Assembly: GCA_951406725.2 (NCBI GenBank)
Contig: OX597814.1
Span: 61,814,001 to 61,878,000 of the forward strand
Reading direction: 5' to 3'
From: Octopus vulgaris
Lineage: Eukaryota
DNA: 64,000 nucleotides
This document shows, one piece after another, positions 1 through 64,000 of this stretch. The position numbers and the translations under genes are program-made. The notes under the pieces were generated by a model, which saw only the letters and a program-made list of their open reading frames with translations, searched no databases and was not told the DNA's origin. Every line of letters starts with the position of its first letter. Within the stretch, counting starts at the first letter, position 1.

Positions 1-614
1 AGTAACTAGAAAAATTAAATTTTATTTCTAGAATGAAGTATTTGAAGCATTTGATAGATTCTCATATTTATGAAATCTAACAGAGATAATATATTCACAA
101 AATATCAGAACTATATAGCAGAAATTAGAAAATTATGTTTGAAATGTAAAAATAAAATCTTAAGTTCTGAACTGAGAGAGCTACAGAAGATAAACCAGAA
201 TATAAATCTACGTGATATAAACACCAAATGCTGAATAAATTGTTAGATTGTTTGCCAAGTATTTTAAATCAGTCTATCGTAGTCTCAACTCAAACAGTAC
301 AACCCTTGTAAAAGGTATCATATCATGTGTATGTGTGTGGAGGGGTGTATATGCATGTGTATATGTTAACCACTTGAAGTCCCATGAAAGATCAACTATA
401 TGTAACGTTCTTCCTCTTAGACTGAAAGATTCGACGCGTATAGTGTGTCAAAGGGGTTGCAAGACGATAACGCTACGTAATCCTTTTTTGGGGAATTGGC
501 AGCAAGGATTAACCCATTATAAAGCAATATTGTTGTTTGTTTCTTTTTTTTGTTTTGTTTTTTTTTCTTTGTGTCCCATAAAAGATCGTCGATCGATTAC
601 AAATTGAGTGAGAC

Positions 615-649
<35 letters not shown>

Positions 650-2394
650 GGAGAGAGAATGAAAATTGCTACGGATTAATACAGTATTATTGTAGACTTG
701 CTATTGTGAAGCATTTTTGAAATACTTGTGTGTTTTGGTATGTATTTTTAGGATAGGGGTTGTATATATGGTGGATGCAGGGTGGGAGGGCGGGGTATTT
801 GAATAGTTAGGGTTGTGAATTTGTGTGTGTGTTTTTTTTTTTTACTTTTCTGTTATGTGTTCATGTTAAGAGATAGATGGTAGGTGCGGACAGAGATAGA
901 TGGTAGGTGCGGACTGTACAAAGTTTAAGTTCTTATAAATTAAATGTGTTTGGGGTTTGGGATTGTAAGTTGTGATGGAATTGTTTGGGCTGGCAAGTAG
1001 AGTGTTGGAGGAGACAGCCGGATCATTCAGGATGAGTATGGATACAATTATATATTTATGTATATGCATAATAACAGTAACGGTGAAAGAGGAAAAGTTC
1101 ACAATATCGGTGTTAGAATATAAGTTAATTCGGAAAATGGAAAATGGAGGAGGTCAGAATCTTTTCGATGGTCATTTAGCATTTTCATCTCTTTTCAGAG
1201 ATTCATCAGGAATAATATTTATATGTTTGCAGAAAATTTATGCCTTATCTATATATATATATATCCATATCTATGTGAGTTAGTTGAAAAAATGTAGAAT
1301 TCAATGGGGTAGAACATGTTCTTTGTTATTTTGAATCTATGAGTGTTTATATATGAGTGAGTGTATGTGTGTAAGTATGTGCGTAGTGAATTTTTGTAGG
1401 CTCGGTTAGAGGGAGAAAGAAATGGAAATGAAAGACAGACAGGAAGAAAGAAGGAAGGACAGAAATGAATGAATGAAAGAAAGAAACAAACAAACAATCT
1501 TTACATACACATACATACATACATGTATACACACACACACACACACACAGACATACATATATGAAGCAAAACAGTTTGGTTCAAACCCCTTGGTACTCAG
1601 TGTTTCAAGCGTGACTCTAATCTTCCGCCATTGGAGTCTGAATAAGGGTTTGATTGATGAGAGTCAATGTGTATTACTGGACGTTAGCCTGCGATTGGTC
1701 AAGAATGGTCACACGGTGTCGCAGTTTGATGTTGGTATTTCTGCCACAACAGTTATTTGGAAAATACTGCATGGTGAACAGAAAATCGATCGCGTGATGG
1801 ACAGGAAATCAGTCACGTGGTTAGGGGATCGAGTAAGATGGGGCGGTAGATGTGGGAATATATACTTATATATGTGTACATGTATATGCCCATATATCTA
1901 CATGTATGCATCCGTACTTATATGAGTGTGCATATCTGCATAGATGTACCTTCACACACTCAGACACACATGCACACGAATGCACATTCACACACGTGCA
2001 CGCACACATATACACACACATGCACTCACACACACGCGCGCACACACATGCACACTTTTATCTACATGTAAATATGCATATGAGCACATGCACACGCACG
2101 CGCGCTCACGTATGCGTGCACATGTACATACATAGACACGTGCATATATACACCAGTGTACACACATCTGTGCACATGCATAACGTGAGCAGATACATAC
2201 GCGCACGCACATGCACGCGCGCACGCACATGCACGCGCGCGTGCACATACACTCGTGTGGTTATGTACAAGGGGTGAGAGCATGCGGGTAGACAGGTATG
2301 AAGAAGTGTTAGGGATTGGATATTTTCGGTGCTGTTCATGGGGGTTAGTTGGTGATAGTGACCTTGGTACAGGCAATGCAGTGGGTGGCTGGTA

Positions 2395-3055
2395 CTAAGG
2401 CGGTATATCCGAGTTGTCGGTGGCCAGTAGCTTGAAATTTAACAGAAGGGTGTACTTCTGGTGACAGCAATACGATACTTCATATTTCTCGTTGATGGAT
2501 ACTATGAGTTGGTAGATAATATACTGTTTTTCGTGAAGGCAGAGCCGGAAATTAGGGGCTCCAGGTGAATATGGTGGCGCCCTGTCGGCAATAATCAATT
2601 TGATATGCTGGATGTTTCGTCTCGGGGTCACGTAGTCTCCAAAGAAAGCGCGACAGGGAAGTGGAGTTCTCTCTGTCCTTAGGTCTAAATGAATGCAAGT
2701 GCTATAAATATCTTCCCTTGAAGTCATTGGCTGTCATGCCCACATAGTACTTAGTAATGCTATTGGATGGTTTAAGGGCGGCTCTGTATACTACACCCCT
2801 TGAGAGGCAGGATCCTCCTAGAGGGCAGGTGGTTGTGTTTCGGCTGTTGCAGGTTGGGGTTGGGGTTTATGGATGCATTTTTACGTCTGCTAATGCGTGC
2901 GATGTTAGAGGCGATGTTATCTAAGCAGGAGTAGCTTACCTTCACATTATAAGAGTTAAAGAGTTTGTAATACTTATGGCCTCTGGGGAAATGTTTCTTT
3001 ATTAACGACAGGAAACTCCTGGCTACGTTGGTAGAAACTTGTAGGTTAATGGGGT
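2395..3055 (-). mobile_element. Penelope-like retroelement, decayed 3' part (RT thumb/linker and GIY-YIG endonuclease region)
   Basis: Minus strand reads HFPRGHKYYKLFNSYNVKVSYSCLDNIASNI and YSPGAPNFRLCLHEKQYII...NEKYEVSYCCHQK, typical Penelope C-terminal motifs, with frameshifts. The flank at about 700-2390 may be its UTR/pLTR. Confidence 0.8.
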
Positions 3056-3799
3056 AAAACTGGAAAGCAAGGAGTAGACAAAGAATTATATAGTTGGATA
3101 ATTTTCAAAGACTCAGTTGGCTACGCTTCCAGGAAGAAAGTATAATAACGGTTAGTTCTAGTAAGACCCCATGGAGGAATTGACTAAGGACTGGACTGCT
3201 ATGACATTCCCAGGAACAATGCGAAAAACGCCACTCTAGCACATTGTGAAGAAGCTAGAGAAAATATTCTATTAGTTTTTTGATTTAATCAAACTTCGTT
3301 AATTTCGTACCATGTGCCCTTTTTTCCATGATCCCCTGTCATTTAACCTAGTTATTTTCAATTTTTGTTACATTTCTGATCTTTCTGATATCTAAGGATA
3401 AATATCGATATGTATGGGCCTTTTCTCAAATGTAATTCTGAAGAATTGGACCCAGCTAAATTTGTCTTTTCTATGCTCTAAGAGAACGGAAATAACTTTC
3501 TGAAATAATGTTCCGAATATGTCATAGTGTTTATAATGCGTTTAGAAAAGGTCCTTTGCTTAGCTGATAAAGTTTTCGCAAGGTAGTGAACACGTGTAAA
3601 AGTTTTTCTCAAAGTCAAAAAGCTGTAAATATGTAAATATTACTGACTGTGCTTCCCACTCCTAACGACTTTACACACGAATCAGTGAGGTGGAGTTGGG
3701 CTTTATGTCATCACTGAAACAGCTAAGTTTCTCCCGCCTACAAAAAAGTAGTAGACATTCTGTAAAGTCGTTCCAGAATTAAGCCGGGAAGGTCAGCAG

Positions 3800-3856
<57 letters not shown>

Positions 3857-4453
3857 TTGCTACTGCTACTGCTGCTGCTGCTGCTGCTGTTACTGCTGCT
3901 TTTCTCTGAAAGAGTATAGTACAGCTAATAATCTGCGTCTTGATTCTCGATTAATTTCGATGTCAATTTTCTCCCGTAAATTCAATGTCTGAATGCTAAA
4001 ATGAAATTGAAAAAGAAATCCGAAAGAAATCATTAAATAAATGAATGTCATAATAAACAAAACATACAGACACTCAACGATAGACAGATAAATTGATAGC
4101 AGGTGAACAGATGAATTGCTTGGCAAATTCTAATTGTCCACTAGCTAGTTGAGTAGCAATGAGCTGATCAATTATAAATAATTATAAAATTAATAATAAT
4201 AGTATTAATACTAATATTACTACTACAACTACTACTACTACTACTTATATTAATAATAATAATAATAATGCCCTGATGTAGTACCAGACACTGGCTCTCG
4301 TGGCTTTTGATCTTAACTGATTGGAAGTGTTATGAACATGTTTTGTCTTGGTATAAAAGCTTTGCTTGTCAGTTGTTTGACTAGTGGTTTAACCAGTTGA
4401 GCATGTCCCTTGGTGGCTGACAGTATGTGCATCTCTGATCACGAGCAGAAGTA

Positions 4454-7190
4454 ATGGGGAAGCTGCTAGATATAACTAGGAAATTAGATTCTGTTATCAG
4501 TAGGATATATACTAAAAATATAGGAGACACTAACTTCTTGATCTATGCGGGAGGGGTAGTAGTCACTAGAGGATTAGATATTCCACAAGGAAAGATTAGA
4601 AAAGAGCATATGTGGAAAAGGAAATTACAAAATAAAGTGAAGATTTTAAAATTAGATCTGAGTAGAATAGAAGCCTTGAAACTGAGCAAGTTAGGAAACA
4701 AAAGATTTAAATCTTCTCATGAGAAAAAATACTTAGTCAAAGAGAAATAATTTAGACAGTCATAGAAGAGTTGAAACTGCGTACCATTGCAGTAGCAAGT
4801 AAGCTTTCCAGATATGAGAAAAGAATAGATCAGTGTCAACAAAATAGATTATTTGAGACAGACCAGAGGAGGCGTTATAACCAAATATAAAGTGAAGAAG
4901 AAAGTACTGAAGATGAGAAACCTAATGCAGAAGAAGCAAGAAAGTTATGGTGTAATATTTGGAATAATGATAATGGAGATGCAATATGGTTAAAGAAAGT
5001 GAGGGGAAAGTAGTGAGTTAAAAGCAGCCAGATCTAAGACTAACTAGTGCATTAATAAGTAAAGCATTAGGAAAAATGCCGAACTGGAAGGTTCCAGGAC
5101 TAGATTTAGTTCAAAGATACTGGCTAAAGAAATTTAGTAGTTTATATGGGAGGCTAAGGGTTTGCGTTAATGGAGTAATAATACCAGATTGGATGACTAG
5201 AAGGAAAACTATACTCCTTATGAAAGACAAAAGCAAGGTAATACAGCTAGCAATTATAGACCATTCACTTGCTTACCATTCGTGCAGAAGCTGTTAACAG
5301 GAATGCTTTCAGAAAGCATTTACGAGTACCTCGACAACCAGAGTTTACTGCCAGAAGGACAGAAATGTTGCAGGAAGAAGGCTAGAGAAACGCATGATCT
5401 ATTATACATAGACGAAGCCGTTCTAAATGAAGAAAAATTAACAATAGCATATATAGATTATAAGAAAGCCTACGACATGATCCCACATTCATGGATAAGT
5501 GAATGTATGAGTATATTCAGTATTGCGGACGACATAAGAGAACTGATGAAGAAATGCAAAGTAGATCTCTACTCAGGTGAAACAGTCTTAGAGAAAATTA
5601 ATATCAAGAGAGTAATTTTCCAAGGAGACTCATTATCCCCTTTAATATTTGTCTTATATTTGATCGCCCTCAGTTTAGTAAGACATCAGTTTAGAAATAG
5701 CAAAGTAAAAATTAACCATTTGCTCTGCATAAATGATCTGAAGCTTTTTAGTAAGAATTAAAAAGAGATAGATATCTTAATACGGATTGTAAGACTCTTC
5801 AGCAATGATATAGGCATGGAATTTTGCATAGATAAGTGTGCAATATTAGTCATGAAAAGGGGACAGGCAGTCAATAGCGAAGGCATACAATTACCAGATG
5901 GCTAGACATTAAAATCATTGAAAAGAGGAGAGAGTTATCTAGGAGTATTAGAATCTGACAAAGTACTAACTATAGAAATGAAAACAAAAATTGAGAAGGA
6001 ATACATCAGAAAGGTGAGAAAGCTAACGAAATCAAAGCTAAATGATCCGAATCTAGTGAAGGCTGTAAATACTTGGGCAGTATCGTTACTTGGGTATTCA
6101 GCAGCTTTTGTAGATTGGACAAAATTTCATTAAACAAAGCTAGACAGAAGAAGTAGTAAGGAATTCAATATGAATGGAGAACTTCACCCAAGGGCAGGAG
6201 TAGCAAGATTATACTTACCTAAGAAGGAAGGTGGAAGAGGGTCAATATCAGTAGAAGACTGTGTGGAGTTCGCTAGAGTAGATATAGACTCCTATGTAGG
6301 TAACAGAGAAGTTTATTAAGAGCTGCTAGAATCATAGCAGGAAATAGGGAAACCAAAAAGCCAAATTAAATTAAAAACTAGAAAAAAAGAACAAAAGTTA
6401 TCTGACCGGCAAGAGAAAGCTTTGCATAGTAGATTCCCAAATATAGTTGCAGCAAATAGTAGTAGTGAGACATGATTATGGTTGCAGAAAGGAATGCTGA
6501 AAAGGGAGCAACACAAGATCAAGCATTAAGGATTAATTGGATACAAGCCAAAAAAGACAAAAACCAAGTAGATTCCCCATGAAGGCTATGCAAATCAAAG
6601 GAGGGAAAAGTGAATGTAGCATACTGGCACAGAAAGAATACATGAAAAGACATGGCAACCTAATGAGAGTAATCCACTGGGGGTTATGTAGAAAGCTAGG
6701 ATTTGATCATACTGATAAATAGCATGAATATGAACCTGGTAAAGAACTAGAAAGTAGGAAATATAAGATGTGGGACTTTAACATTCAGACTGACAGAGTA
6801 ATAGAAGCTAGAAGGCCTGATTTAATAGTTGTAGATAAAGAGAATAAAAAATGACCTATAATTGACTTTACAGTCCGAAATGAGAAAATTAATATGAGAG
6901 CTATAGAGAAAATAGCAAAGTACCAGGACTTAGCCATTGAATTATAAAGACTATGGAAATTGCAGGCAAAATGTATCCCAGTAGTTATAGGTGCATTAGA
7001 AACTACCTCTAAAGATTTGAACAAATGGATAGAGGAAATAGGCATAAAACCCAGTTTAGTACAGCTCCACAAAACAATGTTATTAGGGACAGCTAGGATA
7101 CTTAGGAAGGTTCTTGGCATCTAAGGTTACTTGTTGTATCCCGATATTAGGAATTTTTCTTTCCAACAATCTAATCTGTTATGAGCATAT
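4454..7190 (+). mobile_element. R4/Dong-clade non-LTR retrotransposon (RT + restriction-like endonuclease), decayed
   Basis: Broken frames with MPNWKVPGLD, IDYKKAYDMIPHSW, IFQGDSLSPL, INHLLCINDLKLF, WDFNIQTDRVIEARRPDL and KYQDLAIEL. Followed by a (GAT/AAT)n tract. Confidence 0.9.
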
Positions 7191-7263
7191 GAATGATGAT
7201 GATGATGATGATGACGACGACGACGACGACGACGATGATGATAACAATAATAATAATAATAAT

Positions 7264-7663
7264 CAAGGCAAACACGCAGGACATAATCATCAAAGATGGG
7301 AAGAATAAGAAATGCTTAATGATAGATGTGACAGTACCATCAGAGAGAAATGTTTCCATTAAAGAAGTTATTTAAGTACAAAGACCTAGAAATAGAAGTG
7401 ACCAAGATGTGGGGAATGAAAAGCAACACAGCACCAGTGGCGATTGGAGCGTAAGGGCTAAATAAAAAGGTGGTGATTGGAGCATTAGAGCTAATTAAAA
7501 AGGGCATTTGCAGTGTTAACATGGGAGAACTTCAGAAAATAGTCTTGCTAGGTTCCGCACACATTTTACGCCGTGTACTCTCCATGAGATGAGGACCTGC
7601 TGTGACCCTAGGATCAAGGGATGACCCCTGTTCAGCAGAAGACAGCGGACCTTATTTTATTTC
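7264..7663 (+). mobile_element. R4/Dong-clade LINE 3' fragment (REL endonuclease)
   Basis: IKANTQDIIIKDGKNKKCLMIDVTVPSERNV...KYKDLEIEVTKMW, bounded on both sides by (AAT)n. Confidence 0.85.
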
Positions 7664-7713
<50 letters not shown>

Positions 7714-7722
7714 AAAAGGAAC

Positions 7723-8045
7723 TTGTGGCGAGAGTTACGACACCTCCTGCGAGAATAATCTTAACTGAACAGTTATTAATAGTACCGGTTTGAGTGAGAG
7801 ACTGAAGAGAGCAGACGTTAATTGCAGGAAGTCGTAAGGTAGTTTTGGTAATTGTCGGTTTTGGTAATTGTCGTTTTGGTAATTGTCAGTTCGTGTATAG
7901 TTTGTGAAGAGTTTGTTAAATTATTACGTTGCTGTTACCCTGCTTCGTTATATGTTTTTGTTACTACACTGTTATAATGTAAACAAGTATCGTCATTATA
8001 GTGGCGATACTACAATAATTGGCGACGAGGATCTACGTTGCAATA
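7723..8045 (+). repeat. 5' LTR of the Gypsy element
   Basis: Diverged direct repeat of 10666-10979, lacking the first TG; followed by the PBS. Confidence 0.88.
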
Positions 8046-9529
8046 ATTGGCGACGAGCATTCGACGCTTACGCTGGTCAGTTAACAAATTTTTGTGATAA
8101 AAAGCTGTTAATGATACAGCTTCTATAATACAGTTGCAAAAACAGTAGCAAGAACAGCAAAAAGAAAAACAACAATAGTTAATGGAGCTATATCTTCAGA
8201 AGTCTGGAAACACTATTTGTTCGTTTTCGCCAGACGGCGTGTCCAACTCTATAACAGAATTCAGTTATGACCCAGAGGAGGGTATAACGTTGCAGCGTAC
8301 TTTAGAAGGTACGAAGTAATCTTCAAGGAAGATTGCAAGTCGTTGACGGACAACGAGAAAGGAAGACTATTATTACATAAATTAGCATCGGCTGATCATA
8401 AAAAATATTGTACTTTCATATTACCCACCAAAAACTAGTGAAATTTGTTTCCAGGAAACAGTCGAACTACTATCAAAAATATTCAGTGGTAAGAGTTCCC
8501 TATTTAACACTCGATGGGAGTGTTGGAATCTCGTTAAGAGAGAGGATGGAGGCTTTATCACGTATGCCAGGGCCGTAAACCGAATGTGCGAAAGGTTTAA
8601 CTCCTGATATGTTTAAGTGCCTCATTTTTGTACAGGGGCTTACGGCAAACAAGGATGCGTAGATATGTGCAAAAATTTTCACAAAACTTGAACAAGCGGA
8701 CCAAAGTTTAACTCTGAAGACAGTTGCAGAAGAATGGTAAACTTACGTCAGGACGTAAAGAAAATTGAAGAGGAGTTCTCACAAGTACAAGCATGCCGAC
8801 CGGGAAGGTATAAACAATAAAAAAAAGAAAAAAAGAACTGATGTGGAGCCCTACATTTCAGGAAGGACTGTCCTTTCAAAGCGCAAAACTTTTACAGTTG
8901 CCAAAAAGTAGGACAAATGAGCTCACATCACCGAGCAAAATTGGGAATACTAAAAGTCTTCTCAACAGAAAGTAGAAGTGACACCAAAAATTTGTACACG
9001 TAAAAGTAAACGAAGTGAATATTAAATTACAACTAGGTACTGATAGCGACATCTCGAGCGACCAACACGTGGATAAGAATTGGGAAACCTACGTTAAGAA
9101 AAACATCAAAAATTGCATGAGGCGTGACAGGTGAAAAACTACACTTCGTAGGCGAAATGTGGAGTGATATCATATTTCAGGGAAAAACCTGTAGAGCAAA
9201 AGTTTTCGTGATAAAAAACGCAGCCAATCTGTTCGGTACGGACTGGTTGGAATAGTTTGACGTATTGGATCTTCCCATAAGTCTGTACTGTAGAAAATAA
9301 ATGGCTGTCCCAGTAAAAATAACTCATCAGCTGAATTGAAGAAAAAATTAAAAATACATTATGTGTATTGCCATTTTTGCTGCCAGTGACTGTGCAAGAT
9401 TTAAAAAGTAAATCAACGGAGGACAAATACATCATAAAAATGAAGGAAACCTTGAAAAATAAACAAAAGAGAAGCATGAATGCGAACCAGTTTTCACTCT
9501 TAGACAATGTATTAATGTACACACAATAA

Positions 9530-10288
9530 GTGGTAGTACCAACTGCAATACAGAAACGGATATTACATGAATTTCATAGTGGACACCCGGGGATGTCAAG
9601 AATGAAAACGTTGATGAGGAGTTATGTATATTGGCCGACAATGGACCGAGACATTGAGAATCTGGTAGGATCATGTGGAGGTTGTGCGCTAGCAGCCACG
9701 GCACCACCGGTGAAATATCAACCTTGGCCTGAGACTGATAGTCCGTGTCCAGTACATATAGACTATGCTGGCCCAGTGAATGGTGCCTACTACTTGATCA
9801 TTGTTGATAGCTTTACCAAGTGGCTGGAAGTATGTCCGTGCTGTCAATCTACCTCGAAGGCAACAATAAAGTTCCTGCACGAACTTTTTGCTCGATACTG
9901 TATTTTGGATACCATAGTATCAGACAATGGACCACAATTTATAGGGTTAGGGTTAGGGTTAGGGTTAGGGTTAGGATACGAATTCAAGAAATTCTGCAAA
10001 ATGCATACAATGAAGCACAAGTTTACCCCGCCCTATCACCTGAGGTTAAATGAGCAAGCAGAACGATTCATAGATACTGTCATGGGAGCGCTAAAAATAG
10101 GAAGGAACGAAGCGCTAGCTAAATTCTTAAGGGTGTACAGAATAACGCCCAATCCGAATATCTGTTCAGACAAGTCGCCTGCAGAGCTAATGTTCGCTCG
10201 AAATATTAATTCGATTTTCAACAAATTGTTGCCAAAGGAAAAAAACGTGTCGAGAAAATACAAAAAAAGAATTCAACTAAACATTTGA
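9530..10288 (+). pseudogene. Gypsy integrase (HHCC zinc finger + DDE core) remnant
   Basis: HSGHPGMSRMK...YVYWP...CGGC, VHIDYAGP, IIVDSFTKW, IVSDNGPQF, NEQAERF. Contains an in-frame telomeric-repeat insertion. Confidence 0.92.
9942..9975 (+). repeat. Interstitial telomeric repeat (TTAGGG)~5
   Basis: TAGGGTTAGGGTTAGGGTTAGGGTTAGGGTTAGG read directly. Confidence 0.95.
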
Positions 10289-10665
10289 ATTTCGGAGACA
10301 AAGTCCATTTCAAAATACACAAGAATGGTAAAGAGAGTTGGCAGGATGGTGTAGTGACTAAAAGAATTGGCAGCATAAACGACCCCTAAATCAGTTAAAA
10401 CTCAAACATACAGAAGAAAGGAAGGAAATTCCGATGGAAGTGTTTTACAACATGTTCGATGAGTCAACACCGAAAGAGATTGAGCCTAGAAGGAGTAACA
10501 GAAAACGTAAACAGATTGAACATTTAGAAATAATTCCTAAGCGGAAAAAGTATTGAACTCTCTAGGGAAACAAAATCTCAAAAAGGTAGAGGTGTTGGAA
10601 AGAAAGAAAAAAATATTAAAATAAATTTTGTTTCCCTACGAAAGTCGAAATTTCAAAAGGAGAGA

Positions 10666-10979
10666 TGTTGTGGCGAGAGTCACGACACTCCTTGCGAGAA
10701 TGAACTTGACTGAACGACTATAGATAGTACCGGTTTGAGTGAGAGACTGAGGAGAGCAGGCGCTAATCGCAGGAAGTCGTAAGGTGTCGTTTTGGTAGTT
10801 GTCGGAATATCGTTTGTTGGATCTTGTATAGTTCGTGGAGAGTTTGTTGGATTGTTACGTTGTTGTTACCCTGCTCCGTTATATATTTTATTGCTATTAC
10901 ACGGTTATAGTGTAAACAAGTATCGTCATAAATAGTGGCGATACTACAATAATTGGCGACGGGTATCTACGTTACAATA
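10666..10979 (+). repeat. 3' LTR of the Gypsy element
   Basis: Starts TGTTGT directly after the PPT and ends ACAATA before the TSD GAAC. Confidence 0.9.
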
Positions 10980-10983
10980 GAAC

Positions 10984-12005
10984 TGAACCCTAAAAGCGAT
11001 GTCAATAGATTGTATGTAGCTAGAAACAAGGGAGGAACAGGTATTTTAGGATGCAAAACCTGTGTTATCAATGAAGAAAAGAGTCTGGGATGGTGCGTCA
11101 AATAGCTGATTGAACCTTTGGTTGCTGATGGTACCCAATAAGAAACAAGATGGAGAGCAAAGATTGAACAAGTGGAAAGTGAGAGCGATGCATTGGCAAT
11201 ACCTCAAAGAAATGGAAGGGAAAAACAAGACTAATACCTTGAGGTGGCTAAGGAAAAGTGATCTGAAAGGATGCACAGGGGAATTAATATGTAGCGCTCA
11301 GGAACAATTTCTGAAATCTAATTAAACCAAGTTCCAAATCAGTAAGTGTAATGGATTACTCGTTTGTAGGCTGTGTAACATCTAAAATGAAACAGTCTCA
11401 CATATTGTGAGTGGGTGTAGTAAATTGGCTCAAAAGGAATCACAAAAACAGGCAACTAGGTTATGTTAACTAGAGATTTGTGAGAAATACGGTGCTGAAA
11501 GGACATTGAAATGGTACTAGCATAAATCAGATATCATCGAGGATACTGAGTACAAAATCTTGTGGGATTTTACAATCCAATGTGATTCAGTGATTGATAC
11601 TTTGAGACCAGACATTTGTTGCTGATAAAATTATGAAGGAAACCAAGACCCTAGATATTGCCATACTTGGGGATGTGCGAGTTGGTGGTAAAGAACTGGA
11701 AAATACTGAGAAGTACAAGCGCTAAAAGATGAGATTGTGCAAATGTGGGCAATGAAGAAAGTAACTTCATCCCAGTAGTTGTAGAGGCACTGGAAGCATT
11801 AACGACCAGGTTTGAGAAATTTGCTGGAGAAATTGGGATTGAGATGAGGGCAGAACATACTCAGAAAACTGTTTTATTAGGGACTGTGAGGATTTTTGAC
11901 ACAGGTACTGGGATGTTAAGTATCATGAGACTTTTGACGACAGGTAGTTGTCCGCTTTTACAGAATCAGCCGGAGCAAGTGAAATTGAGAGCTTTGAGAA
12001 ATGAA
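10984..12005 (+). mobile_element. R4/Dong-clade LINE 3' part (interrupted by the Gypsy element)
   Basis: LNPKSDVNRLY..RNKGG, ICSAQEQ, CRLC...H...GC zinc knuckle, LWDFTIQCD, FIPVVVEAL. Confidence 0.87.
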
Positions 12006-12047
12006 ATAACAACAACGAAGACGGTGACAACAACAAGAATATCCAAA

Positions 12048-12680
12048 CAGTAAGAGTATTCAGCAAGGATAGTAGAATGCAGTTTGGGATAGATAAGTGA
12101 GCATTAATAATTATGAAGAGAAGACTCTGATGGCATAAAATTACCACAAGACGTCATGAGATCGCTGTGGAATAATGAGGGATACAAATACCTATATACT
12201 GCACGACAAGAGGATAATGGATGAAGAAATGAAAGAGAATTAGGAAGGTGATCGAAACAAAATTAAATCGAGGGAATATAATCAAAGCAATAAATACAAG
12301 GGCTTTGCCAGTAATAAGATACTCTTCTCACTTTCTAACGCGGACAACGGTCGCGTTATGCAACTTGAAGAGAACTATTCAGTCACAATGCATATCGCAT
12401 GCCATCCTAAACGTAATACCGACAGAGTGTATCTACTAAGAAAGGAAGGAGGCAAAGAATCATTGAACGCAGAAGGCATCGTCAGTACTGTGATATTGGA
12501 CTTGAAAAATTAAGTTGTGTGGAGTGAAGAAAGAATACTATCGGTAGCGAGAGATGCCCCTAAAATTGCTGAAACAGCAGTAGAATTCAAGAACAGAAGC
12601 AAGCACAACAGAGGAAGCAAGATAGAAGGAAATGGAATTACGTAACCAATTCATGCAACAAACTGATGATGTTGGAATAG
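12048..12680 (+). mobile_element. R4/Dong-clade LINE internal fragment
   Basis: MQFGIDK, GYKYL, TKLNRGNIIKAINTRALPVIRYS; heavily degraded. Confidence 0.75.
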
Positions 12681-13081
12681 TCCAATGAGATCGCATATGC
12701 CTGCTCCATCGTATGACCCCATGCTCACATCGAAAGCATATTTTTATGTATTTTTATTGCTTTATATATCTTTACACATTTTTTTCTGTATATTACCTTT
12801 CACCCTGCATTTTTTGTGCATGAGCGTATATAGACGTGTATATGAATATTTTTGTGCGCGTATGGGTATATGTGTGTGTGTGTATGTGTGCAGGTATGTA
12901 TATATGTACATGTGTGTGTTTGCATATATACGTGCACATATAGGCGTGTGTGTGGGTGTAGTTATGGAGCCATTGTAGATTTCCGATAAAGCGGATATAT
13001 AATTGTTAAAGAAGCAAACAAACTTTAAGGCAAGACAAAAAATTCAAATCATATACGTTATTATTACTGGAAAAATTCAAT

Positions 13082-13137
13082 GTCTTACAGTTGTTTCTGG
13101 GATATCCCAGAATATAGGATATTTCGTCATCGGAGAC
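13082..13137 (-). ncRNA. Type I hammerhead-like motif (CCGAUGA core variant), antisense copy
   Basis: Near reverse complement of 13355-13410. Confidence 0.55.
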
Positions 13138-13354
13138 AAATAAGGAAAATGAGCAAGGTATAGATTAATGAAATGATACAGAGGACTGGAGAAAGGGATA
13201 AGGAGATGAAGAAAGAGAAGATAAAAGAAGCATAAAAGTTGAACTGTGAACTTTTATGCTTCTTTTTTCTTCTCTTTCTTCCTCTCCTTATTCCTTTACT
13301 CCTGCCCTCTCTGTCGTCATTTCATTCATCTATGCCTTTCTCATTTTCCCTGTT

Positions 13355-13410
13355 GTCTCCGATGACGGAATATCCCATATTCTGGGATATCCCAGAAACA
13401 ACTGTAAGAC
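13355..13410 (+). ncRNA. Type I hammerhead-like motif (CCGAUGA core variant)
   Basis: GUCU-CCGAUGA-stem II (AUAUCCCA/UGGGAUAU)-GAAA-CAACUG-UA-AGAC; stem I GUCU/AGAC. Confidence 0.62.
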
Positions 13411-13497
13411 TTTCAATTTTTCCAATAATAATAACGTATATGCTTTGAGATGTTTGTCTTGCCTTAACGTTTGTTTTCCTCTTTAACAACTATATAC

Positions 13498-13545
<48 letters not shown>

Positions 13546-13924
13546 GTGTGTGTATATATATATATACACATATTTATACATAGATGCACACATGCACACG
13601 GACATACATACACACAAACACACACATATTTACATAGTGAATAGATCACGGTTAAAATATCCAGGCGAGTACCGTTCGAGTACTCAGTTTTAATCCAGGT
13701 TATAGCTAACTGCATCGAGTTAAGAAGTATTTAGGATTACTTGAGGTAATACATTGGGATTGCCCAAATTATTTCATCCAATGGGTAAATCCCAGGTTAA
13801 CTTTCCTGGATTATAAATATTCTACCAGATGTATATCAAAAACAATTACAATGACTACGGAAATCAGTATATCTGCATAATTTTTATTTCAACAGTCATT
13901 TGTACAGCATATTTGATTTAACTG

Positions 13925-14036
13925 TGTTTGACGCACGTTTCTGCTGCATAGAAATCTCGTAATTGCATTTGTACCCAGATACTTGCAACTTTATTCAAGG
14001 ACCATCCACATCAGTGGACGGCGTCTTCAGACAACA
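13925..14036 (-). ncRNA. Degenerate type I hammerhead-like motif with a long stem II insert
   Basis: Minus strand UGUUGU-CUGAAGA-CGC...GCA-GAAA-CGUGCG-UC-AAACA; stems I and II are imperfect. Confidence 0.4.
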
Positions 14037-14100
14037 TCACTGGATGAGCCTTAACTAAAGTTGCATAGACTAATAACCAGTTGAAAGTAATTGAGTAAAA

Positions 14101-14217
<117 letters not shown>

Positions 14218-14262
14218 CAGACATACAGACAGATAGACAGACAGACATATATATATATATAT

Positions 14263-14305
<43 letters not shown>

Positions 14306-14406
14306 TAGAGAGGTAGATAGATAAAGATAGTTAAAAAATCAATTTGTGGACAGAAAATCGATATAATCAATATTTGGTTGTCAGAAAGTGATAAGAACTA
14401 TTAATT

Positions 14407-14496
14407 GCTCCTAGTAAATTGATTATACAGGCTCCTAGTAAATTGATTATACAGGCTCCTAGTAAATTGATTATACAGGCTCCTAGTAAATTGATT
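14407..14496 (+). repeat. 24-bp minisatellite x3.7
   Basis: GCTCCTAGTAAATTGATTATACAG repeated head-to-tail. Confidence 0.95.
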
Positions 14497-14888
14497 GACA
14501 TCGTTCATTAGTTATTGGATTTTATAATGCCAGGAATGACAAGACTAGTCTGAAGCTGGAAAGAAAGATTGGCTTTTAATCTTTCAGACATCATACATGT
14601 AGCTCTATATAATGCTGTCTGTTCCACAGAATAGCAAGTGACGGATCGGAATTGATCGTCAAACCGTTCGGAAAATCTTTACGAGCATTAAAATATAAAT
14701 TAGGAAACAGGAAGTTTATAGTAGTTGTTGAAAATTCTTCTTTAGATGTGATCGAACAAACTTACAGAAATAATTAAAATAATGATAGTCATCGACTGAT
14801 ATTTATTTCAAGCAGCTTTTAAGTGCTTCTACATGAAATAGACTAATATAATCTGTGTTACTTTTTGTGAGGGTGGTTATTATTATTT

Positions 14889-15215
14889 AAGACGTCGCGC
14901 AGTATCCAATAACGTGATGTTGTTAATTGAAGATATTGTGTCTACCGGGAGTCACAACAAGGACCTCAGACGGACAGTACTTTACGCAATATGCGTGCAG
15001 TTACAAGTAATGCCGACTTTTGCAATACACCTAGATTATAGGGTATTTCTAAAGTTTCCGGATGTTCCTTCAGGTTGGGTGGTACTGAACCCAATGCTTC
15101 GGTGACAACAGGGACAACCTTTATGTTTGACTCTTGTGGCTGCCACATCTTGGCGATGTTGATACTCAGGTCTCCATATTTATCAATCTTTTCTATTTCT
15201 TTCAAGATATGTCAG
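14889..15215 (-). mobile_element. R4/Dong-clade LINE 3' end
   Basis: EKIDKYGDLSINIAKMW...VVPVVTEALG...LQKSALLVTARILRKVL, flanked by (TTA)n/(AAT)n. Confidence 0.87.
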
Positions 15216-15326
<111 letters not shown>

Positions 15327-16244
15327 ATTTCTATTTTCCTACACCAACTAATTTACAGTCCTGTACGTTTGCTTAGTATTTCTTCCATCACTACATTGGC
15401 AATTATGGGGAAGTCTTTGCTAATGAAGTCATAATAAGAATGAAACATATTTTCCTATACTTACTGAAATCATTCTAATGCTATTTACAATTTTTTTTTT
15501 TTTTTTTTTGCGGTGCAAAGGCAGCGAGCTGGCAGAATTGTTTGATCATCGGAAAATGAATTGCGCCTTTTATTCCGGTTCTTTAAGTTTTGAGTTCAAA
15601 TCCGTATATGGTCAACTTTGCCTACCACCCCCACAGGCGTAGATAAAATGAATTACCAGTCAAATACTGGATCAGATGGTATTATCAAATCCCTTCCCCT
15701 CAAAACTATTAGTTCTGTTCTTAAAATAGAAGCAATTATTTTTTTCACTGGATTATTATTTGTAATTAGCTTCTTAATGACCTATGCATTAAATAAGTCA
15801 ACATTAGCTAAATTAACATCTGTAGTAGTTTGTCTGTGAGTGTGAAAACATCATCTGCAGAATGTTGTAGGAAAGAATCGCAAGACGATTCTTCAAACCG
15901 AGCCATCTGACCGGAGACCGAGGAGTAGGTCAAGAACAAGGATGGTTGGATAACATCCAGTCTCAGCTGGTCTCTTATTTCTTCTTGGAATTCATCTGAA
16001 AGTCTAATGACGGTTCCTGCTGATAGGACCCAATGGAGGAGGTGCGTAAGGATTCAACACATCACAACCCTCCTAGGGATAATGGGAGGAGATGAATGAA
16101 TGAATGAAATTGTGTTTAATCCACTAGCTGGAGTGAAGAATAAAGAAAAATGTTTTTGGTCAAATTTTAAATTCAGACTATTAATTTGTAATTTTTAAAA
16201 AAGTATTACTATTTATGTAAATGACTATTTCTATTCTCTTTTAG

Positions 16245-16342
16245 CGTTTGCTTTCAAAGATTGTCTTCCAAATGGAACTTGGTTCCGTCACCCGATCTCC
16301 AACGTTTATTGGACCAATTATACTCCTTGTTTTAGAGATGTG
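16245..16342 (+). CDS. Class B1 GPCR (calcitonin/CGRP receptor-like), exon A: C-terminal part of the extracellular hormone-binding domain
   Basis: Pyrimidine tract + TTAG acceptor, GTAAGT donor. Translates (x)FAFKDCLPNGTWFRHPISNVYWTNYTPCFRDV, matching the C-x3-G-x-W-x2-HP-x5-W-x-NY-x2-C pattern of calcitonin-family receptor ectodomains. Ends in phase 0. Confidence 0.93.
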
Positions 16343-18904
16343 GTAAGTTTTAATATGTAAAATATTTTCTCCAAATACATCATTTGATCTTATGTACTTC
16401 AAAAGGAAAATTTGTTCACTGTTTAATTCAACATAGTAATAACAAGTAAAAATGCTATAAGCTTTTTATTAAATTCAAATAATTGCAAAAAGATTTGTTG
16501 ACTATCTGTTTGTACATGGCCGCTCAACCTGTTAGAAATATCAATCAAATCTCTCATATATTATTACACTGCCGTCTTAAAAGAAAGCAGGACACATCGA
16601 ATAATGTAGTCTGAGGAACACTGTCTAAAAAACATAAAATAGGATGATTATGACTGCTTCTGCTTATAATTCTTATCCAATTAGAGCTGATGTGGTATTA
16701 AACAGTTGCAACAACAACCACAACAAATATGTCGATGGATCTGGGAAGATGATGTAATTTCCGAGCGAACTAAAACCATAATTCGCTTTCGCTTCCTGTT
16801 GAAGCCAGTTTATTTAATTTCTTATATTTACTTGTAAATTTGTGGTCGTGTACCTAATAAATCAATATCTACTGACAGACATGTACTATCGTCTCTGACA
16901 TGAAAAATAATGTGTCGATAGTGTTTCCTGAAAATTACTTAATTTTGAAGTTGTTCAGAACGAATGACTCAGCTTTAACACTTGCTAAAGTCATAGATAT
17001 TTTAGGCAAGTTGGTGTTAACTTATGTAAGGCACAAAACCTAAAAAAGTAAACTAGAAATAATGATGCAGCAAATAAAAAAAATTTGATATTAAGCCAAA
17101 GCCTAATATTATTTTAGTTTTCTAAAATGTAGTGGGTGGTGGGGACGATTCAAAACAGTTTCGGTCTTATTTTGATCACTTTAGCGAAGTATAGACAACG
17201 TAGCCTCTTACTAGTTTAGTCTGATTGGACATATGCAACGTGCATTTACAAATGCTGTAACACCGTGCACTTTAGCACTTGATGGGTCTTCCCGAATGAA
17301 AAATGGAAAAGATTAGAGTAAATACAATCTAGGATTGTGCAATCATCTATCATTAGTTGTTAAGAATACAGCGAACTGCAGGAGCGTTAGCACGCCAGAC
17401 AAAATGCTTATTGACGTTTCGTTCTTCTTTACGTTCTGAGCTCAAATTTCACCGAGGTCAACATTACCTTTCATCCTTACTAGTACATGGGTCGATATAA
17501 CTGACTGACCCCCTTCCCTCAAAATCTTCTGGCCCTGTGGCAACCATTATTTGTTGCTAAGTAACGGTCGATTCTTTTGGGCTTCCGTCGGTCAGTGTTG
17601 ACTATGCATCTGCACATATATGTCCAAATCTGGGCTTGATGTTTTAAAGATGCTGAGAAATTTCCCAATGCATGCATGTCTACCTTGTCCACGCCAACAA
17701 TGTCTGTCCAAGGAAAAGAGTGCTGACATGTACCAATACAACCTGGCCCCATTGTCATCACCGTCGTTGCTGCCAGAACGCAAAGAACCGGACAAATAAA
17801 ACGCAAGGTTCTTCGCTCGATCTTCTAACAGTTCCATGAACATATCGTCCTGCATTGACATTTATTTATCGGCCCCAGTAAAAAATATTTGTTCCGACTC
17901 AATGCCTTCTGAGTTCAAATTCTTAAGTTAGTATTTGGGTTTAGAGGGTAAATATTTTTTTTTAAAAATACTGCGAGGCATTCCATCCACCTCTCTAACA
18001 ACTCTGATCCCGCAAATATACAGCCAGTGTCAGTCCAGCCATGACTATCTCGTCTTTATAAGATCTAGTGCATTGAAGATTACAATATCTCTTGCGTTCT
18101 TCCTTTTTTAAAATAATATAGAAGAGGTTCTTACAAAGTTTCAATTTTGTGGTATAAAGGAAATCAAGTAACAATTTACTAGGCACTTCATATAGAAACT
18201 AAAAGCAAATTGTTTTAAAGTTAAACAACTAGCACTCCTTGCTAGTATTCCAGTTGATCCGATCAACGGAACAGCTTGCTGGGGAAATTAACCTGCAATT
18301 AGCTGAGCACTCCCCAGGCACCTCTATAACCCTTACTGTATACTGTTTGAGAATCACTGCACTAGGGTATGATTTAAGAGAGGTTTAAGGTTGCTGTTTC
18401 TAGCAGGTAGAGCGATCATGTAGACGCTTTGAATGGAAGCAAAAGCATAACAAAATGACTTAAGACATTTTGCCTGTCATTCTAGCAATAATATTATTGG
18501 TACAATATTACAAGGGGTGTAGTCGACAATATCGCACCAGTACTCGAGAAGTCCTTTATTTCATAAATCCCGGAACTATGTTTAAGAATGTCGACTCTGG
18601 CAGAAATTGAACTCAATGAATAACTTAATACTGAAAGATATTTAATCTAGCATTCTACTGATTCTGCCATTCGTAATAATAATATATTTTACAAGAAAAA
18701 AGAAAAAAATGCATGTATGAACGATACTGTAGCTATCTGTCGTCATTGATATAACAAATTCCATTATTTTTCTGAATCACGTCGTGAATGCAATATTTCT
18801 TCTCTTTTTTCATTTCTCTCTTTCTCTCTCTCCCCCCCTCTCTCTCTCTGAGACTTTTTTTTATTACTTCCAGCCAAAAATAAAATATTGTTTTCTGTTT
18901 TTAG

Positions 18905-18999
18905 CACTTACCTGAAATTGTAGCGTCTGTCTTCATCTGGGGTCATGTGGTCTCCATTATAGCTCTTACACTTTCGATGGCGATCTTCAGCTACTTCAG
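18905..18999 (+). CDS. Class B1 GPCR exon B: stalk and TM1
   Basis: TTTTAG acceptor, GTTAGT donor. HLPEIVASVFIWGHVVSIIALTLSMAIFSYF has the class B TM1 G-x3-S motif. Phase 0 in and phase 2 out fit the neighbouring exons. Confidence 0.92.
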
Positions 19000-19171
19000 G
19001 TTAGTGGAGAAATTTGGTTATAAAACGTCTCTTTGAACAGCAGCAACAACAACCGTTCCTCCTCTTACTACTACTACTACCACTACTACTACTACGACGA
19101 CGACGGCGACTACTACTACTACGACTACGACTACACTACTGCTACTATTACTACTCTATTATTATTATTAT

Positions 19172-19560
19172 TATTACTTTGTGCGCGTAAGCGAAAGCAG
19201 GGCATTGTAATCAGTCATTTTTGTTTGTCTGTGTGTTTGCAAAATTACTGGAAAACAGCCGAACAGATTTTCACGACATTTGGTAGAAATACTCATTGGG
19301 CGAGTGACTAGAAACGATGAACATTTGGTTTGATTATCTTTTAAAAAGGCTTTTTTTTTTCATATGAATCGACCCTCGTCTGTGCGTATATATATCATAG
19401 TGTACCTATGCGAGTAGACACGTATGGGTACATACATACATACATACATACATACATACATACACACATACATACATGCATACGTATGCAACTCTGTGTG
19501 TGTGTGCGTACGTGCGTGTGTAAGTGCGTGCCTACGTGTGTGTATGTGTGTGCGTGCGTA

Positions 19561-19635
<75 letters not shown>

Positions 19636-20150
19636 ACAATGATGAATTCGAGGGTTTCGTTTATTTACCACTTGATTTCTTAATTTCACCGGAGTATAAA
19701 TACCTGTAATGTTGTTACTTAAAAAAAAAAATGTAAGTCGAACTCACAAATTTTGCGATAAGCAAGAGGTCATATTATTTTGTTTACTTTCTTTTTCATA
19801 TGAATCTGTCTTCCTCTTCGTGTGTATTGCTCATGGTGTACCTATGCGCGTAGACACATACAGGTACACACTTATATACATAAATAGATACATAGATATG
19901 CGACTTTGTGTGTGTATGTACATGCGTCTGTGTGTGTGCGCGTACACTGATAGATTTGAGGGTTTCGTTTATTTACGATTTAATTTCTAAATTTCACCGG
20001 AGTATAAATACTTATAATGGTGATACTTAAAAAGAACAGTCAGCCCGATTAAAAGGCATGGGTAAGCAATGCATTGCAAGCCACACTATAATTTGCGGAA
20101 AAATTTATCTGCGCGCAGAGTATGCATCACCCCTCAGATGCCTTTTTGCT
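19172..20150 (+). mobile_element. Helentron-associated non-autonomous element (HINE/DINE-1-like)
   Basis: Sub-terminal inverted repeats TACTTTGTGCGC (19175) and GCGCGCAGAGTA (20111), GTTTGTCTGT microsatellite near the 5' end, 3' hairpin GCATC...GATGC, T-rich ends and an internal tandem duplication. Confidence 0.65.
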
Positions 20151-20212
<62 letters not shown>

Positions 20213-20479
20213 GCTGTTGTTTTTGTTGTTGCTGTTGTTGTTATTATTATTGTTAATGGCCGTCAGTTTGACAATCCACACTTCACTTCGCACCGTAAAT
20301 TCTATAAGATCACAGATAGCTGTTGTGCCCAATTTTGGAATTTGCACTATCGTGGAAACAAGTTGTTTTCTACAGATAGGTGCGTCTCCTTTCGTGTGCT
20401 GCACCCATTTTAGGGGAACATCTCGATTTAATTTTGTGCTTTGTGAAATTTTTCGATTTCTCTTGTAAGTGAGAAAGGG

Positions 20480-23300
20480 GGAGAGGGGGAGGAGCGTCAG
20501 CCAGACTTAGTGAAAGAGGGAGTGAGTGCGATGTGCTATGTCATCTCCTTAGAAACAACAGACGATAAGCTTGTTTTTAACATGAGTGATGTTAAAATTG
20601 TTCACAAAGCGGAACAGAGAACTCTCGAAAACCAATTCTGTCACCAACAACTGCAGCAACAAAAATGACACCCACTTTGAAGTGGCAGCCAACAACAACA
20701 CCAACGATAAAAACGTAAACAAACAAAAGTCATTCGTACCTGATTTAACAAACAACTATATCAACACAGAAGACTATGTTCGACAACGATATGGGCAACA
20801 ACAACAACAATAACAACAACTATAACAACAACAATAAAAACAATAACAATAACAAAAGTTGCAACGATTTGAAAAGAGACTAACAAGCCAGTGCAACGGC
20901 AATTACAAACACTAGTCGTTCTTTCGCTAGTGTCACTCTTTTTAAAGAGTAAACTTCCCTCCCGACGAAGAAATTAATAAAAAAAAAAGGCCAGACACTT
21001 TGTCAAGCGAGATGGTCAAACTGTCAAACTCAGTGCCCCAGTTAACACCATCCAAAATATAGTACATCTGACAGTGGAGCTCCGTACGATTGGACTAAAA
21101 TCGAGAAAGGTGGAAAGAACCACCGAGACTAAATCCAAAAGGCATTAGGTTCCGTTTGAAACTTAAAAGAATATATACAAAGAGGAAGGGGTTATGGAAC
21201 AGTTGAAACAGAGGAGGAAACAAAATGCCACTCTCTAAAACCCCTGGAAAGTGGAGATCTCATGTTAGTTCCTTACTACTGCAGCAGGACACTAGCCAGA
21301 ATCCACGCCCAGCAGATGCCGCCAGAAATAACCTTTCTTTGGCTAATTGTTACAGTTATGATAGACATCGAACAAAAAACACCAAAAAATCTTCGAAATC
21401 TACCAGGCCAAAAATGAGAACTGCTCAAGAATGGGAATAGAACTCCTCGTCCAAACCTGTAAAAGAAAAAGATGTGGATGCTATCCCAGATCAGACGCAT
21501 CTCTCAGATCACACACCCCAGGTGGCGTCATCACATCTCTTAGGTAGCATCATCATCTCCGTTAGAGTGGGTGGAAGAAATGCTAAGTTTGATATCTACC
21601 TTTCGACTACATACCTAAGAGCTTTCTGCCCAACAGAAAGCGAAGGTACCCTCTCTTCTTCCAGTATCAAGGTATCCACCAATATCAGCCACCGAATGCC
21701 AAAAGGCAACAACATCATCAATAACCCGAGCTATAACATCAACAGACAATCCAGCGACAACAACCTCTGCAATACCAATTCCCACCATAGCAACAACGGA
21801 CTTCCTCAGTCACTCCTCAACTCCAATACATGACATGCCACTTTTCGATTCTGAACGGTCAGACATGACATACAGTGAGTCTGATCAGGAAAAGGAGTGG
21901 AAAACAAAAGTGAACAGAAAGAAAAAAAGACAAAAGAAAAACAAATCAACAAAAAACAACGAACAAAACATCATCCACACAAGAAGGAATGAGGAAAAAC
22001 CAAAGGCCGCAAGAAAAAACATAGAAAACAAACGCTACATCACTAACACTGCCACAAAAACATCAAACACCACCACACCTACCAACACGACAGTCGCAAC
22101 CCAGTCTACTTGCACATCTGCAACAACAACAGAAGCAAACACAAAAAAGCTAGCATTGCAAACTATATGGCGATAAACATAAAAAACTCAGACTTTATGA
22201 ATTACATAAAAACACAAACATCACACAAATAGATTTCATGACACGCACAATTCTCATACGTACACAAATGCAAATCATTCGAACAACATAAGGCACATAC
22301 ACATGCCTAAAGACTAAATTCCCGAAGGAAATCGGTGACTTTCGAGGGAACGTCACCAAACGAATATTTGGTGATTTGTCCCTGGAACACCCCAATCAAA
22401 ACCGCCCCATCACACAAAACCAAGTAAGTTCTCCTTCTGACATTTATTCTTATCCCATCTTAGATGCACGCTGGGACAATGTAGGGTTAGCAAGACAAAG
22501 TCAAAAGGTGCAAATGCAGTACAAATCGGCTCAAACGATTCCAGCTGTCTGACAGATATCTACTACACTTTCCGGTCCGCCAAGGTTGTACCCTTTCGTT
22601 CTTGTATGTACTGACACTTGAGCCACAACAGCACAAGCTGGAGACGCTGAGGGGGTATCCCGCGTTAACTACGATGCAGGAGGTCATATGCCGACGACGT
22701 CACCGTAGTGCTATCGAAAACCAAACACATTGAGATAATCGGCACCGCTCTTAGGGAGTACAAAGTGCTATCATGAACGAAAATTAATCGAGAAAAATCA
22801 ATGGGCTTGCAGCTCGGCACCTGGATAAGCACGCCCATGCCGTCCGACTGCGTTACTGGGCGCTGGTCGGACGGACCAGTTAAATTGTCTGGGGTGTGGT
22901 TCGGTCAGAACCTCCAGAGGGACAAAAACAGGGACGGGGTGAAAAGCAAGGCTGCTACTCTCACCCAGAAATGGGCTGAGGGGAGGCTTTCCCTGAAAGG
23001 TTGGTCAGAGATGGCTAACGCGTACATCACGTTCCTGTCATCCACTATCACCTGACTGTTGTGTCTTGTCCCGGTCCCTGTTTAGAGCATATACACTTTT
23101 GCTTTTCGTGGAATGGATGCGCTCCCATGGCCAGGCGATCAAACTGCTGTCAACACCCACTGCGTGGTGGACTGGACATGCCATATCTAATATTGCGCAA
23201 ACGTGCACTGAGGTAACATCTCCAGCGCTTCTTTGACGGTGAACAGGTGTGGAAACACTTGCTCATTCTATGGTTGACCCTCCAATTCGTGGCCACAGCT
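20480..23300 (+). mobile_element. Tx1/L1-type LINE, decayed (ORF1-like low-complexity region + RT fragment)
   Basis: RT motifs VRQGCTLS.LYVLTLEP, YADDVTVV, INREKSMGLQLGTW...GVWFG...RLSLKG at 22560-23260, preceded by an A/C-rich ORF1-like region. Boundaries approximate. Confidence 0.72.
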
Positions 23301-23379
23301 CAGTTTTGCGCCTCCAGTCTCTTTTATTATTATTGTTGTTGTTGTTATTATTATTATTAATGTTATTATTTTGGTTTGG

Positions 23380-23517
23380 CTTAAGTTCGGTCTTATTCCT
23401 GATAAGATTTATGTGGGCAACAGGTTACTACCTGTAACCTTAGGTATCCACAAGTTCTCAGCTGTCTTTCAAGTGCTTAGAACCCTCCTGATAATCCTTG
23501 CTGTCCCTAAGAGACAC

Positions 23518-23518
<1 letters not shown>
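23380..23518 (-). mobile_element. R4/Dong-clade LINE extreme 3' end
   Basis: Minus strand LLGTARIIRRVL followed by a 3' UTR, between (TTA)n tracts. Confidence 0.75.
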
Positions 23519-23564
<46 letters not shown>

Positions 23565-23565
23565 G

Positions 23566-25897
23566 CATGTTTGACTTTTGCTTTATATTTGTACAAGTTG
23601 GCTCCAAGTCTCACCCAGAGACTTCAAGAGGCAACAGGTTGGAAGTTCGTATTGTTGTTATGCCTAGTGTGCCATATATTTGGTTTGTATTTAGTGTTGT
23701 ACTAGTGAATGCCTAAAAAAAAACGAAAGTCATGTTTCTTTTAAAACTTGAGGTTACATAGAAAGTATTTTGCGAAGTCATATGAGCAGTTCCCATGAGC
23801 ACTATCTTTTGAATTTCTGCCATTTTGGGGTTTCCTGGCATCTGAGTTAGGTAGCGATCAGCCCCTTTTGCTATCATTCCCTGAGCACCTATGACAACAG
23901 GTATTGTTTTAGTCTTCAGGTTCCACATTTTGCTGATTTCTATTTCAAGATCTTTATATTTGCTCAGTTTTTGGTAGGTCTTGACAGATACGTTTATATC
24001 GATTGGGACAGTCATATCAATGAGGAGGCATGTTCTTTGTTTGAAGTTTTTCAATATGATGTCTGGCCTATTTGCATCTATCTTTCTGTCAGTTTGAATG
24101 GGGAAGTTCCAGAGGAGTGAGATGTGGTCATTTTCAAGCACTGGAGGTGGTTTGTGTTCCCACTAGTTTTTTTCATGGGGCAAATCCAGGTTTTTGCAGA
24201 TTACCCAGTGAATATATTGTGCAGCTCTATCATGCCTGTTGAGATACTCTGTAGGCGCTAGAAGAATGCACTTGGAGACAACATGATCAATGGTTTCATT
24301 TTGTTGTTGACATACACGACATGTTGGGCTACTGCCGTTCTTTAATATGTTGGCCTGGTAGTTCCTTGTTGGTAGCCATTGATCTTGGGCTGCTATGATA
24401 AACCCTTCTGTTTCAGATTTTAAACCAGAGGCCATTAGCCATTGATGTGTCATGGCTTTGTCAACATCTGCATTATTCGCAGCTTTGGGTATTTGCCATA
24501 GAGAGGTTTTCCTTGCCATTTATCATTCAGTATATCCAAGGCAGCAGTTTTAGCACGGGTTTTCATGCGTTTAGCTTTTTCTGTGCTTGTTTCTTGTATG
24601 TCTAATTCCGAAATTTGTTGTATTCGGAATTCACTTAGATATTCCTTTGCCTGTTTTGTTACTGAGTATGATGCTTTCTTGTTTTCATGTTTTGAGATAA
24701 GTTTTAACATCCAGTCCTCAGAGTTTTTCAGGTAGGTGTCTAGGCCAATTGTAGCAATCTTCATTGTTATTGCCTGTTGTAGAAGTCCACGGCCTCCCTC
24801 TTTTCTTGGCAGATAAAGTCGTTCTATATATGCCTTAGGGTAGTGCATTCTATGCATTGTCAACAGTTTTCGTATTTTTCTGTCAAGATTACATATTTCA
24901 GTAATTGACCAGTTAACGATATTGAAACTGTAAGTCACGACTGATATGGCTAAAGCATTGATCGCTTCGATCCTGTTTCTCGCATTTAGCTCTGTCTTGA
25001 GTATTGGTCTTACTCTGCGATAACATTCTCTCCTGATCCTTTCCTTCATCACTGAATGCCTTATTCCGTCCCTTTCAATTACCCCTAGGTACTTGTAGCT
25101 CTCCGCTGGGTCTAATTCTTTTATGACATTCTGCTGGTCAAGGTTAACGTTAGATGTTTCTGTCATTTTTCCTTTGATAAAGGTAGCTTTTGCACATTTA
25201 TCGAGGCCAAATTGCATTCTGATGTCATCGCTGAATTGTTTAACAATCGTTTGTAAGCCCTTGAGTTGATGGTCATTTTTTGCAAAGAGCTTTAAATCAT
25301 CTATGTAAATGAGATGATTTATATTTTTATCAAACATTTTATATCCGTACTGCGCGTCATTGAGCAATTTTGAGAGAGGTATTAAGGCTAAACAAAAGAG
25401 GAGTGGTGATAGTGAGTCACCCTGGAAAATGCCACATGAAATTTTTGCATCACCTGCATTTAGCGATTCATTGTCACTGTTCAAATTTAGTGTGATTCTC
25501 CATGATCATACTTACAGACAAAAAGTTTCGCAGTGTAGGTGCTATTTTACACATTTCCAGGCATTTCTTAATCCAGCTATGTGGTAGGCTATCAAAAGCC
25601 TTTTTATAGTCTATCCAGGCTATCGACAAGTTTTTGTATCGTTTGTGACAATCTTCTTAGATCATCTTATTGATGAGTAGTTGATCTTTACAACCATAGG
25701 ATCCACGTTTACATCCTTTCTGTTCATTCGGGAATATGCTGCTGTCTGTTAAAAAACTATAGGTATATTCCGTCAGGACAGATTTTAGCGTTTTATACAT
25801 AGTTGTTAAGCAGGTTATAGGTCTATAGTTTTTTGGTTAATTTGTTTCTTCACTTTTTGGGAGCAGGATTGTTAACCCATTAACTAGCCAAGGAGGC
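23566..25897 (-). mobile_element. R4/Dong-clade LINE, best preserved copy (5'-truncated)
   Basis: ORFs 24450-25484 (GIFQGDSLSPLLF, INHLIYIDDLKLF), 24163-24519 (CRVC...H..SKC) and 23713-24141 (RPDII...IDM...KYKDL); few disablements; (TAA)n tail. Confidence 0.95.
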
Positions 25898-25914
25898 TAT
25901 TTTTATTTTTTTTT

Positions 25915-26413
25915 CTTCTTCTTTCAAATTTGCTTCCATTTCTTGCCGAGCGTCTTCCCGACTCCTAGGGCAAAGAAACTCATAGTATACATTGGTAGGC
26001 CATTAAACCAAACTCAATAGTTCGTTCATTTTTTTTTTATTTTTTAAGGTTAAATTAAAATACATGGGCAGTAACAGCTCTCACAGCGACAATGCTCTTC
26101 TCAATACGTTTGATGTACCAGTTAGGACAATCTTTTGCACTTCTTGCAGGGATGGTAAGCCAGGGATCATTCTCATATAATTTTCGGTTCCCTTCTTGAT
26201 CATTCCTAGTGTTCCTACGATCACTGGTATTGTAACCGCCTTGAGATGCCACATTTTCTCAATTTCAATGAGCAGGTCTTTATATTTTCTGAGCTTGTCA
26301 AACTCTTTCGCCGAGATATTATGATCACAGGGGATGCTCATGTCGATCAATAAGCAAACTTTATTGTTTTTGTCTTTCACAACAATATCTGGTTTATTGA
26401 CTTTGATGGTTCG
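25915..26413 (-). mobile_element. R4/Dong-clade LINE 3' fragment
   Basis: KPDIVVKDKNNKVCLLIDMSIP...KYKDLLIEIEKMW...PVIVGTLG...QKIVLTGT. Confidence 0.9.
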
Positions 26414-26421
26414 TTATTATA

Positions 26422-27593
26422 TCTCTTATTATAAAAGGCAGATTTTATCTGCCTCCCTTTGGGAGTTATACAAATCTACAATATAGGATTTCTTCAATTA
26501 CAATTTACCTACCATTTTTAAGAGTACAATGCATCGCGTCATGCCAGGTCCAGTTTTTAAAATTTAAACTCCAATTAAGCAAAATTTACAGAAAACTCAC
26601 ATTCTGGTGTGTGTGTCAAATGCTTTTCTTAGTCTGGTTTACACCACACGCAAACGCACACACACAGTGGGCAACGAATAAAATGAAAGTAAATGTAATA
26701 TTTGTTTCTGTCTATCACGCTGATAGATACATGAGTAAAATGTATGGGAAGCTAACAGATAAGACTGAGTGAAAATGTTCTTGGAAGAGAGTAAATTAGC
26801 GACAGTGATTTGAGGAAGACTAAACTGAAAGTATGAAACAGTGTTTATGTATAAACAGACGACACTTATATAAACCCTTTCGTTACCAAACCGCCCGAAT
26901 TTACCTATTCATATTTAAATGAGAATATCAGAGTAAATCTCTTTAGTACATTCGTGAAAACACGTATTATACTTCGTAAACACTTCAAATACAGTTTTGT
27001 ACAAAAATCGAAGTGTAATTTTAATTCCGTGAATTATGGGAGATTTTTTTCCGAAATTTGTTCCTATTGTGTTTTCAAAATTTGTAATTCTGACAAAAAA
27101 TGGATACGAATTTCATTATATCAAGCAGCGAGTCAGAATTCGAAGGATTTACTACTGAAGACCTTCATAAATCTAACTCTATGACTGAAAAAAAAAGCAT
27201 CTTTATATAAGAGTGAAGTTGTGTGTCTGTCCCCTTCGATTTACATTCGTAATTACTCCCACATTTTGCGGTGCAGTTTAACCAAAAGCGGGTATCTTAT
27301 AGTCGTGATTCATATCGAGCCCTTCTGGGTATTAGCGCGCGTCTACGATGAGTCTACGATTTAAAAAAAATTTACCATCATATTTTTCCATTTTAATGCA
27401 TTTTTTTCGCTTTTATATAAGGGAAGTAACTCTCTAAAAATATCTACGATGTGTCAACGATTTAAAAAAAATTTACCTTAATTTTTTTTCAATTTTTAAT
27501 GCATTTTTTTGCTATTTTTTGGCTATAACTCTCTAAAAATGCTTATATAGTTATTTCCCTTACAACCCGAGCAACGCCGGCCGATACTGCTAG
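26422..27593 (+). mobile_element. Non-autonomous Helitron (composite)
   Basis: A|TC 5' end (TCTCTTATTATAAAAGG), GC-rich sub-terminal hairpin CCCGAGCAACGCCGG, CTAG|T 3' end, no TSD. A second Helitron-like 5' end TCTTTATATAAGAG lies at 27200. Confidence 0.82.
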
Positions 27594-27605
27594 TTATTAT
27601 TATTA

Positions 27606-29326
<1,721 letters not shown>

Positions 29327-29636
29327 AGACTACCTTAGAATGAGATTTATACAAATTGCTTCCATTTTTTTATTTCTGAATATCTGTTAGTCATGAACAT
29401 TTGTATGTCATTATACATTTATATAATGAAAAATTTGTACGCTACAACATTTTTTGTGATGCTTCGAAAATCTTAATGTATCTCTCAACTGCGAAATATA
29501 GTGGGCGATGATGAAGGGAACAACAATGACAATAATAATTAATATTTCCTTTCAACAATTCGCATGCCAGTAGGCTTAGTTAGGACAGTCACCCCATCAC
29601 CAAAAGCATGGGTAAAAACCAATAATAATAATAATA

Positions 29637-29708
<72 letters not shown>

Positions 29709-29735
29709 GTAGTAGTAGTAGTAGTAGTAATAATA

Positions 29736-29834
<99 letters not shown>

Positions 29835-30623
29835 AACTGTATCGATTGATTCTCGTTGTGAAGAGTTGCTTTAAACTGCTGGTTCCATTCTTAAGAATAT
29901 GCATTTTCCGTCTTCCACTTGCTGTCTTTCACCATTTATCGATCGTCAGTAGATTTCTACCTTGAGAAATCAATAGGGAATTACATTGCTAGCAAGATAA
30001 ATTGCAGCTATACTATTAGAAATGTGTGATTGGATTGATGTGGAACGATTTAACAGTGCTCTGTGTCAACAATCCGTAGTGATTAACAGACTAATTTACG
30101 GCGCTTATATAAACATATTAAGTTTAGAGACTCACTAAACTTGTTTCTAGTTCATTTGTGTTCTATAGAGTGTTGACCTTATTGTAACATATTATAATGA
30201 AATCAATCGCTATTAAACAATCTCCTCTTCAAACACTGTGTGACATCTAATAAACAATTCAATAAATTTATAAAATGATGTACTTAGATTTTCGTCGTTT
30301 AGCTGCAGGTTAGCATGGATTATCTTATAATTTATATTTTACCGTTTATGTGTTTCAGTCCTCGGAGTGCGGCCATGCTACAGCACTTCCTTGTAGGTGT
30401 GCCAGGATGGGTCAAACGAATCGGCCCCAGTACTTACTTTGAAGTCTATCGCTCTCTTTCAATAAACTGCTAAGTTACGGGGCTGTAAACCAACCGATAC
30501 AGGTTGTCAAGCAGCAGTAGAGGACAAACGAAAGTGCAAAGACACATTCGCACAAATATACACACGCGCACGCACACGTATTCATACATATATAATACAT
30601 GCATACGTACATACGTATGTATA

Positions 30624-30692
<69 letters not shown>

Positions 30693-30855
30693 CATAAGGG
30701 ACGTTAGCCATCTGAATGTGGCTAGGGACAGGGCAGGGCGGTGGGGGTGTTACTGATGCATTTAGCCCCAGGCGATCATCAACGTCACCAGGAGGGCTGA
30801 CGCCATCATGGCGTCCTCTAGCCTGCAAAGGGAGATCATTCCCCGAAGAAGCGGA

Positions 30856-30908
30856 TGCCACATACGGACCTAGGTTTCAAGGTGTTTGCCTATTATCAAC
30901 GTATGGCA
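30856..30908 (-). ncRNA. Type I hammerhead ribozyme (U3-A8 core), minus-strand copy
   Basis: Reverse complement of 31231-31283. Confidence 0.8.
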
Positions 30909-31230
30909 GGCACCGCCCCTCGACGAACGACTCTGTGCAGGCTATATATAAAGATTTTCACAGTAAATACATTTACTGATGTAGAAAATCCGTTCGACAG
31001 CAATAATAATTCTCTAAGCGAGATATATCAGTAACACCCCCACCGCCCTGAACTGTCCCTATCCACATTCAGATGGCTAACGTCCCTTATTTTATGGAGC
31101 AGTTACTGTCTATATCTCGCTTAGAGAATTATTATTGCTGTCGAACGGATTTTCTACATCAGTAAATGTATTTACTGTGAAAATCTTTATATATAGCCTG
31201 CACAGAGAGTCGTTCGTCGAGGGGCGTGCC

Positions 31231-31283
31231 TGCCATACGTTGATAATAGGCAAACACCTTGAAACCTAGGTCCGTATGTGGCA
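31231..31283 (+). ncRNA. Type I hammerhead ribozyme (U3-A8 core variant)
   Basis: UGCCAUACG-UUGAUAA-U-AGG caaaca CCU-U-GAAA-CCUAGG-UC^CGUAUGUGGCA; stem I UGCCA.UACG/CGUA.UG.UGGCA; palindromic stem III. Predicted cut after 31272. Confidence 0.82.
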
Positions 31284-31492
31284 TCCGCTTCTTCGGGGAA
31301 TGATCTCCCTTTGCAGGCTAGAGGACGCCGTGATGGCGTCAGCCCTCCTGGTGACGTTGATGATCGCCTGGGGCTAAATGCATCAGTAACACCCCCACCG
31401 CCCTGCCCTGTCCCTAGCCACATTCAGATGGCTAACGTCCCTTATGTTATGGAGCAGTTACTGTCTATATCTCGCTTAGAGAATTATTATTG

Positions 31493-31526
<34 letters not shown>

Positions 31527-31668
31527 AATATAAGAGAGTGGTCACTATATTGATCACCCTAGCACCAGTTAATCCAAAAGGTTTCAACCACGAAAATACA
31601 TGCTTCCCATGAAAGCCAGTACGACTGTTAGCTCACACGGACAGGGCAAATAAAAAATAACAAAAATA

Positions 31669-31762
31669 CAGATTATTTTGGGACAATTGTTTCGCTATTA
31701 ATGAATTAAATGTAATATTACTTACAATAATCCATTTGTAGCTCTTCAGCCAAGACTATCTG
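31669..31762 (-). ncRNA. Type I hammerhead ribozyme, unit 1
   Basis: Minus strand CAGAU.AGUC.UUGG-CUGAAGA-GCUA[extended hairpin]UAGC-GAAA-CAAUUG-UC^CCAA.AAUA.AUCUG: intact core, bulged stem I, palindromic stem III. Confidence 0.9.
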
Positions 31763-32201
31763 GATGAAATCCACTCAATCACACGCCAGATTTTACCATA
31801 ACGATAAATACGCGTGCGGTTCAATTGATTACATCGGACGTTATAATTCAAATGCCCCAACCAACAGCGCGCCAAACTCTCACGGAAAACAAATACAGCA
31901 TTTAGAAATAAATGCAGCATAATTATAATTAATTAATAAGGGTGAGAGAATTAGATACTAATTTAATAGTATATTTATTCCACACCAAGTGGCCTAGTGC
32001 TACGAGAAACCTGGATTATTATAATATTTTATAACATATTATAATATTTTCACAAAATAAATATAAGAGAGTGGTCACTATATTGATCACCCTAGCACCA
32101 GTTAATCCAAAAGGTTTCAACCACGAAAATACATGCTTCCCATGAAAGCCAGTACGACTGTTAGCTCACACGGACAGGGCAAATAAAAAATAACAAAAAT
32201 A

Positions 32202-32295
32202 CAGATTATTTTGGGACAATTGTTTCGCTATTAATGAATTAAATGTAATATTACTTACAATAATCCATTTGTAGCTCTTCAGCCAAGACTATCTG
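32202..32295 (-). ncRNA. Type I hammerhead ribozyme, unit 2
   Basis: Same sequence as the unit 1 motif. Confidence 0.9.
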
Positions 32296-32734
32296 GATGA
32301 AATCCACTCAATCACACGCCAGATTTTACCATAACGATAAATACGCGTGCGGTTCAATTGATTACATCGGACGTTATAATTCAAATGCCCCAACCAACAG
32401 CGCGCCAAACTCTCACGGAAAACAAATACAGCATTTAGAAATAAATGCAGCATAATTATAATTAATTAATAAGGGTGAGAGAATTAGATACTAATTTAAT
32501 AGTATATTTATTCCACACCAAGTGGCCTAGTGCTACGAGAAACCTGGATTATTATAATATTTTATAACATATTATAATATTTTCACAAAATAAATATAAG
32601 AGAGTGGTCACTATATTGATCACCCTAGCACCAGTTAATCCAAAAGGTTTCAACCACGAAAATACATGCTTCCCATGAAAGCCAGTACGACTGTTAGCTC
32701 ACACGGACAGGGCAAATAAAAAATAACAAAAATA

Positions 32735-32828
32735 CAGATTATTTTGGGACAATTGTTTCGCTATTAATGAATTAAATGTAATATTACTTACAATAATCCA
32801 TTTGTAGCTCTTCAGCCAAGACTATCTG
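32735..32828 (-). ncRNA. Type I hammerhead ribozyme, unit 3
   Basis: Same sequence as the unit 1 motif. Confidence 0.9.
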
Positions 32829-33268
32829 GAGTGAAATCCACTCAATCACACGCCAGATTTTACCATAACGATAAATACGCGTGCGGTTCAATTGATTACA
32901 TCGGACGTTATAATTCAAATGCCCCAACCAACAGCGCGCCAAACTCTCACGGAAAACAAATACAGCATTTAGAAATAAATGCAGCATAATTATAATTAAT
33001 TAATAAGGGTGAGAGAATTAGATACTAATTTAATAGTATATTTATTCCACACCAAGTGGCCTAGTGCTACGAGAAACCTGGATTATTATAATATTTTATA
33101 ACATATTATAATATTTTCACAAAATAAATATAAGAGAGTGGTCACTATATTGATCACCCTAGCACCAGTTAATCCAAAAGGTTTCAACCACGAAAATACA
33201 TGCTTCCCATGAAAGCCAGTACGACTGTTAGCTCACACGGACAGGGCAAATAAAAAATAACAAAAATA

Positions 33269-33362
33269 CAGATTATTTTGGGACAATTGTTTCGCTATTA
33301 ATGAATTAAATGTAATATTACTTACAATAATCCATTTGTAGCTCTTCAGCCAAGACTATCTG
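33269..33362 (-). ncRNA. Type I hammerhead ribozyme, unit 4
   Basis: Same sequence as the unit 1 motif. Confidence 0.9.
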
Positions 33363-33461
33363 GATGAAATCCACTCAATCACACGCCAGATTTTACCATA
33401 ACGATAAATACGCGTGCGGTTCAATTGATTACATCGGACGTTATAATTAATTATATATATA

Positions 33462-33497
<36 letters not shown>

Positions 33498-33521
33498 ATA
33501 CATACATACATACATATGTAT

Positions 33522-33900
33522 AGGTGCAGGATTAGCTGTGTGGCAAGAAGCTTGCTTACGAACCACATGGTTCTGGGTTCAGTCCCACTGCGTGGCACCT
33601 TGAGCAAGTATATTCTACTATAACCTCGGACCGACCAAAACCTTGTCAGTGGATTTGGTAGATGGAAACTGAAAGAAGCCGTCGTATATGTATGTGTGTG
33701 TGTGTGTGTATTTGTGTCTCTGTGTTTGTCCCCCACTATCGCTTGATAATATTGGTGTGTTTACGTTCTCGTAACATCAGCTCTTCAGCAAAAGGGATCG
33801 ATAGAATAATTAGTAGACTTACAAAGAATAAGTCGATTTGTTCGATTAAAGGCGATGCTCCAGGATGGCCACAGTCAAATGACTGAAAAAAGCAAAAGAA
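33522..33900 (+). mobile_element. tRNA-derived SINE, family A
   Basis: Head AGGTGCAGGATTAGCTGTGTGG...GGTTCAGTCCC (A/B-box-like), internal (GT)n, tail AATGACTGAAA. Other copies or parts lie at 30340-30560(-), 33974-34100(-), 45594-46215 and 61303-61453(-). Confidence 0.85.
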
Positions 33901-33915
33901 ATTTTTAATAATAGA

Positions 33916-33975
<60 letters not shown>

Positions 33976-34759
33976 CGGATTTCTTTGTTTCCGTCTACCA
34001 AATCTACTTACAAGGGTTTGGATAGCCCGGGGCTATATTAGAAAACACTTGTGCAAGGTGGGACTAATGTCTCGGAATCATGTGCTTGAGGAGCAAGCTT
34101 CCGAGTGAGAAAATCTCGTGATGAAAGGCTTTTCAACCATGTATCTGGTATTACCTTATATCATTTTCCTTTGTCATATTTTAGAGCAGTAAATGCGTAA
34201 TTTGAAATATATTTGGGTCTTGTCTCTAACAGGTAGAATAACCACGTAGAGACATCCTCGTTGGTTCAACTCAGTCTGCTACTCTGTACATATTCAGGAA
34301 TAATATATTTAAGGATAGCGGGAATTCAGACGGACCGAAACAGTGTAAATGTAAATATTGGAAAATTTCTCGCCTCTTATAGATGAGGTCAATGTCCGAT
34401 AAGCAATGATCAAAGGAAGACAGTTTTTCATCCTAAACATTTAATCAATCAATACATAAACTGCTCATACATACATACATACATACATACATACATACAT
34501 ACATACATACATACATACATACATACATACATACATACATACATACATACATACATACATACATGGCGTCAAATACTGATACATTGACATAGAGGACTAT
34601 TCATTAACCCATATAATGAATTCTATCCTCAATAATTTTTGTCATTAACACAAATCTGGTAAAAGCAACAGCCTTTTTTTAAAAGCTCGTAGCAGTAACC
34701 TAACAGAGAAATTCATACCACGTGGAATATTATTATATATATACAGCATGGTGACGAAA

Positions 34760-35330
34760 GAATCCGCAGTTAGCCATCGCAGATCGAGGAGCTATAGAGA
34801 AAAATATCAGTGGACTTTCGAACTGAACCAAAACGCATACCAGTTCTGCTGAAAGGCTTGGAAAGATCCCTCGATAGACAACATAAAGAGATAAAGAATA
34901 TTAGGATAAGAAATACCCAACAGTCTTCGTTATTTCAGAGAAACAATTACGCCAGCAAGCTACATTTGTTGAAAAGAAATATGTCAGCCTACCAAACAAA
35001 ATCATTCTGCCAAAATGCACATGTGAAATATTAATATTAATAACACAATAAACGTTTTCCACGAAGAGACTATGAATGGCAAAAAACACGACTAAGGCAA
35101 ACAAGAATAACAAACCGCCACCGCTAAACGAACATGTGGCAACCGCTTACGATCTGGCAAAAACAGTGGGGAATATAAGATACTAAAATCACAGCTTGCA
35201 TCGCAGTTCAAGAACGTCACTATTTACTACAGCAGGCACTGCATTAAAGATCCGATACAAGTTAGGAGAAAACCAACCGACCTGGTGTTACCAGCGATTG
35301 TCGAGACTGCGAGAAAACAACTAGTTAAAA
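34760..35330 (+). mobile_element. Penelope-like element fragment (GIY-YIG region), decayed
   Basis: Degenerate frames resembling the Penelope C-terminal region (...IPVLLKGL...PLNEHVA...YKILK...LLQQALH). Weak match. Confidence 0.45.
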
Positions 35331-35354
35331 TTCAACTGCCCAGCTTTAAAAACA

Positions 35355-35697
35355 AAACCTTTTTAGTTGAAGAAATCGACCTCAGGACTTATTATTTGTA
35401 AGACTAGTACTTATTTTATCGGTTCGTTTTGCCGAACCGCTAAGTTATGGAGACGTAAACACACCAACATCGGTTGTCAAGCGATGGTGGGGGAACAAAC
35501 ACAGACACAAAGACACACACAGATTCATTTATATACGATGGTCTTCTTTCATTCTCCGTCTACTAAATCCACTCACAAGGCTTTGGTCGGCCCGAGGCTA
35601 CAGTAAAAGACATTTGGCCAAGGTGCCACGCAGTGGGACAGAACTGGGAACCCTGTTGTTGGGAGCAAGCTTCTTACCACACAGCCACGATGCGCCT
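35355..35697 (-). mobile_element. tRNA-derived SINE, family A
   Basis: Reverse complement of the family A head (AGGCGCATCGTGGCTGTGTGGTAAGAAGC) and body. Confidence 0.85.
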
Positions 35698-35908
35698 ATA
35701 TATATAAATATATATAGATAGATAAATATAGATAGATAGATAGATACATACATACATTCATTCATACATACATACATGCATACATACATGCATATATACA
35801 TACATACATACATACATACATACAACATACATACATACATACATACATACATACATACATACATACATACATACATACATACATGTATATATATATATAT
35901 ACATACAG

Positions 35909-35960
<52 letters not shown>

Positions 35961-36216
35961 TGTATGTATATATATACGTATATATGTATATATATTTATG
36001 TATGTGTATATATATAGGAACTCATATATGCAGGTACACATGTGCATATATACATAAATATGTGCATAGATTCGTACGTAGATCAAGATACACACGTACG
36101 TGCAAAACCAGACACACACACACACACATGCACACACACACATGCACACACACACATGTATGTATATGTATGTATATATATACACACACGCACACACACA
36201 TATGTGTGTGTGTGCG

Positions 36217-36269
<53 letters not shown>

Positions 36270-36393
36270 AGAGTGTTAGGTGTGGTGAACGGAAATTGAA
36301 TATTGAGAAAAAAGTCGTCAGAATTTTGGGAAAAAAAATATTTTTATTTCTTCTTTATTATTAATGCTTTCGTTCCTTTCTCGAACTTGTGAA

Positions 36394-36565
36394 CGAGCTG
36401 GCAGAAACGTTAAGCACGCCGGGCGAAATGCGTAGCCGTTAAGTTCTGAGTTCAAATCCCGCCGAGGTCGACTTTGCCTTTCATCCTTACGGTGTCGATG
36501 AATTAAGTACCAGTTACGTACTGAGGTCGATGTAATCGACCTAATCCCTTTGCCTGTCCTGTTTT
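36394..36565 (+). mobile_element. tRNA-derived SINE, family B
   Basis: CGAGCTGGCAGAAACGTTA...GAGTTCAAATCCCGCCGAGGTCGACTTTGCCTTTCATCC. Further copies lie near 15518, 17370, 37805, 46295, 51570-52035, 54050, 55025, 55420 and 56395. Confidence 0.85.
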
Positions 36566-36992
36566 TTGGGGTGAGGTTCCATGACAATGGAGATGGATAG
36601 ATAGAAATATTGGTAGGTAGATAGGCTGATAGATAGACAGACAGATAGGTAGATAGATAGATAGTCAGACAGATAGGTAGAGGGGAGAGAGAGAGAAGTG
36701 GTACCCTCTTCCTATTCACTATTCATTCATTTATTTATTAATTTAGTCCTTTACCATTGTATTGGAATGGGTTTAAGTATGGTGACCTTTTCAAAAAAAA
36801 AAAGCAGGTGCGGTTTGGTCATCACTGAAAGTCATTTTACTTTCTTTCTCTCTTCTTTTTCCCCTCTTTCCTTCTTTTTCTCCTCTTTGTGTTATATTTA
36901 GAATACAAAATGTAGTCACCCCTTCCAAACATTCATTTTTGGAGGAAACTTTTTGATGAAATGTAGTTATGCATGAAAATACATTAGTACAT

Positions 36993-38158
36993 TAGTAGGA
37001 TCTTTTCTATTCTGAAGCCAGTTTTTTCAAATTTTTCCTACTGAACCAAACAATTTGAAACTTCGTATACTGGTAGAATGTGTCAAAAGTAAACTTAATT
37101 GTAAACCAGAATGAAAACGGAATTGTAACTTCTAAGTTTAACGTTGTTTAATAATTAGAATTTTAACCAATGATATTCCGTCATTCGGCTTTATTTTATT
37201 TACTCCGTCTCGACCACCAATTTCGTGACGTATTAAACATCTTAAATGTAAACAAGTGTGTGTGAAGAGACAGAGAGAGTAATGTGTGAAAGAGAGAGAT
37301 AACTGAAATTTTTTACTCGGTGTATGTGTATATGTATGTCTGCATGTATGTGTGTGTGTATGTATGTGTAAGTATGTGTGTGTGTATGTATGTATGGCCG
37401 ATTCATCGTAATTACGATGAATCGGCCATACATACATAGATACATACACACACACACATACATGCAGACATACATATACACATACACCGAGTAAAAAATT
37501 TCAGTTATCTCTCTCTTTCACACATTACTCTCTCTGTCTCTTCACACACACTAACAGAAGCACTTCACTTACACAACATACTGTCTCCCACACCCCATCA
37601 AACACACACACACACACACATGTACATCAATGCTTCCCCTAGACGGTAACTTCAAAGACAAACTTCCCTCGTCATAAAATCGCTTCCTCTTAGTCTCTTT
37701 CGCTCTCATTACTTATGTAAAAAAATAAAAGTTTTTTACGGAAATCGACGGAAAACTTGTGCTACGACAAGAGAAACTTCGCCGAAATTTAATATTAAAA
37801 AAGCAAAGAGCTGGCAGAAACGTTAGCACGCCGGGCGAAATGCGTAGCCGTATTTCGTCTGCCGTTACGTTCTGTGTTTGTTTACAGTTTTCCGAACGTT
37901 AGTACGTCACAAAAGCGTTTTCTACGTCACACTAATAGAATGCAGTCAAGTTTTACACATGAAAACAAACAATCTGATTGGTTAAAATTCGCAGTTTTAA
38001 TCTACGATTAAAGTCATAAAATAGATTTTTCTCAAATAAACTAGTTCCAACCTGTGTCTTGTTTTGCTAGACTCTATCAGCATACGAAGTTTCAGATTAT
38101 TTAGTTAAGTAGAAAGATCTGTGGTCCTGGCTTCAGAATTGAAAAGATCCCATTAGTA
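36993..38158. mobile_element. Non-autonomous DNA element with about 25-bp terminal inverted repeats
   Basis: GGATCTTTTCTATTCTGAAGCCAG at about 36998 and CTGGCTTCAGAATTGAAAAGATCC at about 38127. Contains the large palindrome and a SINE head. Confidence 0.6.
37255..37552. repeat. Spacer-less palindrome, about 150-bp arms
   Basis: Centre ...GATTCATCGTAA|TTACGATGAATC... at 37411/37412; the arms match apart from a microsatellite-length difference. Confidence 0.93.
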
Positions 38159-38334
38159 TAATATTTGCAAATTAACAATTTGAAAAATCAATCAGTAAAT
38201 AAAATAAAATGAATATATATGTATATATATTTAAAATACCAAATAGGACAAGAACGCAAAACATCCGGACAACTAGGTGATACAAAAGGGACAACAAAAC
38301 ATCCAGATAGACGATACAAAAAAACACGGACGGG

Positions 38335-38376
<42 letters not shown>

Positions 38377-38631
38377 GTTCTTTCACCACCGTTTAACGGT
38401 GAATAGATACAATGTCTTAGATACGTACATGCAAATATAAACCTACCTATACATATGTAAAGGCACACACAATCTTAACTGGCTTATAAACCTTTTCCAC
38501 ACTGCAATTGTTTTTGTTTCAGCACACGATCTCAGATCAAGTCACTTGCTATGCAAGTATATCTCCGTAATAGATATATAGATGGATAAATAGATAGATA
38601 TAGATTGTAAAATATATATAATCGGAGAAAT

Positions 38632-38662
<31 letters not shown>

Positions 38663-38828
38663 ACACTATTTCTCCGATTTTCAGCTAAGTGCCTTGCCTG
38701 GAGATCGGAAATTGGAAACTTGTAGTTGAAATTTGGGAAATTTCACTTTCAACTACATCTTCCTTTTCTTTTTTAACTGAATAGTTTCTGTTTTAGATTG
38801 CAAACGCAAACATTTACGTAATGAAATA

Positions 38829-38871
<43 letters not shown>

Positions 38872-39139
38872 ATTAGATTTATTGTTACATTATATTTATG
38901 TGTGAATGTTAGATTAGATTTATTCAGGACTAACAGAACTTGCTCGAAGATGCTTTCTCATTGCATTGGGGGGGGGGGACATTTTTCATATCATAATTGT
39001 CGTTATTTTACAAGTCTCAATCTGTGTTTTCATTTTAAAGTTAAAATTTCGAATGTAAAGTTATACCACAAAGCGTATGTTATTTGCATATCACATTTCT
39101 GTAGATTTCCGTAGTGGCAAGTGTGGTCTTTGTGTGGTC

Positions 39140-39300
39140 TTTGTTTCAGCACACGATCTCAGATCAAGTCACTTGCTTTGCAAGTACATCACCTTAATAT
39201 ATATATATATATATTACAGAAATGTACTTGCTTAGCAAGTGACCTGATTTGAGATCGTGTGCTGGAACGAAAACAATTGCAGCGTGGAAGGTGTTTATAT
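39140..39300. mobile_element. TA-associated MITE ends, two copies back-to-back around (TA)n
   Basis: TACAGAAATGTACTTGC.TAGCAAGTGACCTGAT...CAATTGCAGCGTGGAA. The same family occurs at 38485-38570(-) and 60975-61095. Confidence 0.65.
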
Positions 39301-39728
39301 ATACTTATGTAGTGTCTTGTTTTACTTAGCAAGCAACGAATTAAACATTTATTTGGAAATGAAATTTTTTATGCAGATATATTGAAATATTGTGAGTTTT
39401 CAAATTGTACTTTTTTGATTATAGAACTTTACATTCAAAATTTCTCCATCGGAATCTAACATTGAAATCAAAACACAGTCAAGGGTTGTAATGTTGATAA
39501 ATTCTTCTCAGTACAGCGAGAAAATATTTTCACGTGAAGTCAATAAGAGTGCACGATAAAACTAACATATTAACTAATTGGCCTAAAATGAAAGCTAAAG
39601 CTATAAAATCATAAAATGTATTGAAGAATATAGAGGAAAATGACAACGAAAAATCAACTAGATACGCACATATACACATACAAGCGCTCAATCTCTTCCT
39701 CTCTCTCTCATTCTTTATCTCTCTCTCG

Positions 39729-39779
<51 letters not shown>

Positions 39780-40695
39780 AACACTCCACAGGCTTCACTA
39801 ATTATACGGCCATTGACACGAACATCAAGAACTTAATAAAACGTATTCTAAAATACAGACATTACTTTAAATGAATACATCGCAACCCCGCATAACAACC
39901 ATGTTCATATTAAAAATTATAAAAACACAACAAACTTAAAACAAACTGAAAATATCCTGAAGGAATGGGTGGTTTCTGTTGGACAGTAAACAATGCATGT
40001 AAAGACTCCCACAAGTAACCAGGACAGAGCATCTGTCTTTCCACAGAACGTCTGTCTCTCTAACAAACACAGCCTTTCTCAGTATAAGCAGTATAAATGC
40101 ACGCGGCCTGGGGTTGCCTTGGAAACAGGGTCACCGACTCAATGACCTTAAGTCACTAAGTTTAGATGTAGTGACTATCAGTGAAACCAGACTTTCCGAC
40201 CGACGAGCTTTCATGCTCATTTCTGATGGATACTTATCACCATTTACTTATTTCTATGTCAACTGGGGATGGTGGGGGTAGAATTGCGGTGTTTGTTCTG
40301 AAAAGGACTGGATCTCAAGATAAGGACTATTTTCCTGAACCCAGAAGGTAAGTATGTGGTCCTGGATGTGAGCTGTAGCAACGGAGGTGCCTTCAGACTA
40401 GTGGCTGTTTATGCTCCGAGAAGGGTAGAGCAACCATATTTCTTTAGATGTCTAAATAGGCCTACTCTATGCATGCACCTGTAGATTGAAGGAGGACGAT
40501 GTGAAAGGGCACTTGCCCTAGCGGTGGGAGCGACCATGGCTTTGTGGGGTCTTCACGAGTAGCTCTAGGAAGTCTCCTTCTTTTGGGATTTATTCGTTCT
40601 CATAATTTTATAGTTACTGATTTTTACTTTTTACACGCTTTTTTTGTAACCCAGCATTGTGTTTTCTTGTATCGTCCCCGATGGTCTTTGTGAAC

Positions 40696-40697
<2 letters not shown>
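39780..40697 (+). mobile_element. Tx1/L1-type LINE, internally deleted (second copy)
   Basis: INARGLGLPWKQGHRLNDLKSLSLDVVTISETRL...FRLVAVYAP joined to the same 3' tail as 29110-29255. Confidence 0.78.
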
Positions 40698-40765
<68 letters not shown>

Positions 40766-40769
<4 letters not shown>

Positions 40770-41800
40770 CTTCATCTGATCTCTTCATGTATAGGCGATC
40801 AGTGTCTGCACGTGGATGAGAGGCTTCATGCATCGTTAGGAGCTCTCTTGCCTTCCTGTCCATCTCCTTTAGCTCCTCACTTCAGAATTCCAGCGCCATA
40901 CTGAACTACTGCGACTGCGCGCGCATTTATTGCCGAAATTGTGTTTCTGGCATTCAGCTTTAAAGCCAATATTTTTCTCACTCGTCGCAAGTACTCCCTT
41001 TTTGTCTTTTCCGCTTGTGGTGTTTGATTCCATCTGCCGCAAGTATTTCCAGGTATTCATAGCTGGACTGAGGTTGAATTGCCTTCGTCATTTCAGACTT
41101 GGCAAATGTATGCCTTCTGTCTTGGCAAGCTTTCCCCGTCTCATCACCATGAGTCTAAACTTCATCTTACTATCATTAGAGAAAACCTACACAGATTGGA
41201 CTAGGCTGTCCAGTTCTGGTTGTCCATGAATATCAAGTGGTTTAGTTTTCCATTACCTCTTCCTAGATCGTACCCCAACTTTGTTTTCTGAAGTATTTCA
41301 CTCAAGAGGATCATTCCCACCTTGAATATCAGTAGGGACACACTGTGTCCCTTCTCCTAGTACTTGCTTCCCTGCTGTCAATTCCGGTCTCCAGCATTTT
41401 ATGCTATTCCATATTTGGCTTCTCATATTTTCTCCTATTCCATACATTTCCATTGTTCTTATTATCCAGGAGTGTGGTATCTTATTGTATGCTTTTCGAT
41501 AGTCAACCCATGCCTTGCTCAGGTTTTTATGTCTTCTCTTCAAGTTCCTGATAATTAGATTATCAATTAAAAGCTTATCCTTCGTTCCCCGGCTCTTTTT
41601 TTCAGCACTCTTTCTGATCAATGGGTAGCAGCTCACTTTTTTCCAAGTATTTGTACAGTTCACCGGCCAAAGCAGCTAATTTCCATACTAGCGGAAGGCA
41701 CATTATTGGTCTAAAGTTGGATGTAACATTTTCCTTTTCAGGATCCTTGGCATATAACAATGTCTTTCCTTTTGTCATCCAACTGGGCACTGCGCCTTTT
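40766..41800 (-). mobile_element. R4/Dong-clade LINE RT fragment
   Basis: VPSWMTKGKT...NFRPIMCLPLVWKL, AWVDYRKAYNKIPHSW, MHEASHPRADTDRLY; bounded by (ATT)n. Confidence 0.87.
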
Positions 41801-41834
41801 ATCATCATCATCATCGTCGTCGTCGTCGTCGTCG

Positions 41835-41917
<83 letters not shown>

Positions 41918-42612
41918 GCCTTTGCACAGCTTCTAACGCTGGAGATGTACTATGGTGCCAGCTCTTCACTACCAGTGAACTAATGTAACGCCCCTTATTT
42001 TTCAAACACCATCCGGAGTATTCGAGCGGTTCCAAGCAGTGCTGCTTTCTGGAAGTGCTCCACCCTTATTTCAGCCCCTATTTGTTCCATGTACTTCTCA
42101 AGATTTTTACTCACTGTTTCCAGGGCTCTGACAATTATTGCTACTACTACCACCTTTTTCATCGACCACAACTGTTTAACCTCCCAAGCTAACCTGTCAT
42201 ATCTATCAACTTTTCTTTCTTCCTTATCGCATACCTTGTTGTCAGCTGGGCATGCTATATCTATGATCCAGCATAGTTTGCTTTCTTTCTCAATTAACAC
42301 TATGACTGGCTTCCTATTCTTTGTCTCATGATCGCACTAAATCATAAAATCCCATATGTTTATGTTCGTACCACTTTTTTGCTCTGTCAAGTCCATACTT
42401 GTTGCAAAGTGTCCAATGGACAATCCTTGCTATATTGTCATTACGTCTCTTATATTCTTCCCCAGCCAGTGACGTACATTGGCTGGTAATATGCCATACG
42501 GTTTCACCATCTTGTCCACAAATTTTGCACTTATCACTTTCTGGTGTGTTATCTATTCTGTATTTGATATAATTCGTTCTTAATGCTTGCTCTTGGGCAG
42601 CACAGATTAGAG

Positions 42613-42615
<3 letters not shown>
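41918..42615 (-). mobile_element. R4/Dong-clade LINE 3' fragment
   Basis: ICAAQEQALRTN...CKIC...HITSQC, IIDIACP...RYDRL...LLGTARILR; bounded by (ATT)n. Confidence 0.9.
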
Positions 42616-42650
<35 letters not shown>

Positions 42651-42789
42651 AAATACCTTAGGATGAGATCTGTACAATTTGCTTTTTTCTTATTTCTCAA
42701 TATCTGCTAATCCTGAATATTTGTATTTTATTATTAGTATTATTTTTCATACCTGGAGGATTGTTGTACCGCTCGCAGGTTTATCTGTT

Positions 42790-43860
42790 TATTTGTGTCT
42801 CCAGCGCTTCCTTGGCAGTGAGTATATATGGTCGCCTTTAGTTAGACAGGATTTTCTCCAGATCCTCTTATTGACCCATCTACAGTCCTTGATCAAACTT
42901 AGGCTGAGAAAGTGCGCTTGGCACCTGGCGTATCATCCAGTGAATCAAAGCGATCGGTGAAAGTTCCACACTGGAGTTCTAGAAAGGATTAGTCGCGGGC
43001 AAGTGCGACAACTTTCTAGGAGAAACCTGTGGATGCCAGGAGAAATCAATTAGCTGGTCTTTTCCGGAGGTCTTTCGGACCGTAACCAATGGATAATCTC
43101 CAGAAATCCTTGGCCTGGCGATGCTACCGGGGGGGGTTTGCCGGTTCGAGACAAGCTCTACAATTACGGAAATGCTGTCAGACACACCTGTCCAAGGTAT
43201 GCACAAAGCGATGAAACCGTTCTGCATGCCCTCGTCCTGTGTCCTGTCGTTGCTGACTTATAGATCTTTGTCGAACGGCTGTTGACACGTGTTTGACTGA
43301 TCTGGTTATCAGCTAAGTCCATCGTGAGGATCGCTCCGTCACCTTCTTTAGGCCGGAAAAGCAGCCAGGTTTTGTCTGTCTAGTGGTTATAGAGAACGAG
43401 GTAGTGTTGTGGACGAGGTTGAAACGAATGAAGATACTTTCCTCTTCGGCCAAGCCTTCATCGACTTTTCATGTTACACTTGAAAAGAGAAGTGAGGATG
43501 GAAACAGAAGTGCTTCCCCCACCCCCAGTACTTTTGTTAAAAGGTGGGTCAATGTGGCAAGGATGGTCTGTGTTTATAGGCTTATCTGAACATACACTTG
43601 TAGGTCAAAGAGGACGAGGAGTAGAGAGGTGCCTTCCTGAGATGCCTTTGGCAGTCGGGGTGACGTGACCAGGATGTGTGGGGTTCCTTTGATGGCCTTG
43701 AGTGAAAATCCTCCTTTTTGAAGAATTGTTTAAATTTTGATGCTAATTGTTATTGCTTTTATACACGTTTTTGTGCAAAGCTCTACTTGTCCTGTGTTTT
43801 GTATTTGTCCTTTTCTGTTTGTGTTCGGCCCTAGGACCAACAAAGAAAAGATAATTGTCA
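42790..43860 (+). mobile_element. Tx1/L1-type LINE 3' fragment
   Basis: C-terminal CPRYAQSDETVLHALVLCP zinc-knuckle remnant and FVKRWVNVARM, then a 3' UTR. Confidence 0.7.
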
Positions 43861-44015
43861 TTAGTAGTAGTAGTATTGTTTTACTTCTTAGAGCGCTCGG
43901 TCTTGTTTGCTCTGGTAGATTCTATAGAACGGGCAGCAGCCTGATGTCAGAGGTTTCACAGGGTCTCTTTCCGCACATTATAAGCTTTGATACTTGGTTG
44001 TTGTTGTTGTTGTTG

Positions 44016-44074
<59 letters not shown>

Positions 44075-44195
44075 TACTTATGTGTTTGTATGAAACTGTT
44101 GATATATATGTATGTATGCATGTATGTATGTATAAATATACATATATATATATATATATACATACATATATATATATATATATACACACACATAC

Positions 44196-44228
<33 letters not shown>

Positions 44229-45017
44229 ACTTACAAAATAGGGCAAAAGAAAAATTCTAATGCCAAATATGCCGATAAAAAGACAAAATTGTCAATAACC
44301 ATTATAATTTATGCGTCTTGAAACAAGCCGATAGAAATTTCTAAAAAATCCGTTATTACCGTATTGGGACCAATGAATTATAATGATTATTGACAATTTT
44401 GTCATTTTTTTCGGCATATTTGGCATTAGAATTTTTCTTTCGCCCTATTTTGCAAGTTATTTATAAATTTAACCTTTAAAGGTATTTTTTGATATGCTGG
44501 CCATTGATAATATTTTTTTTTTCGAAAAAATTTTTATCCTACATTAGTTGTGAATTTAATAGTGTTCACTTCCGGATTCTCTCACTCTGTGAAAGTTTCT
44601 AGTTCGAATCACACGTGTCTCGAGATGTGCCGAAGATTTTCTATTTTGGATATATTTGGGGTACTTAGGTCTGCTCAGGACTTAGTGCTTGCTTTTTCCA
44701 TGGGTATGAGTAAGTATTTCATTTATGTCGTACGTATTTATCGCTGAGGAGGGGAAAATTCTTATGAATTAACCCCGAAATTGGGACCAATACGGTAGTA
44801 ACGGATTTTTTAGAAATTTCTATCGGCTTGTTTCGAGACGCATAAATTATAATGGTTATTGACAATTTTGTCTTTTTTTCCGGCATATTTGACATTAGAA
44901 TTTTTCTTTTGCCCTATTTTGTAAGTTATTTATAAATTTAACCGTTAAAGGTATTTTTTGATATGCTGGCCATTGATAATATATTTTTTTTCGAAAATAA
45001 TTTTATCCTACATTAGT

Positions 45018-45020
<3 letters not shown>
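44229..45020 (+). mobile_element. Retrozyme/Penelope-pLTR-like element: 469-bp unit, 1.4 tandem copies plus a 5' inverted partial copy
   Basis: 44376-44551 repeats at 44845-45020 (period 469). 44229-44375 is the reverse complement of about 44780-44927. (TA)n on both sides. Confidence 0.87.
44733..44803 (+). ncRNA. Type I hammerhead ribozyme, sense to the GPCR pre-mRNA
   Basis: CGUAUUUAUCG-CUGAGGA-GGGG[aaaauucuuaugaauuaa]CCCC-GAAA-UUGGGACCAA-UA^CGGUAGUAACG. Predicted cut after 44792. Confidence 0.82.
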
Positions 45021-45066
<46 letters not shown>

Positions 45067-45076
45067 CCTTTTCTAG

Positions 45077-45203
45077 TCAATTGAACTGTGCTCGAGTGAC
45101 CATCCATAAACACCTTTTCTTAACATACATCTTAAGTGGAAGTGTTTGGATCATTGAATTTGGTGCCATAGTTTCAAACGGTCCAGTTTTGTTTGAGAAT
45201 TCG
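45077..45203 (+). CDS. Class B1 GPCR exon C: ICL1, TM2, ECL1
   Basis: TTTCCTTTTCTAG acceptor, GTAAGT donor. (S)QLNCARVTIHKHLFLTYILSGSVWIIEFGAIVSNGPVLFENS contains the class B L-x-C-x-R-x2-IH-x-HLF signature. 127 nt, phase 2 in and phase 0 out. Confidence 0.95.
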
Positions 45204-45686
45204 GTAAGTTTGCTACTTTAACCTTCTTCATTGTTAAACTACTAACTACCAATTTCTACGGACACGCATTTAATTTTTCTAGAATCTATTTATATTACCA
45301 GTATCAGTTTTTAAAAGTGAAATTTGAAGAATGGCAGTGAAACAGGTATCAGTCAAATTTCATCAAAGAAACATAAATGAACATAAACTTGAGGAATGAC
45401 TTGTATTACTGCCGATAATCCGAGCAACATTTAATCCTTTATATTGTATTTTCCGGCATACAAGTCGACGTCGTATTTCCCGTAAACATGTAGTGTAAAC
45501 GTTTGAATATACTCATTGTATTTTCAAATCCTGTTGCATTTCACTTGGAATTCTTGGTCCTCCGGAGTTGTATTAATGTATAAGTCGACCTCCCTTCTTC
45601 TACTATAACCTCGGGCCAACCAAAGCCTTGTGAGTGGATTTGGTAGACGGAAACTAATAAAACCCCGCCATATACACATATATATG

Positions 45687-45954
<268 letters not shown>

Positions 45955-47733
45955 TAGATATAGATACAGATATTTATTTATGTGTGTGTGTCTGTGTGTC
46001 TGTGTTTGTCTCCCACCTCCACCACCACCACCATCGCTTGACAGTCAATATCGGTGTGCTTACATCGTCGTAACTTAGCGGTTCGGCAAAGGGGAACAAT
46101 AGAATAAGTACTAGGCAAACAAAGAATAAATCCTGTGGTCGATTTCCGCGACTAAAAAAAACCCCTTTAAGACGCCCGCTGTCAAATGACTGTAACCAGT
46201 AAAAGAATAAAAGAATGTATCCCGGAAAATACGGAAGCAACGTTATCATGAAGTGAATGCTTCATAAGTGCATAAGAGTATGCATTACTTTTGTAGTTAC
46301 GGACAAAATGCTTAGCGGTATTTCTTCCGGCTTTATATCCTGAGTTCAAATTCGACCGAGGTCGACTTGGTTTTTCATCCTTCGGGGTCGATAAAATGAG
46401 TACCAGTTGAATTCTAAGATTGATGTAATCGACTGGCCTCATCTGTCTTTTTCTTCCTACCCAAAAAAAATTAAAATACTCAGGTATCGTGCTTATCGTA
46501 GAAGGAATTATTTCATGGTTATTAAGGCGGCGATTCCCACCGAGGTCAATTTTGCTTTTCATCCTCCATTTTGTCGATAAAATAAAGTACTAATTTGATG
46601 CTGGTGCCGATGGTATCCACTAAAAATTTCACCTTAAAAATTCTGACCTTGTGTCCATATTAGAAACCATTATTTTCTTGATTACTGAATATTTAGAAAA
46701 TTAAAATTAAAATATTGTTCATAAATATAACAACAAAAAATGATTGTATATAATCTTAAATGTCAACAAAAATAGATCTCGACGTTTATTGCAGGCAAAA
46801 TAATGCAATAATAATCACACAGCACGTGGTTTGAGGATATAGGTCAAAATAGGACAAAATTCAGACAATAAATTTTACGTCTTAATTAATAACAATCGAA
46901 ACAAAATTTTCAACGAAAATATACATCGATAAGTAAGTTAGATAATTCGTGCTGTAGAAACAAGTTATGGAAAATGTACACCGCTGGTTTCACGTTTTCC
47001 TGTCAAAGGAATAATGTATATTGTAGAGTTAAATAGATAAAAGATTCTATTACATTTAAACTGTTGGAAATTATTTTGCCAAGGCTAAAACACAATAAGA
47101 TGGCAGCCACTGACAAAACGCGATAGAGAAGGAGAGGGGAGGAATGGAGTAAGAAAAAGAGAATAAGATCGGTTAATCATAAAGAGAAAGAGGGAGTTAT
47201 CGAGTGAATGAGCCAAGAAGAGGGCCAGTGAATCTAAAATTTTCTCTTGCTTAATATAATCAAATCAGTTCAATAGACTAGGGGTCTCTGATTGACTAAA
47301 ACCTTTGATTGGGTATGATGTATGATTTGACTAAAATATACGTGAAACTAAAACGATCAAGTGTTTTGTTGAACTAACCAAAAATGGCTCGCAGACTACA
47401 GATTTATTCGCTAAAATTTCTTGGCTAAAATAACTCATGATAACAGTAAAACTAAAATACCATCTGCGTGTGATCACTTACAAATCGTTAACATATGGCA
47501 GTTTTTGTATGATGAGATTGTACTTCTGCTGACAACCATAAACAAGAATGAAACATCTGGAGTCAACTCTCGTGCTTGCCGACGAAAATGGAACATATCT
47601 AACAAAGTAATGTATATTGCTGACGTCATAAGAATTTATAAACTTCGAGAAACCATGAAATGATTTCTTTTTTAGATCGGTGGATCTCGAAGCTGATAAA
47701 GCTATAAACAATAATGTGAAATATTAGGTTTAG

Positions 47734-47947
47734 CCCTTTAGCATTCAGATTACTTAGTCAAATGTAATGCTTATTTATTCACAATGTTTTGAATTAACCA
47801 TGCTTGTAGCTTTGAGATTTAAATGATGTGATTGTTTATTTTTAAAATGATATTGTAGGGTAAGTGTGAGAGGCTGGATCTGGTCAGTTTGAAGATAAAA
47901 CAGGAAGATTATTTTGGCCTAACATAGCTGGTTTAAATATTAAAGGG
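47734..47947. mobile_element. piggyBac-like MITE
   Basis: Ends CCCTTTAGCATT...AATATTAAAGGG, with TTAA on the right flank and TTAG on the left. Confidence 0.65.
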
Positions 47948-48632
47948 TTAAAAAAAACCATTGCATAAAAAGTTGAAGGCTGGCCATGGGACTCGACTCA
48001 TATGTGCTCAGGGTTATATTATGGTTACATATAATGACATATTTAGTGTCGCCGTGGATTTAGGGACTGTATTACGATGCATTGATGCTCTAATTATGAA
48101 TGAATAAACCAATACCCCCAACTACGTCATAAAACGTGTCGTCCATTTTGTGTTTTAAACGTCATTGTGCATTTTAAGAAAGATTTTACTGTTGTCTCTA
48201 GCTGGCCAATAGACCAAGTAAAAGTTTCGTCTTCTTTGTTTTTGTTGATTTCCATGACAACAGACAGTTCCGACGATATTTTGGCAAAGGACATCGATAG
48301 CTAAAATAACATAACATAAAATTACAAAATTGCTTGTAACTTCTTTATTATTAATTTGTAGAAAAAAAAACCAGTTGCGATTGTCGCCATTATTATACAA
48401 AATTATACCAGAATTACATTTTTTTTAATAACCTAATGAAACCAGGTGCATAAAAATATAAATGAATGAATTTTTTTTTTTTCATATATAAGCGCCGAAA
48501 TGTATGCGTAAATACAAATAAGATAATTTAAACAGCTTTCCCGTCTCCGCTTACTGAGAGCTTCTTACTTGCATCAGACGATCAGGATGAACCTGGACCT
48601 AAACAATAACAGCCCTAGGAAAGCCTCTACGT

Positions 48633-48915
48633 CACTGGTTCTCAACCGGGGTCCAAGAGACCCTTGAATGGAGGGGTTTATATTAAATTTTGTTATCAAA
48701 ATTTACGTGCGATAAACTACTATACACAAAATATTTTTTTAAAATCTTTATAGGCGCAGGTGTGGCTGTGAGATAAGAAGCTTGCCTCCCAACCACATGG
48801 TTCCGGATTCAGTCCTACTGCATGGAACTTTGGGCAAGTGTCCTGTACTATAACCTCGGGCCGACCAAAGCCTTGTCAGTGGATTTGGTAGACGGGAACT
48901 GAAAGAAGTTTATCG

Positions 48916-48956
<41 letters not shown>

Positions 48957-49306
48957 TTTGCTTCTGTATTTGTCTCCCCGTCACCGCTTGACAACGGTGA
49001 TGGTGTGTTTACGTCCCCGTAACTTAGCGGTTCGGAAAAAGGGCTCCGATAGAGTAAGTACTAGGCTTTAAAAAATAAGTCTTGGATTCGATTTGTTCCA
49101 CTAAAATCCCTTCAAGGTGGTACTCCAGCATGACCGCAATAAGATGACTGAAACAAGTAAAATAAAGAATAAAAGACAACAATTCCTAATAATATTTAAT
49201 TATAAAAATATGATATGATTTTTTAAACATCAAATAGCTTGAGGAGTCCATCCGAATAACATAGGAACCATGGAGTTCAGAGGTTAAAAATGGTTGAGAA
49301 ACACTC
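48633..49306. mobile_element. hAT/Charlie-like MITE interrupted by a SINE
   Basis: Ends CACTGGTTCTCAACC...GGTTGAGAAACACTC. Confidence 0.65.
48752..49175 (+). mobile_element. tRNA-derived SINE, family A (full length)
   Basis: AGGCGCAGGTGTGGCTGTG head, (GT)n, and ATGACTGAAACAAGTAAAA tail. Confidence 0.88.
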
Positions 49307-49349
49307 TTCATTACTTCATTAGTTTAAGTGGTACAAGTTTATTGCTACA

Positions 49350-49767
49350 GTATTATCTTTACTGCCCACAAGGGGCTACACACAGGGGAGACAAACAAGG
49401 GCAGACAAACGGATTAAGTCGATTATATCGACCCCAGTGCGTAACTGGTACTTATTTAATCGACCCCGAAAGGATGAAAGGCAAAGTCGACCTCGGCGGA
49501 ATTTGAACTCAGAACGTAACGGCAGACGAAATACCTATTTCTTACTACCTACAAGGGGCTAAACACAGAGGGGACAAACAAAGACAGACAAACGGATTAA
49601 GTCGATTATATCGACCCCAGTGCGTAACTGGTACTTATTTAATCGACCCCGAAAGGATGAAGGGCAAAGTCGACCTCGGCGGAATTTGAACTCAGAATGT
49701 AGCGGCAGACGAAATACCGCTAAGCTTTTCACCCGGCGCGCAAACGTTTCTGCCAGCTCGCCGCCTT
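49350..49767 (-). mobile_element. tRNA-derived SINE, family B, with a tandemly duplicated body
   Basis: Minus-strand head AAGGCGGCGAGCTGGCAGAAACG; the body of about 180 bp is present twice. Confidence 0.88.
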
Positions 49768-50260
49768 GTTTATTGCTACTGTAATGTGCAAGGTACCAGT
49801 AAACTCGCCTGGCGATTGCGGGAAAATTAGGTTCCTGCTGGTAAATTAGTGCAGATTATAAGCGAGTCCAGATCACCAGTGTCCGGAAAGTCGATATTGT
49901 ACCTGCAACAACAGAGGCATTATTATTAGATTAAAGACAAATATGATATGGGCGGTCAGTTTTGACCCTTATCGATGTTGACTTAGAGCGTAAAGAACTC
50001 GAACGAAAATCACAAGGCGAGATTAGAGCTTGAATAGAATGAAAATTACGCGCGATATTTGATCCAGTTTTTTTACAACTCTTGACATCAATCCCAGCGA
50101 AACCAACTCTGCTTTTCATCCATCCCGGTTTGATAAAATAAAATACTACTCAAATACTAGGTCAACATTAGTGTAGCTCGAGTGTCTTTCCCCCCACTCG
50201 GGGCAGCTCTTGAGTTCATCGCTTTCACCCCACGAGCTCCCAAGTCTGTTCAGACATCAT

Positions 50261-51428
50261 CAGGGTGCGATGAATGAATTGTCACTATTTTATATTTTTA
50301 GTATCGCGCATGCGCATTGTTTGTTTTTGATTTTGCTGACTACCAAAGTAGGGTCAGTTGGGCATCGTCTGTGAGAAGAACAGCACCATGACGCGATTCA
50401 CTCTGCTAGAAATTTGGAAACGATATGCTCTACTGCTTGGCATTCACGCTGGAAGCTCCAATACGAACATTTCGGTGTGTTTGGCTGTCAATCTGGGAAC
50501 AATGCATGTACTGAGAGTGATAAAAATCAAACATCCAGTCAGCATTATGGTGTTTGGAGTAATCACTAGTGATGGCGACGTTATGCCTCCATTCATCTTC
50601 CCACACGCCCTCGGACTCAACACGGAGGCCTACCTCAAGTGCCTGGAGGAGGTAGTGCTGCTCTGGGTCAAGAGGATGGCTACTGGAAGACCTTATGTCT
50701 AGCAACAGGCCTCTGCATCATGCAACACAAGCAGGAGAACCCAGTCATGGTTGTCAGACAATTTCTGCAACCACATCACCCCTAACATCTGGTCACCTAA
50801 CACCCTAGACTGCATCCCCCTTGATTATTATGCGTGGGCCGCAGTTGAGCGAGAGACCAACAAAACTCCTTGTAGCACCAAAGATGACCTGAAGGCAAGA
50901 ATTATGGCAGCATTCACCAACTTAAACAAGGAGACCGTTCAGAAGAGTTGCAAGAGATTCCGAAGTTGTCTAGAGGCCGTGGTTGAAGGCAATGGCGATT
51001 TTATTGAATAAATAATTTACTCTTTAGTATTTCAAGATTTTTTAATGTAATTTTGGTAAATATATTTGTTAAAATGAGATTTCAGTGCCATTTTCATTTT
51101 TGCATAATTTAGACCAGTGCTACTTAAAGTGGTGATCCGCGGACCCGTACCGGTCCGTAAGCCATCAGCTGCCGGTGCGCGGCGAGTTTCCAGAAAAGAA
51201 AGAAATATTATAAAATGCTTATTGTATGATTTGTTTACAAAATAATTATATAATTAAAAAATATTGTCAACTTTTATTATATTCATTATATATATTGTTT
51301 CCTGTATAAATTAATATTACTAAGAAATATTACCGGTCCCTGGCACATTGGAAAAAAAAATGCCGGCACGCCACATCAGATAGTTTGAGAAGCACTGATT
51401 TAGACGACAGTTTATACACCGCACCCTG
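50261..51428 (+). mobile_element. Tc1/mariner-superfamily transposon (DD37D/maT-like), internally deleted
   Basis: Ends CAGGGTGCG...CGCACCCTG|TA. Transposase remnant KHPVSIMVFGVITSDG...YV*QQASA...WSPNTLDCIPLDYYAW...FRSCLEAVVEGNGDFIE. Confidence 0.9.
51115..51397. mobile_element. hAT MITE nested in the mariner element
   Basis: TIRs CAGTGCTACTTAAA/TTTGAGAAGCACTG with a perfect 8-bp TSD ATTTAGAC. Confidence 0.92.
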
Positions 51429-54400
51429 TATATAGTAGGTCGAAAAGTGCCGCCCTTGTAAAAGCATTGTTCGGGGTGGTCATCCCCACCCCGTCCCGCT
51501 AGCTACGCCACTGTATGTCTATGTTATCGATTAACTTCCTCCCTCTAAAAATTTATTACTAAAGGTGATGGGTTGCAGAACTGTAAGAACATCGATAAAA
51601 TACCTTGCACTCTTCCTTCCGGTTGTAAGAGTTCAAATCGTGCCGAGGCCGACTTAACCTGTCATTCTGTCGGGGTCAATAAAATAAAGTACCAGCCAAG
51701 TACTGGTGTCGGTATAATTTGACAAAATTCTCTCCCGAAATTTAAAAACCTTATGTCTATATTTGGTTTTCAAATTTTGGCACAAGGCTAGAAATTTCAG
51801 AGTGGACAATAGTCGATTACATCGATCCTAGTGCTTGACTGATACTTATTTTATCGACCCCGAAAGGATAAAAGGCAAAGTCGACCTCGGCGGAATTTGA
51901 ACTCAGAACATAAAGGTAGATGAAATGCCGCTAAGCATTTTTCCTGATAAAATAAGTACAGTTAAGCACTGGAATCGATCTGATCGACTATTCTCCACCT
52001 GGAAATTCCTGGCCTTGTGCCAAAAGTTGAAAGCATTATTAGTATTGAAAAGGAATGAAATTCTTCTTCAGGCACATATTTACCAGTTGTACCACACAAA
52101 CTGTTAATCAGGTAAATTCCTTCTCTGACATTTTCCTCCTTATCTCAGCTAATAAATTATAATTTATCATTTCTCTCGGTTCCCCCTTCTTTTTTTCTAT
52201 ATCCTCCCCTCGTTCTCTCTCATTTGAACCATTTACAACTACAACGATAAACGAAATACAAAATACAAGAAACGAAAGGGAAAATTCAAGGCAAAGAAAG
52301 ATATTTTTGACAACATGGAAGGATTCATTAATGTAATATTTAATCACTTCTTGCAATCACGTCAACGTTTCCAGAGACGTCAGATACTTGGTTGTGTTTA
52401 TGTTTGATGTTATTGTTGTCGTTTGTATTTGTTTATATATATATATATCTTTATTTCAATGTTAACTCCTCAGCTCAAATGCTCGTTTATATCCAGACGC
52501 TTCAGACGACTCAACAACAACGAAAATAACTTCAAACCAACAAATGTCTTGAATAACAACGAAATCAAAGATGAGAAAAATATCAAAAAACCGAAAGCGA
52601 GAACAACTTCAAACCAGCACTTAGAACAACAAATAAGCAGCAAATCATTAACAACATTAATGACAACGTTAAATAGAAATAACTTTATGGTCACAAGCAG
52701 GTCGATATTTATATCTTTCTGTTGTTATCCATGAAATTACATGAGCAAATCTATAATGATAGGTCTGTGATTATAAGTGAGAATCTGCTCCTCATTAATC
52801 TGACCTCTATAATTTTCTGTTGTACATAGATTTAGTTAGCCTATCTACATTTTGATATTGATGTTGTTATGGCGGTGCAATGGAGGGAGGGAGCATATGT
52901 GTGTGTATCGTGGGGGTAAAAGTGCTGACTAAATATTGCCTAGTAGTATTTAATCTCGAATTCTGAGTTTAAATCAGGCTAGAGTGGACTGTACCTTTCG
53001 TTCCTTGGAGAGTCGATAATAACCAGTAATGCACTTGATATTGGTTTCACATTTTGGCACAAGGCCAGTGGTTTCACATTTTGGCACAAGGCCACCTGGT
53101 ACTTATTTTATCGACCCAGAAAGGGTGAACGGCAAGTCGGCATTTGACCTCAGAACATCAAGTCGGAAGAAATGCCACTACGCACTTTTTTCCCGGTGCA
53201 GCAGCAGCCAAGGTTACCAATACAGAGTTTTTTGTTGTTGCTTTTTATTTAAAGTGACGTTTGTACTGCAGGGGACGGGATTCATACTATGAACCTATAG
53301 CAATTTATCACACAATTTTGGTCCTTGCTTATCAGTTCAAACATTTTGATGCAGACGCCACAATATCAACAAAAGCCTGTTACATTCGCTGTTGGTGAGC
53401 CTCAGGTCAGCTTTGACAAAGAAGATTCATAATCAAAAGTTATCCAGTCGTGGTCAACCCACCTTTTTACGTGCAGGGAGCACAGACCAACGTTAATCAG
53501 CGTGACCTGTTCTAAGACATGTGATTTGAGAGAAATTTCGCTTGTCATTCTGTAACTATATACAGATTATGATAAAACTCTTACTTTTAATACCATCAAA
53601 GAAGCTTAACTTCTACTTCAACGAGTTGATAAGACTGTAAAATAGATTGGACTATATGTCAATGATGATAAGAAGGAGGTTACGGTTTCCTATCAACCAA
53701 AAGAAGACATTAAATCATCAAAGAGTGCGAACTTGAAATTTGTAAATGACTGCGAATATTTAGGATCGGAGATAGAAAGAAAGCTCAAAGCGAAGAGTGG
53801 AGTAGGAACTTAATTGGTATGATCAGCAAAGAACAAAATGTCCGCAATATAAGAAACAAATTCAATCGTTTTTTAGAGTTATGGAAGACATTGACATATA
53901 GATCTAAATACCGGACAGTTACGAAAACAATTGAAAGCATATCAAATGGAATACATACCAAGTGTAAAGGAAGGCGAAGAACGTTTCTTGGGAACAGCAT
54001 TTACTTAACTGCGTGTTATACGGAAACATACCATTTTTAGCAGGCATTCCACCGAGGTCAACTTTGTTTTTCATCTTTTCGGGGTCGATAAAATAAGTAC
54101 CCAGTTGAGTACATATTACTAATCGTGTGCCAAATGTTGAAACCATTTGAAACCATTATTAGTAGTTATGAGTTTCTGGGACATTATTGACGAAGAAAAA
54201 ATAATGTTGCACGTCAACAATTACTCATAGGAATTAGTGCATGAAAAATGAAGAGACAGACATTATTGAACGTAAGTGCATCAATTGCTGGAAGACTCAA
54301 AGAAACAACATTGAAAGAAACAACGTCGAAGAAATGATACAAGACAAAGTAGCGTGGAGGAGACTGGTCAATGAGATTGTAACATGGCATAGCTCCCTTA

Positions 54401-56854
54401 CCGGATTACTGCTGTGTTTATAATTGTTGGTGTTCGTAAAAGTGCAGTATGTTGTTGCTACCTTTTGTCTATGTATTGAGGTGGTTTCAAGTCATTGCCT
54501 TTTGCTCGCTTTGCAATGGTATTTTTATGTTGTTGTGGTTGCTTTAATTCTTGATATTGCACAGTCCGAGGTCAGCCGTGATCACGCAGACCTATAGAAC
54601 AAAAGACATCATCCCATCTTTTTGTATATCATGGATTATATTGTCAAATGTATCCGTCTTTATTTAAGACAGTAATCTGAGTATAATTTCGTGAGCAAAC
54701 GTTCAAAGGCTCTTTCGTTCAGAAATCTTTAAGTGGTATTTCGAATCAGAGATGAAGAATTTTCTGCCTGTTGCCATTTCTACAAGTATAATATGAGATT
54801 AACATTACTTCAGTACCCATCTGACACAGACTCGTAGTTGTCCAGTTATCACCTTTACCTAAAATTCTATGGGCGCTCCAGGCCAGCTCTCCGGAGTTTG
54901 ACATCCAACACATTACTTCACGCATGTATTTTCCGTGGTTCCAGTCGGCACACAGATAACAGCATTATTGATTCTGTCGATACCAGTACTATATTTTATC
55001 GACCCTAGAAGGATGTTAGGCAAGGTTAAAATGCTTAGCGGCACTTCTTTCGTCTTTATGTTCTGAGTTCAAATTCCACCAGGTCGACTTTACCTTTCAT
55101 CTTTTCGTGGTCGACAAAATAAGATCCAGTTGAGCACTGGGCTTGATGTAATCGACTTACCCCTCCCTCTAAAATTGCTGACCTTGAGCCAATATTTGAA
55201 ACCAATATTACTAATGTCTAAGCATTAGCACAAGGTCACACATTTCGGAAAGCGAAGTATAATCAACTAGTACACACCTAATACTTTACTTTTTCACAGA
55301 TCACGGAAGTTTGGAATGCAAAATTGACTACGACCTGACGCGGATTCATAACGTAAAGAGCTCTAATTACGCATTTTGTCTAAGGACAAAACGCCTTCAG
55401 ATATTTGTTCTGACCATATATGTTCTGAGTTCAAATCCCGCCGAAGGGCTTTGACATTCATCCTTCAGAGGCCGATACAATAAAGTACCAATCACGTATT
55501 GACTTCTCTTCTTGTGCCTATATTAGAAGTAATAATTAATATGCGTGTTTGTTCATCGTAACAGAATCAAGAGAGAAGTGGAGCAGGAGGCCATCAAACG
55601 ACAAATTTAATGTGTGTGAGTGACAATAGGAGACATTTTGCGACCATTTTAGTTCTAACACAACATATAATGTCGTTTAGAACATATTTTCAAAAGCAAG
55701 AATTTAAAATTTAAAGCTATATGTATATTCTTATATTCAGGTAGCAAAATCATGTTGATACCTGACGAGTAAAGTTTTTCGGTTGTGTTGAATGCTTTCC
55801 TTCTCACGTTACTCTCTGCTCGTTGTTATTATTCTGTTGAATTTGTTGTACTTATCTAGGATAGTGCAAGTTCTTAATTTATTTGGTTCCTTGATAGAGT
55901 ATGTTATAGGGGTCAGATATCATTTTGCTTATATTAGAAATATATTGTTCGGTAAATAGTTATAATTAAACGTGGTTGAAAACCCTGCTTCCACATAACC
56001 CTTACATCAGATGAATTATTCATTCACACCTCAGTAAAACAACCAGATTACCCCGTCCTATAAACGTAATGCACACATTTGATGACGTAGTCTAATATAC
56101 ATCTGGAAAAAAAATCAATTTTTACGGCTGCATGCCTTTGGTACGTTTGCAACACGGAAGACATAAAATTGCATATGTATATACATATGAGATAGGGAGG
56201 AAAAGAAAGGGAGAGAGGGCGCGCGTAGAGAGAGAGAGAAAGAGGGAGGTCCGAGAAGTGTATTTACACAGAACTTTTTCACCTTTTTGTGGTTCCAGAA
56301 AGGGCCGTGAAGATTTATTACTAAATCTTTGCAAGTCACTCATCCCAACAAAAGTTGAAAATAGTTTCCGTCCTATTATTATAGACACTGTGAATGCGGC
56401 AAGATGACAAAACTGTTAGCACGCAACGTAAAATGCTTAGCAGCATTTCGTCCTTCTTTATGTTCTGAGTTCAAACTCCGCCGAGGTTGACTTTGCCTTT
56501 CATTCTTTTTTGAGTGCTGGGGCCAATGTAATCGACTAGTCTCCTTCCTCAAAATTTCAGACCTTGTGCCAAAATTTGAAACCTTTATTATAGGCAATAT
56601 TGGAGTTTTAGGATCAGAAGGGACAATGGAAATAAGATATCACATTTTTGATGATGCTTTTAAAGAATCAACCAATCAAAATTCATGGCCTGTGGCGAAG
56701 TAGGGGTGGAGCGTAAATATACAACAAGTGATGCAGCTTTATCCTATATATGTGATAATTTCCTTAGAATGATACAGCGAATTTTCTTGTTCTTTATAAA
56801 AACAAATCTTTAAGTGTCAAATAAAGTGTAAAATTCAAAAAATATATTTTGCAG

Positions 56855-57008
56855 TTCTGGTGCCGCTTGGTTCATGTGTTAACACAGTATATGACAACGT
56901 GTAATTACTACTGGATGTTCTGTGAAGGTCTCTTCATGAATGTAGTCATTATACAAACCTTCACAATGGAACACTATCTCTTAAAAGTCTGCTGTGTATT
57001 AGGATGGG
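56855..57008 (+). CDS. Class B1 GPCR exon D: TM3, ICL2, start of TM4
   Basis: TTTTGCAG acceptor, GTAAGC donor. FWCRLVHVLTQYMTTCNYYWMFCEGLFMNVVIIQTFTMEHYLLKVCCVLGW has the NY-x-WM-x-CEG TM3 signature and the TM4 GW. 154 nt, phase 0 in and phase 1 out. Confidence 0.96.
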
Positions 57009-57969
57009 GTAAGCTTTTTCATTCATTTCTCTTTGCTACTCTCAACAATTCTCCATCCATTCACCTAGAAATCATAAGCTTTGGTTTTGTTATGTCTGCT
57101 TGCTTGCTTGCTTGGTTGATTTAGTATCTTCTCTGGGGATACTACGAACACTGCCAAGTTTATTAAATATGCCATGTGTCAATTATCCTTAAAATGCAAT
57201 GCAATACAAATGCATCCCACCGTTTCTTTCAAACACTATTACTTATAACAATACAAAACACGTTTATATATTTACAACATACGTATAGAAGCAGCGGAAA
57301 TTTAGATATAGTGAAATGCCCTAATTGAATACGGATTTTGTCTGACGGCAGAATTGTTAGACTATCGGAGAAAATGCCTAAAGATATTTTTCCTGGTGAT
57401 AAACGTTCATATATAAACTACATACGTATAAAAGCATTTCATCCTCTTCAGAGAGAGAACATGGGTGATTCAGATATAAGGAAAAGAAGGAAAGAAAATG
57501 ATTGATCATGATAATCATGGAGTTGGGTTCTAAAGATTATAGCTTAAAGCAACGGAATTCATAACTATGGTAAAGGACATTATTAAATTCTGATCTACCT
57601 TCTTTCGTAGTTTCCTCTGGTTAGGTTAATAGTTTAATATGACGAAATACAGAAAGATATCTGAAGTATAAACACCATTTGAAAAAATTATCCTTGTACT
57701 GAAATGTGGGAAATTTGGATGGTAAACATCAGTGAATAGATAAGGGAAATTTTTCTCGTCCTTCGGTAAAATACTGTGTTGGCTTTGAAAACTATTTCGA
57801 GAAATTAATGTTATGTATTCTTTGTGGTAACAAGAAAAGAGAAAAATATATACGATTTAAAACATATGTCGTTTAAGTTTCCTATCCAATATGTTACCTT
57901 TGCAAGTAAATGGAGATTTTATTTTGCTTATTTTATCTAATTATCTATTCATTTATTTATTTTATCTAG

Positions 57970-58033
57970 TTGTACCTGTTTTGCCAGCATCGATATACGC
58001 AGTAGTTCGACATTTGTACGGAGATAACTCCAG
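57970..58033 (+). CDS. Class B1 GPCR exon E: rest of TM4, start of ECL2
   Basis: TTTATCTAG acceptor, GTAAAC donor. (V)VPVLPASIYAVVRHLYGDNS completes the GWxxP motif. 64 nt, phase 1 in and phase 2 out. Confidence 0.9.
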
Positions 58034-58557
58034 GTAAACTATTTCTTATTTGAGAATGTCAAGTTTCCCGTGACCGAAAGTTCCTGTTCAATATAACACA
58101 TGCGTGTAATTGTTGATAAATAAATAAATAAATAGCAAGTAACTTTCGACGGAAAAAAATATTTTTGTAGATAATCTGGAAATGTATGAATATGGACGTG
58201 GTAATCAGAAAATGTATTAATATGAATGCTTTTTTTTTTAAATGAAATATTCATATTATGAAACCACGATAAACATGTAATAATGGCTGCGAGTAAAAAC
58301 ATTTGCTAGAGAAAATATATCACAAAAAATTTCACAGAAGTTAATTATCTCGAGCGGTGGCTTCTAAGTACGCCGTAAGAGGTATTTCTACTTCTACGAT
58401 AGATTTCTTAAAGTCTAATATAAAGAATTAGAAAATCTATAATAATGTTTTAACATCTTAAAACCATGTTATTCATAACTCTATTATACATAAGTAAGAT
58501 TAATAAAACAAAATATTCTAATATTTTATTCTAAAATTTAAACTTTAAACATATAAT

Positions 58558-58925
58558 AGGAGCAAGCCTGGCCTTGTGGTAGGAAGTTTGCTTCCCAGCC
58601 ACATGGTTCCGGGTTCAGTCCCACCACGTGCCACCTTGAGCAAGTGTCTTCTACTATAGCCTCGGGTAATCCAAAGCCTTGGGAGTGGATTTGGTAGGCG
58701 GAAACTGAAAGAAGCCAGTCGTATGTGTGTGTGGTAGGGTGTCTTTGTATTTTGTTTCTCCTACCACCACCTCTTGACAACCGCTTGTGTTTACGCGGTT
58801 AACTTAGCGGTTCGGTAAAAAAGAATAAGTACCAGGGTTTAAAAAATTAATTCGACTAAAAATTCTTCAAGGCGGTACCCCAACATGGTCGCGGCCTAAT
58901 GACTGAAACAAGTAAAAGATAGAAG
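58558..58925 (+). mobile_element. tRNA-derived SINE, family A
   Basis: Same head, body and tail as 48752-49175. Confidence 0.85.
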
Positions 58926-58999
58926 ATATTTCAACTTACTGTGCGAATTCTTATGAACTAGATCGAAATGCACAACCGTTGTGGAAGTGGTATCACAAT

Positions 59000-59800
59000 C
59001 GTTGGTTGTGGGATCGGTCGGTTGATATTTGTAGATGACATGATTCATCAGAAGGTGATTTCCAACATATATTGAATAGGTCCGCTGCTGAGTGCTGCAT
59101 TGTAGGGATGAGAATTAGTGTTGCGAAAATTGAGATATTGGTCCTCTCAAAAGCGTCTTCTCATCCACTCTGCATATTAGCGAGATTTCACGGAGACAAA
59201 GAAGTTTAAGTATTTCTGAGCCGCACTCACTAGCAGTGGAAAGCCGAAGGCTGAATTGGATGCTAGAATTTCAGGTGTTGGTACAGTAATACATCAGTTC
59301 CAGCTGCAGCATTCAATCCTCAGAAAGGGAGAAGTTACTAAGAAAGCCAAACTCACTATCTTCATTTCAGTTTTGTGCTTATCACACATGATCATGAATG
59401 TTGGACAATAACTGAAAAAGCACGATTGTGAATACAAGCGGCCAAAATGGGGTTCTTCCGAAGGATCTCCAGAATATTGTTGCTTGACAGGGTATGTATA
59501 TCAGTGATGAGGGAGTCTCTCCAAGTCGAGTTGCTACTTCTACGCATTGAGAGATCACAGCTCTGGTGCTACGGACAGGTGAATAGAATGTTGCAGGAAA
59601 GAGTCACAAGACAGATTCTTTAAGGTGAGCCAACCGGCAAGAGACCTAGGAGAAGACCAAGAACGAGATGGTTAGATAATAGCCATCGTCTCTATTGATC
59701 ACTCTTAGAAATCCAGCCGGAAAGTCTAATGGCAGTCTCATAGGACCCTATAGAGGAGTTGCTTCAAGACTCTACTTCACGACCCTCCCAGAAATAGTAG
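59000..59800 (+). mobile_element. RTE-clade LINE 3' fragment
   Basis: FVDD...GMRISVAK...KFKYF...ECWT...IQAAKMGFFRRI...IERSQLWCYGQVNRM...GKRPRRRPRTRWLD. Confidence 0.8.
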
Positions 59801-60055
59801 AGAGGGAAACTGGCGGATTGACGTACGGACGGACGGATGGATGGATGGATGCGAAGTGGGTCAGTAATTTTTTAAACTTTCTACGTAAAGTGCACCAAGG
59901 ATTCTTTACTTGATTTCCATTGTACCCTGGAGTCAAAACAATTCCATAATATATAACCGCATAATTAAATCATGTAAAAACTTTCTCTAAATAATGTACA
60001 GACTCTCTAAATAATGTATAGTATTAAAAATGCCACAATACATTTACTGTACAAT

Positions 60056-60270
60056 AAGGCAGCGAGCTGGCAGAATCGTCAGCACGCCGAGCAAAATGCG
60101 TAGCAGTTTTTCACCCGTCTTTACGTTCTGAGTTCAAATTCCGCCGAGGTCGACTTTGCCATTCATCTTTTCGAGATCAATAAAATAAGAACTAGTTATG
60201 TACTGGGGTCGATATAATCGAATTATACCCTTTCCCGAAATTGCTGACCTTGAGCCAAAATCTGAAATCT
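60056..60270 (+). mobile_element. tRNA-derived SINE, family B
   Basis: AAGGCAGCGAGCTGGCAGAATCG...GAGTTCAAATTCCGCCGAGGTCGACTTTGCC. Confidence 0.87.
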
Positions 60271-60538
60271 ATATTTACTACACAATTGTGATGATGACTG
60301 AAGTACTTAACACTTGCTGGGTCAGTCCATTATGGTGTTAATATGTATCAGAAGGTAGATCCAACTTGTTTGTAGAGGCTACGATATCACTAGAGATTGC
60401 ATGTAGTGTCTCATGTTTAAGTACCTCGCTCGAAACGTTAAACCCTCCTTCTTTCCTTCCTTCCTGAGCGTCCAATAATACTATATTTGTTCCACGTCCT
60501 CGCGTTGTTGTGTTTTCTCTTTGTGTTTTCATGTTTGG

Positions 60539-60609
<71 letters not shown>

Positions 60610-60871
60610 GTATGTATATATATATATATACAGAGAGAAAGAGAGAGAGAGACTGAAAGGGAGAGGAAAAGAGAGAAAGAAAGAAAGAGAAAGAGAGTGG
60701 GCATTAATAGATGAGATCGAGAGAATCACTATATAGAAAACACTTTCTAGCGCTCAAGAAGATTTGAACTTACACTCCAAAATCTTTACAGTGGACCAAG
60801 TCAATGGAGTATAGAGTGGCTATAAGAAGGATCCAAGTAAGCAGGATATATATATATATATATGCATATAC

Positions 60872-60981
<110 letters not shown>

Positions 60982-61094
60982 ATGTACTTGCATAGCAAGT
61001 GACCTGATCTGAAATCGTGTGCTGGAATGAAAACAATTGCAGCGTGGAAAGTGTTTCTTAAAAGGCTTATAAACGGCTTCCCCGCTGCAATTGT

Positions 61095-61203
<109 letters not shown>

Positions 61204-61536
61204 TTACATATATATATACATATATAGGCGTACATATATATACATACATACATACATACATACATACATACATACATACATACATACATACATACATACA
61301 TACGATGGCCTTCTTTCAGTTTCTGTCTACGAAATCCACTCACAACGCTTTGGTCGGCCCGAGGCTTATAATAGAAAACACTTGCGCAAGAGTGGGACTA
61401 AACCCGGAATCATGTGATTGGTAAGCAAGCTACTTACCATACAGCAATTCCTATATAATATATATATATATATATAATAAAATGATATAACAAGGGCAAG
61501 GCAGTGTGATATTTCTAAGGCATTTATAAATAGAAA

Positions 61537-61839
61537 GGTAGTCTTACAGCTATTTCAGGGATATAAAAGATATCCCATCACAACAGACGATATGAGAGAG
61601 TTTCAATAGAAGGAAATAGTAAAGTTCATTATATAAAAAAGTTATTCCTGAAAGGGAGAGATACAGGAAGTATGAAGGGAAATATGAAAATAAAAATATA
61701 TGTTGGATACTTTCTCTATCTCTCCCTTCCAAAATAACTTCTTATATAATGAACTCTACTATTTCCTTCTACTGAGACTCTCATATCGTCTCTGATGATA
61801 GGATATTTTTTATATCCCTGAAACAGCTGTAAGACTACC
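61537..61839. mobile_element. Fold-back Penelope-pLTR-like element with an HHR
   Basis: Inverted arms at about 61537-61670 and 61708-61839. The right arm holds an intact HHR; the left arm has a decayed core. Confidence 0.8.
61788..61835 (+). ncRNA. Minimal type I hammerhead ribozyme
   Basis: GUCU-CUGAUGA-UAGGAUAU uuuuu AUAUCCCU-GAAA-CAGCUG-UA^AGAC: canonical core, palindromic CAGCUG stem III. Predicted cut after 61831. Confidence 0.85.
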
Positions 61840-62043
61840 TAGAAACATCACATTGCCTTGCCTTGTTATAGAATTTTATCTAACGTATAGAGACGCTCAC
61901 ACACCACCCACATTAGACTCCTCACTAATACAATTATTGAACCGGGAGTCTAACAATGGTCCTTCCGTAGCACTTACAGAGCCAAACCTGCCTTTGGGAG
62001 TCTTCTGGTTACCAAACCTCTTATACACACACACGCGCACACA

Positions 62044-62169
<126 letters not shown>

Positions 62170-62249
62170 TCATGTAAATAACTCTTCAGTGGTACTTTGA
62201 AATTTAGAATTATACTAATTTAACAAAAGAATTCTCACAGTAATAATTT

Positions 62250-62900
62250 GTTACATACCACATTTGCTTTAGTTGATTGGCAAACTCAGCAGAGTAGAAA
62301 CATCACTTGCCAAAATTGGACGACACACAAATGCCAAAAAAAAAACCAATACGTGTCTTTCAACCAATCAAGTGATTCCAAGCTGTTTACATTGAGTGGT
62401 TCCAAATTCAAGATTTCAAGTACTTGGGTGATTGGGTGAGAAGTTCGGAAGCAGACATCCACATCAGAAAGGCACGAACATGGACAGCCAAAGATTTGGA
62501 ACTCCAAATTGCTCAAGTGAATCAAAATCAATCTCTTCATGGCAACTGTCGAATCAGTGCTATTATATGGCAGTGAAACATGGACACTGACAAAGAAATT
62601 ATCAAGCAGGATAGATGGCTGCTGCACAAAGATGCTATGAATGGTCCTAAACGTGAAATGGCAGCAACATATGACAAATGAATGCCTTTAAGGAGATCTG
62701 CCGAAAGTTAGCGATAAAATTAGTGCGTGCGCCACCTTAAACTGGAAGCATCCAAATTAGTATTGTGGACCTCACTTCATGGTGATGTAAGAAGAGGTAT
62801 ACATCGTCGCACTTACGTCGACAATTTGATTGCAGATACTGGCCTGAAAAGTATCCAGAACCTCGTGGCAGCGATGATGGACTGAGAAGTGTGACGGGTG
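62250..62900 (+). mobile_element. RTE-like LINE fragment
   Basis: DFKYLG, IKINLFMATVESVLLYGSETWTLTKKLSSRIDGCCTKML, GDLPKVSDKI. Confidence 0.8.
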
Positions 62901-63846
62901 GACTTTGTTGCTGCGGCCCGAGTTGGAACCCGGTCATAAAAAGAAATAGATTTCGAGGATTTGAACTCAAAAATATAGATGGATAAAGCTAAATTTTATA
63001 AGACATTTATTCTGGAGCTCTTCTTTTCTTCTCACCAGCCATAGCTAAACGATAGAGAAAGTACATTCATGGGTCACTCATAAGTGAGTATGGCTTGGTG
63101 GTATGTACCATGTCTTCGCTAATTGTTTTAAGTACGTATGTGTCCTGAAGTAAATATACACAGCCTCTTGGCCCCTCCTCAGCCATTCTTCAGTAAAACA
63201 TCTTGATTATGACAGCTAGAGAGGCTGCAGCAGAGACTTAGACTAGATGAACTTGAAATGAAGCACCTTACTCAAGGATACAACGCACCGCCTGATTCAG
63301 GGTGTGAACCCAAGAGTCGAACAGCCCTAAATATTACGTCACGAGCCTTCACCTGTATAAGCAACTAAATAATTTCGTACGTGGAAAAAAATTATCTTTT
63401 TTTTCTCGAAATGCATTTCTGTAGATCTATAATAGAGTGGGAAATTGGATTGTGTGGAGTTTATAGGATTTGCAGCATAATTGATAATCAAATGGATGTT
63501 TTCAGGAAAAGAAGGAAAATTCGATGTTATGTATTTTCTGCCAATTTCATGACCGCAATATGTGTGTGTGTGCGTGCGTGCGTGCGTGTGTGTGTGTGTT
63601 TTGTGTGTGTGTGTGTGTGTGTGTGTGTATGCATGTATATGTATGTATATATTTATGTATTTATCCATATATATATGTATATACATATATTTACATGTAA
63701 ATATGTATATATATATATATATTTATATGTAAATATGTATATATATATATAAATGTAAATATGTATGTATATATATATATATATATATATCCACATCCAT
63801 GCATATATATATATATTTATACACACACACAGACACATACATACAT

Positions 63847-63906
<60 letters not shown>

Positions 63907-64000
63907 GATGTATGTATATATACGCACATAGATTTCTCTTAAAATTTCCATTCCATAACTGTTAAAGAACGAGAATAGAAATCTAGATAAATTAATAGAA

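Follow-up and report, generated by a model that had tools for sequence, protein, structure and literature searches.

What kind of element carries a hammerhead motif with the core UUGAUAA on each DNA strand, how it reached its present site, and whether its ribozyme can act are the questions raised by a locus of Octopus vulgaris. The window, i.e., the whole stretch of 64,000 nucleotides analysed, is animal DNA with abundant microsatellites. Five exons on its plus strand match the UniRef entry 'Calcitonin gene-related peptide type 1 receptor-like, Octopus vulgaris' (one match for one candidate), with 100% identity in four exons and 96% in the fifth, whose sole mismatch is the first residue. The element, built of a 355-bp unit, sits in (TA)n within a 26-kb intron of this CGRP-receptor-like gene (Table 1). 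The region 30689–31493 is here taken, with a probability of roughly two in three, to be one copy of a multicopy, dimer-dependent non-LTR retrozyme inserted in (TA)n by a Penelope-like reverse transcriptase–endonuclease; its cleavage is a prediction from folding models.

The same intron holds an inverted repeat at 37255–37552, with 126-nt arms 94% complementary and 46 nt apart, while three exact 26-bp tandem copies with CTGAAGA on the minus strand, not scored as a hammerhead by the scan described below, are found at 29032–29109. Pfam revealed two reverse transcriptase fragments and one LTR-type integrase fragment in the window, at 5201–5761 (plus), 24450–25505 (minus), and 9530–10288 (plus), none of them identified as Penelope-like, and no Penelope ORF was identified within the window.

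Table 1. Coordinates of the element, its motifs, its neighbours, and the host gene in the window
Feature	Position	Strand	Remarks
Inverted copy of unit positions 31112–31450	30689–31027	-	339 nt, without the 43-nt tail; runs straight into (TA)n
5'-truncated partial unit, pseudo-LTR-like	31027–31139	+	113 nt
Full 355-period non-coding unit	31140–31493	+	GC 0.49
Tail, direct copy only	31451–31493	+	43 nt
Inversion junction	31027–31035	.	CAGTAAC at 31029–35, complementary to GTTACTG at 31102–08 / 31457–63
Type I hammerhead motif, direct copy	31227–31283	+	U3-A8 core
Hammerhead motif of the inverted copy	30861–30905	-	U3 at 30899; sequence same as plus copy
533-bp retrozyme-like array, second and unrelated	31526–33447	-	3.6 units, identical but for one inserted base
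Third hammerhead motif	61788–61835	+	CUGAUGA, extra U, 7-bp helix II with bulge, GAAA, palindrome ACAGCUGU, A17, 4-bp helix I
CGRP type 1 receptor-like exons	16244–16342, 18905–18997, 45075–45203, 56855–57007, 57969–58034	+
Host intron, CGRP type 1 receptor-like gene (class B GPCR)	18998–45074	+	between exons 18905–18997 and 45075–45203
Left (TA)n target tract	30616–30691	.
Right (TA)n tract	31494–31524	.	common to the 355-unit element and the 533-bp array, tail to tail

Organization of the element

The element comprises a 1.32-unit tandem of a non-coding 355-bp unit and an adjoining 339-bp inverted copy, and the 355-bp period read in the earlier note is confirmed by the recurrence of 31027–31139 as 31382–31494. 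Both outer ends enter (TA)n. The two 339-nt arms (30689–31027 and 31112–31450) are one substitution and two small indels apart, and the partial and full units differ by four substitutions (31051, 31052, 31062, and 31091), all in the unpaired 66-nt spacer 31036–31101. The four spacer differences are all G:C to T:A transversions, none of them a listed family variant; they are a weak argument against copying from a single perfect circle, or else record damage to a loop that was single-stranded. The unit agrees with the profile of non-LTR retrozymes (a non-coding tandem of ca. 170–400 nt, with a G+C content below 50% and high self-pairing) in its length of 355, its G+C content of 0.49, and its strong predicted self-pairing (z of -3.77 for 31096–31450). 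No flanking LTR pair is evident around the element. The only frames overlapping it are stop-to-stop frames of 96–133 aa running into the TA repeats, and no ORF coding for the telomerase-like reverse transcriptase and GIY-YIG endonuclease of an autonomous Penelope-like element was found among them.

A partial tandem, an adjacent inverted 5' copy, a tail at one end, and a (TA)n target, the pattern of Penelope-type insertions, are all present at 30689–31493, although the 43-nt tail is a little over the 30–40 bp given for Penelope tails, which counts against a Penelope-type reading. The inversion had been described as joined at a CAGTAAC shared by the two parts, suggesting a template switch of a reverse transcriptase. 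The heptamer is indeed common to both arms, but the two bases preceding it follow the direct copy; the crossover lies 1–2 nt upstream, with a perfect overlap there of ca. 1 nt and the 7-nt homology adjacent and imperfect. CAGTAAC and GTTACTG are partners in the fold predicted for the monomer, and a 7-mer with an inverted partner inside the unit occurs at 20 of the 355 unit positions. A junction made by reverse transcription, as proposed, is likely. It is very unlikely that the inversion arose instead by later DNA repair, by replication fold-back, or through an assembly error at a palindromic repeat: the inverted arm stops in (TA)n at 31450, where other copies end as well, it lacks precisely the tail and departs from the direct arm at sites of its own, and the whole is the textbook Penelope pattern. 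In keeping with such an origin, though, no strand-change joint is among those listed in the four runs examined (see below), the differences between the arms are mostly small indels, and the four substitutions are clustered in the spacer (Fisher P of 0.003 to 0.06, depending on the way of counting).

The hammerhead motif and its folding

The core UUGAUAA noticed earlier is present on the plus strand, with U3 at 31240, A8 at 31245, and A9 at 31246, and a second time on the minus strand. Stems I and II and the palindrome were said to be intact, which is true of helix I and of the palindrome, but helix II opens with a mismatch, U10.1(31247)-U11.1(31260), followed by three Watson-Crick pairs (31248–50/31257–59). 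In the plus-strand motif, helix I has 6 bp (31234–39/31273–78) and four distal pairs (31227–30/31280–83) separated by loop 1, composed of UGC (31231–33) and U31279. Loop 2, CAAACA, has five of the six letters of the Rfam RF00163 consensus loop CAAAUA; GAAA lies at 31261–64 and the palindrome ACCTAGGT at 31264–71, with an A31264-U31271 pair and C17 at 31272, after which the cut is predicted from the sequence layout. Helix III is predicted to have 2 bp in the motif alone and 8 bp in a dimer. The core, the Watson-Crick 3-8 pair, the three helices, and the open helix I are those of a type I hammerhead, the 3-8 pair being U-A, not C-G. The joint presence of U3-A8 and U-U puts two weakening features in one motif, which counts against the retrozyme reading.

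A relaxed scan of both strands returned six motifs: the U3-A8 one once per strand and four canonical ones in the neighbouring 533-bp array; none of 30 shuffled windows held a C3-G8 or U3-A8 motif plus a palindrome of at least 6. In Rfam, no hammerhead match was obtained for the whole window at the gathering score, nor for 31210–31300 (91 bases) with RF00163 (Hammerhead_1) even at E ≤ 10, and the 34 matches of an E-value search of 30600–33600 comprised 0 hammerheads and were nearly all on microsatellites. The expectation that consensus searches would miss this family is thus borne out, the canonical motif of the neighbouring array itself being found below the gathering score (E 5.6e-05, 26.6 bits against 34).

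Fold energies of the monomer and the dimer were computed on the 57-nt segment only. In silico, this monomer adopts the form of an inactive rod (-14.8 kcal/mol, against -8.4 for the active fold), with a probability of 0.00 for helices II and III, while two strands folded without constraint reach their minimum as the active double hammerhead (-34.0 kcal/mol vs 2 x -14.8). The hammerhead of the 355-bp unit is predicted by these models to self-cleave only as a dimer. The double-stranded RNA of about 340 bp foreseen for the arms finds its counterpart in 337 arm–arm pairs of the whole-locus fold, in which 45 of the 45 motif bases are paired with the left arm. The hammerhead does occur on both strands, as had been claimed, but only once on each, so that the locus makes no cleavable dimer and the copy cannot release a monomer; moreover, on each strand the antisense arm is transcribed ahead of the motif. 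For these two reasons the copy at 30689–31493 is predicted to be catalytically silent, and in the pre-mRNA its motif would be buried in the arm duplex.

Copies of the unit in other sequencing runs

The 355-unit stretch occurs in 20 of the 24 runs listed, which come from 11 studies and four organisms. Four of the runs (organisms A, C, D, and A) were compared with 31140–31494 using all contigs (likeness 80, share 3), and 1050, 438, 285, and 66 matching contigs were found, respectively. The unit, in line with its description as a multicopy hammerhead-bearing element, is a dispersed multicopy family, with 66–1050 contigs per run in all four. None of the listed runs holding the stretch is an RNA run; X15 is marked 'RNA?' by guess only and is not taken as evidence of expression.

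The substitutions listed in the four runs fill 39 rows at 37 sites. Compensatory variants restore Watson-Crick pairing at four helix pairs of the independently predicted fold, 31196/31318, 31198/31316, 31236/31276, and 31327/31337; in permutations, four such pairs among 37 variable sites have a P of 0.0024 for the whole unit and of 0.0059 for 31180–31350. Variant linkage could be deduced for one pair only, as a contig ca. 90% alike keeps U3 and A8 and carries both T31236C and A31276G (placed on the same contig because their depths are equal); the remaining covariation is at the site level, and the pair 31327/31337 is itself a CpG, which counts against covariation there. A one-base insertion occurs in loop 2 among the family contigs, A31268G leaves the palindrome paired via G-U (-9.8 vs -11.4 kcal/mol), and G31232A turns loop 1 from UGC to UAC. 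G31232A/C31282T was dropped as a compensatory pair because 31232 lies in loop 1.

In none of the four runs does a substitution reach at least 3% at 31237–31267 or 31269–31275, and none is listed at U3 or A8, diverged cores being clipped from short contigs in both cases. Under random placement, 12 variant-free core sites have a P of about 0.10, not significant alone, and the invariance of the core is only suggestive of constraint. The double change had been read as a sign of selection for function: selection on RNA structure is upheld by the compensatory helix variants, but there is no covariation at 3-8 and no C3-G8 copy of the family among the variants listed in the four runs. One X15 contig combines U3 with C7-G8 and G10.1, an unlinked state (U3-G8). 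T7-A8 could have arisen by decay of the C7-G8 CpG, the state carried by that one contig.

This contig is also in favor of a different history, in which the mobile family is the same but its ribozyme has lost all or nearly all activity, C3U and G8A (the latter by CpG decay) having arisen separately in a founder and hitchhiked, since Penelope-type insertion needs no cleavage. The modest P of about 0.10 for the core, the folding of the monomer as an inactive rod, and, in X1, a depth over the ribozyme ca. 100-fold below that of the 3' part agree with it, as does the finding that hammerhead mutants leave the in vitro insertion of an anole element unreduced (PMC11167929). A dead ribozyme is nevertheless unlikely, as the two changes together restore exactly the needed 3-8 pair, helix I and the flanking helices carry compensatory variants, and the palindrome, both loops, and the dimer fold are retained.

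The tandem joint 31494→31141 is seen in two of the four runs, and tail letters stand ahead of 31141 in all four. At such joints, away from this locus, units follow one another directly; a contig reaching across two motifs is absent. Among the loose ends listed, one in X1 (6 contigs) has its break at the 31450 end, beyond which AT-rich letters follow, and others have different upstream letters joined at 31341–31348. In X1 the summed depth of the 3' part is some 100 times that of the ribozyme, and this high 3' depth together with the foreign joins at 31341–31348 indicates that other elements, or truncated ones, have a 3' module in common with the unit. The module, 31344–31493, far deeper than the ribozyme part, is joined to other upstream hairpins in the listed loose ends and is possibly a recognition module common to several families. 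Its depth and its other upstream partners would suit a stretch that is no stand-alone retrozyme but just the pseudo-LTR (5'-truncated end) of an autonomous Penelope-like element; the insertion pattern identical to that of Penelope-like elements and the occurrence of U3-A8 in Penelope pseudo-LTRs would suit it too. Such an identity is quite unlikely in view of the head-to-tail joints at the 355 period, present at this locus and in two of the four runs, of a hammerhead layout that is canonical, not minimal (a 6-bp helix I with loop 1 and a short helix II), and of overlapping frames of just 96–133 aa from stop to stop that enter the TA repeats.

Pattern scans for relatives gave 0 matches in viral sequences and 0 in prokaryote genomes; in metagenomes they gave eight loci, all attributable to chance, with no likeness beyond the pattern of 24–27 nt.

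Neighbouring hammerhead elements

Across one (TA)n tract, which the element had been correctly said to share with a 533-bp array, the array faces the 355-unit element tail to tail. Each of its units carries a canonical C3-G8 hammerhead (C3 at 31749, 32282, 32815, and 33349; palindrome ACAATTGT), and the four motifs have the same sense and an unusually long helix II insert, with 48 nt between the core and GAAA. The 533-bp unit exceeds the 170–400 nt range reported for retrozymes. As its copies are identical but for one base, the array is young, and it is able in principle to release monomers. No homology of the two units was detected (best local score 22, AT-rich), and a TA target common to both is the best explanation for their lying side by side. 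The third motif, at 61788–61835, for which there is no Rfam hammerhead match, is intronic and sense to the receptor gene and resembles a minimal Penelope-type motif.

Proposed origin of the insertion

The retrozyme reading implies the following course of events, of which the first step, the existence of head-to-tail units in the 355-unit family, is seen directly. In multimeric transcripts two motifs would join through the ACCUAGGU palindrome to form a double hammerhead cut after C17, with U3-A8 substituting for C3-G8 at some loss of rate, and the monomers may circularize. A Penelope-like protein would nick (TA)n, and the cDNA would start internally, at 31450 or 31493, i.e., 178 or 221 nt downstream of the cut site, the use of two sites yielding the 43-nt tail. 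With starts lying that far past the cut site, the ends of the element would not be set by the ribozyme. The cDNA would have run 1.32 units along a template that was either circular or uncut. Pairing of CAGTAAC with GTTACTG would have given rise to the inverted arm, whether one cDNA folded back and primed itself or two cDNAs, one primed from each target strand, annealed; the sequence fits either route. Twin priming of the L1 type inverts without duplicating and was set aside as the source of the inverted arm, which duplicates the direct copy.

A broader version of this reading is tentative, at somewhat short of even odds: an octopus-wide retrozyme family with a fixed, doubly weakened hammerhead (U3-A8 and U10.1-U11.1) acting as an obligate-dimer switch and carrying the complete Penelope insertion signature, the inverted arm silencing intronic ribozymes. 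If it is true, the two internal starts, the tail, the inverted arm formed at stem homology, and the TA target constitute anatomical evidence for Penelope-like insertion of retrozymes.

Comparison with known systems

A retrozyme copy with an inverted arm, a tail, and a TA target offers a countable genomic test of the link to Penelope, and the natural motif combining U3-A8 with U-U would be useful for biochemistry, with the canonical 533-bp neighbour as a control. As far as the searches reach, the retrozyme family is new to octopus, and it is likely to be a new family of a known class of parasites, the retrozymes. No single feature is new, the variant core and the inverted structure each having a precedent. 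A paper in RNA Biology on dimeric hammerhead variants of Penelope-like elements may describe similar variants. No literature report of the 355-unit family in octopus was found by title and abstract; the supplements of PMC4209133 and PMC7229834, in which further motifs are listed, could include cephalopods.

The core is not novel: U3-A8 has been known from nature since 2011 (Perreault et al. 2011, PMC3088659), covarying in several natural hammerheads and active in vitro, and U10.1-U11.1 is natural as well, so that both variants of the octopus motif are known. The part of that paper at hand does not place the two together in a single motif or assign them to a family of retrozymes, as is seen in octopus. 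Ca. 1,300 minimal motifs with U3-A8 occur in Penelope-type elements of Schistosoma (Cercyon), with low activity and a need for dimers (Cervera & de la Pena 2014, PMC4209133). These pseudo-LTR hammerheads have U3-A8, the palindromic 15-16 region, and the dimer requirement in common with the octopus motif, the dimer need being predicted for the latter, and they also form opposite-strand pairs 100–700 bp apart, a range that includes the spacing of 341 bp found here. They are minimal, with a long helix II (7–8 bp), a short helix I, and G10.1-C11.1, whereas the octopus motif has a canonical helix I with loop 1 and a 3-bp helix II with U-U and belongs to a short non-coding unit.

Animal non-LTR retrozymes, for which a Penelope-like partner has been proposed, include mussel elements of 350–390 bp and the axolotl Rtz_353 with HHR_Amex2 (Cervera & de la Pena 2020, PMC7229834). 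They and the octopus unit are non-coding tandems of 170–400 nt with a G+C content below 50% and strong self-pairing, and their canonical type I hammerheads have a 2-bp helix III and a palindromic tetraloop. The hammerhead HHR_Amex2 of the 353-nt axolotl retrozyme shares with the octopus motif the U-U at the base of helix II and the dependence on dimers, in which it is efficient (in octopus this dependence is predicted). The octopus unit differs in its U3-A8 core; the available part of PMC7229834 makes no mention of an inverted 5' copy, a tail, or a (TA)n target, and the word octopus has 0 occurrences there.

The inverted copy belongs to the standard pattern of Penelope-like insertions, described as a partial tandem with an inverted 5' copy, an optional tail of 30–40 bp, and a (TA)n target, for which self-priming has been proposed (PMC8557442, PMC3846280). 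The anole Penelope-like protein nicks AT-rich DNA, extends both target strands without a need for ribozyme cleavage, and starts cDNA at two internal sites bounding the tail (PMC11167929). The octopus element thus resembles the endonuclease-bearing Penelope-like elements (Penelope/Poseidon, Neptune, and Naiad; PMC8557442, PMC3846280, PMC11167929) in its partial tandem, its adjacent inverted 5'-truncated copy, its optional tail at one end, its AT-rich or (TA)n target, and its internal ends downstream of the cut site; it differs from them in being without an RT/GIY-YIG frame and in the 43-nt length of its tail.

In the giant squid genome, 235 Rfam hammerhead hits only were given (PMC6962438), and the 355-unit family shows that Rfam-type searches undercount cephalopod hammerheads. 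Retrozymes have been proposed to be non-autonomous Penelope derivatives (Li, Clavereau & Pollet 2026, bioRxiv 10.64898/2026.07.22.740005). The octopus copy, which is intronic, is not an 'active' retrozyme in the sense of that work, where two consecutive motifs are called for. Its authors argue from co-occurrence and from the phylogeny of pseudo-LTRs, mainly in vertebrates, whereas the evidence from octopus is the anatomy of the insertion.
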